Source: an uncultured Verrucomicrobiae bacterium (lineage in GTDB: Bacteria > Verrucomicrobiota > Verrucomicrobiia > Chthoniobacterales > Chthoniobacteraceae). From it: a stretch of 64,000 nucleotides of DNA. The stretch covers positions 576,001 through 640,000 of the forward strand of contig CAVYKI010000003.1 of assembly GCA_963769025.1 (NCBI GenBank), in the 5' to 3' direction. The notes below the pieces were generated by a model, which searched no databases, was not told the origin of the DNA, and was given only the letters and a program-made list of their open reading frames with translations. Of this stretch, positions 1 to 64,000 are shown piece by piece (position 1 is the stretch's first letter; the number at the start of each line of letters is the position of its first letter). The translations under genes and the position numbers were made by a program.

Positions 1-49
1 GCCAAATAGAATCGCACGAGCCGCCTCATCCACTTCAGACCCCACTCCC

Positions 50-1496
50 ATGCCATCATCCAACAACGCGTCCTCACTCCTCCACTGCCGCGGCCCGATC
101 AGCCGCCGCGGATTCATGCGCGTCGGGCTCTCCGGTTTCGCGACTCTGAGCCTGCCAGGGCTGCTGCGCTTGCGCGCAGAGAATGCGGCTCAAGCCGCCG
201 CAGGAAAGAACCGCGGTGATCATGGTGTGGCTGCTCGGCGGACTCTCGCACGTGGACACGTACGACCCGAAGCCGGACATCGGCAGCGAGTATCGCGGGC
301 CGTTCAAGACCATCGGCACGAAGGTGCCCGGCACTGCGCATCACCGAGCTGCTGCCGATGCAGGCGAAGATCGCGGACAAATTCACGGTGCTGCGCTCGA
401 TGACGCACCGCCGGCGGACATCCCGCGGGCATCGATGCAGATGCTCTCGGGCGATCCGGACGAGCGCGACAAGCCCAAGCCGAAACTCCCCGACTGGATG
501 TGCGTGGCCAATTACCTGCGCTCGAAAAATGCGGAGCGGACCAACCCGCTGCCGAACTATGTCGGCGGTGAATCCGCATCGGGAATACGTACGCAGGCCC
601 GGCGTATCTCGGCGACGCGTACTCGCCGTTCGCGGTGATGGACGACCCGAACCGCCCGAACTTCGAGGTCCCCAACATCGGCCTGAGCCGATCCCGCGGA
701 GACGCGCCGCCTCAGCGACCGCATCGCTGCTCCGGCAGAGTCTCGACACGCTGGAGCGCTCCTTCGACAAGGAAGGCGAACTGGGCGCGCTGGATCAGTT
801 CGAGGCGCAGGCGCTGACGCTGCTGACGAACCCACGCACGCGCGACGCCTTCGACCTGGGCAAGGAGGACAAACAGACCCGCGACCGCTACGGACGCAAC
901 CGCTGGGGCCAGCAGCTCCTGCTCGCACGCCGCCTGGTCGAGTCCGGGCGTGGAGATCATCACACAGCAACCTGCACGGCCCGCTGTGCGGACCGCGGTG
1001 CAACAACTGGGACGACCACGCGGTGAACAGCACCAGTGTTCGAGGCGCTGCGCTATCCGCTGCGGCGCCTACGATCAGGCCGTGTCGGCACTCATCGAGG
1101 ACATCTACGCCCGCGGGCTCGACAAGCGGGTGCTCGTCGTCGTCACCGGTGAATTTGGCCGCACGCCGAAGATCAGCTTCGACCGCAGCACCGGCGCGCA
1201 GCGCCGCGAGCGCCCCGGCAGGCACGCTGCAGCCCGGACGCGACCACTGGCCGCGGGCATTCTCAAACATCTGGGCCGGCGGCGGCATCCAGACCGGCGG
1301 CATCATCGGCGCGACCGACAAGCGCGGCGAAGACGTAGTCGAGCGCGCCTGCGGCCCCGGCGACTTCCTCTCGACGATCTACCATCACCTCGGCATCGAC
1401 GCGTCGAAGGTCACCATCAACGACTTCAACGGCCGACCGACGCATCTCGTGAACGACGGCCGACCGATCCCGGAGCTGATGGGACGCGCAATCTGA
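50..1496 (+). CDS. DUF1501 domain-containing protein (frameshifted, probably sequencing indels)
   Basis: Pieces in successive frames: TAT-like SRRGFMRVG, WLLGGLSHVDTYDPKP, RDRYGRNRWGQQLLLARRLVE, VTGEFGRTPKI, GRDHWPRAFS...AGGGI. Confidence 0.85.
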
Positions 1497-1534
1497 GCGG
1501 GACGCACCGCAGTCCGAGCTGAACTGAAAAGGCC

Positions 1535-2518
1535 ATGCGTCCCGGGACTTTTGCAGCAGCACTGATCTTGGCGTCGGCGCCTTTTGAAAATCGCGCCTCG
1601 GCGCTCGAACCGAAGCACGAACCCGTGCGCGACTGGCCCGCCCTGCCGGAGGGTCACGTGCTCGGGCAGTGCGCTGGCGTCGGCGTGGATTCGCGGGGCA
1701 ACGTGTTTGTGTTTCACCGCAGCGGCCGGGAATGGAGCACTCCTTTTCCCGAGGATCCCATCGCGGCACCGACGGTGAGCGTGCTGGACGGTCGCAGCGG
1801 GAAGCTGCTCGCTTCATGGGGCGCGGGCGAATTCATCCTGCCGCACGGGCTGACGCTCGACCATGAGGACAACGTGTGGCTTACCGACGTAGGGCGGCAG
1901 CAGGTCTTCAAATTCACACACGACGGGAAATTGCTCATGACGCTCGGCGAGCGCGGCCGCGCGGGGGCGGATCAAAATCATTTCAACCTCCCGACCGACG
2001 TGGCGGTGCTCGCGGACGGATCGTTCTACGTGAGCGACGGCTACCGGAACACGCGCGTGGTGAAGTTCGATGCGGCGGGCCGCTACGAATTCGAGTGGGG
2101 CGGCAAGGGCGGCGAGCCGGGGCAGTTCAACCTCCCGCACGGGATCGCGGTGGACGGACGCGGGCGCGTGATCGTCTGCGATCGCAGCAACGCGCGGCTG
2201 CAGGTCTTCGATCCGCGCGGAAAATTTCTCGCCGAATGGAAAGGCCCGCAGATCGGCCGGCCGTACGGCGTGAGCGTCGGCGCGGATGGGCATGTATTCG
2301 CGGTGGATGGCGGCGACCAGGGCGCGACGAAGCCCGACCGCGGAAAAGTCGTGGAGCTCGATGCCGAGGGAAATCTCGTGGACAGCTTCGGCTCGGCGGG
2401 CAGCGGCCCGGGGCAGTTTCGGCTCGGTCACGACATCGCCGTTGCGCGCGACGGCTCGGTGTATGTGGCCGAAGGGAAGGGCAGGCGCGTGCAGAAATTC
2501 ACCCCGAGAAAGCCATGA
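1535..2518 (+). CDS. NHL-repeat protein, peptidyl-alpha-hydroxyglycine alpha-amidating lyase family
   Basis: Intact 327-aa ORF with signal peptide and NHL repeats (PHGLTLD, FNLPTDVAV, VSDGYRNTRV, FNLPHGIAVD). Confidence 0.85.
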   Translation: MRPGTFAAALILASAPFENRASALEPKHEPVRDWPALPEGHVLGQCAGVGVDSRGNVFVFHRSGREWSTPFPEDPIAAPTVSVLDGRSGKLLASWGAGEFILPHGLTLDHEDNVWLTDVGRQQVFKFTHDGKLLMTLGERGRAGADQNHFNLPTDVAVLADGSFYVSDGYRNTRVVKFDAAGRYEFEWGGKGGEPGQFNLPHGIAVDGRGRVIVCDRSNARLQVFDPRGKFLAEWKGPQIGRPYGVSVGADGHVFAVDGGDQGATKPDRGKVVELDAEGNLVDSFGSAGSGPGQFRLGHDIAVARDGSVYVAEGKGRRVQKFTPRKP

Positions 2519-4009
2519 AAGGCCTGCTGTTGTTGCTGGCGGTCTTGGCCGGGATGAGCGCCGCACGAGCGGCCGAACTCTCCGCCGGAGTCGCCAAGGT
2601 GGACATCACCGATCGCGCGGCGGGCCCGGTGAATGATCCGTTGTTCGCGAAGGCGCTCGTTTTGAAAAGCGGCGGAACGACCGTGGTGCTCATCACCGTG
2701 GATGCCGTGGCGATCGGGGAGATCGGACGGATCGGGAATGGATTCCTGGCGGACGTGCGTGCGCAGCTGGAGAAGGAGCTGCACATCCCACCAGCGAGTG
2801 TGCTGATCAACGCGAGCCATTGCCACGGGGTCGTGCGCGGTGACACTGCGCAACTGGTGGTCCAGGCGGTGAAGGAGGCGGCGCAAAGCATGGTCAACGT
2901 TAAAGCGGGTGCGGGCACGGGTCGGGAGAATCGGATCAGCGAGAACCGCCGACTGAGGATGAAGGACGGCAGCGAAGTGGACATGCGGCGCGCGTACTCG
3001 ATGCCGCGCGATGAGGACGTGGCGGGCATTGGGCCGATCGATCCGCAGATCGGACTGCTGCGGCTGGATCGCGAGGACGGCCGACCGCTGGCGGTGCTCT
3101 ACAATTTTGCCTGTCATCCGATCATGAATCCGCCCAGCAAGGGCAATTCGGCGGACTATCCCGGCTTTGCCTCGAAGGTGATCGAGGAGAACCTGGGCGG
3201 AGGAGCGATCGCGTTCTTCGTGCAAGGCTGTGCCGGAGACATCAATCCCGTGCGCTACAAGGAAGTGAGCCGCCCGGCGGATGCGGAACCGCTCGGAAAC
3301 ATGCTCGGTCTCGAGCGTGCTGCGCGCTGTGCGGCAGATCAAAACCAAGGCTGGCGGCGCACTGAGGATCAGCAACGAAGTCATCGCGCTGCCGCGGGGC
3401 GCCGATTTCGACCGGCGTATCGCCGCGATCCAGGCGGAGCAGGTCAAGCTGCTGGGAGCGCTCAAGGCGACCAACATCAATTTCAAGACCTTCCTGCCGC
3501 TGCTGCTCCAGGAGAGGCTCTCGCCGGACTTTCCCTCGCACTACGCGCAGAGCTATCTGCACGATCAGGCGCTCGACCGGAAGGCGCTGTCGCAGCTCGA
3601 TGCCGACAATCGCGCGAGCGTGGAAGCCTACCTGCACAATCTCAAGATCATGGAGCAGCTCACACGGCTGAACACGAACCTCGCGCTTCTCAAAAAGCAC
3701 CTCGCGCAACACCAGTCCGCGGGAAAACCGACGATCGATGTCGAAGTGGCCGGCGTCCGCATCGGTGACTTCAAGATGGTGACCTTTCCCGGCGAACTGA
3801 CCGTGCAAGTCGGCCTCAACATCAAGAACGCGGCGAATGATCCGCACGCCTTCGTCGCGGGATACACGAACGGCTACATCTATTACGCGCCGACCGCCGA
3901 GCAGCGGGACAACACCGGCTACGCACAGGAGGATTGCGACTCGCTCGTCGCGCCGGAATGGCAGAAAGTGTTCGAGTCGAAGGCGCTGGAGGTCTTGAAG
4001 AAACTCTAA
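2515..4009 (+). CDS. Secreted neutral/alkaline ceramidase-like hydrolase (one frameshift near 3310)
   Basis: ATGA overlap with upstream gene; signal peptide; AGVAKVDIT, INASHCH, NFACHP, SADYPG, QGCAGDINP, FPGEL, GYTNGYIYYAP motifs. Confidence 0.75.
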
Positions 4010-4108
4010 GCCCGGCCCTGTTTCCGAAGTCATCTCTTCAATGAACCTCCCCATTTTTGCCGGCCCCACAGCCGCTCCGCTCGGCAGCCGGCTTTTTCCC
4101 GCCTCTGC

Positions 4109-6829
4109 GTGATGACCCGCGCGCTTTCGATTTCATTGATCACCTTGCTCGCCTGCGCGACGCGCGTAGCATCCGGCGCTGCGCAGCCTTCCGCAGGGCA
4201 GATCGAGTTTTTTGAAAAGCAGATTCGCCCCATCCTTGCGGAGCGCTGCTACGAATGCCACAGCGACGGGAAAAAACAGAAAGGCGGGCTCTCGCTCGAT
4301 ACGCGCGAGTCCACGCTCAGGGGCGGCGACACGGGACCGACGCTGGTGCCCGGCGATCCGGAGAAGAGCCTGCTGATCGAGGCGGTGCGTTACAAGAATC
4401 ATGACCTGCAGATGCCGCCGAAGAAGCGGCTCGCGGACAGCGAAGTGCAGGCGCTCGAGGAATGGGTGAAAATGGGCGCGCCTGACCCGCGCGACGCGGC
4501 GCCGGTCGCGAAACCCGGAAGGGTGATCGACATCGACGAGGGGCGGAAATTCTGGAGCTTCGCGCCGCTGGCATGTGTCGAACCGCCGAAGGTCCCGGAC
4601 GCGAAGTCGCCGGTCGACGCCTTCATCCGCGCAAAGCTGCAGGAGAAGGGACTCACCTCCGCACCGCCCGCGGACAAACGCACGCTGATCCGACGCGCGA
4701 CATTCGACCTGACCGGACTGCCTCCCACGCCGCAGGAGGTGGATGCCTTTCTCGCCGACACGTCTCCGGAGGCATTCGACAAGGTCATCGAGCGCCTGCT
4801 CGCCTCGCCGCACTATGGCGAGCGCTGGGGACGGCACTGGCTCGATGTCGCGCGCTATGCGGACTCGAACGGCATGGACGAGAACATCGCCTTCGGCAAC
4901 GCGTGGCGCTACCGCGACTACGTCGTGCGCGCGTTCAACGACGACAAGCCGTTCGACCAATTCCTCATCGAGCAAATCGCCGGGGATCTGCTGCCGCCGC
5001 AGCGAGGATGCACTCACCGCCACGGGCTTCCTCGCGCTCGGCGCGCAGGTGCTGGCGGAGCCGGACATGCAGAAGCTCGAGATGGACATCATCGACGAGC
5101 AGATCGACACGCTCGGGCAAGGCGTTCCTGGGCATGACCCTCGGCTGCGCGCGCTGCCACGATCACAAGTTCGATCCCATCACGCAGGAGGACTACTACG
5201 CGCTGGCGGCCATCTTCCGCAGCACGCGGAGCCTCGCGGCGGAGAAAATGGGCGCGATCAAGTTCTGGTACGAGCACTCGCTCGCCACGCCGGAGCAACT
5301 CGAGGCGAAGAAGAAATTCGACGCGGACCTGAAAGCGAAGAAAGCGGAGGTCGCCGCCTTCACGGCAAGGCACGGAGCGAGGTGAAAGCCGAGCTGCAGC
5401 GCCGGGCCGCGGACTATCTTGCTGCGGCCGTCGCGGCTGCCATCGAAGGCGACAGCTCGCAGACGCTGTTTCCGCGGCCAAGGCGGGCGCAACTCGACGC
5501 GCGATATCGTGCTTTCCTGCCGGCAGTACCTCGACCTGCAACCCGGAGCATCCCGTCTTCGCCGAATGGCGCGCACTGCGCCGCAAAGAAGGACGCCGAG
5601 GCGGTGCGGAAACACTACGCGCCGCTTTTCACCGAGGCGCTCGCGACGAAAAAAGGCCCGGCCTACGCCGCGCTCGCGGACGCCAAAGGGCATCCTCGCC
5701 CTTCCCGCGAAGGACGCCGACGTGCTCGACGCGGCGACGCTCGCGAAGATCGCCGCGATGAACAAGGAGGTGGAGGAATTTGACGGCGACGACAGCCGGA
5801 TCTGCCGGCGCTCATGAGCGTGGCGGACGGCAACGATCGTGAAGACCCTGCCGGTGCACATCCGCGGCAGCTACCTCACGCTCGGCAAGCCGGTGGAGCG
5901 CGGCTTTCCCGAGGTGATGCGGACGAGCTTCACCAAGCCGATCCTTCCCGCAAAGCACAGCGGCCGGCTCGAGCTCGCGCGCTGGATGGCCAGCAGCGAA
6001 CATCCGCTGACCGCGCGCGTGATCGTGAACCGCGTCTGGCGCTGGCACTTCGGCGCGGGAATCGTGAGCAGCACCGGATAATTTCGGCATCCTCGGCGGC
6101 AAGCCCTCCCATCCCGAACTGCTCGACTGGCTCGCGCGGACGTTCATCGAGAGCGGCTGGTCGCATCAAGGACCTGCACCGGCTCCTCATGAAATCGGCG
6201 GCATACCAGCAGGCCAGCAGCGTGGCTTTTTCCGGTCCGGAGAAAGCCGACCCGCGCATCGTCGATCCGGAAAACCGGCTGCTCTGGCGCGCGAACATCC
6301 AGCGGCTCGAAGCGGAGCAGATCCGCGACGCGATGCTTTTCACGAGCGGCTGGCTGAGCACGGAGATCGGCGGCAAGACGATCCCGCTGCGCAACCGCGA
6401 GTTTGTCTTCAACCACACCAGCAAGGACGCGACGACCTACGAGAGCCCGCGCCGCGCGCTCTATCTGCCGATCATCCGGAATCATCTCTACGACATGCTG
6501 GAGCAGTTCGACTACCCGGACCCGACGATGCCGACGGGCAGCCGCAACAGCACCGTCATCGCACCGCAGGCGCTCATCATGATGAACGCGCCGGTCGTCA
6601 TGGAGAGCGCCTCACGCCTCGCTGCGCGGCTCGCCTCGCTGACGGACGATGAGCAACGCGTCGAGCAAGCGTATGCGTTGCTTTACGGACGCCCTCCGGC
6701 GGAACACGAGAAAGCCGAGGCGCTCGCGCTGCTCCGCGAAATCCGCGCTGACGGAAAAGCCAGACCGCGCGCTGGGCGCTGCTCTGCCAGACACTCTTCG
6801 CAGCGAACGAATTCATCTACCTGCGGTGA
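4109..6829 (+). CDS. PSD1/planctomycete cytochrome c protein (PSCyt1 + DUF1549 + DUF1553), frameshifted
   Basis: [69 protein letters not shown]-terminal EFIYLR. Confidence 0.9.
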
Positions 6830-6834
6830 ACACC

Positions 6835-8250
6835 ATGGAACCATTCCAACCTCTCACCCGCCGCACGATGCTCCAGCGCAGCGCTGGCGGCTTTGGCTGG
6901 CTTGCATTGCAGGCCATGCTCGGGCGCGAGACCGCGCAGGCCGCGGTGGAAAATCCGCTCGCGCCGAAGCAGCCGCATTTCCCGCGCGGGCGAAGCGCGT
7001 CATCTTTCTCTTCATGAAGGGCGGGCCGAGCCATGTGGATACGTTCGATCCGAAGCCGCTGCTCGCAGCGCGACGACGGCAAGCCGTATCCCTTCAAGCA
7101 GCCGCGCATGAAGTTTGCCGAGACCGGCAAGCTGCTGAAGTCACCGTGGAGCTTCAAGCAATACGGCCAGAGCGGGCTGCCGGTGAGCGAGCTTTTCCCG
7201 AACGTCGCGCAGTGCGTGGACGACCTCTGCATCCTCCGCTCGCTGCACGGCACGAATCCCGCGCACGGCGGCGCGCTGCTGAAACTGCACACCGGCAGCG
7301 ACACGCAGGTGCGCCCGAGCATGGGCTCGTGGGTGATCTACGGACTCGGCACGGAGAACGAGAATCTGCCCGGCTTCATCACGATCTGCCCGACGCTCGC
7401 GCACGGCGGCGTGAACAACTGGGGCGCGGCATTTCTGCCCGCGTACTGCCAGGGCACGCCGATCGGCAATGCGAGCATCCCGTCCGACAAGGCGCTCGTG
7501 CGGCACATCCGCAACGAACTGATCAGCGGCGCGACGCAGCGCAAGCAGCTCGATTTTCTCGCGAAGGTGAACCGCGAGCATCTCGCGCTCGACCGGGCCC
7601 GATCTCGCGCTGGAAGGACGCATCAATTCCTTCGAACTCGCCTACCGCATGCAGAGCACGATGCCCGAGGCGCAGGACGTGAGCGGCGAAAGCGACGCGA
7701 CGAAAAAGCTCTACGGCATGGACAATCCCGTGACGGAGAACTTCGGCCGCCAGTGCCTGATGGCGCGGCGCTTCCTCGAGCGCGGCGTGCGCTTCGTGCA
7801 GGTGACGCACAGCGACGGCGAGGTGCAGTGGGACCAGCACGGCAATCTTTTCAAAGGCCACACGAAGAACGCCGCGGAAGTGGACAAGCCGATCGCGGGC
7901 TTTCTGACAGGACCTGAAATCGCGCGGGCTGCTCGACGACACGCTCGTGCTCTGGGGCGGCGAATTCGGCCGCACGCCGACCGCGCAAGGCGACTGACGG
8001 CCGCGACCACAATCCGCACGGCTTCACGATGTGGATGGCCGGCGGCGGCGTGAAGCGGGCATCGCCTACGGCGCGACCGACGACTACGGCTACTTCGCGC
8101 AGGAGGACAAGATGCACATCCACGACCTGCACGCGACGATCCTCGCATCTGCTGGGCTTGAATCACGAGAAGCTGACCTACCGCTATGCCGGCCGCGATT
8201 TCCGCCTCACCGATGTCGAGGGGCACGTCGTGAAGGACATCCTCGCGTAA
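6835..8250 (+). CDS. DUF1501 domain-containing protein (frameshifted)
   Basis: [12 protein letters not shown]-like start, [62 protein letters not shown]; directly follows a DUF1553 gene, the usual pairing. Confidence 0.9.
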
Positions 8251-8274
8251 CGCTTCCTTCCTCCTCCCGGAATC

Positions 8275-9027
8275 ATGAACAAAATCGATCTGACCAGACG
8301 GAATGCCATCGTCACCGGTGGCGCCCGCGGCATCGGGCTCGCCATCGCGCGACGGCTGCTGGAATCGGGGGCCGGCGTTTCGCTTTGGGATGTGGATGCT
8401 GCGGCGCTCGCGCAGGCGGCGGAGGAATTGAAATCGCTCGGCACGGTGCACACCGCCGTGGTGGACGTGACGCGCGCCGATTCGGCGGAAGCCGGAGCCG
8501 CATCGTCGTCGCAGGCACTCGGCAAGCTCGACATTCTCGTGAACAACGCGGGCATCGCCGGCAGCAATGCGAAGGTGTGGGAGACCGACCCTGCGGAATG
8601 GCGGCGCGTGCTCGACATCAATCTCAACGGGCCATTCCACTGCTGCCGCGCGGTCATCCCGCACCTGCTGCGCAATGGCTACGGGCGCATCGTCAACATC
8701 GCCTCCATCGCGGGCAAGGAAGGCAATCCGAACGCCGCGCACTACAGCGCATCGAAGGCGGGCGTCGTCGCGCTGACGAAGTCGCTCGGCAAGGAACTCG
8801 CGACGAGCAACGTCATCGTGAACTGCATCACGCCCGCCGTCATCGAGACCGACATCCTCAAGCAGATGGCGCAGTCGCACATCGACTACATGCTTTCCAA
8901 AATCCCGATGGGCCGCTTCGGAAAAACCACCGAGGCCGCGGCGCTCGTCGCCTGGCTCTGCTCGGAGGACTGCTCCTTCTCGACCGGCGCAGTCTTCGAT
9001 CTCTCCGGCGGACGCGCCACTTACTGA
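8275..9027 (+). CDS. SDR family NAD(P)-dependent oxidoreductase
   Basis: TGGARGIG, NNAGI, YSASK catalytic motif; intact 250 aa. Confidence 0.92.
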   Translation: MNKIDLTRRNAIVTGGARGIGLAIARRLLESGAGVSLWDVDAAALAQAAEELKSLGTVHTAVVDVTRADSAEAGAASSSQALGKLDILVNNAGIAGSNAKVWETDPAEWRRVLDINLNGPFHCCRAVIPHLLRNGYGRIVNIASIAGKEGNPNAAHYSASKAGVVALTKSLGKELATSNVIVNCITPAVIETDILKQMAQSHIDYMLSKIPMGRFGKTTEAAALVAWLCSEDCSFSTGAVFDLSGGRATY

Positions 9028-9042
9028 GCCGGGATTTTCCGA

Positions 9043-10292
9043 GTGAACAACGAAGCCCCCCGCTCACGTCCCGCCTCGTGGAAATGGTGGATCACCGGCC
9101 TGCTCCTGCTGGCCACGATGATCAACTACATGGATCGCGTGACCCTCGCGAACGCGTCCGTGCGCGTGACGCGCGAGCTGGGATTGAGCGAAGCGCAATA
9201 TGGGAATCTCGAGCTCGCCTTCGGCTGGGCGTTCGCGGCGGGTTCGCTCGTGTTCGGATTCCTCGCGGATCGGTTGCGCGTCTATTTGCTCTATCCCGCC
9301 GTTCTCGCCGCGTGGTCGCTCATGGGAATGGCGGCAGGATGGAGCAATGGCTTTTCCGAGCTGATGGTGTGCCGCACGCTGCTCGGGTTTTTCGAGGCCG
9401 GCCACTGGCCCTGCGCACTGAAGACCACCTTCACGCTGCTCAACGAGAAGGACCGCACCATGGGCAACAGCGTGCTGCAAAGCGGCGCGTCCATCGGCGC
9501 GATCGTCACGCCGCAGATCATGAAAGTGCTGATGACCGACCAGCCGGGTTCATGGCGCACGACCTTCGTCGTCGTCGGTGCCGTGGGCTTTCTGTGGGTC
9601 GCTGCATGGCTCATCCTCATGCGGCCCCGCGACCTCGACCGCGCGCCGGCACCTGCGGAGAAAAAAAACGACGGCCTTGCTCTCGGCGTCATCCTGCGCA
9701 GCGGGAGGTTCTGGGCCGTCGCGCTGCTCATCCTCGGCGCGCAGACCGTCTGGCACATCTACCGCGTGTGGCTGATGAAATTTCTGCAAACCGGCCGCGG
9801 CTACGGCGGAGGACCAGGCGCTCAATTTCAACTCCGCTCTACTTCGTCGCCACGGATGTCGGCTGCATCCTCGCCGGCGTCGTTTCGCTCTGGCTGGTCC
9901 GCCGGCGCGCAGCATCGCCGCACGATGCGCGGCGCACGGTGTATGCAGGCGCATGCGTGCTCACGTCGCTCAGCGTCCTCCTGCCGTGGCTGGACAAAGG
10001 CTGGCCGCTGCTCGCCACGCTGCTGCTCATCGGCGCCGGCGCGCTCGCGCTGTTCCCGTGCTACTACAGCTTCGTGCAGGAACTCTCGTCCACGCACGTG
10101 GGCCGTCTGACCGGCCTGCTGAGCCTGTGGGTGTGGGCGGTGACTTCGCCGATGCACAGTTTCTTCGGGATGCTCGCGGATCGCACGAAGAGCTACGACC
10201 TCGGCCTCGTCGTCGCCGGACTTGCGCCGTGGATCGGCGTCATTGCCATGAAAGTGCTCTGGCGGAAAAGCGAAACGCCAGCCGCCTGCTGA
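9043..10292 (+). CDS. MFS transporter (ExuT/hexuronate-like), frameshift near 9820
   Basis: ATMINYMDR, RTLLGFFEAGHWP, SIGAIVTP, many hydrophobic helices. Confidence 0.85.
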
Positions 10293-10336
10293 CCCACGCC
10301 TTCACGTTCGCTCTCACCACTCTCTCCTCCCCATCC

Positions 10337-12498
10337 ATGACCACCAATCCCCCGCTCCCATCCCGCCGTTCGCCGCTGAAGGCGAGCCTCCTCACATTTG
10401 CGCTCATCGCAGCGTGCATCCTGCCGCTCCGCGCCGAGTTCAAGGCCGGCGCCGCAGCCGTGGATATCACGCCGGTGAAGCTGCCGGTGCTGGTCAATGG
10501 CGGCATGACTCAGCCGCTCCGTGGACAAGATCAACACACGCATCCACGCGCGCGCCGTCGCGCTGGCGGATGGCAAGGAGCAGACTCGTCATCGTCGTCG
10601 TGGACAGCTGCATGATGACGCGCCCACTGCTCGATGAAGCAAAGGCCCTGGCGGAAAAGCGCACGGGCATTCCCGCGAATCGCATGCTCATCTCCGCCAC
10701 GCATGCGCACAGCGCGCCGGCCTCGATGGGCTGTCTCGGCACCGACCCGGACCCGGCGTACGTGCCATTCCTGCGGGACAAGCTCGTGGAAGCCATCGCC
10801 GCCGCGCAGGCCGCTCTGGAGCCGGCGCGCATCGGTTTTGCAAAAGGCAGACGCCGCGGATTTCACCGCGGTGCGCCAATGGATCCGCCGGCCCGATCGC
10901 ATCGCGGAGGATCCGTTTGGAAACATGACGGTGCGCGCCAACATGCACGCCGGCCGGAACTGGGACGACGTCACCGGCGAGGCCGGCCCGGAAGATCCCG
11001 ATCTCTCGCTCATCTCGATCCAGGCGCGCGACGGCCGCCCGCTCGCGGTGCTGGGGAATTTCTCGATGCACTACTTCGGCGACAAGGACATCAGCGCGGA
11101 TTACTTCGGCCTCTTCTCCGAGGGCTTGAAGCAGCGCCTCGCGCCCGAGTCCGCGCCGGGCAAGCCGGCATTCGTCGGCATCATGTCGCACGGCTGCAGC
11201 GGCGACATCTACCGCGTGGATTACAAGATCCCGGAGAAGGACCGGCCGAAGCCGACGATCGATCGAATACACGAACGGCCTGCTCGACATCGCGATGAAC
11301 GCCTACAAAGGCATCCGGTATCGCGACGATGCGGACCTCGCGATGACCGAGCGGCGCATGACGCTCAACTACCGCGTGCCGGACAAGCAGCGCCTCGAAT
11401 GGGCGCAAGCGCATCGTCACCGAAATGGGCGACCGCCTCGCGAAGACTCCGACCGAGGTTTATGCGCGCGAGCAGATCATCCTGCACGAGCGGCAGAAGA
11501 CGGAGATCGTCGTGCAGGCATTGCGCATCGGCGACATCGGCATCGCCACCACGCCGTGCGAGACGTACGCGGTCACCGGCTTGAAGATCAAAGCCGCCAG
11601 CCCGCTGCCGCACAACATGGTGATCGAACTCGCCAATGGCGGCGACGGTTACATCCCGCCACCCGAGCAGCATCCCTTCGGCGGCTACAACACGTGGGCC
11701 GCGCGCTCCGCGGGACTCGAGGTCATGGCCGAACCGAAGATCGCGGAGGCCGCCATCGCGCTGCTGGAGAAGGTCAGCGGCAAGCCGCGCCGCGAGTGGA
11801 AGCTCAGCGACGGCGCCGCGGCGCGAGCAATCCTCGAAGCGAAGCCCGCGGCGTACTGGCGCATGAACGAGTTCACCGGCCCGCACGCGACGGACGCCAC
11901 CGGCCACGGCCATGACGCGGTCTATGAGCCCGGGATTACCTATTACCTCGACGGACCGCGCGCGGCGGAATTTTGCGCCGGCGGTGAAATCAATCGTGCG
12001 CCGCACTTCGTCGGCGGACGGATGCGCGCGCAGCTCGACGGACTGGCCGATCATTACTCGGTCTCGATGTGGCTCTGGAATGGCATGCCGAACGACGGCC
12101 GCGAGACCAGCGGCTGGCTCTTCTCGCGCGGCCACGATCACGGCCTCGGCGCACACGGCGATCACCTCGGCATCGGCGGAAAGAGCGGCAACACCGGGCG
12201 GCTCATTTTCTTTCACGGCGACGACTCCAACACGGTGGCCGCCGGAAAAACGGAGATCCCGCGCTGGCAATGGCAGCACGTGGTTCTCGTCCGCGATGGC
12301 GGGCTGGTGCGCGTGTATCTGAACGGCCAGCTCGACCTCGAAACGAAAGCCGCGACCGGCGCGCTCGCGAGCCTGGGCCAGTGTTTCTTCGGCGGCCGCA
12401 GCGACAACGACTCCAACTGGGAGGGGCGCCTCGACGAAATCGCCGTCTTTGATCGCGCGCTGAGTGCGGCGGAGGTGGCGAAGCTCCTCGTGAAATAG
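10337..12498 (+). CDS. Ceramidase-like hydrolase with C-terminal LamG/concanavalin-like domain (frameshifted)
   Basis: AGAAAVDITP, ISATHAHSAP, NFSMHY, LANGGDGYIPP; C-terminal WQHVVLVRDG...VYLNGQ...GRLDEIAVFDRAL. Confidence 0.75.
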
Positions 12499-12528
12499 AC
12501 CCATCGCACCAACGCGCACCCACTCATC

Positions 12529-13654
12529 ATGCTCACGGAATCGACACGACTGCGCGACTTTCCCGCCCTGTCGGAAATCACCTACCTCAACACCGCGGCG
12601 GAAAGCATCCCGCCACGCCGCACCGGCGAGGCCATTGAGGCCTATTGGCAGGACAAGCTGCGCGGCATGAAGGGGCGCGAAGGGCACTTCGCCGCGGTCG
12701 AGGCGTGCCGCGAGGTCAGCGCGCGGATGCTCAGCCTGCAAACGTCCGAGGTGTCGTTCTGCTCGTGCAGTTCGGAAGCCTACAACCTGCTCGCCACAGC
12801 GCTGCAACTCGGCGCGAAGGACGAAGTCGTCGTGAGCGATCTCGACTTCCCCGCCGGCGTGACGCCGTGGCTGCGCGCGACCGATGCGCCGGCTTTGCGG
12901 GTGTGGAAGGCGGTGGATGGTGCGCTGGATGCGGGCGATCTCGCGCCTTTGCTCAATGAACGCACGAAGCTCGTGCAGGTGTCGCTCGTGAGCTTTTACA
13001 ACGGGCATCGCATCGACTGGCGGCCCTTTCGCGACACGGTGCGCAGGCTCGCGCCGAATGCGGTCATCTCGGTGGACATCACGCAGGCGCTCGGCCGCGT
13101 GGTGCTCGACTGCGCAGGCGCGGACATCCTCATCTCCAGCACGCACAAGTGGACGCTCGGCATCCACGGCGGCTGCATCATCGGCATCCCGGCCGCGAGC
13201 GCCGCGCGGCTTACCACGCACGCCGGTGGCTGGCTGCATCTTGCAAAATGCCTTCGACGCCGATCGCTTCGAGCGCGCGGTAACGAAGCCGGGCGCGGCG
13301 AGCTTTTCCGTCGGCATGCCGAACTTCGTCGCGCTCTACGCGCTCAATGCCTCGCTGCGCTACCTCGAAGGCATCGGCATCTCAGCCATCGCCGCGCACG
13401 CTGACCCGCTAGTCGCCGAGGCTGAGGCGGGTCTCCGCGACGTCGGCCTGAAACCGATGTGCCGCTGGAATGGAACGGGCATCCTCGCCTTCCAACATCC
13501 GCGCAGCACCGAGCTGCACGCGGCGTTGGAGCGCGAAAATGTCCACGTGATGCACAATGCGGGGCGCATCCGCATCGCCGTGCACGGCTACAATACGGCG
13601 GGGGACATCGGCCAGTTCCTCCGCGTGCTCGAAACGCTGCTGCGGAGCGTCTGA
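12529..13654 (+). CDS. Class V PLP-dependent aminotransferase / cysteine desulfurase-like (frameshift near 13240)
   Basis: YLNTAA, DITQALG, SSTHKW (PLP lysine), RIAVHGYN. Confidence 0.85.
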
Positions 13655-13705
13655 CCGCCGGAGGCGCACTTCCAATCCCGCCATTTCACCCACATCATCC
13701 CCACC

Positions 13706-14641
13706 ATGAACTCCCCCTCCCTGTTCACCCGCCGCGCCTTCGTCCGCACTGCCACACTGGCCGCACTCGCACCTGTCGGCGGTGCGATCACGCGCGGCGC
13801 AAATCCAGGATTCATCGACGCCCATGTCCACGTCTGGACGCCCGACACGCAGAGCTTCCCTCTCGCGGAAGGAGTCACAAAGGAAAAGGCGATGGTGCCC
13901 CCGAGCTTCACGCCGGCGGAACTCTTCGCGCATTGCCGTCCGGAAGGCGTGACCCGCGTCGTGCTGATCCAGATGAGTTTTTACAAGACCGACAACCGCT
14001 ACATGCTCCATGCCATCGAACGGCATCCCGGCGTTTTCAGCGGCGTGGCGATCGTCGATGAAACGAAGGGCGACGTTTGCGACACGATGAAGGCGCTGGC
14101 GAAGCAGGGCGTGCGCGGTTTCCGCATCTACACCGATCGCGAAAAGGCGGAGGCGTGGGCCGACTCGGACGCGATGAAAAAGATGTGGTCGTGCGCCGCG
14201 GACGCCGGGCTCTCCATGTGCCTGCTGGCAAATCCCGACGCACTGCCTGGCATCCACCGCATGTGCAAGGCGTATCCGAAAACGCGCGTCGTCATCGATC
14301 ACTTCGCCCGTATCGGCATGAAGGGAGTGGTCGAGAATGCAGACCTCGAAAACCTTTGCCGCCTCGCGGAATTCCCGCACACGCACGTGAAGACCTCCGC
14401 CTTTTACGCGCTCGGCGCGAAGAAGGCGCCCTACACCGACATGGCTCCGCTCATTCGTCGGCTGCGCGAAAGCTACGGCGCGTCGCGCCTGATGTGGGCG
14501 AGCGACTGCCCCTACCAAGTGCAGCAAGGTCACACCTACGCGGACTCCATCGCGCTCATCCGCGATCGGCTCGATTTTCTCTCCGCCGAGGACAAGGACT
14601 GGATGCTGCGCAAGACGGCGGAGAAGGTGTTCTTCAGCTAG
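13706..14641 (+). CDS. Amidohydrolase family protein (Amidohydro_2) with TAT-like leader
   Basis: TRRAFV leader, IDAHVHVW, VIDHFAR, RLMWASDCP. Confidence 0.85.
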   Translation: MNSPSLFTRRAFVRTATLAALAPVGGAITRGANPGFIDAHVHVWTPDTQSFPLAEGVTKEKAMVPPSFTPAELFAHCRPEGVTRVVLIQMSFYKTDNRYMLHAIERHPGVFSGVAIVDETKGDVCDTMKALAKQGVRGFRIYTDREKAEAWADSDAMKKMWSCAADAGLSMCLLANPDALPGIHRMCKAYPKTRVVIDHFARIGMKGVVENADLENLCRLAEFPHTHVKTSAFYALGAKKAPYTDMAPLIRRLRESYGASRLMWASDCPYQVQQGHTYADSIALIRDRLDFLSAEDKDWMLRKTAEKVFFS

Positions 14642-14667
14642 CGCGCGCTCGCCGGTCACGCCGATTC

Positions 14668-14695
14668 GTAGGACGCCCCGGCGAGGCGTCCCTAC
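14668..14695. repeat. GTAG-type REP-like palindrome between convergent genes (possible bidirectional terminator)
   Basis: GTAGGACGCCCCGGCGAGGCGTCCCTAC, an imperfect palindrome overlapping the stop codon of the minus-strand gene. Confidence 0.5.
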
Positions 14696-15852
14696 CGGAA
14701 ACGCAGGATGAAATCGCGGTAGAAGGTGAGCGCGCGCTCGACCTCGGCGATCTCGACAAACTCCACGGCGGCGTGCGCCTGATCGATGCTGCCCGGGCCG
14801 ATGATGAGGCTCGGGATTCCCGCGCGGGAAAGTTTGCTTGCGTCGCTGCCGAACGGGACGCCGCCCAGCGTGGCGTCGAGGCCCATCTCGGAGAGCACCG
14901 CACTTGCGAGTTGCGCGGGCGCCGAATCGGCGGCGGTCTCGAGCGCTTCGTCCATGATCTTCGCCGGCTCCATCACCGCATCAAAGGTCGGGTGCTGCGC
15001 CTTCAATTTGTCGAGCAGGCCCTGGTAGTGCGCAAGCACGGCGGGACCGCTCTCGCCCGGCAGCAGGCGGCGATCGATTTCGATCGCGCAGGTGTCCGGC
15101 ACGAAATTCACCTGCACCCCACCCTGGATGATGCCGACGTTCACCGTCGCCGGCCCGAGCAGCGGATGCACATTCGCCGCGAGCCGCGCATGGTCCTCCT
15201 CGATCGCCAGAACGACGCGCGCCGCATGGCTGATCGCATTCACGCCGAGGTGCGGCTTGCCGCTGTGCGCCGCCTTTCCCCGCACCACGATGCGCCAGCG
15301 GAGCACGCCCTTGCCGGCGATGATCGCGCGCAGCCCTGTCGGTTCCGCCACCAGCGCAGCGTGCGCCGCAGGGGACGCCTGCCCGGCGAGGCTCTCGCAA
15401 AGTTTCACCACGCCGCGATATGAAAACTCCTCGTCCACCACAGCCGCGAGCCACACTTCGCACGGCGGCTGGATGCCGTCCTCATGCAATGACGCGACCG
15501 CATGCATCATCGCCGCGAGCCCGGCCTTCGTGTCGCAACTGCCGCGACCGTACAGCTTCCCATCCTCCACGCGCGGCTCGAACGGCGGAATGCTCATGCC
15601 CTGCACCGACACCGTGTCCATGTGCGCCTCGAGGATCACGCGCCGCGAAGCATCCCGGCCCGGCAGCCGCGCGATGACATTCGGCCGGCCGGGAAACACC
15701 TCCTGTTCCCAAACTTCGATCCCGTGCTGCTCGAAAAACCTCCGCACCCACGCGGCGATTTCCCTTTCCCCAGGCCCGCCCTCGTAGGACGAGTTCACGC
15801 TGTTGATCCGCACCAGGCTGGCAAGCGTATCGATGACTTCAGGACTGCTCAT
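14692..15852 (-). CDS. M20 metallopeptidase, acetylornithine deacetylase (ArgE/DapE)-like
   Basis: LEAHMDTV, YGRGSCDTK, VDEEF, AEPT, AHSGKPHLGVNAI, FGSDA, GPGSIDQAH. Confidence 0.88.
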   Translation of the reverse strand: MSSPEVIDTLASLVRINSVNSSYEGGPGEREIAAWVRRFFEQHGIEVWEQEVFPGRPNVIARLPGRDASRRVILEAHMDTVSVQGMSIPPFEPRVEDGKLYGRGSCDTKAGLAAMMHAVASLHEDGIQPPCEVWLAAVVDEEFSYRGVVKLCESLAGQASPAAHAALVAEPTGLRAIIAGKGVLRWRIVVRGKAAHSGKPHLGVNAISHAARVVLAIEEDHARLAANVHPLLGPATVNVGIIQGGVQVNFVPDTCAIEIDRRLLPGESGPAVLAHYQGLLDKLKAQHPTFDAVMEPAKIMDEALETAADSAPAQLASAVLSEMGLDATLGGVPFGSDASKLSRAGIPSLIIGPGSIDQAHAAVEFVEIAEVERALTFYRDFILRFR

Positions 15853-15972
15853 GCCCCGCCATGATTGAAGTTCAACGCCGCGCAGGCCAGCAGGAACACA
15901 GCCACCGCCTGCCGAGGCTCCGCGAGAGAATTTGCTTTTCGCCCTGCGCAAACTCCGTCCTCCTACGCGCCG

Positions 15973-17541
15973 ATGACCGCTCAACCCTCCCAACGCGGCG
16001 CCATTGCCGCCCTCACCGCCGCCTTTCTCGGGTGGCTATTCGATGGCTTCGAGATGGGGCTCTTTCCCCTGATCGGAAAACCGGCGCTCCAGGATCTGCT
16101 GCCCACCTCGACTGCGGCGCAGCAAGGGCAGTGGTTCACGGTGATCATCGCCGTCTTCCTCGTCGGTGCGGCGACGGGCGGCGTGCTCTTCGGCTGGCTG
16201 GGCGACAAGCTGGGCCGCGTGAAGGCGATGACCCTCGCCATTTGCACCTACGCCATCTTCACCGGCCTGTGCGCGTTCGTCACGGACGCCTGGCAGTTTG
16301 CCGCCCTGCGCTTCATCGCGTCGCTCGGCATGGGCGGCGAGTGGGCGCTCGGCGTGGCGCTGGTGAATGAGATCTGGCCGGACAAAAATCGCGCGTGGAT
16401 CGCCGGGCTGATCGGCGCGGCGTCGAACATCGGCTTCCTGCTCACCGGCCTGCTCAGCCTGTATCTCAATGCCAGCCTGGAGACCGTGTCGCATTGGATC
16501 AGCAGCATGGGCGTCAGCCAGGGCACGGCGGATTACCTGCTGCACAATCGCGGCTGGCGATTCCTCGCGGTGAGCGGCGCGGCGCCCGCGCTCATCACCT
16601 TCTTCATCCTCGTTTTCGTGCCGGAGTCCCACAAGTGGGAGGCGGAGAAAAAGGCCGGCAGCACCTCGCACTGGGCCACGATCGATCTGCTCGGCGTGCT
16701 GGCGGCAGCGGTTGCGGCCATGGGAATCATCGCGATCTGGACACCGCAGATCTTTGAAAAAGTGGGGAACATCGTTGCCATTCCGGTGACGATCGTCGGC
16801 CTCGGGATTGCCCTCTGGGGCTATCTGCATCCCGTGCGGCGTTACATGACCCGTGCCCACGCGGGAGGCGGCGTCCCAAATTCGGAACGCGCCGTCATCA
16901 TGCGCAATCTCCTGATCGGCGCCGGCCTGGCGGCAGTCGCGCTCATGGGCACCTGGGGTTCCGCGCAGCAGTCGGCGAAGTGGGCGTCGTTCCTCTCGGC
17001 GGATGGCACAAAATCCAGCGTCATCGAGTACGTCGTCATCGCCACGGCGCTGGGAGCCATCCTCGTGACGATGATCGCCCCGCTCGTCGCCGACAAGCTG
17101 GGCCGCAGAGTCACCTACTTCGTGCTTTGCGTGGCAGCCTTGGGGTCCGCCATCGTCTTCTTCCAGACGAACGGCTCGTACTCTGGCGCCACGCCAGTCT
17201 GGCTGATGATCAGCGCCTTCCTCCTCGGCGGCCTGACCGCCTCCTTCTACGGGTTTTTCCCGCTCTATTTTCCGGAACTGTTCCCCACGAGCGTCCGCGC
17301 CACCGGCCAGGGATTCTGCTTCAATTTCGGCCGCCTCATCGCCGCGATTGGCTCGCTGCAGTTTGTGAATCTCATGGGCGTGTTCGGTTCTGGCAAGGTC
17401 GCGGATCTCGAAGGCGACGCCCGCCGGATCATGCAATTCCAAGTCGAGGCCAACGCCTTCTCCGTGCTCTCCTGCGTCTATCTCATCGGCATGGTGCTGA
17501 TCTGGTTCGCGCCCGAGACTAAGGGCCACAAGCTCGCGTAA
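15973..17541 (+). CDS. MFS transporter (sialate/aromatic-acid type)
   Basis: GWLFDGFE, GWLGDKLGR, GMGGEW, ELFPTSVRATGQG, PETKG. Confidence 0.9.
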   Translation: MTAQPSQRGAIAALTAAFLGWLFDGFEMGLFPLIGKPALQDLLPTSTAAQQGQWFTVIIAVFLVGAATGGVLFGWLGDKLGRVKAMTLAICTYAIFTGLCAFVTDAWQFAALRFIASLGMGGEWALGVALVNEIWPDKNRAWIAGLIGAASNIGFLLTGLLSLYLNASLETVSHWISSMGVSQGTADYLLHNRGWRFLAVSGAAPALITFFILVFVPESHKWEAEKKAGSTSHWATIDLLGVLAAAVAAMGIIAIWTPQIFEKVGNIVAIPVTIVGLGIALWGYLHPVRRYMTRAHAGGGVPNSERAVIMRNLLIGAGLAAVALMGTWGSAQQSAKWASFLSADGTKSSVIEYVVIATALGAILVTMIAPLVADKLGRRVTYFVLCVAALGSAIVFFQTNGSYSGATPVWLMISAFLLGGLTASFYGFFPLYFPELFPTSVRATGQGFCFNFGRLIAAIGSLQFVNLMGVFGSGKVADLEGDARRIMQFQVEANAFSVLSCVYLIGMVLIWFAPETKGHKLA

Positions 17542-17577
17542 CCTGCCGCGTGCGCCATCCGCGGCAGATTCAAGACC

Positions 17578-18045
17578 TCAGTAAACCCACGGGATGAAGC
17601 GCCGCACTTTTGCGGAATAGCCGGCGTATCCGGGAAACTGTCGCAGCAGCCACCGCTCTTCGCGCCGCGCCTTTGCATCGAGGAAAACGGCCTGCACCAC
17701 CGCGAGGAGGGCACCGAGTCCGCTTTCCCACAGGCACGCCCATCCAAAGCTGAGCGCGATGAGACTCGCATACAGCGGATGGCGCACCATTGCGTACACG
17801 CCGCTCTGCACGAGTTGCGAATCGCCGCGCGGTCTGGGAAATGGCGTCCGGTTCCTGCCAAGCACGCGCGTCCCTGCCACGCCGGCCAGCGCGCCGATTG
17901 CGAGCAATGCCCCGGCGGGAATCCAGAGCCCCGGCGCATGCGTCACCGAGTGGCCGAGCGGCGCGAGCACCAGCCATGCGGCCATGACCACATACTGCCC
18001 CACCACCCATCCCCCGCCCTTCTCGCGAAATGTTCGGCGCGTCAC
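17578..18045 (-). CDS. Isoprenylcysteine carboxyl methyltransferase / PEMT family membrane protein
   Basis: LVQSGVYAMVRHPLY, KARREERWL, YSAKVRRFIP. Confidence 0.88.
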   Translation of the reverse strand: MTRRTFREKGGGWVVGQYVVMAAWLVLAPLGHSVTHAPGLWIPAGALLAIGALAGVAGTRVLGRNRTPFPRPRGDSQLVQSGVYAMVRHPLYASLIALSFGWACLWESGLGALLAVVQAVFLDAKARREERWLLRQFPGYAGYSAKVRRFIPWVY

Positions 18046-19259
18046 TTCGCGAACCAGCTCTTCGCCAGCGGATCGGTCGCGAAAAACTCCAGCAGCAGCC
18101 CGGCCACCTTCATCCGGCCGCTCTCGCTCGGGTGCACGCCGTCGCCGGTGAAATCCTGCGGCTCATATTTGAGCCCGTCGAGCTTGCGGCCGCTCGTGCC
18201 TTCGGCCCAGAGGTAGGGACCCCAGAGCAGCAGCGGCGCCCTGTCGGCGGCGAGCGCGGCGTCGCCTTTCATCTGCTGCTGGATGAGATGGCGGACTCCG
18301 AAGGCGCTCTCATACGCATACGGCTCGGGATTCAGCCCGCCCTTCGCGTTGCCGGCCCAGATGCGGCTGCCGAGATAGGCGATGCGGAGGTTTGGGAATT
18401 TCGCCTTCGCGTTTTGCAGTACCTTCGTCGTGTCAGTCTCGAGTTTGGCGAGATGTTCCGCCATCGATCCGCCGGGGCCCTTGTTCGCGAGTTTGATCCA
18501 CGCTACCTGCACCTGCGCGGGGCTCACTTGCGCGTTCGCGATACGATTCATCGCCTCCTGCCACGGCCGGCCGTCGGGATTCACCCACTCGGCCATCGCC
18601 TGCCCGCCCTGCGCGCAATCCACGATGGTGAGCTGCGGCGACTTCCGGGAGTCCGCGTCGGCGATGCGTTTGAAGGTGGAGAATTCCATTGTCGCATTCG
18701 ACATGCTGATGGAAACGAGCACGACCTTGCCATCGATCGGCTTGATCTGTGCGAGCGCCGCGGATGCCGCTTTTGCCAAGGCCTCGGGCGGCGTGTTTTT
18801 TCCGCCACCGTAGAGCCCGCCGTCCTCGCCTTCGTAGCGATCCGCGGCGGTCATGTCGCTCAGCGGCTTCAGGGATGCGGGTGCCTTGCGCTGATTTGCC
18901 GGAGCGCCAGCGCTTCCGCCTCCGCCGCCGCGGTTGCGCGCGGCCTTGGCTTTGTCGAGGTAGGCCTGCTCCTCCGCGTTGAGCTTTTCACCGGACTGGC
19001 TGCGGCGGAACAGCGTCTGCGCCTTGTTCCAATCAATCCCATCGGCACCCGCCGCCGGCGCTGCGCCGTCCGGGCGTTTCTGGCGCGTCGCTTCGGCGCG
19101 TTCGATGTAGGCCTTTTCTTCAGCGCTCAACGTCGCGCCACCGCGCTGGCGCTCGATGAGCTGACGGACCTTTGCCGTGTCTATCGCATCGTTTTGCGAA
19201 AAGCCGGCGGCGGTGAAGCTGAGCAACAGGGCGAGAGCGAAAATTCGGGAGGGTTTCAT
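18042..19259 (-). CDS. Secreted protein with two N-terminal helical repeats and an SGNH-hydrolase-like C-terminal domain
   Basis: Signal peptide MKPSRIFALALLL; two copies of ID..K...L..R...G..L.AEE.AY; C-terminal DGVHPS. Confidence 0.6.
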   Translation of the reverse strand: MKPSRIFALALLLSFTAAGFSQNDAIDTAKVRQLIERQRGGATLSAEEKAYIERAEATRQKRPDGAAPAAGADGIDWNKAQTLFRRSQSGEKLNAEEQAYLDKAKAARNRGGGGGSAGAPANQRKAPASLKPLSDMTAADRYEGEDGGLYGGGKNTPPEALAKAASAALAQIKPIDGKVVLVSISMSNATMEFSTFKRIADADSRKSPQLTIVDCAQGGQAMAEWVNPDGRPWQEAMNRIANAQVSPAQVQVAWIKLANKGPGGSMAEHLAKLETDTTKVLQNAKAKFPNLRIAYLGSRIWAGNAKGGLNPEPYAYESAFGVRHLIQQQMKGDAALAADRAPLLLWGPYLWAEGTSGRKLDGLKYEPQDFTGDGVHPSESGRMKVAGLLLEFFATDPLAKSWFAK

Positions 19260-19384
19260 GAGCGTGGTAAACACCGGGCAGGGGTGAATAGTTGCGCGCG
19301 CGTCGCGGAGACTTCGGTTCGCCCGGAGTGTCCCGTGAAATGGAGCAACGGAGTATTCCTCGGGATCCGCTGGTGCCGTGGATT

Positions 19385-19464
19385 TCTCGGGAAGGCAGGA
19401 ACTCAGGAAAAGCGTCGGGGTCGGCGTCGGCGTCTCCATTTCCAATCTTCCTGCCTTCCTGAGA
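19385..19464. repeat. Intergenic hairpin element with 8-bp-period arms (CAGGAAGG family)
   Basis: Left arm tctCGGGAAGG-CAGGAACT-CAGGAAAA, right arm TTCCAATC-TTCCTGCC-TTCCTGAGa; lies between divergent genes. Confidence 0.6.
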
Positions 19465-19542
19465 GCCATCTTCGGACCGGCGAGGGACGAAAAAGCGTCC
19501 GCCGCAGTGACAACGGGACCGGGCTCGCGCACAGTGCGCGGC

Positions 19543-21264
19543 ATGATGAAAGCGCTCACGTTCCTCCTTCTCGCGTCGCTCACGGCCGTCATCGCCCCAC
19601 CCGGCACCGCCGCGGATGCGCCCGCGACCAATGCTGCAAAAGCGCTCAGCCCTTTCGGGGTCGGCGCGTGCAACCAGACTTCGCAGGAACTCGGCAAGTG
19701 GATCCCGCAGATGGCGGCGATCGGCATCACCAACATGCGCGCGTGCCGCACGAGCTTCGGCGACGTGGAGCCGGAGGAGGGCAAGTGGACCTGGACGCGC
19801 CTCGACGAACAACTGAGCTACGGCGAAGCGCAGAAGATGGAATTTTTCGGCCTGCTCCTCGGAAGTCCGCGGTGGAACACGAAGGACGCACCGGGCCGGC
19901 TGCCGGTGAACAATCTCCCCGCGTGGTCCGAGTATGTCTCGAAAATCGTGACGCACGCGAAAGGCCGCATCCGGTTTTGGGAGGTGTGGAATGAGCCGCC
20001 GAATTTCACGGGACGCGATCAGACACCGGAGGACTACGCGAAGATTGTCGTCAGTTCGTACGATGCGGCGAAGGCGGCGGACCCGTCGTGCCTCGTCGGA
20101 CTCGCGGCGAAATCGGTCCACGTGAATTACCTCGAACAGGTGATCAAGGCGGGCGCGAAGGATCACTTCGATTACATCACGGTGCATCCCTACGAGGTGC
20201 TCGGCACGGTGATCAACAACGCCGGGACGGAACCCGTCTTCATGAGCATCGTGCCCACGATCCGGAAAATGCTCGCCGTGCAGAATCCGGCGAAGGCGGA
20301 TGTGCCGATCTTTTTCACCGAGCTCGGCACGGACATCAAGAAGGGCCTGGACGTGCAGGGCCACGCGCTGGTGAAGGCATTCACGATGGGCATCGCGCAG
20401 GGCGTCACGTGCATCAATTGGTTCCAGGGCATGGACGGCGACAGCGGGCCGATGGGCCTGCTCGAACGCAGTGGCCGCGCGCGGCCGGCCTACAAGGCGA
20501 TGGCGCAAATGATCGAACACCTCGGCACGCATCCGAAATACCTCGGCTGGGTGCTGCTGAACCAACGCAACTACGGCTTCGTGTTCGATGGGGCGAAGAC
20601 GACCGTGCTCGTGACCTGGGCGTCGCGCGGGACGCCGGATCTCGTGGAGTTCGGCGAGACGGTGCGGATCGCGAATCCGCTCACGGGCAACGTCGCGACG
20701 GCGAACAGCCACGAACTTTCCAGCGCCCCGGTGCTCGTGCTCGGCGTGCCCGCGGATATCGTGAAGCAGGCGCGTGCAAACAAGCCGCTGCCGCTCCCGT
20801 GGGGCGGGGATGATCCGGCGGCGACGAGCGTTTCCCTGACGATGGGCGAGACGAGTGTCGAGAAGGGGCTCCACACGCTCGCCGGCGAATCCGTCGCAGC
20901 GGATGTCGTCGCCTACGGCGGCTCCGCGCGCGCGGGCGGCGTGCCCGGAGGCAACCTGTTCGTGGTGAATCCGAATTTCCTCTCCTACACGCCGGAGCCG
21001 ATCGAGATCACCGCCGTCGTCCGCCGCAATCCCGCGAACGACAACGCGGGCTTCAAGCTCGTGTATGAGTCCACCAGCGGCTTCAAGACCGCAGGCACGT
21101 GGTACACCATTCCGGACAACAAGCAGTGGCACAAGGTGAGCTGGAAGATCCACGACGCGCAGTTCGTGAGCTACTGGGGCTACAATTTCGCCCTCGAGTC
21201 GGACGGGAGCAAATTCAACAAATACTACCTCCAGAGCGTGACGGTGACGAAACTGCCGAAGTGA
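19543..21264 (+). CDS. Secreted clan GH-A glycoside hydrolase (GH39/GH5-like)
   Basis: Signal peptide; WEVWNEPP (acid/base) and FTELG (nucleophile); ITVHPY. Confidence 0.75.
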   Translation: MMKALTFLLLASLTAVIAPPGTAADAPATNAAKALSPFGVGACNQTSQELGKWIPQMAAIGITNMRACRTSFGDVEPEEGKWTWTRLDEQLSYGEAQKMEFFGLLLGSPRWNTKDAPGRLPVNNLPAWSEYVSKIVTHAKGRIRFWEVWNEPPNFTGRDQTPEDYAKIVVSSYDAAKAADPSCLVGLAAKSVHVNYLEQVIKAGAKDHFDYITVHPYEVLGTVINNAGTEPVFMSIVPTIRKMLAVQNPAKADVPIFFTELGTDIKKGLDVQGHALVKAFTMGIAQGVTCINWFQGMDGDSGPMGLLERSGRARPAYKAMAQMIEHLGTHPKYLGWVLLNQRNYGFVFDGAKTTVLVTWASRGTPDLVEFGETVRIANPLTGNVATANSHELSSAPVLVLGVPADIVKQARANKPLPLPWGGDDPAATSVSLTMGETSVEKGLHTLAGESVAADVVAYGGSARAGGVPGGNLFVVNPNFLSYTPEPIEITAVVRRNPANDNAGFKLVYESTSGFKTAGTWYTIPDNKQWHKVSWKIHDAQFVSYWGYNFALESDGSKFNKYYLQSVTVTKLPK

Positions 21265-21315
21265 CCGGCGACGAAGTCCTTCGGAATCGGAACGGCTCAC
21301 CCCGATCCGCGGGCG

Positions 21316-21789
21316 CTACTGCGCGGGACGCGGTTTGCCAGCCCACTCCCCGGTGACGACGATCGGCGTGCCAAGTTCCACCCAGTCAAAAAAGCGCTTC
21401 GCTGGGTTGTCGCCCTTCAACGGCAGGCGGACGCAGCCGTGGGATGCCGGACGCTCCGGCACGGAGGTGTAACCGTGGATGAAGAAATTGCCGCGAAACT
21501 GCACGCTCCACGGCATCGGCGCGTTGTCGTAGAGGCGGGAATAGTGCATCCGCTGTTTTGCGAGCGCGGTGAAGTTGCCGGAGGGCGTCCTTCTTCCTTT
21601 CGTTCCCGTGCTCACGCGGCTTTGGAGGAAGACCTTCTCTCCTTCGTAGGCGGTGAGTGTCTGGGTCGTCTTGTCCACGACGACGCGTTTCGGCCCGGGC
21701 GGCGGCGCTTGGGTCTCGATCTGCGCGCATCCCTGCAAGGTGAGGGCCAGCAGCGCGCAGGATAGAAACGTAATCGCGCCCGGTCTCAT
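21316..21789 (-). CDS. L,D-transpeptidase (YkuD family) lipoprotein
   Basis: Lipobox LQGC, VSTG, FFIHG, ASHGCVRL. Confidence 0.9.
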   Translation of the reverse strand: MRPGAITFLSCALLALTLQGCAQIETQAPPPGPKRVVVDKTTQTLTAYEGEKVFLQSRVSTGTKGRRTPSGNFTALAKQRMHYSRLYDNAPMPWSVQFRGNFFIHGYTSVPERPASHGCVRLPLKGDNPAKRFFDWVELGTPIVVTGEWAGKPRPAQ

Positions 21790-21799
21790 GCCTTCCGTG

Positions 21800-22255
21800 T
21801 CATGGCGTGGCAGCGCCCTTGCCTGCGGGGACCACGAGCACGGGACACGTGGCGAGCTTCAGCAAGTCGTGGGTGAAGCTCCCTATGAACAGGTGGTAGA
21901 GCGCACTGTGGTGATGCGATCCCACCACGATGATGCTGGCCGACAGGCGCGCGCCTTCTTCGAGGATTTTTTCCATCGTCGCATCGCCCAATTGCCGCAC
22001 CGTGACGGCGACTCCCGTCACAGCCATCGAATCCCGGAACCCCTCGAGCGTCGCCTGCGCCGCCACGACGACCGCGTCCCCCGGTGGACGCATGACCGTC
22101 GGGGATGCGAGCCCGACATCGAGCACGACCGGCTCGTCCTTCAGCACGTGCATGATGATGACGGAGCCGCCGAATGCCTTTGCCAGATCCCGCGCCTGCG
22201 CGAGCACGCTTGCCGTCACATCGGAAAAATCCACGAGGGCGAGAATGGTTTTCAT
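21800..22255 (-). CDS. Universal stress protein
   Basis: MKTILALVDFS, IVVGSH, FIGS, CPVLVVP. Confidence 0.9.
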   Translation of the reverse strand: MKTILALVDFSDVTASVLAQARDLAKAFGGSVIIMHVLKDEPVVLDVGLASPTVMRPPGDAVVVAAQATLEGFRDSMAVTGVAVTVRQLGDATMEKILEEGARLSASIIVVGSHHHSALYHLFIGSFTHDLLKLATCPVLVVPAGKGAATP

Positions 22256-22453
22256 TGGAGGGAAAAGCCGATCGCCGCCGTCTGGAGCGCGAGCAGTCGG
22301 GAAGTGGAGTGCTGGTTCATTTCATTCACCCTACGGTCACAGCATGCGGCGGACAAGCTATCCCGCTCCGCTGACCGCGCATCAGCCCCGGCCGCGGCGT
22401 GTGGCGAAAACCCGCGACGATCGCCACCATGCCTGCCCCACGCGCGCGGACCG

Positions 22454-22729
22454 TCATCCGCGCAAACCGGGATCTTCGGGGATCGTCGCAGCAGTCAGTT
22501 CGTTCACGATGATCGCGCGCCAGTCCGCGACGGATTCCTTCGTCTCCTTTTCCACCTCCTGGAGCGCCTCCCCCAATCGTTTTCCCAAAGTGATCCATTC
22601 CCGGCCATCACGGCGTGCGGTTGCCCGCCAGAGCGGATTCTCCGGCGCGTACGAGACGCGCTCGTAGGACACCTTGAAACCGGCTGTCTTCAACCTCTCA
22701 TAGACTGCCCGCCATTCCGTCTCGCTCAT
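22454..22729 (-). CDS. Small hypothetical protein
   Basis: ORF MSETEWRAVYERLKTAGF...; ATGA overlap with the upstream ORF. Confidence 0.5.
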   Translation of the reverse strand: MSETEWRAVYERLKTAGFKVSYERVSYAPENPLWRATARRDGREWITLGKRLGEALQEVEKETKESVADWRAIIVNELTAATIPEDPGLRG

Positions 22730-22938
22730 GGTGCTTCCTTCCGTTTCGCATTCCGGCGATCCTCGGCGAGGCACTGATCCATGGCGGCCCGGGCGCCCTT
22801 GCCCCGCGCAAATTTCCTGTAGGCCGCCTGGACGATGGCGTCGATCGGCGCCTGCGGTGTGCTGCGCGGCCGTGCCGGCCTGGGTTTCCGGGAGGCGAGG
22901 AGGCGTGCTTCGTGATACATGGGAGGGTCGTTTTCCAT
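22726..22938 (-). CDS. Small basic hypothetical protein
   Basis: Fills the gap between two minus-strand ORFs; its stop overlaps the next start (ATGA). Confidence 0.35.
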   Translation of the reverse strand: MENDPPMYHEARLLASRKPRPARPRSTPQAPIDAIVQAAYRKFARGKGARAAMDQCLAEDRRNAKRKEAP

Positions 22939-22946
22939 GGGAGAAA

Positions 22947-23549
22947 TCAGTCGTTCATGCCCCACCAGCGGAGGGTTTCGGTGGCAGGGTAGAGTGCCGC
23001 CTCGCGCTCCGGGCCCGCGTCCGCGCGCCTGACACGGGTCGGCTCTGCTGCGGGTTCATGATTCACGCACAATGCCAGATCGTGACTGCAGATGAACGAC
23101 GCACCCCGGCGACCCGCGATCCGCTCCAGCGATGAGCACATGGGATCTTCGCGGCCGTGGGCATTCAGTCCTTCGTCGTGCAACGCCACCACGACGGGCT
23201 GGGCGTCCCGGTTCCCGTTCATGCAGACCTCGATCCATTTCTCCACCGTGTCGGGCAACTTTACACGTCCGTCCGCTGCGACCACGATCACATCTGCAAA
23301 GGCCGAATCACGCAGGATGGCGGCGCTCAATTCCGGCCGGCCAAGCAGTTGGAAACTCCACGATGTCGCATGCACCGGGAGGTCGCGGCTGTAGTTTTCC
23401 GCGATGGCGTCGAAGGCCTGGTACGCGCGGATGGCGTCGGCAAACTCGCGGTAAAATGTGACGATCTTGCACCTGCGATCCGCTTGAACGGCCGTCGGTT
23501 CGGTGCACTCCGACAGCGTGGGCTGGGCACTGGGGGTCATGCTGGCCAT
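22947..23549 (-). CDS. Hypothetical protein with degenerate receiver-like alpha/beta region
   Basis: 200-aa ORF; ADVIVVAADG, VVVALHD strands; ends WWGMND. Confidence 0.55.
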   Translation of the reverse strand: MASMTPSAQPTLSECTEPTAVQADRRCKIVTFYREFADAIRAYQAFDAIAENYSRDLPVHATSWSFQLLGRPELSAAILRDSAFADVIVVAADGRVKLPDTVEKWIEVCMNGNRDAQPVVVALHDEGLNAHGREDPMCSSLERIAGRRGASFICSHDLALCVNHEPAAEPTRVRRADAGPEREAALYPATETLRWWGMND

Positions 23550-23617
23550 TCTAGTGCGCGGGCGGCCCCGGACAATTGGCAGGAAACCTTTCCCTAACTC
23601 CGAGAAGTTCCGAGACG

Positions 23618-23636
23618 GCTAGGCGTTTTCCCTAGC
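23618..23636. promoter_or_regulatory. Palindromic candidate regulator box GCTAGG-N7-CCTAGC
   Basis: Perfect 6-bp inverted repeat between the LuxR gene and the downstream small-gene operon; second half-site TTCCCTAA at about 23590. Confidence 0.35.
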
Positions 23637-23647
23637 GCCGTACCGCC

Positions 23648-24376
23648 CTACCCGCGCTCGCCGAGCCAGCGCGACGCAAAGTGGATCACCGCGAGGGAAT
23701 TCTTCAGGCCGAGCTTTGTCCGGATGTTGGTCTTGTGACAGCTCACGGTCTTCAGGCTCAGGTGCAGGTCGGCGGCGATCTGGTGCCCGTCCTTTCCCTC
23801 CGCGATGAGCTGGAAGACCTCGAACTCGCGGTCGCTCAGCTTCCCGAGCGGCGAGCTCGTCGCCTTCGTATTCGGGTGGACGATCCGCTCCAGGATGCCG
23901 GCCGACATCTTCTCGCTCACGTACACCTTTCCGGCGAGCACCGTGGCGATCGCCTGCAGGATCTTCTCCGGCCCTTCCTGCTTCATGATGTACCCGCGCC
24001 CGCCGGCGTGCAGGATGCGTTCGCCGTACAGCGCCTCGTCGTGCATCGAGATGACGAGGACCGGCAGCTCGGGCTGGAAGGCGTGGATGTCCTTGAGCAG
24101 TTCCAGGCCGCTTCTGCCCGGCAGGCCGATGTCCGTCAGCAGGATGTCCGGTTTCGTCCGCGGGATTTCCTCGAAGGCCTTCGCCGCAGTCTCCGCGAAG
24201 CCGCAGACCATGAGGTCCGGCTGCTGGCGGATGATCCCGGCCAGCCCCTCGCGGAAAACGGGATGATCATCGACGATGAAGACCCGCGACTGCTTCGGTG
24301 CGGGCTTCCCGGCCTGCTTCGCTGTCTGCTTCGCCCGCTGTTTCGCGGGCTGCCTGGTTTGTTCTTTCTTCGCCAT
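23648..24376 (-). CDS. NarL/LuxR-family response regulator
   Basis: VDDHPVFREG, TDIGLPG, SMHDE, LSDREFEVFQLIAEG HTH. Confidence 0.95.
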   Translation of the reverse strand: MAKKEQTRQPAKQRAKQTAKQAGKPAPKQSRVFIVDDHPVFREGLAGIIRQQPDLMVCGFAETAAKAFEEIPRTKPDILLTDIGLPGRSGLELLKDIHAFQPELPVLVISMHDEALYGERILHAGGRGYIMKQEGPEKILQAIATVLAGKVYVSEKMSAGILERIVHPNTKATSSPLGKLSDREFEVFQLIAEGKDGHQIAADLHLSLKTVSCHKTNIRTKLGLKNSLAVIHFASRWLGERG

Positions 24377-24377
24377 T

Positions 24378-27246
24378 TCAGTCCTCCTCCGGTGCGGAAT
24401 CCTTGGTTTTTGGTATCGTGCAGACGACTTTCGTTCCGCCCTTGGGTTTGCTGCGGAAATCCAGCGAGCCTCCCATCGCCTCGGCCCGGTATTTCATCGT
24501 GCGGATGCCCATGCCCGCGTTCCAGCCGGGCGTCCAGTCCGCATGCCTTTGCCGTCGTCGTTCACCGACAGCGCCAGCTCCGTCGCGGAGGCGGAGAGCA
24601 GGATGGCGATGTGCTTCGCATCCGCGTGCCGGGCGGCATTCGTCACCGCCTCCTGCGCGATCCGGTAGAGATGCGTGGCGACTTCGGGATCGGAGACATG
24701 CACCGGACGCCCGCACGCAAAACGGCACCGGAGCCCGAACAGTTCCGAGGTCCGCCCGGCGAGTCCGCGGAGCGCGGCCATCAGTCCGCCGGGCTCCGGC
24801 ACCACCGGCTGCAAGCCGCGGGCGAGCGCACGGGTCAGGCTCACCGCCTTGTCCAGCGTCGCAGAAATCCTCGCGGCATTTTCCGCCTCGGGAGAAGATT
24901 GGGCCCGCAGGTTCTTTTCCAGCGCGGAGCTGAAAAACCACAGCCCGGCGAGCTGCTGGCCGAGATCGTCGTGCAGGTCCTGGCCGATGCGCTGCCTCTC
25001 CAGCTCGCTGATGTGGAGGACTTCCTGCTCGAGCCGGCGCCGTTCCTCGATTGCCGTCTTCAGGGATTCCATCGTCTCGGTCAGCGCCTCGGTGCGCGCG
25101 GCGACACGGGCTTCGAGCTCCGCGTTCAGCGTGTGGATCGCCTCCTCGGCCTTCTTCCGCCCGGTGATGTCGCGGATGGCGCTGCACACCAGCAGCCCGA
25201 CCTCCGTCTGGAGCGGGCTGAGGCTGACCTCCACGGGAAACTCGCTCCCGTCCTTGCGCCTCGCGGCCAGCTCCCATCGCTCCCCCGATCGGGTGGCTCA
25301 CCGGCTTGGCCGTGTACCGCGCGCGATCGGCGGGATTTCCCTCTCGGGAATCGGCGGGCAGCAGCATTTCCATCTTCCGCCCGAGCAATTCGCGCCGCTC
25401 GTAGCCGAAAAGTTTCTCTGCCTGCCGGTTCAGCATATGAATCGTTCCCTGCCGGCTCACGATTACCATCGCGTCGGGCGCGGATTCCAGCACGTCACGG
25501 AATTTTTCCTCGGCCAGTTTGACAGCCGTGATGTTCACATGCGCGATCACCAAGCGGACCTCGCCTTCCCCGGCGAAAGGCGTGACGTAGGCCGTGAACC
25601 ACCGCCTCTCAGTCGGCGAATGGCACGGGTAGTCCATCGAAAACATCCGCGTCCGTCCTTTCAACACCGAGCGCACACCGGCGACGAAGCGCTTCGCGTC
25701 GCCCCGCTCCAGCCCATGCACCCGCTCGCAGACTTCCAGATAGTTCACGCCGCAGCCGGTCGTCTCGTCCGTGCCGCGGTTGGCGAGTGCGAAACGGCGC
25801 CAGGCCTTGTTCACGTCGAGGATCATCCCCGCTCCGTCGATGACCGCGATCTGCGCGGGGATCGCTTCCACCGTCGAGCGCGCGAGGCGCTGGGACTCGT
25901 GCAACGCCGCCTCCATCGCCTTGCGCTCCGACACGTCACGCACGGTCCCGACGAGATGCAGCGGCCGGCCGCCGGCATCGCGGAGCACGCGGAAGGACTC
26001 CGCGACCCAACGGAAGGTGCCGTCCTTGCATCGGAATCGATATTCCAGCCGCGGGCATGGCTCCCCGGTCGCCATGGCCTTCCTGAAGGTCCGCCGCACG
26101 TGCCGGACGTCGGACGGATGAACCCATTCGAACAGGTCGCCCAGCGACTTGGATCCCAGCTCCTCCGGCATAAAGCCGGTGATCTGTTCGATCACCGGGC
26201 TCACGTAGTCGTAGCCGTCGCTCTGCAGATTCCGCCGGTACGCGGCATCGAGCGAATTCTCCAGGACGGCTCGCAGGCGTTCCTCGCCTTCGCGGATTTT
26301 TTTCTCCGCGGCCTTGCGCTCCGAAACGTCCCGCCAGATGGCCGCGATGGCGACCACGCGCCCTTCCTCCAAGATCGGCGACCGCGAAACTTCCACATCC
26401 ACGAGCGATCCGTCCTTCCGCTGGCGGACCGTTTCAAATGCCGTCACCCGCTGGCCTCGCACCGCAAGCGCCAGGAGCCGCTCGCTCTCCTGACGGCGAT
26501 CCTTTGGCGCGATGAACGACACATTTTCCCCGATCGCCTCCTCGGCGCGGTAGCCGAAAAGCGATTCCGCGCCGGGATTCCACGAGACGATGATCCCGTC
26601 CGGCATGAAGCTCGCGATGGCATCCTGTGATGACTCGACGATGGATGCGAGCAAGGCCGCGCGCGTCCCCGCGGCACGGAGCTCGGTGACATCCTCGATC
26701 GCGGTCAGGAACAGCCCCGCACGTCCATCCGCGGCGCGGTGCCGGTTTGTGGACATGCGCACCTGCCGCACCGTGCCGTCCCGCGCGACGAGCCGGAGGT
26801 CGGCGGCCACGGTCGAGGTGCTGCGCCGCATCTTCCAGAGATGCTCGAGGAATTTTCGCCGCTCCGCCGCCTCGACAAAGACGATGAACGGCTTGCCGAT
26901 CGCGATGGCCCTCCGGGTGCAAAGCAGCCGTTGCGCCTCCGCGTTGATGTCGCGGACACAGCCGTGCGAATCGAACGTCAGATAGCCAATCGGCGCGTGC
27001 TCGTGAAGCTCGGCAAAGCGCTGATGGGAAATTTCGAGCGAAGCGTGAGCCTTGGCGAGTTCCTCGATCTGGAGTTCCAGCAGGTTCCGCTGCTGCTCGA
27101 GCGCCGCGAGCACTTGCGGACGGCGCAACGCCCGGGTCTTTCCCGGCCGCCTTCGCCCGGGGCTTCCGCGGCGCCGCGAGCGCACGCTTCGCGCCGTTTG
27201 GCGGCCGGATGCCCCGTTTGCCCTGCTCGGAAAATGGCCTTTTCAC
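24378..27246 (-). CDS. Multi-PAS sensor histidine kinase (HisKA_3), frameshifted
   Basis: Several PAS/PAC domains; RIGQDLHDDLGQ, EAVTNAARH, NDDGKG, GMGIRTM, GGTKV. Confidence 0.9.
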
Positions 27247-27251
27247 GGGAA

Positions 27252-30206
27252 TCAGGTCGGGTTGCCCACATCCCGGATGGCGAGGAGGATCCAGTCATCG
27301 CCGTCCTGCCGCTGCGCGAGCCGGCGGGCATTCACGAGCAGGTGCTTCCGCCCGACCGCGGGGAACCTCGCCTCCACCGGGAAGTCCTCGATGCTCGTCC
27401 GCTCGGGGAGGATCTTTTCGAGCAGCGTGCGCAACTCCGGGAATGTCCCATTGTCCCCTGCCGATCTCGTAGATGAACCGGCCCTCCGTCTCAGCGGACT
27501 TCACTTCGAACAGGTCGTAAAAACTCGGGTTTGCCTGCTTCACGCGCAACTTCCCATCCAGCAGCAAAAGCGGTTCGCGCACCGTGCCCACGATCGCCTC
27601 GGAGAGGCACCGCGCGTGGTCCGATTCGGCGAGGCTGCGCTTCAGCGGATCGATGTCCTGCATCACGAAAATCACGCCGTTGATGCGGCTGTCCGCGGTG
27701 CGATACGGCCGGATGCGCAGCGCATACCAATGGCCCTCGCGGTCCTGGATCTCCTGCTCCTCGGCGGCGAGCGTGTCCAGCACGCGGAGGATCGCGGAGT
27801 GCAGCTCCGGCAGCGCGAGGCTGAGCTTCAGGTCCGTGACCGTGCGGCCCACATCACCGGCGATGAGACCGAGGACGGTCTGCGCCTTCGGCGTGAAACG
27901 GCGGACGCGAAGCTCCTTGTCCAGCATCACGACCGCGACCTCCACGCTGTTGAACACATTCAGCAAGTCGTCGCTGATCTCCTGCAGTTCGAGGTTCCGG
28001 TTCTGGAGTTCCTCGTTGAGCGTCGTCAGCTCCTCGTTCGTGCTCTGGAGTTCCTCCTTCGCCGTCTCGAGCTCCTCGTTCGTGCTCTGGAGTTCCTCGT
28101 TGCTTGAGAGCGCCTCCTCGTTCGCCGCGCGCAATTCCTCGTCGGCGGCCTCGTGCTCCTCCATGAGGCCGTGCAGCGAAAGCTTCGTGAGCGCCAGCTC
28201 CTCGCGCAACTGCGCGATCTCCCGCTGCGCCGCGGTGCGCTGGCCGGCCTTGCCCTTGGGCACCGCCGCCTCGACCTTCGCCGCCGTCTGCTCGAAGAAG
28301 ACGAGGAAAAACCGCTCCTCGGACGGCGGCACCTTGAAAGGGATCACGCGGATGTCGGCCGAGATGGTGCGGCCGTCCGTGCGCACCCGCACGCCTTCGC
28401 GCGTCGTGGGCCGGTTCAGCTTCGCGGCCCTCGCGATGAGCGGGCGCAATTCCACCGAGAGGCCCTGCCGCGCCATCTGCAGCAGGTTCAGGTTTGCGGT
28501 CCCCGGCCCGTGGCCGAGATAGAACTCCGTGCGGCCGCGGAATTGCAGGATGTCCATGCGCGAATTCACCACGACGCCATCGGGTGCAAACTCGCTGAGC
28601 ACGAGCGCGTCCGCGTGTTTCCGGATCTCGCCGAGCACATTTTCCGAGCCGCGGCGGCCCGTCGCCGCCGCCGGGACGTCGCGGCCCGCGAGTCCCGCGA
28701 CGAATGGCGGCAGCCGCGTGGCGAGCGGCTCGGACACCGCGCGCTTCGCATAGATGCGCTGCTTCGCATCCAACAGCTCGAACAGCTCCGCAAACCCCGC
28801 GACGGACTCCGCCGTGCCCAGCAGCAGGAAGCCGCGCGGATTCAGCGCGTAGTGGAAAATCGGCACCACTTTCCTCTGCATCGGCGCGCCGAAATAGATG
28901 AGCACATTCCGGCAACTGATGAGGTCCACCTTGGAGAAGGGCGGGTCCGCCACGACGTTCTGCCGCGCAAAGACACACAGGTCGCGGATCGACTTTTCGA
29001 CGCGGTAGCCGGCGTCCGTCCTCGCAAAAAAGCGCCGCAGCCGTGCGGGCGAGAGGTCTCCCTTGATGCTCTCGGGGTACATCCCGGAACGCGCACGGTT
29101 CAGGATCGCGTCGTTCACGTCCGTCCCGAACAACTGGATCGGCCACTTTTTCCCGGCCGTCTCCATGAACTCCACGACCGCCATCGCCAGCGAATACACT
29201 TCCTCGCCGGTCGAGCAGCCCGGCACCCAGATGCGGATGGATTCGTCCGTGGACTTGTGCTTCACGATCCTCGGGAAGATTTTCTTTTTCAGGATCTCAA
29301 ACGCCTTCGGGTCGCGGAAAAAGCCGGTGACCGAGATCAGCACATCCTGGAGCAGCGCCTCCAGCTCGCCGGGATTCCCGCGCAGCAGCCCGCCGTACTG
29401 CGCGAGGCTGTCCGATTTCAGGAGCACCATGCGGCGGGTGATCCGCCGGCCCAGCGTGTTCGGCTTGTAGTGAAAAAAATCGATTCCCGAGTGCGCCTTG
29501 AGCAGCGAGCAGACCTGCTTGAACTCCGCGGCTTCCGCCGGGAACTGTCCGGGCCCATCCTCGCCACGCGGAAGCAGCGCGGAGGGATGATGGCTGATGC
29601 GCACCAGTTCCGCCGCGATCTCCTCGGGCGAAAGGATGAAGTCCGCCGCGCCGCTCGCGCTCGCCGGCATGCCCGAGTGCTTCGCGGTCCTCTCGGTCTG
29701 GGCAAAGGTGATGCCGTTCGCCGCCTTGATCGCCTCGAGCCCGTCCGCTCCGTCCTGCCCGGTGCCCGAGAGGATCACACCCACCGCGCGGTGCCCCTGA
29801 TCCTCCGCCAGCGCCTTGAAAAAATAATTCACCGGCAAGTGCGGTTCCGTCGAGTGGCCGCGCGGCGACAATTTCAGCACCCCCTTGGAAATGCCGAGCG
29901 TCTTGTTCGGCGGGATCACATACACGTGGCCGCGCTCCACCGGCATCCCGTTTTTCGCCTCCACGACCGTCAGCTCCGTCACCCGCGCGAGGAGGCTCGC
30001 GAGCGCGCTCGGCTGCCCGGGGTCGAGATGCTGCACGAGCACGAGCGCCAGCCGCGCATCGCCCGGCAGGTGCCGTACCAGTTGCGTCGCCGCCTCCAGA
30101 GCCGCCCGCCGAGGCTCCCACGCCCACGATGGGAAACGGTGAATGGGTCTTCGTGGGCCCTGACGCCGCGCGGTGGGGTTCCTCGCTTCGATTTCTTCAT
30201 CGCCAT
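27252..30206 (-). CDS. CheB/CheR fusion with coiled coil and PAS domains (frameshifted)
   Basis: GVGASAGG, VQHLDP, LSGTGQDG, ISVTGFFRD, GCSTGEE, SCRNVLIY, SNEELQSTNEELETAKEELQS. Confidence 0.92.
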
Positions 30207-30341
30207 GGGACCCGCAGGCTGTCCGTTTCGGACAGAAAGGCAAGCGCAGCGCGATTCGCGCGCACCTCACCGGCAGCCGCACCCATTCCATTCCCGGCTC
30301 TCCGCTTTCGTGCTACGTTGCGACTCGCGAAAACCCGCGCC

Positions 30342-30536
30342 ATGCAGCCGACCGTCTCACATTGCAAATCCTGCGGTTCCGATTTCGAAGGAAATCAGGA
30401 GCGTTGCCCGTCCTGCGGAAAAAGGAGTCCCCGCGGCCGGCGCGATTTCCTGCTGAAGTGGATCGCAGTCTCCACTTTCCTCATGGCGCTGGCCCTCATC
30501 GCCTACGCACTCACCCACTCGCACGTCGTGGACTGA
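30342..30536 (+). CDS. Small zinc-ribbon membrane protein
   Basis: CKSC...CPSC followed by one hydrophobic helix. Confidence 0.55.
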   Translation: MQPTVSHCKSCGSDFEGNQERCPSCGKRSPRGRRDFLLKWIAVSTFLMALALIAYALTHSHVVD

Positions 30537-30562
30537 TCCGGGGCGCTCGGCGGCTGTTCCGC

Positions 30563-30955
30563 CTACGTCTTTTGCTCCGCAAGCCCCCCCACGCTCGACT
30601 CCACCGCACGCCGGAGCTGCAGCAAATCGAACGGCTTCGGAATGATGTATTCCACGCCGAGACCGCGATAGATCGCCTCCGCTTCCGGCGAGAGGTAGCC
30701 GGACATTACGACCCACTTTCCGCGGAACCCGGCGAGTTGCAGCCGCTTGATCAATTCCGACCCCGCCCAGCCCGGCATCATGTGGTCGGCGATGACGATC
30801 TCGAAGCCCCGCGTGTTCGCCTTGAGGAGTTCGAATGCCTCCTGCCCGTCGTAGATGGCATCGACCTGATAGCGTTCCCCCAGCGCCAGTGTGACGGAGG
30901 TGGCGGTATGCGACTCGTCGTCAACGACGAGGATCTTGGTGGGTGGGGAGCCCAT
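30563..30955 (-). CDS. Single-domain response regulator (CheY-like)
   Basis: ILVVDDE, ADHMMPG, MSGY, PKPF. Confidence 0.88.
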   Translation of the reverse strand: MGSPPTKILVVDDESHTATSVTLALGERYQVDAIYDGQEAFELLKANTRGFEIVIADHMMPGWAGSELIKRLQLAGFRGKWVVMSGYLSPEAEAIYRGLGVEYIIPKPFDLLQLRRAVESSVGGLAEQKT

Positions 30956-31624
30956 GGGTCTTGCGAGATTACCATCCGGGCCCCGCTTCACTAGCGGGAA
31001 TGTGACGCAACATCGCGCCCCGACACCTCCCGTCAGAGTACAGGACAGCGGGCCAGCCGGCCGCGACCGGGGGCCGCCCCCGCGGGACCGCTTTTAGCAG
31101 GTCATCCACATTTCGCACAAAGAACATCCGCCCGCGATTTGCGCCGCACCGCCCGATTCCCCCCTGGCGATGCGGCGCATGGCTACCGACGAATCGGCAC
31201 CATTCATGGCGCGACCGACGTTAGCGCATCGGCCACCCTCAAACATGCGGAGGGCTCCGATGCATTCAGCGCCGATCAATCAGCCGTGATTTCTGCACCG
31301 TCTGGTTTGGCGGATTGTTCTCGGCCAGCGGCACGTCGCCGCGCGCGGCCCGCGAAGGCGCTTCCCCGTCGCTCAGCGGCGGCGGGTCGTAGGGCTCGGC
31401 TTAGGTCTCGGTGTTGTTCACCCACGCGGGATTTCGCGGTGACCCAGGTTTCCCGCCCGGGGAGTGGAAGGATCGATCGAGGGGCTTCATGCCTCATACC
31501 GTACCGCCCCCCATCTCTACGGACAATCGGCCCGAGTGCTCAATCGCCTTAAGGAGCGCACCGAGCATCAGTCGGGATTTTTCCTACGCGAACATACTCC
31601 CAATTCAGGGCCGTCGGCGGCGGC

Positions 31625-34600
31625 TTATTCGAGTGGGCGATAGACGACTTCCTTCACCACGGCGCGCGGGAAGTCGAGGGGCTGGCCTTCCAGCGTCGTG
31701 CATTTCACGCGGTCGTTTTCGATGTGGAGATCCTTCACGGAAACGAGGCCGCGATTGTGGAAGCGGAGGCGCGGGAAATGGTCGGCGACGGCTTCCTTGC
31801 TGCCGGGGAAAAGAATCCACGCGACGCGCTTGCCGGGGAGTTCGAGCGGGCCGGCATCGGAATCGACGGTGACGAGGTCGCCCGCGATTTTCTCGATCGC
31901 GCCCGCAAACTCATCGCCATTCACGAGGTGGACGACTGGCAACGGCGCGGCGGCCTTTTCGGGCTCCGTCCCCTCCCCCGCAGCCTCGGGCTTTTTGGCA
32001 GCCGCGGGAGGAAGCGGCCGCGGCGGCGGTCCGACTGCCTGGTCTCCCAGAGGCTCAAGGATTTTGCCGGGCACGGTGCCGGCGGACAGGCCGTCCCACG
32101 GCGAAAGCCAGATGCGCGAAATGCGGTTTGGCCTGCCGGTGCCCGCGCCGGTGGACATCGGCGTGAGGGTGAAGCCGCCCACCTCGAGCGCCTCGGCGGC
32201 TTCATCTTCCTTGAAGGGAATCTTTCCGATTTCGCTGCCGGCCATGAAGACGCGGAACGTTTTCGCGGGGCGATCCAGCACCACCGTGACGCGGATGTTG
32301 CCGCCTGCGGCGTCGATTTTTTCCTCCACCTGGAAGCGTTTGCCCGCGCCGGCGAAACGGTTCAGCCGCACGGAGCCGGGATTGAAATACACATTCACGC
32401 GCCCGCCGACGGAATAGACGGTGAAAGTGCGCTCGTCCTTGGAATTGAAGAGCTGGATGTTGAATGCCGGGGAGCGGCCGGTGTTGGCGATTTCGAAGTC
32501 CAGCGCGTACGCGCCATCGTACGCGGGCCATTTGTGCGCGAGCATCGACTGGCTGCCGCGGGACGTGCCGGTGAGCGTGTAGCCGCCGTCGTGGTAACTC
32601 CATGGCGGCTCGCCTTTCGACAGGACGTCCAATTGCTTCCGCGGGATGCCCGTGCGTCCGGGACTCGGGCCTTCATTCCAAAGCTCCGATCCGGTGGCCC
32701 CGTCGGCGAGGCTGGCAGTGACTTCGGCGCCGAGGTAAAGGCTGCGCACGGCGGCGAGCGGGATGGCAAGTGCCGCGGCGAGGCCGGTCTTAAAAACGAG
32801 CCGGTCGCCCGCGAGCGACACGACGTCGCCCGGCAACCAGTCGCCATTGCCGAGACGCACCGCGCCGGAGCCCGTGAGCGCCGCGCTTTCCGGCGATTCC
32901 GCGGGCGGGGCAAAGTAAACGCCGGCGACGCGGGCGCGCGGGAACTCGATCGGCACCTTCGATGCGGCGATTTTCCAGCGCAGGATGTCCCCGCCGATCG
33001 GCGTGAGCACCTTGCCCTTCATCTGCGTTCCGTCGGTGAGCGTGAGGACATCCAGGCCCTTCGCGGAAGACTCGGGCTGGCCGGGCCGCGGCGGATACTC
33101 CAGCTCGCGCAACGCCGAGAGCGGCAGCGTGAGCTGCGAGCCGAAGCGCGTGGTGACCGTCATCGACCGGCCGTCACCGCTGAGCTTCGTGGCGGAAAAT
33201 TCGCTCCCGTTTTTCAACCGCAGCAACGCGACGGGCGCAGGAAGGTCCTTCGGCGCGGCGGCAGGCGCAAAGCGCACGTAGAGCGTCTTGTCCCGCGGCG
33301 CGGTGCCGCCCTCGTTGGCGAAGACGATCTCCCGGCCGGTGATGCGTTCGATCGATCCATTCATCGCGGCGGCGTTGCCTGCGAGCACCTGATCAGCCGC
33401 GGGCGCGGCGGGCTCCGCTCCCTTCTCGGGTTCCTTGCCGTCCCATGGCAGGATGCGCAGGCGCCCGAGTTCCATCGTCGCGCCGGACGTGAAAACATTC
33501 GGCGAGAACGTGAAATATCCGCCGGCCTTGCCCGCATCCGCCGGGCTCATCTTGGAAAGCTTCCACTCGGCGCGCTTGACGCCGTTGGCGTAAATCAGCG
33601 CCCGGCCAGCGACCCGATCCACCAGCAGCCGGTAGCGGATCGTCTCCGGTTTTTCACCCGCAAGCAGGCGCACGCCGCCCTGGAGCTGGGAGTTGTATTG
33701 GTTGTATCGCCGTCCGTCGTAGTGATTCCCGGTGATCTGCTGGGGACTGAACTGGACCATGAGCGCGCCGACCGAGGACTGGCTCACGCCGGTCGAAAAT
33801 AGCGTGATGCCGAAATGCTGGAGCTGCGGCGCAAAGGTAACATCGAAGGACAAATCGATCGGGTCGGGCATCTGCTCGAAATTGCGGCCGATCGGCCCAT
33901 TCGTGAGGCAGCGCAGCAATCCGTCCTTGAATTCCCAAACCCCCGAGCCGTTCCGCCCCGTGGACCAGCCCGAGAGGCCCATCGGCCCGTCGTACATCTG
34001 CGGAGCCTGGCTGTCGGAAAGCGTCGCGCACTGCGCCTGCTCCCTCGGGATTTCCAGACGCTGCCCGCCGGGCAAAGTGAGCGCGATTTTGCCATCCGCC
34101 ATGGTCAGCGCATCACCGCCAAACCAACTGCCATCGCGCAGCTGCAGGTGGACTTTCGTGACGCCGGGCGCGGCTTTCTCGCGCTCCGCAAAAATCAGGC
34201 TCCGGATTTCATTCTCCAGCAGTTCCACGTCCGGGACTCCTTCGCGTTTCAGGATGAGGCCCTTCGCCGGATCGAGGCCCTGGATTTGCCCGGTGAAACG
34301 GTTCCCGTCACGAAGCAACACGGCGTCCTTCTCGCTCTGTGCGCTGCCGCCGCCCGCACTCGTCGAACTGCGCGTCGCGGTGTTGGTGGTGGCCCGGAAA
34401 ACCACGGCTCCCGGCACGGCCTCCGGCGCATTTGCGGCGGCAAACTGGATCACCGGCGGCGCTTCCGGCGCGGCGCCCAGCTTTGCCTTGAGCTCGACGT
34501 CTTTTCCATCGCGCCGGACGGTGAGCTTCACCACCTGCTCCGGCCTCACTGCGCGGATCATTTCCCGCAATTGCGCCGAGTCCTTCGCGGCCTTGCCCTC

Positions 34601-35086
34601 GAAAGTCAGCACGCGATCCCCTTCCTTCACGCCCGCCTTCGCGGCGGGGGAATCTTCCAGGACGCTGAGGATTCCCACGCCGGCGGCTGTCGCTTTTGCA
34701 TCCGCATCGTCGGCCGGCGCGGCCACAGTCGTGTCGAGCGTCACGCCGAGATAACCCGGCTTCGCGGCGCCTGCCGCGAGCGGGTTCGGGACCAAAATGG
34801 ACGGGATGCCGGGGAAAAAGATCACCGGCGGCAGAGCGGCATTTGGCCTCGCTCCCGCCGCCTGTGCGACTGCGACACCCGCCTGGATCTGCGCACCACC
34901 GACCTGAAGCTGAAATTGCGCGCCGCCATTGAACTGGATCTGTCCGCCACCCTGGATCTGGATTTCCACCTTCGCCGCAGGCGGCGGCTGCACCGCCGGT
35001 GCGGGTGCAACCTCCGCTGCGAGTCCGGACGTGGCGAGTGACGCCAGCATGAGGAGGGCGTGGATGCGGGAATGTCTGGGTTTCAT
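31625..35086 (-). CDS. Large secreted PDZ-domain protein with repeated LxL(N/D)G modules
   Basis: Intact 1153-aa ORF; signal peptide; PDZ (GYLGV...DSPAAKAGVKEGD); about seven LxxGxxxxG beta modules. Confidence 0.75.
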   Translation of the reverse strand: MKPRHSRIHALLMLASLATSGLAAEVAPAPAVQPPPAAKVEIQIQGGGQIQFNGGAQFQLQVGGAQIQAGVAVAQAAGARPNAALPPVIFFPGIPSILVPNPLAAGAAKPGYLGVTLDTTVAAPADDADAKATAAGVGILSVLEDSPAAKAGVKEGDRVLTFEGKAAKDSAQLREMIRAVRPEQVVKLTVRRDGKDVELKAKLGAAPEAPPVIQFAAANAPEAVPGAVVFRATTNTATRSSTSAGGGSAQSEKDAVLLRDGNRFTGQIQGLDPAKGLILKREGVPDVELLENEIRSLIFAEREKAAPGVTKVHLQLRDGSWFGGDALTMADGKIALTLPGGQRLEIPREQAQCATLSDSQAPQMYDGPMGLSGWSTGRNGSGVWEFKDGLLRCLTNGPIGRNFEQMPDPIDLSFDVTFAPQLQHFGITLFSTGVSQSSVGALMVQFSPQQITGNHYDGRRYNQYNSQLQGGVRLLAGEKPETIRYRLLVDRVAGRALIYANGVKRAEWKLSKMSPADAGKAGGYFTFSPNVFTSGATMELGRLRILPWDGKEPEKGAEPAAPAADQVLAGNAAAMNGSIERITGREIVFANEGGTAPRDKTLYVRFAPAAAPKDLPAPVALLRLKNGSEFSATKLSGDGRSMTVTTRFGSQLTLPLSALRELEYPPRPGQPESSAKGLDVLTLTDGTQMKGKVLTPIGGDILRWKIAASKVPIEFPRARVAGVYFAPPAESPESAALTGSGAVRLGNGDWLPGDVVSLAGDRLVFKTGLAAALAIPLAAVRSLYLGAEVTASLADGATGSELWNEGPSPGRTGIPRKQLDVLSKGEPPWSYHDGGYTLTGTSRGSQSMLAHKWPAYDGAYALDFEIANTGRSPAFNIQLFNSKDERTFTVYSVGGRVNVYFNPGSVRLNRFAGAGKRFQVEEKIDAAGGNIRVTVVLDRPAKTFRVFMAGSEIGKIPFKEDEAAEALEVGGFTLTPMSTGAGTGRPNRISRIWLSPWDGLSAGTVPGKILEPLGDQAVGPPPRPLPPAAAKKPEAAGEGTEPEKAAAPLPVVHLVNGDEFAGAIEKIAGDLVTVDSDAGPLELPGKRVAWILFPGSKEAVADHFPRLRFHNRGLVSVKDLHIENDRVKCTTLEGQPLDFPRAVVKEVVYRPLE

Positions 35087-35176
35087 GGGGGCGATGCCGG
35101 GGATTGATGACCGGACAACAGGGGGCGGCGATCAGATTGCATGTTCACTTTGAATCCCGCACTTTGAAACCACGAA

Positions 35177-35563
35177 ATGAAGACCGACCTGATCCACCTC
35201 GCCGTGAACGGCACGCTCATGCGCGGACTCGAACTGAATGGAAATCTGCTCGCTGTCGGCGCGGAATTCGTCCGCGAAGACGCGACCGTGCCTGCCTATC
35301 GTCTGTTCTCGATCAACGACCGCCATCCAGGGATGTATCGCGTCCGCGAGGGCGGCGTCGCGGTCGCGGTGGAAGTGTGGGCCGTCCCGCCAGCCGGACT
35401 TGCCTCGGTGCTCCTGGCCGAGCCGCCGGGCCTCACGATTGGAAAGGTGCGGCTCGCGAGCGGCGCGGAGACGCTCGGTGTCCTCGCGGAGCCGATCCTC
35501 TGCGAAGGCCAGCGCGAGATCACTTCGCACGGCGGCTGGCGCGCCTACTGCGCCGCAAAATAA
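35177..35563 (+). CDS. Stand-alone allophanate hydrolase C-terminal (AH_C / GGCT-like) domain protein
   Basis: LAVNGTLMRGLELN, YRLFSI...PG, EVW, EPPGLTIGKVRL, REITSHGGWRAY match the AtzF C-terminal domain pattern. Confidence 0.8.
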   Translation: MKTDLIHLAVNGTLMRGLELNGNLLAVGAEFVREDATVPAYRLFSINDRHPGMYRVREGGVAVAVEVWAVPPAGLASVLLAEPPGLTIGKVRLASGAETLGVLAEPILCEGQREITSHGGWRAYCAAK

Positions 35564-35575
35564 CCGCGCAGTTCC

Positions 35576-36397
35576 TCAGCCGCCCCCGGTGACGCGGCGG
35601 ATGGACGGCATCTCCATCCCGGCGGCCGCGTAAAGAATCTGCCGCGCACGTGACAGCCGATCACGGAGCGCCACGCTGTCGGCGGCGACGATCTTCACGA
35701 TCCATCCGCCCGCTGGCAGCGAACTGCAGCCGACCCACGCGACGTCCGAATCATGAAGCGATCGCAGCGCATCCACCGGCGGCGAAAGCTCCGGAGCCAC
35801 GCACACGACGCTCGCGTAATACGCGGACTGGAATCGCGCGCGCAGGGCGCCCAGCGCACTTTCGCCAGGCACGAGCCGGAACCGCTCGCGAAGGACGTGC
35901 GTCGCGCCGACGGAAATATCGGTCGCAAATTGCAGCTCTTCATACGCGAAGACTTCGCCCGATGCCGTCCGCCCCGGCGCGATGCTCTCGCACCAGAGCA
36001 ACGTCGCACCTTCCGCCAAGCAAATGCGCGTGCGCTGCCGGTAGCGCGTGCGCCGTTGCGGGATGAGGTACTCCGGGAAGCAGTCGAGGCACCCGCCGCT
36101 CGCGACGGTGAATTCCTGCACGAGTTCCGCATGCCCGCCGGTCATCGCGTGCAGTCGGCTCGCACTCGGCGCGGTGAGCAGCAGCCGGGCGCCCGGCTCC
36201 ACATCCACATTCACATTCACACGGTCGCCGGAGAGAAACCCCGGCGACGGACTCGCGAGATTCACGACCAGCCAGCCCGCGTCGTGGTGCGGCTTGCTGA
36301 TGTGGAACGGCGCGGAAAACGACTGCCGCCTAAGCACGGTGCGGCCCGCGTCGTCCGGACACACGAGGAGTTCGAGATGGCCGTGCAGGCCGCTCAC
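35576..36397 (-). CDS. ureD: Urease accessory protein UreD
   Basis: [29 protein letters not shown] start overlaps ureG stop. Confidence 0.85.
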
Positions 36398-37005
36398 GGG
36401 GTGAAGAGAACCTCGCGGCGCAGCCAGGCGAGCAGTTCGTCCTTCCCCTTCCCCGAACGCAGATCGGCGAAGATGAACGGCCGCTCGCCGCGCTGGATTT
36501 TCGCGTCGCGTGCCATGACGCCGAGGTCGGCGCCGACATACGGTGCGAGTTCGATCTTGTTGATGAGCAGCAGATCGCTGTGGCGGATCGCGGGGCCGCC
36601 TTTGCGTGGGATTTTGTCCCCTTCGGCGACGTCGATGACGTAGATGAACGCATCCACCAGTTCCGGTGAAAACGTCGCGGAGAGATTGTCGCCGCCGCTT
36701 TCCACGAGGATGAGCCGCGCATCCGGGTGGCGGCGCTCGAGTTCCTCGATGGCGGCGACATTCATCGAGGTGTCGTCGCGGATCGCCGTGTGCGGGCAGC
36801 CGCCCGTCTCGACGCCGAGGATGCGATCCGCCGCGAGCGCCTCGCTGCGCGTGAGAAACTCGGCGTCCTCGCGCGTGTAGATGTCGTTCGTCACGACGGC
36901 CATGGAGAATTCGTCGCGCAGCCACTGGCAGAGCCGCAGGACGCACATTGTTTTGCCGGAGCCCACAGGGCCGCCGATTCCGATTCGCACAGGTCGTTTG
37001 TTCAT
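36394..37005 (-). CDS. ureG: Urease accessory GTPase UreG
   Basis: [34 protein letters not shown]. Confidence 0.97.
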
Positions 37006-37691
37006 GAGATGAAAAGCCGCTCGTCCGCAAACTCGTGGCGCATCGAGGCGATTTCGAGCAGCGGGTCGAAGGTTCCCGCTCCATCGCGTGTCACCGCGAG
37101 CGATGCGGCGATGGTCGCCTCCGCCCGCGCGAGCGCACCGCGGAGGACGCGCTGGCAGCCGTCCTGGCCGATGCGGATCAATTTCAAGGACGCGCTGCAC
37201 ACGCCGGCGACACTTTGGTAAAACCACGCCCCGAGCGCCGCGGAGATCGGGAATCCCTCGCCCGCCGCCTGCACCGCGCAGACCATGAGGTGATGCCCGT
37301 GCGCCTCGCCACGCGCGACCGCCGCGGCTAACTCCGCGTAGCGCGGCAGTTCATTCACCGCGCGCAACGCCGCAAGCCGCCGACGTCCGATGGTCACGCT
37401 CGCCTCGCGGGCTTCCTTCGCGAGCTTCCACGCGGATATCTCGCGATCCACGGCGCACAGGCCCGGCAGATCATCGGCGGATTCGTGAGCGAAGCGGAGA
37501 TACGGCAACTCCAGCGCGGCGAGCGCAGGGAGCAGGTGTTCCGCCACAAACAGGCGCAGCCCATTCTCGTCACGCACGCCCGCGAGCCGCGCGTATTCCT
37601 CAAAGCCCAGCGAGTGCGCATATGCCCCCGTGGGGAAGAGCGCGTCGCTCGTCTGGAGAAGCGCCGGCAGCCACGCGAAATCAGGATTCAT
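37002..37691 (-). CDS. ureF: Urease accessory protein UreF
   Basis: [29 protein letters not shown]. Confidence 0.95.
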
Positions 37692-38109
37692 GGCCGTGAG
37701 TTTTCGCGAATGGGACAAACACCCGCTCGCAGGCGATGAACGGAATTTTCTCCCGCTCGAAAAGCTGCCGCAGCGCCGGATCATCCGGCACGCGGATGCA
37801 GTCGTCGGTGACCTGGATGGGGAAGTGCAGGTTTCCAATCGTCCACCCGAGCCGCGCGACAGGCGCCGCCTTCGCGATGAGCGCGACTTCCAGCACAGGC
37901 TCCGCCGTTTGCTCGATGCAATAAACGGCCGTCGGCGCGGCAAAAAACACCGCGCCATCCCCGAGCGGCCCGCTGAGGTCGAAACCAAACTCCTCGCCGT
38001 CCTCGGCAACTCCGCGCCAGCGGCGCTTCGCGAGCATCTGTCGCTCGGCGCGCAAAGCGATGCGAGGAAGCGACGGAACCTCGGCGAGCGCGGCGTGGAT
38101 GAGCGTCAT
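37681..38109 (-). CDS. ureE: Urease accessory protein UreE (short, no long His tail)
   Basis: [18 protein letters not shown], position between ureC and ureF. Confidence 0.88.
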
Positions 38110-38113
38110 GCGC

Positions 38114-39926
38114 TCAGAACAGGAAATACCGCTGCGCCATCGGGAGCACGCTCGCGGGCTCGCAGGTGAGCACGCGGCCGTCGGCGCGAACGGTGTAGGT
38201 CTCGGGATCGACCTCGATGTGCGGCGTGGCGTCGTTCCAGACGAGGTGCTTCTTCGTCACGTTGCGCGTTCCCTTCACGGCGACGAGGCGCTTGCCGAGC
38301 TTCAGCGAATCGAGTGCGCCGCTTTCCAATCCGGCACCGCTGACGAACGTGACACTGGTCGAAAATTTCGCGCGGCCGTGCGCCGCAAATTGCGGGCGGT
38401 AGAACATCGGCTGCGGCGTGGGGATGCTCGCGTTCGGGTCGCCCATGTTCGCCATCGCGATGAGGCCGCCTTTCAAAATCACCTCGGGCTTTACGCCGAA
38501 GAACGCGGGCTTCCACACGACGAGGTCGGCGAGTTTGCCGGGCTCGATGCTGCCGACTTCGTGCGCGATGCCGTGGGCGATGGCGGGATTGATCGTCGTC
38601 TTCGCGATGTAGCGCAGCGCGCGAAAGTTGTCGGCGGGGAAGTGGAACCGCCAAGGCGCCAAGACGCCAAGATGGGAAGATGTGGTGCCAACGACACTGC
38701 TGCCTTTCTCTTCCTTGGCGTCTTGGCGTCTTGGCGGTTCCAAAGTGCCAAACTGCACCTTCATCTTGTGCGCCGTCTGCCAGGTGCGCGTGATGACTTC
38801 GCCGATGCGGCCCATCGCCTGCGAATCGCTCGACATGATCGAGATCGCGCCGAGGTCGTGCAGCATGTCCTCGGCGGCGATGGTCTCGGGGCGGATGCGG
38901 CTCTCGGCGAACGCGACGTCCTCGGGGATCTTCGAGTCGAGGTGATGGCACACCATGAGCATGTCGAGATGCTCGGCGATGGTGTTCACGGTGAACGGCC
39001 GCGTCGGGTTTGTGGACGACGGCAGCACGTTCAGCTCGCCGCAGACGCGGATGATGTCCGGCGCGTGGCCCGCCGCCTGCGCCTTCGCTGTGGAAGGTGT
39101 GGATCGTGCGGCCCTTGAACGCGGCGAGCGTGGCTTCGAGGAAGCCGGCTTCGTTCAGCGTGTCGGTGTGGATGGCGACCTGCACGTCGAGTTCGTCCGC
39201 GACGCCGAGGCAGCAATCGATCGCCGCGGGCGTGGTGCCCCAGTCCTCGTGCAGCTTCAGGCCGATGACTCCCGCGCGCACCTGCTCGCGCAGCGGCTCG
39301 GGCGTGGAGCAGTTGCCTTTGCCGAGGAAGCCGATGTTCATCGGGTATTCGTCTGCGGCTTCGAGCATGCGGCGGATGTTCCAGATGCCGGGCGTGCAAG
39401 TCGTGGCATACGTGCCGTGCGCAGGGCCGGTGCCGCCGCCGATCATCGTGGTCACGCCGCTCGCGAGCGCGTGCTCGATTTGCTGCGGGCAGATGAAGTG
39501 GATGTGCGTGTCGATCGAGCCCGCCGTGACGATGCAGCCCTCGCCCGCGATGACCTCCGTCGCCGCTCCGATGATCATCGTGATCCCCTGCTGGATGCCG
39601 GGATTCCCCGCATGCCCGATGCCGACGATGCGCCCGCCCTTGATGCCGATGTCGGCTTTGATGATGCCCTGCACCGCGTCGAGAATCAGCGCATTCGTGA
39701 TGACGAGGTCGAGGCACTCCGCGTCGAGCGCCGTGGACGACTGGCCCATTCCGTCGCGGATGACTTTGCCGCCGCCAAATTTCACCTCATTCCCGTACCC
39801 GCCGCTCTCCGCGATGAGGTCGCGCTCGACCTCGATGAAAAGCTCCGTGTCCGCCAGTCGCACACGATCGCCTACCGTCGGCCCGAACATGTCTGCATAC
39901 TGGCGGCGGGTGAGCGTGAGTGGCAT
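38114..39926 (-). CDS. ureC: Urease subunit alpha (frameshift near 39075; carries an in-frame repeat-derived insertion)
   Basis: [58 protein letters not shown]. Confidence 0.97.
38643..38742. repeat. ACGCCAAG-family hairpin element, copy 1 (inside ureC, in frame)
   Basis: TGGAAC-(CGCCAAG N)x3 ... 42-nt loop ... (CTTGGCG N)x3-TTCCA. Confidence 0.92.
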
Positions 39927-39936
39927 GGCTATTTGG

Positions 39937-40029
39937 GTGAACCGCCAAGGCGCCAAGACGCCAGGAGATGCAGGCGACAGAAATTGTTTCCTCCTCCAGA
40001 CCTTGGCGTCTTTGCGTCTTGGCGGTCAC
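39937..40029. repeat. ACGCCAAG-family hairpin element, copy 2 (between GxxExxY gene and ureC)
   Basis: GTGAACCGCCAAGGCGCCAAGACGCCAGG ... CCTTGGCGTCTTTGCGTCTTGGCGGTCAC. Confidence 0.9.
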
Positions 40030-40035
40030 TCATAT

Positions 40036-40455
40036 TCAGTTCGAGCAGATGACGCGTTTGATGCCGTCTTTGATGAGTGGGACATTAAAGTTAATGAGCA
40101 ATCCGAGGCACCGGCTGCTCAGTTTGAGGTAAGTCAGCATCTGTGCCTTGTGGACGGGGAGCAGGTTTTCGACGGCTTTCAGTTCTACGATGAGCTTGCC
40201 CTCGACCAAAATATCGAGGCGGAGACCTGCCTCGATTTTTACGCCATCGTAAAGCACCGGCAGAGCGACTTGCCGATCCACTTTCAAACCGCGCTTGATG
40301 AGTTCGTGCGCAAGGCAAACTTCATACACGCCTTCGAGCAAACCCGGCCCGAGTTCCGTGTGAACCTTGAACGCTGCATTCACCACGGCTTTTGCCAGCA
40401 CGTCCAACTCCTCTTCGGGCTCCTCCCTTGGCGTCTTGGCGTCTTGGCGGTTCAT
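40036..40455 (-). CDS. GxxExxY family protein (PD-(D/E)XK nuclease-like)
   Basis: LGPGLLEGVYEVCL (GxxExxY), RLDILVEGKLIVELKAV, HKAQMLTYLK, GLLINFN; ATG overlaps ureB TGA (TGATG); visibly more AT-rich than its flanks. Confidence 0.93.
   Translation of the reverse strand: MNRQDAKTPREEPEEELDVLAKAVVNAAFKVHTELGPGLLEGVYEVCLAHELIKRGLKVDRQVALPVLYDGVKIEAGLRLDILVEGKLIVELKAVENLLPVHKAQMLTYLKLSSRCLGLLINFNVPLIKDGIKRVICSN
40427..40455 (-). repeat. ACGCCAAG-family single arm forming the first codons of the GxxExxY gene
   Basis: Minus strand ATGAACCGCCAAGACGCCAAGACGCCAAG encodes MNRQDAKTP. Confidence 0.92.
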
Positions 40456-40766
40456 CAAAGTTTCCCGTTCACCTTCGCGTTGAGGCCAAAGACTTCGCGC
40501 GCACCGCTGAGCGCGACGAGTTCCACGTCACGCGTGTCGCCCGGCTCGAAGCGGACGGCGGTGCCGGCCGGAATGTTGAGGCGGAATCCGCGCGCGGCTG
40601 CGCGGTCGAAGGCGAGCGATTCATTCACCTCGTAGAAATGGAAGTGGCTGCCGATCTGGACTGGCCGGTCGCCGGTGTTGGCGACTCGCACGACTTTGGT
40701 CGCGAGCGTGAGATTCGCCGGGAGTCCCGCGGGATCGTCGGCGACGATGATTTCTCCGGGGATCAT
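40455..40766 (-). CDS. ureB: Urease subunit beta
   Basis: [38 protein letters not shown]. Confidence 0.97.
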
Positions 40767-40778
40767 CGCTGACAGGTT

Positions 40779-40871
40779 GAACCGCCAAGACGCCAAGGCG
40801 CCAAGATGGCAAAAATGCCAAAAGGCGTGCCGTTGCCCGAAAATCTTGGCGTCTTGGCGTCTTGGCGGTGA
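40779..40871. repeat. ACGCCAAG-family hairpin element, copy 3 (between ureA and ureB)
   Basis: GAACCGCCAAGACGCCAAGGCGCCAAGAT ... ATCTTGGCGTCTTGGCGTCTTGGCGGTGA. Confidence 0.92.
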
Positions 40872-40881
40872 AAAATCATGT

Positions 40882-41184
40882 TTAGCGGATCGGATTGTGA
40901 ACCGTGACGAGTTTTGTGCCATCGGGGAACGTGGCCTCCACCTGCACCTCGTGGATCATTTCCGGGATGCCTTCCATCACGTCGGCGCGTGTGAGGATGG
41001 TCGTGCCGTGACTCATCAAGTCCACCACGGAGCGGCCATCGCGGGCGCCTTCCATGATCTCGTAGGAGATGATGGCGATGCTCTCGGGGTAGTTCAGCTT
41101 GAGGCCGCGTTTCTGGCGGCGGCGCGCGAGGTCGGCCGCGACGACGATGAGGAGCTTCTCGGTATCGCGCGGCGCAAGGTGCAT
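40882..41184 (-). CDS. ureA: Urease subunit gamma
   Basis: 100 aa; [27 protein letters not shown]. Confidence 0.98.
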
Positions 41185-41188
41185 CGAG

Positions 41189-41770
41189 TTAGAGGACGCC
41201 GAGCCCGATCAGGACCGCGACGGAAAGGATCGCGGCACCTGCTGCGCGGATGACGCGCTGCTGCGCAATGCGCTGAAGTGCGAGACCGCCGCTCACACCG
41301 AGGACGTGCAGAAGCGCGGTCGCGAGGTGGAAGCCCATCACCGTCTGAAACCCGGCGGCGTTTGCGGGAATCTCGCTGCCGTGTGCCTGGCCGTGAAACA
41401 GCGCGGCGACCGCGACCGCAGCGGCGCTCGCTCCGAGCGGAAGGCGCGCGGCGAAGGCAACCACTGCGCCCAGCCCGATGACGCTCGCGAGAATCGCCGG
41501 CTCCACGAACGGCAACCGGAGCCCGTTCATTCCCATCGCAGCTCCCGCGGCCATCGCGCCGACGAACGACAGCGGCAGCAGCCACAGCGCGCGCTTTCCG
41601 AGCTGCACCGCCCAGAGGCCGACGGCGACCATCGCCAGGATGTGGTCGAGCCCGGTGAAAGGATGCGCGAGGCCCCAGCCGATTCCGCCGACCTCCGCGC
41701 CATGCCCAGGATGGGCGTGGGCGAGCGTGGGGACGAGTGCAAGGGCAAGGGCGAGGCGGGCGTGTTTCAT
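41189..41770 (-). CDS. ureJ: HupE/UreJ nickel transporter
   Basis: [34 protein letters not shown]. Confidence 0.92.
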
Positions 41771-41875
41771 GCGGGCAGGTTTAAGCGAATTCGCGTGGAA
41801 ATGTGAACCACGAACACGTGCGACCGCAAAGATGCCGCGTGGCATGAAACGGCGCGGAGCAGAAGATCGGCGAGA

Positions 41876-42834
41876 TCATACGGTGAGATGCCGCTTCACC
41901 ACTTCATCGGTCAGCGCTGCGACAGGCCCGGACGCCACGACCGTGCCGCGATCCATGATCGCGAAGACGTCGGCAAGCTCGCTGCAAAAATCGAGATACT
42001 GCTCGACGAGCAGGATGCTCATCTTGGCTTCGCCGTGGAGCCGCTGGAGCGCGGAGCCGATCTCGTCTCCGAGCCTCGTTCCCTCGGGCTGCTGCCTGCG
42101 GAGCTGGTCGATGCATTCGGCGAACCGGTTGAACATCGCGGGATGTTTTTCGACGCCTTCGCGCAGCAGGACGGTGATGGTTTCGCTGACCTCCGCCAGC
42201 AGCGGCGAATCCGGGCGTTCCCTCGTTGCGATAGCGTCTTCAGCGACTGGTTGATCTCGGCAAGCAATGCCGGGCTCATTGTGGTGGCCGCCGCGGCGGA
42301 GGAGCTTAATGGCATCGCCGATCTGGTCGATGATGTTGGGCTGAATGCCTTCGGTCGGCTCGTCGAGGATGAGGATCTTCGGCTCGGTGAGCAGCGCGCG
42401 GCCGATGGCGAGCTGCTGCTGCTGGCCGCCGGAGAGCATGCCGCCTTTGCGCGGCAGGAATTCCTTCAGGATCGGGAAGAGGCTGAAGACGCGGTCGAGG
42501 CTGCCGTTCGATCTTTTTGCCGAGCGCGATGGCGCCGATGTGCAGGTTCTCCTCGACGGTGAGCTGCGGGAAGATGTCGCGCCCTTGCGGGACGTAGCCG
42601 ATGCCGGCGGCGGCGCGCGCCTCGGAGGAGAGCTTGGTGATGTCCTGGCCGTCGAGCGTGATGCGGCCGGCGCTCGGCTTCATCACGCCGGTGATGCTGC
42701 GCAGCGTGCGAGGTCTTGCCGACGCCGTTGCGGCCCATGAGGCAGAAGACCTTGTGGTCCGGCACCTCGAAATCAACGCCGCGCAGGATGCGGCTGCCGC
42801 CGATGGAGAGTTCGATGGATTCTACCTTCAGCAT
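41876..42834 (-). CDS. urtE: Urea ABC transporter ATPase UrtE with long internal helical insertion (frameshifted)
   Basis: MGRNGVGKT, YVPQGRDIFPQLTVEEN, LSGGQQQQLAIGRAL, LDEPTEGIQPNI, LVEQYLDF. Confidence 0.9.
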
Positions 42835-42837
42835 GGT

Positions 42838-43621
42838 TCAGTGGGTGCGGGCCTTCCGGCCGAGATAGACTTCGATGCACGCGTTCGTCGTTCTGCACTT
42901 CATCGACCGGGCCTTCGCAGAGGACGCTGCCCTGGTGGAGCACGGTGACTTTGCGGCCCGGCGGCGATCTGCCGGACGAAGACCATGTCGTGCTCGATGA
43001 CGACGATGGTGTGCTTGCCGGCGAGGCAGAGGAGCAGTTCGCCGGTCTTGTGCGTTTCCTCGTCGGTCATGCCGGCGGCGGGTTCATCGACGAGGAGCAG
43101 CTTGGCGTTTTGCGCGAGGAGCATGCCGATCTCCAGCCACTGCTTCTGGCCGTGCGCGAGCGCGCCGGCCTTCCAGTCGCGCTGTTTCGTCGAGATTGAT
43201 CGTCTTGAGGATCTCGTCCATCCGGTCGCGTTCGGCGCTGTTCGGCTTGTGGAAGAGGCTCGCCCAGACGCCGCGGCTGCCCTCGAGGCTGAGCAGCAGA
43301 TTTTCCCAGACCGTGTGGTCGGTATAGACCGTGGGCGTCTGGAATTTCCGGCCGATGCCGAGCCGGTAGATCTGGTACTCGTTCATCCGCGTCACGTCGT
43401 GCGCGCCCTCGAATTCGATCGTGCCCGTGTCGGGCTTGGTGCGGCCGGTGATGAGATCGAGGAAGGTCGTCTTGCCCGCGCCGTTCGGCCCGATGACGGT
43501 GCGCAGTTCTCCCTCATCGAGGTAGAAGTTGAGGTTCGTGATGGCCTTGAAGCCGGCGAACGCCTTGTTCACGCCCTCGGCGGCGAGGAGAAATTGTTCG
43601 TTGGGTGGAATCGATCTTCAT
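42838..43621 (-). CDS. urtD: Urea ABC transporter ATPase UrtD (frameshifted)
   Basis: IGPNGAGKTT, GIGRKFQTP, VDEPAAGMT, IEHDM. Confidence 0.9.
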
Positions 43622-44768
43622 GGCTCCACGGCAGACTTGTCGGACAGGGCGGGTTCAGGCTCGCCGGCTTTTCGTCTGGCAAACACGCCGCGCAACTGCG
43701 CGGGCAGGCCGACGATTCCCTTGGGCATGAAGAGCACGACGAGGATGAACAGCACGCCGAGGATGATGAGCCAGTAGATCGGGATAGGCGCGCGTCGCCC
43801 AGCTCTTCAGCGCGTTCACGCTGATGGCGCCGATGATCGGGCCGACGAGCGTGCCGCGTCCGCCGACCGCGCACCAGACGACGGCTTCGAGCGATTTCTC
43901 CGGCGTCATCTCGCTCGGGTTGATGATGCCGACCTGCGGGACGTAGAGCGCGCCGCCGAGCGCTCGCGATGACGGCGCACGACGACGAAGATGAAGAGCT
44001 TGTAGTTCGCCGCGGCGTAGCCGGAGAAAAGCACGCGCGTTCTCGCGAGTCGCGGATGGCGCGCTGCACGAGGCCGAACTTCGTCGCGCGTGAGCCAGCG
44101 GCAGCAGCGCATAGACCGCGACGAGCAGCGACCGCCGTGGCGATGTAGAGGCCGCGCTGCGTCGCCGGCGTCGCGCATGTCGGCGCCGAGGACGCGCTTG
44201 AAATCGGTGAAGCCGTTGTTGCCGCCCATGGTCATGTCGTTGCGGAAGAACATGAGCGCCGCGCCGTAGGTGAGCGCCTGGGTGAGGATGGAGAAATAGA
44301 CGCCCTTGATCCGCGAGCGGAAGGCGAGGAAACCGAAGACCAGCGCGAGCAGCGCCGGGCACGAGCACGACCATGAGCAGCCGCGAAGCGGAAGGACGTA
44401 GAACGGCTTCCAGAACGTCGGCAGCAAGGTGTGCCCGAGGAAGACCATGAAGTCCGGCAGCAGGTTCGGATTGTTGCCGGACTTGAAGTACTGCCCGTCC
44501 TCCCCGATCATCAGCATGAGGTGCATGCCGAGCATGTAGCCGCCGAGGCTGAAAGAAGAGCGCCTGGCCGAGGCTGAGCAGGCCGGTGTAGCCCCAGAGC
44601 AGGTCGACGCGAGATCGCGAGCAGGCCGTAGCAGAGATATTTGCCCCAGAGGTTGATCGTGAAGTTGCTGACGACGCCCGCGGCATTCAGCGCGGGCAGG
44701 ACGACCACGAGAATCACGGCGATGATGGCCGCGATCAGGAGTTCGATTTTGGAAATATTGCGCTTCAT
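43618..44768 (-). CDS. urtC: Urea ABC transporter permease UrtC (frameshifted)
   Basis: [58 protein letters not shown]. Confidence 0.9.
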
Positions 44769-44784
44769 TTTTGGGTCGTGGCGC

Positions 44785-46535
44785 TCAGCCTTCGAGGCTG
44801 CGGCTCTTGGTGACGAAGAGTCCCGCCGGCCGCCATTGGAGGAAGAGGATGATGCCCACGAGGACGAGGATCTTTCCGAGCACGGGATTGCGCAGGATTT
44901 GCTGCAGGCTCTGGTCGACCACGCCGATGCCGAGCGCGCTGACGACCGTGCCGATGATGTTGCCCACGCCGCCGACGACCACGGTCATGAAGGAATCGAC
45001 GATGTAGTTCTGGCCGAGGCCCGGGCCGACATTGCCGATCTGGCGAGAGGAACGCGCCGGCGAGACCCGCGAGGCCGCTGCCGAAGGCGAAGGTGAGCAT
45101 GTTCACCCGCTCGGTGCGCACGCCCATGCAGGCGGCCATCTGGCGGTTTTGCATGACGGCGCGGATGAGCAGGCCGAGCGGAGTTTTCGTGAGCAGCAGC
45201 GCAGGTGCCGAAGATGATGAGGACGGCGAAGCCGATGACGAAGACGCGGTTCCAGCCGAAGATGACGTCGTTGACGGTCCAGTTGCCGCTGAGAGCCAGC
45301 GCGGGCTGAATAGACCTGCACGTTGTTCGCGCCGAAGATGAGGCGGAAGAGCTGCTGCAGGACGAGCGAGACGCCCCAGGTGGCGAGGAGCGATTCCAGC
45401 GGACGGCGGTAGAGGAAGCGGATGACGCCGCGCTCCAGCGCGATGCCGACGAGCGCCGCGCATGAGGAAGCTGAGCGGGCAGCGCGACGAGGAAGTAGCA
45501 GTCGAGCGCGCTGCCGGTGAGGTCCATGCCGCCGGGACGGTGAATCGGCATGCCGAAGGGCGAGAAGTGCACGAGCCCGGCGCCGAAGATGCCCTGCACG
45601 ACGTAGGTCGTGTAGGCGCCGACGGCGATCAGTTCGCCGTGCGCCATATTGATCACGCCCATGAGGCCGAAGGTGATGGCGAGGCCGATGGCGACGACGA
45701 GCAGGATGGAGCCGAGCGAGATCCGCGGAAGCCGGTGCCGATCGCGTTGACCATCTTGACGTGCGATTCGACCGACTTCAGCGCGGCTTGCGCGGCCGTG
45801 ACCACCTCCGGCTCGCCTTCGCTGTCCTTGATGAGCTGCTTGAGAAAGTCGCGGCTCGGAATGGAGCCGAGCGCCTTCAGCTCGTTCACCGCGGCGATCT
45901 GCTCGGCGGGCTCCTCGGCCTTGAGCTGGATGAGCGCGACCGCCTCGCGGTACGGCGCGCAGGACCTTGGCGTCCTTCTCGGTCTTCTCCGCGGCGTCGC
46001 AACGCGCGGGAGCTTCTCCACATCCTGGGCCATGCCGAGCGTGCTGATGGCCTGGATGCGCTTCTCGCGGTCCGGGTCGAGCGAGCGCGAGAAGATCGAG
46101 CACGCGTCTTCATCGCGCCGCGGAGATTCGGAGTCGTGCTCCGCAGTATCGACATCGGCCGCGACGAGCCGCAGCGGCTTTCCGTCCGCGTCCTGAGCAG
46201 AGGCTTGCCGTCATCCACGCGGAACGCCGCCTGCGCGTCCTCGCCGTCCTTTTCCCCGCCGAGCGTGACCGGGATTTTCTGCTGCCGTCGCGCCTTGTAA
46301 ATGAAAATGCGCGTCCTCCTTCCACGCGTCGAGCAGCGCGCGGATGATCGAGTCATCCGCCCGGCCGATGAGGCTGCTGATGAGCGCGACCTTCTTCTCG
46401 TCGTCCTCTTCGACGAATCGCCTGCGCGATGATCTGCCGGGGCGACTGCACCTGCGCACGCAGCGAGGGGCCGGCAAGCAGGACGAGCAGGGTGATGAAT
46501 TGCAGGGCACGCGATGCGGCCGCAGAAAATGTCAT
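44785..46535 (-). CDS. urtB: Urea ABC transporter permease UrtB with N-terminal periplasmic extension (frameshifted; start approximate)
   Basis: [58 protein letters not shown]. Confidence 0.88.
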
Positions 46536-46548
46536 TGGGTTCGAGATG

Positions 46549-46580
46549 CGGGGCGGGTCCGTCATAGCGAACCCGCCCCG
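46549..46580. terminator. GC-rich hairpin between urtA and urtB (partial terminator or mRNA stabiliser)
   Basis: CGGGGCGGGT-N12-ACCCGCCCCG, 10-bp stem. Confidence 0.5.
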
Positions 46581-46628
46581 GCGATTTCGTGGCACGCGGG
46601 CTGTGGCGCCCGCGCGTGGAATGTTCGC

Positions 46629-47941
46629 TTACTTCTTCTTCGGCTTGGCTTCCGCCGTCTTGCCTTCCTTCGGCTTGAAGGTGCCCTTGAGGAAGGGCTC
46701 GCCGTAGACGTTCTCGTACGTCTTCAGGATCTTGAACTGTCCGTCGGCCTTGGTTTCGCCGATGTAGACGTTCTTCGTCAGGTGATGGTTCTTCTGCGTG
46801 GTGACCTTGCCGCCGGGGCCGTCGAAGCTGATGCCGCTTTCAAGCGCGGCGACGACCTTGTCCACGTCGAAGCTCTTCGGCCTTCTCGACCGCGGCTTTC
46901 CAGAGGTAGACGCCGTCGTAGCTCAGCACCATCGGCGAGCAGGTCACGCGGCCTTCCTTCACGATGCCGGGGACCGTGCGTCGTCTTCAGCCAGGCCTGG
47001 AAGTCGGCGACGAACTTCTTGTTCGCCGGCGACTTGATCGACTGGAAGTAGGTCCAGCAGCCGAGCTGGCCGACGAGCTGCTTGGCCGGGCAGGCCGCGG
47101 AATTCATCTTCCGAGATCGAGAAGCGAAACGACCGGGCAGGTCTCGGCGGTGAGACCGGCGGCGGCGTATTCCTTGAAGAACGGCACGTTGGTGTCGCCG
47201 TTGAGCGTGCTGATGACGCAGGCCTTGCCGCCGGCGGCGAACTGTTTGATCTCCGCGACGATCTGCTGGTAGTCGGTGTGGCCGAAGGGCGTGTATTTGC
47301 CCGCGGAGATGATCTTGCCGGACTCGTCCTTCTTGAAGCCGCCGCCGATGTTTTCGAGCGGCACGCCCTTGCTCAGGAGATACTCGAGCAGCACGAGGTT
47401 CGTGGTCTGCGGATAGACGTAGTCGCTGCCGAGCAGGTAGAACTTCTTCTTGCCCTGCGCGAGGTAGTAGTCCACCGCCGGCGTGGCCTGCTGGTTCACG
47501 GCTTCGGCGGTGTAGAAGATGTTCTTGGAGAGCTTCTTCGCCCTCGTATTGCACGGGGTAGAAGAGCAGGCCGTTGTTCTTCTCGAACACGGGCAGCACG
47601 GACTTGCGGCACACCGAGGTCCAGCAGCCGAAGGTCACCGCGACCTTGTCCTGCTCGAGGAGCTGCTTCGCCTTTTCGGCGAAGAGCGGCCAGTTCGAGG
47701 CGCCGTCGACGACGACGGGCTCGATCTTCTTGCCCATCACGCCGCCCTTGGCGTTGATTTCGTCGAAGGTGAAGAGCAGGACGTCGCGGAGCGAAGTCTC
47801 CGAGATGGCCATGGTGCCGCTGAGGGAGTGGAGGACGCCGACCTTGACGGTGTCCTGCGCCGTGGCGACCTGCAGGGTCGCGGCGCAAAGGCCGGCGACG
47901 AGGATGGCAGGCCGGAGGGTGTTGGTTAGTTTGCTGAGCAT
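46629..47941 (-). CDS. urtA: Urea ABC transporter substrate-binding protein UrtA (frameshifted)
   Basis: [49 protein letters not shown]. Confidence 0.93.
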
Positions 47942-48122
47942 GTTGGTTGTTTTCGGGTTCGGTTGTTACGTGCGTGAGTCGTGAGGTTCGGGCGCTGGCG
48001 GCGCGAAGCAGCGCTCCGGAAATCCGGGGGCTGCGAAGCGTGCTGTTACTTTCTGCTCATGTCCTTTTCGCTCGTGGTTGGATTGGGTTTTTGGCGCCTG
48101 GTGGACGCTCGCCTCGCGGCTT

Positions 48123-48138
48123 AGCACGGTGCATGCCA
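48123..48138 (-). promoter_or_regulatory. Sigma-54 (-24/-12) promoter candidate for the urt-ure operon
   Basis: Minus strand TGGCATGCACCGTGCT with exact GG-N10-GC spacing, about 180 nt upstream of urtA. Confidence 0.65.
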
Positions 48139-48523
48139 GCGCATTGTTCCGGGAGCTTTCCGAAGTCATCCGCGACGCGCTCAACAGATTGGAAAGCGCG
48201 GGAATTTTTTCTCGCGCCGCGTGAAACGGAGCGGACCTCCCCCACTTCGGCGGCTCCTCCCGAGTGAACAATATTTGTCGGTGTGGCTGATTCACCACAC
48301 ACCTCCCGGAGTGCTGGCGAAAACCCAGCACCTCCTCGCGAAGCTGCAATCCACAACCCGATCTCCGTCGGCTCCTACTGCGGCAGAGCGCCCTTCCAAG
48401 GCACCGCCCGGAATTTCAAGTTGAGCCCGGGCACCCATTCACCGAAGCAGTAGCTCATCCGCCGCCCATCGTTCCCTCCCGGGCATCGCCAAAAGGCGCG
48501 GGATAATTCCATCGCCATCACCC

Positions 48524-48997
48524 GTGCCCGGCCGCCGCACAATCCCACTCAAACGAATCGCGATGTGCTATCTCTTCGACGTGCTGCCCACGATTGGAAA
48601 AATTTGCGGCATCACCGGCCCGGCGACCAGCGAGGGCATCGACTTCAGTGCCACGCTCCGCGATCCCGCAAAGCCCGCGCGCAGCGAGATGATGTTCGCC
48701 TACCGCAACGTCCAGCGCGCCATCCGCGACGACCGATGGAAGCTCATCCGCTACCCGCAGGTGGACAGGACGCAGCTCTTCGACCTTCAGGCCGACCCGC
48801 AGGAAATCACGAACCTCGCCGACAAGCCCGAGCACGCCGCCAAGGTCGCCGAACTGACTGCACTCCTCGAGAAAGCGCAGCAACAGTTCGGAGACACCGC
48901 GCCGCTCAAGGTCGCCAGCCCCAAGCCCGCCGAGTGGACACCGCCGGCAAAACCCGCGAAGCGCGTGAAGCAAGCCGAGGTGCCGGGCAGCCAATAG
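48524..48997 (+). pseudogene. 5'-truncated sulfatase (C-terminal fragment)
   Basis: YLFDVLPT, AIRDDRWKLI, QLFDLQADPQEITNL; no N-terminal catalytic region upstream. Confidence 0.7.
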
Positions 48998-49010
48998 GAT
49001 GCCTGCCGCG

Positions 49011-49031
49011 AAGCGCGGGCCTCGCGCTTTT
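49011..49031 (+). terminator. Intrinsic terminator-like hairpin
   Basis: AAGCGCG-GGCCT-CGCGCTT running into a short T tract, just after the sulfatase fragment. Confidence 0.45.
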
Positions 49032-49072
49032 CACGACGCGCAGCTCCATCGCGCAACTCTCCGACACCCGCG

Positions 49073-49357
49073 CTAGGCCGGCACGCCGAAGCGGTGATTC
49101 GCCTCGGCCCGGTCGATGCCGAGCGACCGGCAAAGATGGTTGCCGGTGAGGATGCCGGCGGCGGTCTTGAGCATTTTGTCAAAGTCCGCCTTCGGCAATG
49201 CGGTGCCCTGGTGGAGCACCTCCTTGATCTTGAATCCGCGCTCGAGGAGCTGCGTGAGGAACTCCTCACACGTCACGGGATCGTCCGTCAGGTAGTGGTG
49301 CGACTGCTCGTGGCCGTGGAAGGGAATGGCATATTCGACTTTGTATTTTGCGAGCAT
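49073..49357 (-). CDS. Small hypothetical protein
   Basis: MLAKYKVEYAIP...; A/C-rich leader and codon usage like neighbouring genes. Confidence 0.65.
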   Translation of the reverse strand: MLAKYKVEYAIPFHGHEQSHHYLTDDPVTCEEFLTQLLERGFKIKEVLHQGTALPKADFDKMLKTAAGILTGNHLCRSLGIDRAEANHRFGVPA

Positions 49358-49555
49358 GGGATTGGTGGGGTTGAGGTTTGATTTTGGCGCATCCACCGCC
49401 GGGGTCGCGAGCCTCTGCAAGGCCGTGCCGCAATCGGGGAGGATGTTCGGTTCATGGGGAGCCTTTCTTCCATAAAGGACCATACATTCGGGCACCGGTC
49501 GAGGCTGCGCGGCACTTGCCCAACGCTGGGCGAATCTTGCGCGGTCGCCGTCCTC

Positions 49556-50389
49556 TCAGCCTGTGCGCCATGCGGTGCGACGGAGAAATTGCCGGCCGCG
49601 CCGGGCGCCCTCGAGAATCTGCCCCGGTTCGCCGTGCCCGGCGATTTCCATCATGAGCGAGCCGCGAAAGTCGTGCTTTCGCAGGAGTCCGAGGACGTGT
49701 GGCCACGGGACCGCGCCCTGCCCTGGCGGAAGGTGGTCGTCGTGTTGCCCGTGGTTGTCGCTCGCGTGGAGCATGCAGAGATGGTGCGAGAGTTTCTGCA
49801 CCGCGGTGTCGAGCTCGCCGGCGAGGTGCGCGTGGCCGGTGTCCAGGCACACGCCCGCATCGGTGACGGACATCGCGCCGAGGATCCAGAGCATGTCGGC
49901 GGTGTTCCCGAAAAGGAGGTGCGGGAGCTTGTTTTCGAGCACGCAGCGGATGCCGAGCCGGTTGCAGTGCGCGGCGACTTCGCTCAGCGAATGGGCGACG
50001 TTCTCGAGCCGCTGCACGCGCTCGTCGCCGTGCGGGAGGCGGCCGCGTTCCGGGCCCGGATGAATCACAAAGTGCCGGACTCCGAGCACCGCCGCAGCCT
50101 CCGCGGCAGTGATCACTTCGCGGACGGACGCGGAGCGCTGTCCGGCGTCGAGCGAGCTGATGTCGATGTGCTCGGCAAATGGGGCATGGAAAGAGTAGGC
50201 ACTGATGCCGAGTGCATCGAGGCGCTCCGCGACCCGACGCACGCAGGCGATGTCATGGTAGTCGAGGTGCGCGGGGAACGAGCAAATCTCCACGAGGCTG
50301 AAGCCACCCGCGAGGATGGCATCAAGGCAGTCAAAGATGCTCTTCCGGTAGAAACAGCCGGTTGAGAGGCCGACGGGCCAGTCGCTCAT
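49556..50389 (-). CDS. Sugar phosphate isomerase/epimerase family (AP_endonuc_2 TIM barrel)
   Basis: FHAPF, VIHPG, LEN, CLDTGHAHL, HASDN, DDHLPPGQG, MEI metal-ligand motifs. Confidence 0.85.
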   Translation of the reverse strand: MSDWPVGLSTGCFYRKSIFDCLDAILAGGFSLVEICSFPAHLDYHDIACVRRVAERLDALGISAYSFHAPFAEHIDISSLDAGQRSASVREVITAAEAAAVLGVRHFVIHPGPERGRLPHGDERVQRLENVAHSLSEVAAHCNRLGIRCVLENKLPHLLFGNTADMLWILGAMSVTDAGVCLDTGHAHLAGELDTAVQKLSHHLCMLHASDNHGQHDDHLPPGQGAVPWPHVLGLLRKHDFRGSLMMEIAGHGEPGQILEGARRGRQFLRRTAWRTG

Positions 50390-51797
50390 GTTTTCTCCTT
50401 TCCAAGAGTGAACTGCGGAAACGCAGCAGGTTTTCGTTGCAGTGCTCGACAAAGCAGATGCCCTCCTCGCGGGCCGACGTGCAGTTGAAATCGACGAGGT
50501 CATCCACCCCGGCGAAGAAGAGACCCGCAAAGACGCGGGCGAAGAAATCGGCGCGCGTCGCGGGATCGTAGCCGCGCCATTGGTCGCCCCATCCGTGGTC
50601 GCGTTCGTATTTCGAGCGCAGCAGCCCGGCGATGTGCCGCGGATGCCATCCGAGCGCGAGCAGCACGCGAACGACGCGCTGCGCGCAGCCGGGCCGGAGC
50701 AGCAGGTCGTTGGGACGTTCGAGGATTGTGCGCGAGCATGGCGAGAGCGCCTCCAGCGGGAGCGTGTCGTACGTCTCGGGCCACAGCGCCGGGGCCTCGT
50801 GCTCGGTGGAGTAAAATTCCGCGTGAAACGCCGCCAGCCGCGAACGGCGGTAGGCCCCGACAAGCTGCTGCATCGGCAACGAGGCATCGGGGATCTTCGT
50901 CGTGGACGTCGCCGCCAGCGAGGCGGCGGCGGCCGGGTCGTGCCGGACCGCGAGCGCCTCCGCGACAGTGAGGCCGCCACTGGGGATGACCACGAAGGGC
51001 CGGATCCGGCGGACGAGCTCGTCGCCGATGTCGGCACGCTGCTGGTCGGGTTTCAGATAGACGCTGAACGGGACGCGGATCACGCGCGAGCAAAGCGGGT
51101 CGGCATACTCCGTGATGTCCACGGAGATCATCTCGCGGCCGTGCGGGCCGCGACCGGTCTCGATCGCGCCGAGTTCCACCGGGAGTTCGCACTTGGGCGC
51201 GGCGCGCCGCTTGATCTCGTGGGCGAGGAATTCGATCACCAGGCCGAGCCCGGCGAAGGCAGCCCCGAGTTCCGGGGTGACATGCTCGCCCGTCGGCGCG
51301 CACTCGGTCGCGTAGAGGCGCTTGAGCGAAGCGGAGACATGGCCGAGATCCGCGAGTTCCCTGAACGCCGCGCAGTCGCGGGTGATGCGCCACACGAGGT
51401 GGTAGCCGCGGCCGGTCATGAGCCTGAGCGGTTGAATGCCATGCGAACCGAGCACCTCCGCAGCCGCGGCAATCACCGACTCCTGAAGGGCGAAGATGCG
51501 TTCCTCGTTCAGGAACGGATACGCCGGATCGTCGAAATTCACGTACTCGGTGTCGAGGTGGCAGATGAGCGATTCGCGATCCCACAGCGAGCGGTTCAGC
51601 TCGACGCCACGGTCCATCCAGCTCCGCAACTCATCGACCGGCAGCGCCTCCCGGTGGCGTGATCCGTCCTCCGTGCCGACCGCGAGAAACACGGCAGGGC
51701 GCTCGTCGTGCGCGGCTTCCCCGAAGAATTCGCAAATCCGCGCGCGCACATTCTCGTCGCGGCAAAACGCGTGTCGGGCTTCGGGTGTGAAGTTCAT
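50331..51797 (-). CDS. Hypothetical protein with archaeo-eukaryotic primase-like motifs and Cys-rich PriL-like C-terminus
   Basis: HLDTEY, MTGRGYHLVW, ISVD...RVIRVPFS; C-terminal SPC ... FNC...GIC...C. Confidence 0.55.
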   Translation of the reverse strand: MNFTPEARHAFCRDENVRARICEFFGEAAHDERPAVFLAVGTEDGSRHREALPVDELRSWMDRGVELNRSLWDRESLICHLDTEYVNFDDPAYPFLNEERIFALQESVIAAAAEVLGSHGIQPLRLMTGRGYHLVWRITRDCAAFRELADLGHVSASLKRLYATECAPTGEHVTPELGAAFAGLGLVIEFLAHEIKRRAAPKCELPVELGAIETGRGPHGREMISVDITEYADPLCSRVIRVPFSVYLKPDQQRADIGDELVRRIRPFVVIPSGGLTVAEALAVRHDPAAAASLAATSTTKIPDASLPMQQLVGAYRRSRLAAFHAEFYSTEHEAPALWPETYDTLPLEALSPCSRTILERPNDLLLRPGCAQRVVRVLLALGWHPRHIAGLLRSKYERDHGWGDQWRGYDPATRADFFARVFAGLFFAGVDDLVDFNCTSAREEGICFVEHCNENLLRFRSSLLERRKHERLARRPLNRLFLPEEHL

Positions 51798-52032
51798 GGC
51801 TCGGTTTTCCCTGCGGGTGGCCGGGTTTTTCCGGCGCCCCAGGCGGGAGTTCTTCCCATTGAAATGTAGGCGCGCTGGTTTGCGGCGTCTTTGCGTTTCT
51901 TGCCCGAAAACGCCCGCAGCTTGGCGCACAAGATGCCCGCCCCTCGCGCTCCGGCGAAATCGGGAGCCGGCTCAGAATTTTGACAAGCGCCGTATTGCGT
52001 CGCTCGATAAACACGGCGATACTGGCTGCGCA

Positions 52033-53166
52033 ATGAACGATCTCGGCAACCCGATGCCCACCGCCAATCCCGCGAAGCCCAAGCCCGACACTTCGGCATG
52101 GAAGGCAATTGTCCTCAAATATCAGGAGCCCTCGCTGCCGCGTGCAATCTGGCAGCTGGTGAACACGCTCGGCCCCTACGCCTTTCTGTGGTACCTGATG
52201 TATTGGAGCCTCTCGGTCTCCTACTGGCTCACGGCCGCTTTCGCGATCCTCGCCGGAATGTTCCTCGTCCGCATCTTCATCATCTTCCACGACTGCGGGC
52301 ATGGCTCCTTCTTCAGATCGCGGCTCGCCAACGACGTTGTGGGTTTCATCACCGGAGTGCTGACGCTCACCCCGTACTACCACTGGCGCTGGGAGCATTC
52401 CATCCACCACGCCAGCGCGGGACACCTGGATCGCCGCGGCACGGGAGACGTCTGGACGATGACCGTGGAGGAATACCTGAGGTCGTCGCGCTGGAAGCGC
52501 TTCGCGTACCGGCTCGCGCGGAACCCGTTCGTGCTTTTCGGCATCGCGCCGATCTACCTGTTCGTGATCTCGCAGCGTTTTTACGTCTCCAAGGCCAGCC
52601 CGCGCGAACGCTGGTCGGTCCGCTGGATGAACCTCGCGGTCCTCGGCGTCGCCGTGGCGCTCAGCGCGGCATTTTCGATCGGCCACGGCTGGGCCGTCGG
52701 GATCACGGCCTACCTCCTCATTCATCTGACCATCGTCATGGTGGGCGGCGGCGTGGGCATCTGGATGTTCTACGTGCAGCACCAGTTTGAGGACGTTTAT
52801 TGGGAGCGGGAGGAGAACTGGGACTTCACGGCGGCCGCGCTCGAGGGCAGCTCCTTCTACAAGCTGCCGAAGATCCTCCAGTGGTTCTCGGGGAACATCG
52901 GATTCCATCACATCCACCACCTCAGCCCGAGGATTCCCAACTACAACCTCGAGCGGTGCCACAAGGCCGACCCGCTGTTCCAGGACGTGAAGGCGATCAC
53001 CTTTTTCTCGAGCCTCAAGTCGCTCACCTACCGCCTGTGGGACGAGCAAAAGCGGAAGCTGGTGGGCTTCGGTCACATCAGGCACCAGCCGAGAAAGCGC
53101 GACACCAGTCCGGCCGAGAAGCAGCCGGTCGAGACTCGCGGAGAGACATCCCCGAAGGAGCGCTGA
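52033..53166 (+). CDS. Membrane fatty acid desaturase
   Basis: His boxes HDCGH, HSIHH, HHIHH; FYVQHQFE. Confidence 0.93.
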   Translation: MNDLGNPMPTANPAKPKPDTSAWKAIVLKYQEPSLPRAIWQLVNTLGPYAFLWYLMYWSLSVSYWLTAAFAILAGMFLVRIFIIFHDCGHGSFFRSRLANDVVGFITGVLTLTPYYHWRWEHSIHHASAGHLDRRGTGDVWTMTVEEYLRSSRWKRFAYRLARNPFVLFGIAPIYLFVISQRFYVSKASPRERWSVRWMNLAVLGVAVALSAAFSIGHGWAVGITAYLLIHLTIVMVGGGVGIWMFYVQHQFEDVYWEREENWDFTAAALEGSSFYKLPKILQWFSGNIGFHHIHHLSPRIPNYNLERCHKADPLFQDVKAITFFSSLKSLTYRLWDEQKRKLVGFGHIRHQPRKRDTSPAEKQPVETRGETSPKER

Positions 53167-53265
53167 ACGGCTCGCTCCACGGATGGAGCTGGCGGGCAAC
53201 TGGCGGGGGATTATCGGCAAATGCGGAGATGCGCGGGATGCTGAACGGGCGTAGGCTTCCCTGCC

Positions 53266-53961
53266 ATGAAAACGAATGGTCTCTCCCTGGAGGCGCCCTT
53301 GCGCGACGGGGTGAATGCGAACGTGCAGATCCCGATTGGCGCGGTGACGCTGATGGGCGAATTGCAGATCCCCGAGGATGCCGCGGGGCTCGTGATTTTT
53401 GCACACGGGAGCGGCAGCAGCCGGCACAGCCCGCGAAACCAATACGTCGCCCGCGTGCTGCGGGAAGCCGGCACGGGGACGCTCCTTTTTGACCTGCTCA
53501 CGGCAGAGGAGGAAGCCATGGACGACCGCACCGGGGAATTGCGGTTCGACATTCGCTTCCTCGCCAGGCGGCTCGTAGCGGCCACGCGTTGCGTGAGCTC
53601 GTACGCAGAGGCGCAGCGGCTCCCTGTCGGCTATTTCGGATCCAGCACCGGTGGTGCGGCCGCGCTGATGGCCGCTGCGGAGCCCGGCTCCGAAGCGCAG
53701 GCGGTGGTGTCGCGCGGAGGGCGCCCGGACCTCGCGGGCGATGCGCTGCCGCTCGTCAAGGCGCCGACGCTCCTCATCGTCGGCGGGGACGACCGGGAAG
53801 TGCTGCAACTCAATGAGGAAGCCTACGTGCAGCTGCGCTGCGAAAGGCGGCTCGAAGTCGTGCCCCGGGCGACGCACCTCTTCGAGGAGGACGGCGCGCT
53901 CGAAAAAGTTGCGCGGCTCGCGGCCGCGTGGTTTCGGCAACACTTTGAGAAACGACGATGA
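53266..53961 (+). CDS. Alpha/beta hydrolase (dienelactone hydrolase-like)
   Basis: FAHGSGSSRHSPRN, YFGSSTG, VSRGGRPDLAG, ATHLFEE. Confidence 0.9.
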   Translation: MKTNGLSLEAPLRDGVNANVQIPIGAVTLMGELQIPEDAAGLVIFAHGSGSSRHSPRNQYVARVLREAGTGTLLFDLLTAEEEAMDDRTGELRFDIRFLARRLVAATRCVSSYAEAQRLPVGYFGSSTGGAAALMAAAEPGSEAQAVVSRGGRPDLAGDALPLVKAPTLLIVGGDDREVLQLNEEAYVQLRCERRLEVVPRATHLFEEDGALEKVARLAAAWFRQHFEKRR

Positions 53962-54623
53962 ACGGGCGATTCCATGATCGCGTGGAGGCAGGCCGGTTGC
54001 TCGCGGAAAAGCTTGGCCAGTATGCGAACCGGCCCGGCGTGCTGGTGCTCGGGCTCCCGCGCGGCGGCGTGCCGGTCGCCGCGCAGGTGGCGCAGGAACT
54101 GAACGCACCGCTCGACGTTTTCGTGGTTCGCAAGCTCGGCACGCCCGGCAACGAGGAACTGGCGATGGGCGCCATCGCGACGGGCGGCGTCCGTGTGCTG
54201 AATCCGCAGGTCGTGGATTCGCTGCACATCCCGGACGGGGTCATCGACGGAGTCGAGGCGCGCGAGCAGCGCGAACTTCATCGCCGCGAGCAGGCCTATC
54301 GCGACGGTCGCCCGACGCCGGAGGTGGAAGGCAGGACTGTCATCGTGGTCGATGACGGCATTGCCACCGGTTCGACGATGTTCGCCGCCATCGCCGCGCT
54401 GCGGATGCTGAATGCCGGCCGCATCGTCGTGGCGGTGCCGACAGTCGCGGCCGACACCTTTGCAGCGATCGACCGGGAGGTGGACGAAATGGTGGCGGTG
54501 ATCGTCCCGGAAGATTTCCGGGGAGTCGGGCAATGGTATGAGGACTTCTCGCAAACGACCGACGAGGAGGTCCGCCAGATTTTGGCCGGGACCGAAACGC
54601 GGATTCGCGGCGCGAATCGATAA
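53958..54623 (+). CDS. Phosphoribosyltransferase family protein
   Basis: LPRGGVPVA, VVDDGIATGST, VGQWYEDF. Confidence 0.92.
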   Translation: MNGRFHDRVEAGRLLAEKLGQYANRPGVLVLGLPRGGVPVAAQVAQELNAPLDVFVVRKLGTPGNEELAMGAIATGGVRVLNPQVVDSLHIPDGVIDGVEAREQRELHRREQAYRDGRPTPEVEGRTVIVVDDGIATGSTMFAAIAALRMLNAGRIVVAVPTVAADTFAAIDREVDEMVAVIVPEDFRGVGQWYEDFSQTTDEEVRQILAGTETRIRGANR

Positions 54624-54787
54624 AGCCACGGGCAGAAATGCGCTGGCAAGCCGTCCGCACTTTGGACCGGGGATGTGTGAGAACGGCCACGCCGGCTGGC
54701 CATTCTTGCGCACGGTGAACGCGTTCCCTCAGGCCGGCGCTCACGCGTTCCGCAGCTCTCCTCTGGCAAATGCTCCATCCGGCTGTT

Positions 54788-54803
54788 TGGCACTGACTTT
54801 GCT
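54788..54803 (+). promoter_or_regulatory. Sigma-54 (-24/-12) promoter for the ABC/carboxylase operon
   Basis: TGGCACTGACTTTGCT matches the TGGCAC-N5-TTGCW consensus. Confidence 0.8.
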
Positions 54804-55108
54804 AAGAGCCGTCGGCCATTCCCAACCGACCTCCATGCACGCCATTTTGATCCTCAATCCCGCTCCAAGTCTCCCGGACATCCGTCCGGAACGCAGCCCC
54901 TCCACCATGCTCATTGGCGCCCGGGGATGTTGAATTCCCGCTCCCGGCATTCCGCAGACACGCGGATCGATCTGAGGATTTCCTGCGCAAGGCCCACCCG
55001 GTTCATCGCCATGCCGACAAGCACGCCCGCCCCTCCGGAGCCGCGTTCGTCGCACTGAGCGCCCGGCCATTTTCCCTGAAACCCAACCAACAACCCAACA
55101 CGCCAACC

Positions 55109-56075
55109 ATGAAACTCAAATCCACCATCCTCGCGCTCTTCGTCGCCCTCGCGACGACGCTCAACGCGGCGACGCTCAAAATCGGCTACTCCGACTGGCC
55201 GGGCTTCACCGTGCTCGAAGTCGCCAAGCAGAAAGGCTGGTTCAAGGACGCCGGCCTCGATGTCGAGCTCGTGTGGTTCGACTACCTGCCCTCGCTGGAC
55301 GCATTCTCCGCGGGCAAGATCGACGCCGTCACGGCCGTCGGCACCGATGCGCTCGTGAACGGGGCGAACGGCGCGAAGAGCAAGATCATCGCGCTGCTCG
55401 ATTACAGCGACGGCTCGGACATGATCATCGGCGCGCCCGGCGTGAACTCGATCAAGGATTTGAAGGGCAAGAAGATCGGCATCGAGGTCACGCTCGTCGA
55501 GCACCTGCTCCTGCTGAAGGCGCTCGAGGCAAACGGCATGAAGCAATCCGACGTGGAACTCGTGAAGACCGCGACGAACGACACGCCGCAGACGCTCGCT
55601 TCCGGCAAGGTCGCCGCCATTGGCGCGTGGTATCCCGTCTCCGGCCAGGCGCTGAAACAGGTCGCCGGCTCGAAGAAACTCTTCACAAGCGCAGAGGCGA
55701 AAGGCCTCATCTTCGACGTGCTCGCGGTGAGCCCGACCAGCTTTGCCAAGAACAAGGAGGCATGGACCAAGATCGTGGGCATCTACTACAAGTGCGTGGA
55801 TTACCTGCAGGACCCGGCAGACCAAGGATGACGCCATCAAGATCATGGCGGCGAAGGTCGGCGCGGATGTCGCGGAGTACGCCACCAACGTCCCCGGCAC
55901 GCATTTCCTGACGCTCGCCGAGGCAAAGGCCGCGTTCAAAAAAGGCCCGGGGCTCGACTCGATCTACGGCTCGATCGCCGTGGGCAACAAATTCAACCTC
56001 GATAACAAGGTCTACAAGGTCTCGCAGAAGCCGGAGAGCTATCTGTTGCCGAGCGTCGTCGAAGGCCTGAAGTAA
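55109..56075 (+). CDS. ABC transporter substrate-binding protein (SsuA/NMT1-like, urea-carboxylase-associated); frameshift near 55820
   Basis: Signal peptide; GYSDWPG, DYSDGSD; operon context. Confidence 0.88.
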
Positions 56076-56092
56076 CCGGCACGGGCGAGGGC

Positions 56093-57165
56093 ATGGCGAA
56101 TCGCGACTGGCTGGGATTGAAGAGCGAACTGCCGCAGCGGCGGAAGTTCGCGCTCGTCATCCTGTCGTTCGCCGTGCCGCTCGCGCTGTGGTGTGCGGTG
56201 AGCTACGTGCCGTGGCTGTGGCATCCGCATGTCCGCGTCACCGCGCCGGGCGACGTGGACTATTTTGTCGAGGACATGGAGCTGCCGCGCGCGGACTTCC
56301 AGCAGGAGCTGGAAAAGGTCCGCGCGGCGGGCGGCACGTTGCCGGAGGGCATCCGCGTGAATCCCATCTACCTGCCCGCCGCCGCACAAGGTCGCCATCG
56401 CCTTCTACACCGCGTTCACCACGGAGCCACGCCTGCCAAATGAGCCGTGGCTGCACGAAAGCCTCGGGCACAGCATCCGCACGATCCTGTCTGGCGTTCC
56501 TGCTCTCCTCGCTCATCGGCGTGCCGCTCGGCATCCTCTGCGGCACGTACCGCTTTTTCTCGCGGCTGCAGGAGCCGTTCATCGAGTTCTTCCGTTACCT
56601 GCCCGCGCCGGCCTTCGGAGCGCTGTGCGTGGCGATCCTCGGCATCGATGACGGGCCGAAGATCGCGATCATTGTCATCGGCACGTTCTTCCAGCAGGTG
56701 CTCGTGATCGGCAACACCGTGCGCAAGGTCGATCCCGCGCTCATCGAAGCCGCGCAGACGCTCGGCGCGCGCGGCTGGCGGCTCGTGCGGCGCGTCGTCA
56801 TCCCGGCGTCGATCAGCGACATCTACACGGACATGCGCATCCTGCTCGGCTGGGCGTGGACTTACCTCATCGTCGCGGAAGTCGTCGGCACGATGTCGGG
56901 CATCACGTTCTTCATCAACCAGCAGGCGCGCTACCGGAACTTCGACAACGTCTATGCGGCGATCTTCATGATCGGCATCATCGGCCTCACGAGCGACATG
57001 CTGCTCGCGGCGCTGGGCAGGGTGATTTTTCCGTGGAAGCGGCGCGGCGGCGGCTCGGGGAAAACTCTCCTCGAATGGATGCGCGAGCCTGGCTCCGCGT
57101 TTTCAAAGCCAAAGCGCAAACCGGCGCTGGCTCCCGCGGCCGCGACGGAACTCCCGAAGGCCTGA
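56093..57165 (+). CDS. ABC transporter permease (frameshifted)
   Basis: EPFIEFFRYLPAPAF, LIEAAQTLGA (EAA loop), GWAWTYLIVAE. Confidence 0.9.
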
Positions 57166-57168
57166 CCC

Positions 57169-58076
57169 ATGTCGCTCCACTCGCTCGAACTTCCCGATTA
57201 CCGCGAACAGGCGCCCGAGGTCGCCGCGCGCTTCGCGAAGATCCGCCAGCGCCCCGTCGTCCTGAGCGTGCGAGGCCTGCGCAAGGACTTCGGCGCGACC
57301 GGCAGCGCGCACACGGTCTTCGACAACGTCTCGCTCGACATCCACCGGCGCGAATTCATCACCGTCATCGGCCCGTCGCGGCTGCGGAAAATCGACCTTC
57401 ATCCGCATCGTCGCCGGGCTCGACGACGCGACCAGCGGCGAGATTCTGCTCGATGGCAAACCCATCCACGGCCCCGGCCCGGACCGCGGCATGGTCTTCC
57501 AGGGCTACACGCTCTTCCCGTGGCGCACGGTGAAGCAGAACGTGATGTTCGGCCTCGAAATGCGCGGCGAGGGCAGCTCCGCCGCCGAGTCCGAAGCCCG
57601 GCAGTGGCTCGACATGGTCGGCCTTTCGAAATTCGAGAACTCCTACCCGCACGAGCTGACCGGCGGCATGAAGCAGCGCGTCGCCATCGCCCGCGCGCTC
57701 GCGAACGAGCCGCGCATTCTGATCATGGACGAGCCCTTCGGCGCGCTCGACGCGCAGACCCGCGCGCAAGATGCAGAGCTACCTGCTGCAGATTTGGAAA
57801 AAGGTGAACGTCACCATCCTCTTCATCACCCACGACCTCGATGAGGCCGTGCTTCTCTCCGACCGCATCCTGGTGCTCGGCGTGAATCCCGGCGGCGTGC
57901 GCGAAGTCATCGAGAATCCCGTGCCTCGTCCGCGCAGCGCCGGGCAGATGCTCACGCCGGAGTTCCTCGCCGTGAAGCACCGGCTCGACGAACTCATCCA
58001 CGGCCCCGTCGCCGAACAGGAGGAGGAAAAGCTGCCTGTGATCAAACTGACTGACGCGGGCGACGAAGTGGAGTGA
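57169..58076 (+). CDS. ABC transporter ATP-binding protein (TauB/SsuB-like; frameshifted)
   Basis: [48 protein letters not shown]. Confidence 0.9.
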
Positions 58077-58088
58077 CCTTTCAATCGC

Positions 58089-58805
58089 ATGCCAACCGAA
58101 CCCATCCTCTTCGAAGAACTTCTCCCCGGCGGCGGCCTGTGGTCGTGGGTCCTGCGACGCCACACCACGCTCCGGCTCACGGACCTCGAAGGCGGCGCAA
58201 ACGTCGGCCTCATGGCCTGGAACGCCGACGCGCCGTCCGACCGTCTGAACATCCCCGACACGCTCAAGGCGCAATACACCGCAAAGCTCACTCGCGGCCA
58301 CGTGCTGATGAGCGACATGGGCCGCGCGCTGCTTTCAATCACCGCCGACACCTGCGGCTGGCACGACCCGCTCGGCGGCCACGGAAACGCGGCGCTCGTG
58401 CGTGCGAAATACGGGGAGAACGATTACCAAAAGGCCCGCAACGACTGGCATCGCAACGCGCACGACAATTTCCTCATCGAGCTCGGCAAGCATGGCCTCG
58501 GCGCGCGCGACCTCGTGGCGAATGTGAATTTCTTCAGCCGCCTCGACGCGGACGACGGGGGCCGGCTCGCGTTTCACGCCGGAAACTCGAAGGCCGGCAC
58601 GACCGTCGATCTGCGCGCGGAGATGAACGTGCTCGTCGTCCTGAACACCTGCCAGCACCCGCTCGATCCGAATCCAAGCTACGCGCCAAAGCCGATCCAA
58701 CTCACGCTGCTCAAGACGCCGCCGCCGGGCGCGGACGACTACTGCCGCAATTTTCGCGGCGAGAACCAACGCAGCTTCATCCTCACCGAACGCTACTTCG
58801 CATGA
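58089..58805 (+). CDS. Urea carboxylase-associated DUF1989 protein (carboxyguanidine deiminase subunit A-like)
   Basis: [37 protein letters not shown]. Confidence 0.88.
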
Positions 58806-59450
58806 GCACCCTCATCTACACCGAGAGCGCACTCGACCCCGCCGACGCGATCTACGATTTCACGCTCCCCGCCGGCGACGGCTGGATGCACGAAATCAAG
58901 CGCGGGCAGACTTTCCGCATCGTCGATCTCGAAGGCAATCAGGCCGCGGACACGCTCTTCTACAACGCGCACGACATGAGCGACCGCTACACCGCGCAGG
59001 ACACGATCCGCGCGCAGTCGGCGATCTATCTCACGACTGGCACGAAGCTCATGTCGGGCGAAGGCAACGTGCTGCTGACCATCACCGCCGACACATGCGG
59101 GCGGCACGACACGCTCGGCGGCGCCTGCGCGACGGAGAGCAACCAGGTCCGCTACGCGCTGGACAAACGCTGGATGCACGCCTGCCGCGACACCTTCATG
59201 CTGCAGGTGCATGCGCTGGGGCCGCGGCGCGTCGAAGGCGGACATCACGCACAACATCAACTTTTTCATGAACGTGCCCGTGACGCCCGACGGCGGGCTG
59301 TCCTTCGCCGACGGCGTGAGCGCGGGTGGCCGGTACGTGGAGATGCGCGCGGAGATGGACGTGATCGCGCTCATCTCGAATTGCCCGCAGCTCAACAATC
59401 CCTGCAACGCCTATAACCCGACGCCCGTGCGGCTGCTCATCTGGAACTGA
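58802..59450 (+). CDS. Urea carboxylase-associated DUF1989 protein (carboxyguanidine deiminase subunit B-like; frameshift near 59212)
   Basis: [46 protein letters not shown]. Confidence 0.9.
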
Positions 59451-59456
59451 ACCGGA

Positions 59457-62400
59457 ATGTTTACGAAAGTCCTCATCGCCAATCGCGGCGAAATCGCCTG
59501 CCGCATCATCCGCACACTGCGAACGCTCGGCGTCGCATCCGTCGCGGTGTATTCCGAGGCGGATCGGCACGCGATGCACGTGAACCTGGCGGATGAAGCC
59601 GTGTGCATCGGCCCGGCACCGGCGCGGGAGAGCTATCTGAATGCGGACGCGCATCCTCGAAGCCGCGCGGCAGACTGGCGCGCAGGCGGTCCATCCCGGC
59701 TACGGATTCCTCAGCGAGAACGCGGACTTCGCCGAGGCGTGCGAAGGCGCGGGGATCGCGTTCATCGGGCCGACGGCGGAGCAGATCCGGCGCTTCGGGC
59801 TGAAGCACACGTCCCGCGAGATCGCGGCGAAATGCGGCGTGCCGCTGCTGCCGGGCACCGGCCTGCTGGCGACAGTCGAGGAGGCCGTCGTCGAGGCGGA
59901 GCGCATCGGTTTTCCGGTGATGCTGAAGAGCACGGCGGGCGGCGGCGGCATCGGCATGCAGCTCTGCGCACACTGCGGACGAGCTGCGCGAGAAATTCGA
60001 GACGGTGCGCAGTCTCGGGCGAAGACAACTTCAAGGACGACGGGCTGTTTCTCGAAAAGTTCGTCGACCGTCGCCCGGCATGTCGAGGTGCAGATCTTCG
60101 GCGATGGCCGCGGCAACGTGATCGCGCTCGGCGAGCGCGATTGCTCGACGCAGCGGCGCAATCAGAAGGTCATCGAGGAAACTCCCGCGCCGGGCCTCAG
60201 CGAGGAACAGCGCGCCGCGCTGTGCGAGTCGGCGGTGCGGCTCGGACGCGAGGTCGGCTACCGCTCGGCGGGCACGGTCGAGTTCGTCTTCGATGCGCAG
60301 GCGGGCGCCTTCTATTTCCTCGAGGTGAACACGCGCCTGCAGGTCGAGCACGGCGTCACCGAGATGGTCACCGGGACTCGATCTCGTCGAGTGGATGCTG
60401 CGCCTCGCCGCCGGCGAGCCGCCGGATTTCGCGAGCCACCGGCACGAACCGCGCGGCAGCTCGATCCAGGTCCGCATCTACGCGGAAGACCCCGGCAAAA
60501 ACTTCCAGCCCAGCTCCGGTCTGCTCACCGAGGTCAGCTTTCCCGAGAACGCGCGGTGCGATCACTGGATCGAGGCCGGCACGGAGGTATCGCCATTTTA
60601 CGATCCGCTGCTCGCCAAGCTGATCGTCCACGCCGACACGCGCGACGCGGCGATCTCGGCAGCTCGGCGAAGCGCTCGCGGCGACACGCATCGAGGGCAT
60701 CGAGACCAATCGCGATTACCTCGCGGCAGGTCGTCGCGAGCGCGGCGTTTCGCGAAGGCGACGTCTTCACCGGCATTCCTGCGCGACTTCCCCTATCGCC
60801 CGCGGACCATCGAGGTGCTCGACGGCGGGCACGCAGACGACCGTGCAGGATTACCCCGGCCGGCTCGGCTACTGGGCGGTCGGCGTGCCGCCGTGCGGGC
60901 CGATGGATTCGCTCTCGTTCCGTCTCGGCAACCGGCTGCTGAACAATCTCGAAGGACGCCGCCGGTCTGGAGATGACGATGACCGGCCCGACGCTGCGCT
61001 TCAACGTGCCGACGACCATCTGCCTCACCGGCGCAGACATGCGCGCGAAGCTCGACGGGCAGCCGGTGCCGTACTGGCAGCCGGTCGAAGGTGAAGCCGG
61101 ACAGACGCTCGCGATCGGCGCGGTGGATGGCCCCGGCGCGCGGACGTATCTCACGGTCGCGCGGCGGATTCGATGTGCCGCAGTATCTCGGCAGTCGCGC
61201 TCGACCTTCACGCTCGGAAAATTCGGCGGCCACGCCGGGCGCGCGCTGCGCGCGGGCGATGTGCTGAAATTGCGCTATCCCGACGCGCCCGAGGTCGAAG
61301 GACTGAGCCTGCCGCTCGAACTCGAGCCGCACCTCACGCACGAATGGGAAATCGGCGTGCTCTACGGCCCGCACGGCGCGCCGGATTTTTTCACCCGCGA
61401 AGACATCGCGACGTTCTTCGCGACCGAGTGGAAGGTGCATTACAACTCCGCACGCACCGGCGTGCGGCTCATCGGGCCGAAGCCGCAGTGGGCGCGCACG
61501 CGACGGCGGCGAGGCCGGGCTGCACCCATCGAACATCCACGACAACGCCTACGCCGTCGGCGCGATCGATTTCACCGGCGACATGCCGATCATCCTCGGG
61601 CCCGATGGACCGAGCCTCGGCGGATTCGTCTGCCCGGCGGTGATCGTGCAGGCGGAGCTTTGGAAAGTTGGACAGCTCAAGCCCGGCGACACCGTGCGCT
61701 TTCTGCCGTTGAGCGCCGAGGCCGCCGCGGACTTGCGACGGCTCCAGGATGCCGAGATCGCACAGCTCGCAGCGCAGCCCCACGCCGCGCCCAGAACCCA
61801 TCGCCATTCCCGCCGATGCCGCGCTCCGTCGCGACCCGGCGCGCGACGGTCTGCCGGCGATGATCTTCCGCCCGCAGGGCGACGATTACCTGCTCGTCGA
61901 ATACGGGCCGATCGTCCTCGATTTCGAACTCCGCTTCCGCGTCCACGCGCTGATGACGTGGCTGGAGCAGCAGCACATCGCCCGGCATCATCGATCTCAC
62001 GCCCGGCATCCGCTCGCTGCAGATCCACTTCGACGCACGCAAGCTGTCGCGCGCGCGGAACTGCTCGACGCTTCTCGACCCGCGGCGAAGCCGAACTGCC
62101 GCCACTCGACGACGCTCGAAGTGCCGACGCGCATCGTGCATCTGCCGCTCTCGTGGGACGACCCCGCGACGCAGCTCGCGATCGAAAAGTACATGGCCAG
62201 CGGTGCGCCCGGATGCGCCGTGGTGCCCGAGCAACATCGAATTCATCCGCCGCATCAACGGGCTCGACTCCATCGAGGACGTGAAGCGGATCGTCTTCGA
62301 CGCGAGCTACCTCGTCCTCGGCCTCGGCGATGTCTATCTCGGCGCGCCGGTCGCCACGCCGCTCGATCCGCGGCACCGGCTCGTGACGACGAAATACAAT

Positions 62401-63078
62401 CCCGCGCGCACGTGGACGCCGGAGAATGCCGTCGGCATCGGCGGCGCGTACATGTGCGTCTACGGCATGGAAGGGCCGGGCGGATACCAGTTCGTCGGCC
62501 GCACGATCCAGATGTGGAATCGCTGGCGCGCCACCGCCGATTTCGACGGCAAGCCGTGGCTGCTGCGGTTCTTCGACCAGATCCGCTTTTACCCGGTCAC
62601 CGCCGACGAGCTGCTGCACCTGCGCGAGGACTTCCCGCAAGGCCGCCATAAGGTGCGCATCGAGGAGACGACCTTCCGCCTGCGCGACTACCACCAGTTC
62701 CTGCACTCCATCGAAGGCGATGCCTCGGCCTTTAAGGCGAAGCGCGAGGCCGCCTTCGCGGCAGAGCGCGAACGCTGGCATCAGGCCGGCCTCGATGCCG
62801 TTCCCGCCGAGCCGGAGCCGGAAGTGATCGAGGAACAGCTCAGCATCCCGCCCGGCGTGAGCGTGGCGCGCGCACCGCTGCCCGCAAACGTGTGGCAGGT
62901 GCTGGTGCAGCCGGGCGCACGCGTGGCGGCGGGCGACAAGCTCGTCGTGCTCGAAGCGATGAAGATGGAAATCGCCGTGACCGCACCCGAGTCTGGCGTC
63001 GTGACCGAAATCCTCTGCACGCCCGGCAAGCAGGTATCTCCCGGCCAGGCGCTCTGCCTCATCGAAAGCGGTCAGTGA
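59457..63078 (+). CDS. uca: Urea/guanidine carboxylase (biotin carboxylase + carboxyltransferase + BCCP), frameshifted
   Basis: [61 protein letters not shown] biotin site. Confidence 0.95.
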
Positions 63079-63206
63079 CGCTTTGCATGGCACGCGTCCG
63101 CCGTCGCATGACCTGAGCTCGCGGCGAGGCGGAACATCAGGACTCTGCATTTGCGCCCCAGTCCCCGGGTTGATTGAATCAGCCGTCATTCCCCTGCCCT
63201 CGCCCC

Positions 63207-64000
63207 ATGAACCCGCTCCCCATGCTCGCAGCGCTTGCCGTTTGCACCGTCGCCGGAACCGCAGCGGAGCCGTTTCGTAAAACGCTCATCAGCACGCGCG
63301 ACAATGTGCGCGTGGATGAAGTGACCATCAGCGGCAAGGAGGTGACGCCCAAGCAGCCCGGTTGGTCGGTGAAGAAGCTGACGCTCCACGGCGGCAAGCA
63401 GGAGGGCGTGGATGTCATCGTCGTGGACAACGGCGCGCTGCAATTCACGGTGATCCCGACGCGCGGGATGGGCGTGCTTTCGGTCACGCGGGGCGACGTG
63501 CGGCTCGGCTGGGATTCGCCGGTGAAGGAGGTCGTGCATCCGCGGCACATCAACCTGCAAAGCCGCGGCGGGCTCGGTTGGCTCGATGGGTTCAACGAAT
63601 GGATGGTGCGCTGCGGACTCGAGAGCAACGGCCATCCCGGCACGGACAAGTTCATCAACAACGTCGGCGACGAGGCGACGATGGACCTGACGCTGCACGG
63701 CAAGATCCAGAACATCCCTGCGAGCGAAGTGGAGGTGGTCGTGGATCGCGAGCCGCCGCATCGCATCCGGATCCGCGGGCGCGTGGACGAGCGGATGTTC
63801 TACGGTCCGAAGCTGGAACTGCAGACGGAGATATCGACGGAGCCCGGCGCGGGCGCGTTCCGCATTTCGGACACGATCACGAACCGCGGCGCGGAGGAGC
63901 AGGAGTTTGAAATCATCTACCACGCCAACTACGGCCCCCCGCTGCTGGAGGAAGGTTCGACCTTTCTCGCACCCGTCGCGAAAGTCACGCCGTTCAACGA
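63207..64000 (+). CDS. Aldose 1-epimerase-like protein (DUF4432), runs off window end
   Basis: [49 protein letters not shown]. Confidence 0.8.

Follow-up and report, generated by a model that had tools for sequence, protein, structure and literature searches.

A GxxExxY nuclease-like gene enclosed by tandem-octamer arms, with cognate hairpins, in a urease operon

Reports of tandem-repeat hairpins at junctions within operons go back to the STRR and Geobacter genome work and have come without an explanation. Vioque 1997 is said to be a reference on STRR hairpins. In filamentous cyanobacteria, the part of the source used here describes STRR hairpins with tandem units that are usually 7 bp long and places them between hupS and hupL (PMC2670836). 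Geobacter metallireducens carries 24 pairs of sites, each with four tandem octanucleotides, on opposite strands and at variable distance. According to the same part of the source, the paired tandem-octanucleotide and tandem-heptanucleotide sites of Geobacter have 3-5 tandem units of 7-9 nt, in some cases separate genes that share an operon (proBA), and are interpreted as sites bound by unknown global regulators (PMC2700814). In the portions of the literature covered on GxxExxY, PDDEXK_3, PF13366 or TIGR04256 and on octamer repeats, we found no link of the protein to such arms.

We analyzed a 64-kb stretch of DNA, referred to as the window, in which tandem-octamer hairpins and a GxxExxY gene occur together in a urease operon. 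The features are as follows.

38106-39926, minus strand: ureC (urease alpha), by profile match; interrupted in frame by H1, with one extra base near 39069
38643-38742, unstranded: H1, gene-less hairpin within ureC, two CGCCAAGN x3 arms and a 42-nt loop
39937-40455, minus strand: whole cassette, arm-GxxExxY-arm-loop-arm', between the ureB stop and the ureC start
39937-40029, unstranded: H2 hairpin, immediately 3' of the GxxExxY stop codon, by pattern scan, DNA and RNA folds and flank comparison
40036-40455, minus strand: GxxExxY / PD-(D/E)XK gene, 139 aa, by profiles, alignment and structure model
40427-40452, minus strand: 5' arm, AAC-(CGCCAAGA)x2-CGCCAAG, identical with codons 2-9 of the GxxExxY ORF
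40455-40766, minus strand: ureB, by profile match; its stop overlaps the cassette ATG as TGATG
40779-40871, unstranded: H3, gene-less hairpin, ureA/ureB intergenic, by pattern scan and DNA fold
40882-41184, minus strand: ureA (urease gamma), by profile match

Seven arms of the form AAC-(CGCCAAGN)x3 lie within 38643-40871; in the whole cassette, each of the two enclosing arms is built from a short terminal motif, TGAAC, followed by three tandem octamers. When the whole 64-kb window was scanned for CGCCAAGNCGCCAAGNCGCCAAG with up to two mismatches, all seven matches fell in 38649-40867, and the chance expectation was 0.00 (100 dinucleotide shuffles). Six of the seven arms pair up into hairpins at 38643-38742, 39937-40029 and 40779-40871, with DNA folding energies of -39.7, -30.6 and -38.3 kcal/mol and z-scores of -8.6, -5.9 and -9.1, respectively. 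The distal arm of H2 (39937-39965) and the arm at the GxxExxY gene start form an inverted pair. These results agree with the original prediction, which had described seven triple arms with none elsewhere in the window, three inverted-repeat elements, and a seventh arm forming the start of the GxxExxY gene. H1 translates in frame (30-31 residues) and falls in a loop of urease alpha that varies in length. In an Rfam scan the sole matches were RF02514, on the antisense strand within ureC, and mir-483 on H1; the latter was below threshold and is taken for chance.

The flanks of the unit at 39937-40455 match in inverted orientation at 19 of 20 positions. This design extends across the bacterial family, where 55 of 62 GxxExxY loci have an inverted 5'/3' flank match of at least 17/20 compared with 21 of about 305 permuted pairs, and the arms enclosing the 55 loci are locus-specific. 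A strict period detector made no call for 106 of 141 flanks; the period was 8 in 27 of the 35 called flanks, 9 in five and 6 in three. The G+C content of the GxxExxY gene core is 54.2%, compared with 63-66% for ureA, ureB and ureC. The proposed inverted-repeat-bounded cassette, the TGATG overlap of the ureB stop with the GxxExxY start, and the AT-richness of the gene relative to its flanks are thus all present. These data indicate that the gene and its two arms form a discrete cassette, accompanied by cognate hairpins.

One extra base near 39069 shifts the ureC frame, and relatives' contigs are without one base at 39069. Frames are also broken in the neighboring urtD and urtE, and in nuoL and pheT elsewhere in the genome. 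The breaks in these five genes probably reflect sequence error and not gene decay. Contigs X1, X2, X3 and X13 belong to relatives (no run exceeds 17% of sampled words) and are silent on within-strain polymorphism and on the ureC frameshift.

The sole Pfam match of the ORF at 40036-40455 is PF13366 (PDDEXK_3; 1.1e-41, 142.3 bits against a cut-off of 22), and the ORF also matches TIGR04256 (GxxExxY; 2.4e-43, 147.2 bits against a cut-off of 35). The NCBI description of TIGR04256 reportedly mentions N-termini encoded by simple repeats. Across 63 aligned sequences, G38, E41, D81 and K93 are invariant, and Y44 and E91 are conserved in at least 90%. The two profile matches, together with conserved E41, D81, E91 and K93, uphold the earlier assignment of a PD-(D/E)XK-like GxxExxY gene. 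The best fold match of the structure model (pLDDT 91.8) is 3ijm (Z 8.1, rmsd 2.8 over 97 residues), and restriction-endonuclease-like nucleases, including BpuSI, SwaI, Cas4 and Hjc, make up most of the 50 fold matches listed. The protein is therefore modeled with a restriction-endonuclease-like fold. Foldseek against the PDB gave no match at E ≤ 0.001, and a sequence search of solved structures gave nothing below E 0.7. A homodimer prediction (residues 12-139, two copies) scored 0.00 and counts neither way. At least 7,997 database clusters are similar to the window protein at E ≤ 1e-10. The protein shares 66-72% identity with homologues named from other phyla, and homologues named from several phyla retain an N-terminal peptide such as MNHQDTKTPR. 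In the part of the source used here, the function of PF13366 is entered as 'Unknown' (PMC3424549).

The original prediction had called for an alignment of ureABC from close relatives in search of empty sites. Such sites were found for all three insertions. H1 is missing in nine of nine aligned relatives, and metagenome contigs link 38637 to 38745/6 via 29-30 other letters. H3 is likewise missing in all nine; the ureA stop lies directly against the ureB ATG in seven, and L008 and L010 have a 0-5 nt spacer. The ureB/ureC junction is bare in five (stop, 0-3 nt, ATG), holds other short spacers in two, and holds an orthologous cassette (81% aa) in two, G007 and G016. The gene-start arm and the 3' arm of the G007 and G016 cassettes alike read CACCAAG/CACGAAG. 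A contig from an RNA run links 39928 to 40459 via GCTAG, contig X1 has a second filler and links 39929 to 40459 via CTAG, and metagenome contigs span identical arms with many different fillers between them. The relatives' ureC genes are 91-93% identical, yet the presence of cassette and hairpins is patchy.

In these comparisons the arm-gene-arm unit is present or absent as a whole, and the empty sites are clean. The unit is gained or lost whole, with clean junctions, and set against close relatives, cassette and hairpins are clean insertions. Junction alignments with relatives showed no direct repeat at the cassette or H1, and a possible ATGAT at H3 was not clean, in line with the earlier statement that no clear target-site duplication was seen.

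We also compared GxxExxY loci between genomes and phyla. Cassette junctions that are filled in relatives are clean in the source genome (G000) at pheS/pheT, nuoK/nuoL and a gltB-like site. A tree of the 62 family proteins groups them by host junction (pheS/pheT, nuoK/nuoL, ureB/ureC), with 18 label changes compared with a mean of 37 after shuffling and none of 200 shuffles as low. All nine pheS-site proteins form one group. Lineages are thus faithful to their site across genera, showing that movement is rare. Only one of 80 cross-phylum loci is at ureB/ureC and 79 are elsewhere, indicating that the lineage has changed sites and hosts. Tandem C[AG]CNAAG arms occur at 64 of these 80 loci, whose proteins are 53-81% identical to the window protein. 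Within the family, arms of this type enclose 10 of 13 loci at 55% identity or above, 7 of 29 at 45-55% and none of 20 below 45%. The arm sequence goes with the protein lineage, across phyla too.

Across the 5,336,811 bases of the source genome there are 12 CGCCAAGN-type arms, seven of them within 2.2 kb of the GxxExxY gene. This is the only PF13366 gene in the genome (83% complete), and its start is one of the arms. Arms are therefore enriched near the GxxExxY gene, an enrichment that the original prediction had proposed to look for. Matches to the CGCCAAG/CACCAAG patterns number 18/0 in G000, 2/6 in G007, 0/2 in G016, 16/42 in G058 and 0/0 in G057. The arm type of the hairpins equals that of the ureB-site gene in G000, G007, G016 and G058. 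Same-arm hairpins are thus concentrated next to the gene, and from one genome to the next they share their octamer with the arms of the gene present. The expectation that gene arms match the local hairpin family holds in these four genomes and fails in three others: G001, G012 and G008 have three, one and one CGCCAAG hairpins, respectively, without a matching gene. None of the nine GxxExxY genes found in G001, G012, G008, G014 and G004 has CGCCAAG-type arms. Octamer families other than that of the window arms include CGCAGAG and CCGCAGAT. About 17 CGCRGAG-type hairpins are present in G000 (83% complete) without any GxxExxY gene of that arm type. A loose period-8 scan gave 63 'solo' arms, which were excluded from counts because many were G+C-rich chance runs or had a degenerate partner.

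The loops of 20 gene-less hairpins in G000 are mutually unrelated (1 of 190 pairs alike). Searched against the GxxExxY profile, the loops gave no match (best E 9.1) while the positive control recovered 6 of 6 pieces, which rules out the loops as gene remnants. Captured host DNA is ruled out for H3, where relatives have 0-5 nt between ureA and ureB. These data indicate that the gene-less hairpins are neither whole-length copies of the gene unit nor recognizable deletion derivatives. G000 also encodes three PF05635 genes, each lying between inverted arms of tandem repeats (matches of 16, 19 and 20 of 20). One of them, at an ABC-transporter junction, has exactly the cassette's arrangement of a gene followed by a hairpin. 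PF05635 is a family unrelated to GxxExxY and is not known to have a catalytic function. The same kind of arms therefore needs no GxxExxY nuclease in cis and is not specific to the nuclease. The proposal of an autonomous gene with non-autonomous hairpins stands in part: the cassette is bounded, the arms are clustered and the types match in four genomes, whereas unrelated loops, orphan hairpins and the likewise wrapped PF05635 genes speak against it.

The cassette design apparently represents a widespread, undescribed family of selfish gene cassettes. Our preferred reading, which we hold tentatively and place a little short of an even chance, is that the region contains one complete and three gene-less members of such a family and that the nuclease of the cassette recognizes or acts on the stem formed by its arms, with homing-like repair. 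The unit occupies the ureB/ureC junction exactly, where it would share the operon's transcription and probably the ribosomes of ureB. On single-stranded or extruded DNA the arms could pair into a stem, which may be the substrate or recognition site for the nuclease encoded within. A cut at the stem would let repair copy the unit into arm-bearing or empty alleles, and the same repair could hold all arms in one genome identical. Gene-less hairpins would then be empty targets or products of gene loss.

A broader version of this reading, which we regard as doubtful, is that GxxExxY cassettes and their hairpins represent a new mobile-DNA class. A minimal PD-(D/E)XK nuclease would recognize its own tandem-octamer stem, hairpin-dependent cut-and-repair would regenerate identical arms around unrelated inserts, and the STRR and Geobacter hairpins would be gene-less members. 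If true, this would account for constant arms with unique loops, for concerted octamer change in each genome, for PF05635 cargo, for exact excision without target duplication, and for transfer between phyla.

The wrapped PF05635 genes, all three armed alike and one with the same layout at its ABC-transporter junction, also fit an alternative in which the arms serve as a vehicle or insulator whatever the cargo, with the nuclease as a passenger only. The stem in the transcript would loop out or be processed (for example by RNase III), as in 23S rRNA intervening sequences, movement would depend on host replication and repair or another factor, and gene-less hairpins would be mRNA structures comparable to cyanobacterial STRR. 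We consider this alternative rather unlikely. In the minimum-energy RNA fold of 39920-40475 (minus strand), the 5' arm pairs with the distal 3' arm around the whole gene (-213.7 kcal/mol, z -3.8), as this alternative would have it. It is also consistent with cassettes at junctions of co-translated subunit genes (pheS/pheT, nuoK/nuoL, ureB/ureC), with orphan hairpins that have no matching gene, and with the proposal, in the part of the source used here, that STRR hairpins act in transcript stability or translational coupling (PMC2670836). However, arm mismatches are G.U-compatible on the sense strand in 24 cases, on the antisense strand in 42 and on neither in 59 (the loci are kin and the counts not independent), giving no support for selection on sense-RNA pairing. 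Arm type follows protein subfamily, and the invariance of the catalytic residues in 63 sequences would call for an explanation even if the nuclease were purely a passenger. In addition, H1 is in frame inside ureC, where RNA processing would cut coding sequence.

Constant arms with varying content (short unrelated loops, GxxExxY, PF05635), metagenome contigs with many fillers between the same arms, and common orphan hairpins could instead mean that hairpins come first. They would be landing pads, a host-propagated repeat class (STRR/REP-like) into which GxxExxY and PF05635 genes enter, for example by recombination, so that hairpins and cassettes correspond to empty and filled sites, respectively. 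This order of events is improbable. G000 is without any arms at the junctions where relatives hold cassettes, relatives with an empty ureB/ureC junction are also without arms, and arms travel with the gene across phyla. Empty junctions without arms indicate that cassettes arrive with their arms and not into resident hairpins. Least probable is that the hairpins are host protein-binding regulatory sites regulating GxxExxY as a host repair or defense factor: the paired tandem-octanucleotide sites of G. metallireducens are read as global-regulator binding sites in the part of the source used here (PMC2700814), but the window elements are patchy among relatives with 91-93% identical ureC, one copy lies within coding sequence, the gene has foreign G+C, homologues in other phyla are 66-72% identical, and the octamer differs between congeneric genomes.

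Compared with IS elements and their MITE derivatives, the locus shows no convincing target-site duplication, and the gene-less hairpins are without the internal ends of the gene unit. IS200/IS605 elements have an HUH enzyme, hairpin ends, no target duplication and no tandem-octamer arms; the cassette resembles them in ends that form hairpins and in the lack of target duplication. Free-standing homing endonuclease genes need no terminal inverted repeats. The likeness to homing genes lies in site-faithful lineages, patchy occurrence and exact empty sites, yet 79 of 80 cross-phylum relatives are at other sites. ORF-bearing 23S rRNA intervening sequences carry PF05635 proteins, and the PF05635 genes of G000 bear the same kind of tandem-repeat arms as the cassette. 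In those sequences a small ORF occupies the loop closed by a long stem within a host transcript, and such a closing stem is predicted for the cassette. The host here, however, is an mRNA operon junction or coding loop and not rRNA: the window elements occupy the ureA/ureB and ureB/ureC junctions and ureC coding sequence, and no 23S rRNA helix. The arm mismatches also lend no support to sense-RNA pairing here.

The GxxExxY gene is a single-copy gene flanked by its genome's repeat family, as in REPIN-RAYT systems. Like the cassette, the systems described in the parts of those sources used here combine a nuclease-type gene in single copy, with palindromic repeats of its own on both sides, and dispersed hairpins that hold no gene but bear the same repeat; inheritance is mostly vertical and long-lived, and repeat sequences are lineage-specific (PMC3337134, PMC3116915, bioRxiv 10.1101/2022.05.22.493013). 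RAYT is a Y1 HUH transposase, whereas the enzyme here has a predicted PD-(D/E)XK fold. The arms here are tandem octamers, hairpin copies have their arms in common and not their spacers (1 of 190 loop pairs alike), and the cassettes sit in operon junctions and move between phyla.

Window hairpins are made of tandem short units and lie at intercistronic sites, which is how STRR are defined in the part of the source used here (PMC2670836). STRR are described there without a gene link, whereas in the window arms of this kind lie on both sides of a nuclease gene, and the octamer of the hairpins varies with that of the gene present in the genome. One Geobacter site class, with the consensus TCTCCGTS, resembles arms in the relatives, but no enclosed gene is mentioned in the portion of text and supplement covered (PMC2700814). 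A tie between the GxxExxY proteins and tandem-repeat hairpins gives each of the two a testable role. If true, it would establish a selfish element of small size that resides in essential operons and leaves them intact, and it would provide a small nuclease, specific for structure or sequence, whose recognition arm is portable. To the known systems the window adds exact empty sites, an orthologous cassette with both arms changed together, and an in-frame hairpin within a urease subunit.

The urease locus of the window carries the following features, where an arm is a run of tandem octamers:

40882-41184, - strand, ureA
40779-40871, hairpin of two arms (fold z -9.1 versus shuffles)
40455-40766, - strand, ureB
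40036-40455, - strand, GxxExxY ORF of 139 aa
39937-40029, hairpin of two arms (fold z -5.9 versus shuffles)
38643-38742, hairpin of two arms (fold z -8.6 versus shuffles)
38106-39926, - strand, ureC

The (CGCCAAGN)x3 arm pattern has 7 matches in the window, all within 38649-40867, where 0.00 are expected. Six of these arms pair as the three hairpins, which fold far better than shuffled sequence, and the seventh forms codons 2-9 of the ORF between ureB and ureC. This ORF matches the profiles PF13366/PDDEXK_3 (1.1e-41) and TIGR04256 GxxExxY (2.4e-43), and the core of the gene is more AT-rich than its surroundings (54.2% versus 63-66% G+C). Given the arm counts, folds, profile matches and G+C contrast, what the original prediction had observed at ureABC therefore holds in every point. 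Across the genome of the window (G000; 5.34 Mb assembly, 83% complete), there are 12 such arms, 7 of them in the window beside the only PF13366 gene.

We compared the window with nine relatives by aligning their ure regions. The hairpin inside ureC and the hairpin between ureA and ureB are each absent from all nine. The ureA stop abuts the ureB ATG in seven relatives, and 0-5 nt lie between them in loci L008 and L010. At ureB/ureC, five relatives have 0-3 nt between the ureB stop and the ureC ATG, and the ureC DNA of four of these five is 91-93% identical to the window. Other short spacers occur in two relatives, that of G001 being a different small repeat. This G001 insert (locus L002) is about 75 nt long and contains a 14-nt tandem (ATTTAGGATTTCTG / ATTTAGTATTTCTG). 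The relatives G007 and G016 carry an orthologous GxxExxY gene at this junction (81% aa; DNA 79% identical). All of their octamers, at the gene start and in the arm after the stop, are CACCAAG or CACGAAG, versus CGCCAAG in the window; both ends of the cassette (arm, gene, arm, loop, inverted arm; 39937-40455, - strand) have changed together. Public-metagenome contigs of related organisms hold both empty forms, with 38637 joined to 38745/6 over 29-30 other letters at the ureC hairpin site and 39928 joined to 40459 over CTAG or GCTAG at the cassette site. In the same contigs, CGCCAAG arms are joined over many different short fillers. The proposed insertion into a conserved operon is thus matched by empty sites for both the cassette and the gene-less hairpins, and, as first reported for the window, no target-site duplication was found in the ure-region alignments of the nine relatives.

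The hairpin within ureC is in frame and places 33 codons where a length-variable stretch otherwise has 3-11. The ureC frame is broken by an extra base near 39069. Within 41876-43572 of the window, UrtE is split over three frame pieces (profile 1-41, 42-107 and 132-179) and UrtD over two; elsewhere, tblastn shows frame changes in nuoL and pheT (contig C9 of G000, near 1062000 and 904600). So many broken genes point to an error-prone assembly. We therefore take the extra base in ureC as probably a sequence error rather than decay, and single frameshifts in G000 should not be taken as pseudogenes. Antisense to the ureC coding sequence, 39470-39762 (+) matches Rfam RF02514 (5' ureB sRNA; 77.5 bits), which probably reflects conserved urease-alpha coding DNA and not an sRNA gene.

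Of the 81 genomes that we sampled within the bacterial family, 59 contain PF13366, the number of matches per genome ranging from 0 to 7; one GxxExxY homologue is source-labelled Chthoniobacteraceae. For 62 loci (60 from sampled genomes, the window and G007), we scored the best inverted match, out of 20, between the sequences surrounding the start and the stop of the gene. Matches of at least 17/20 were found in 55 loci and of at least 18/20 in 49, versus 21 and 10 of about 305 permuted pairs combining the 5' flank of one locus with the 3' flank of another. The arms are thus locus-specific partners. Most arm units are 8 nt long, some 9-10 nt, and the 5' arm is purine-rich (>=0.55) in 46 of 55 loci. 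As in the window, 6 of the 62 loci have at least three arms, that is, extra gene-less hairpins beside the cassette.

Different genera carry cassettes at identical junctions:

pheS/pheT, 9 cassette loci
nuoK/nuoL, 6 cassette loci
gltB-like/gltD-like, 6 cassette loci
ureB/ureC, 4 cassette loci (G000, G007, G058 and G057)
after trxB, 2 cassette loci

The other listed junctions are clean in G000: they are short, and remnants of arms are absent. In a maximum-likelihood tree of 62 GxxExxY proteins with rows labelled by host junction, proteins group by junction and not by genome. The labels change 18 times (minimum 11, shuffled mean 37), and 0 of 200 shuffles were as low. The nine pheS-site proteins form one group (support 92/90), and a few rows have switched junction. 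The cassettes are therefore old, site-faithful lineages of patchy occurrence.

At E <= 1e-10, the window protein has matches in at least 7,997 protein clusters. Its identity to homologues with names from Cyanobacteria, Acidobacteriota, Kiritimatiellia and Terriglobia is 66-72%, and these proteins open with the peptide that the arm encodes, MNHQDTKTPR, or with a close variant of it. In a species-level genome collection, the 80 best loci span many phyla (53-81% identity); 64 of them have tandem C[AG]CNAAG arms and only one is at ureB/ureC, so the lineage has changed host and site, crossing phyla with its arms. Among these loci, the flank test gave at least 17/20 in 49 of 78 testable loci versus 79 of 308 permuted pairs, a control that is high because arms within the subfamily resemble one another. 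In the family set, C[AG]CNAAG arms occur at 10/13 loci with at least 55% identity, 7/29 with 45-55% and 0/20 below 45%; arm type thus tracks protein subfamily.

Across 63 GxxExxY sequences, G38, E41, D81, K93 and F123 are invariant and Y44, E51, E91 and Q105 nearly so. The AlphaFold model (pLDDT 91.8) is confident except at residues 1-11, the arm-encoded peptide. A structure search returned restriction-endonuclease-like nucleases (best 3ijm, Z 8.1; BpuSI, SwaI, Cas4 and CinB, Z 7.5-7.7; Hjc, Z 6.2), and Foldseek gave no match at E <= 0.001. The predicted model confirms a restriction-endonuclease-like fold, from which a specific function does not follow. In the predicted cassette RNA fold, the 5' arm pairs with the distal 3' arm and encloses the whole gene. 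Arm mismatches at 55 loci were G.U-compatible in the sense strand in 24 cases, antisense in 42 and neither in 59, so that selection on the sense transcript is not supported; the relatedness of the loci makes this a weak test.

We compared octamer types with the resident genes.

CGCCAAG-type and CACCAAG-type pattern counts by genome
G000, 18 and 0
G007, 2 and 6
G016, 0 and 2
G058, 16 and 42
G057, 0 and 0

The arms of the ureB-site gene are CGCCAAG in G000, CACCAAG in G007, G016 and G058, and CACGAA-type in G057; the match with each genome's octamer type is good but not strict. CGCCAAG hairpins also occur in G001 (three, one at urtD/urtE), G012 and G008 (one each), and CGCCAAG arms were found on 0/9 GxxExxY genes of G001, G012, G008, G014 and G004. 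At locus L163 of G001, a CGCCAAG hairpin (about 800-895) immediately precedes urtE. Elements such as this hairpin and the G001 insert at ureB/ureC seem to collect at urea-utilisation junctions. Numerous other period-8 hairpins, built mainly from CGCRGAG units, occur in G000, whose assembly contains a single GxxExxY gene. In a family of about 17 hairpins, the arms read TTTGAAAC-(GCAGAGAC)n and the loops, 34-177 nt long, are unrelated (for example C3:270670-270789, C9:253107-253237 and C10:472960-473076). A GxxExxY gene with these arms is absent from the 83% complete assembly, and CGCAGAG-type arms flank GxxExxY genes of relatives (L037, L054 and L057).

Similar arms enclose another gene family. 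All three G000 genes of PF05635 (the '23S rRNA intervening sequence protein' family) lie between inverted tandem-repeat arms, with flank matches of 16, 19 and 20 of 20 and units GGAAGAT, AACGCGGA-like and GGGAGACG:

C3:901204-901500, - strand, PF05635 gene L169, at an ABC-transporter ATPase/permease junction
C2:334758-335078, + strand, PF05635 gene L168
C13:20530-20844, + strand, PF05635 gene L167

L169 has exactly the layout of the window cassette, arm-gene-arm-loop-inverted arm, including the trailing hairpin. The arms are therefore a vehicle common to at least two cargo families. This wrapping also favours the main rival reading, which we consider rather unlikely, in which the arms act as an IVS-like wrapper independent of the cargo, with the nuclease as a passenger. 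Further observations do not fit the view of the hairpins as MITE-like derivatives of the gene: loops are unrelated (1 of 190 pairs alike among 20 G000 hairpins with loops of at least 25 nt), and none matches the GxxExxY profile (best E 9.1; control, 6/6 20-residue pieces of the real gene at E <= 2.4e-5). Beside three-unit arms, G000 has long arrays in which 6-9 octamers stand in tandem, some of the arrays inverted back to back (C13:19455-19588, C13:20876-20969, C6:595857-595917 and C2:422339-422416; units GGCGGTCG, CCCACCGT, GGGAGACG and GAGCGTCG).

Our tentative reading is that a selfish cassette family is represented in the region by one complete member and three that lack a gene. The stem formed by a cassette's own arms would be the substrate of its nuclease, and homing-like repair would spread and homogenise cassette and hairpin units. 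Our literature search found no paper linking GxxExxY to such arms. In layout, we take ORF-bearing rRNA intervening sequences to be nearest to the cassette. In logic, REPIN-RAYT is nearest to the cassette/hairpin system. As they have been described, the STRR hairpins of cyanobacteria (PMC2670836) and the paired tandem-octanucleotide 'regulator sites' of Geobacter metallireducens (PMC2700814) correspond to the gene-less form.
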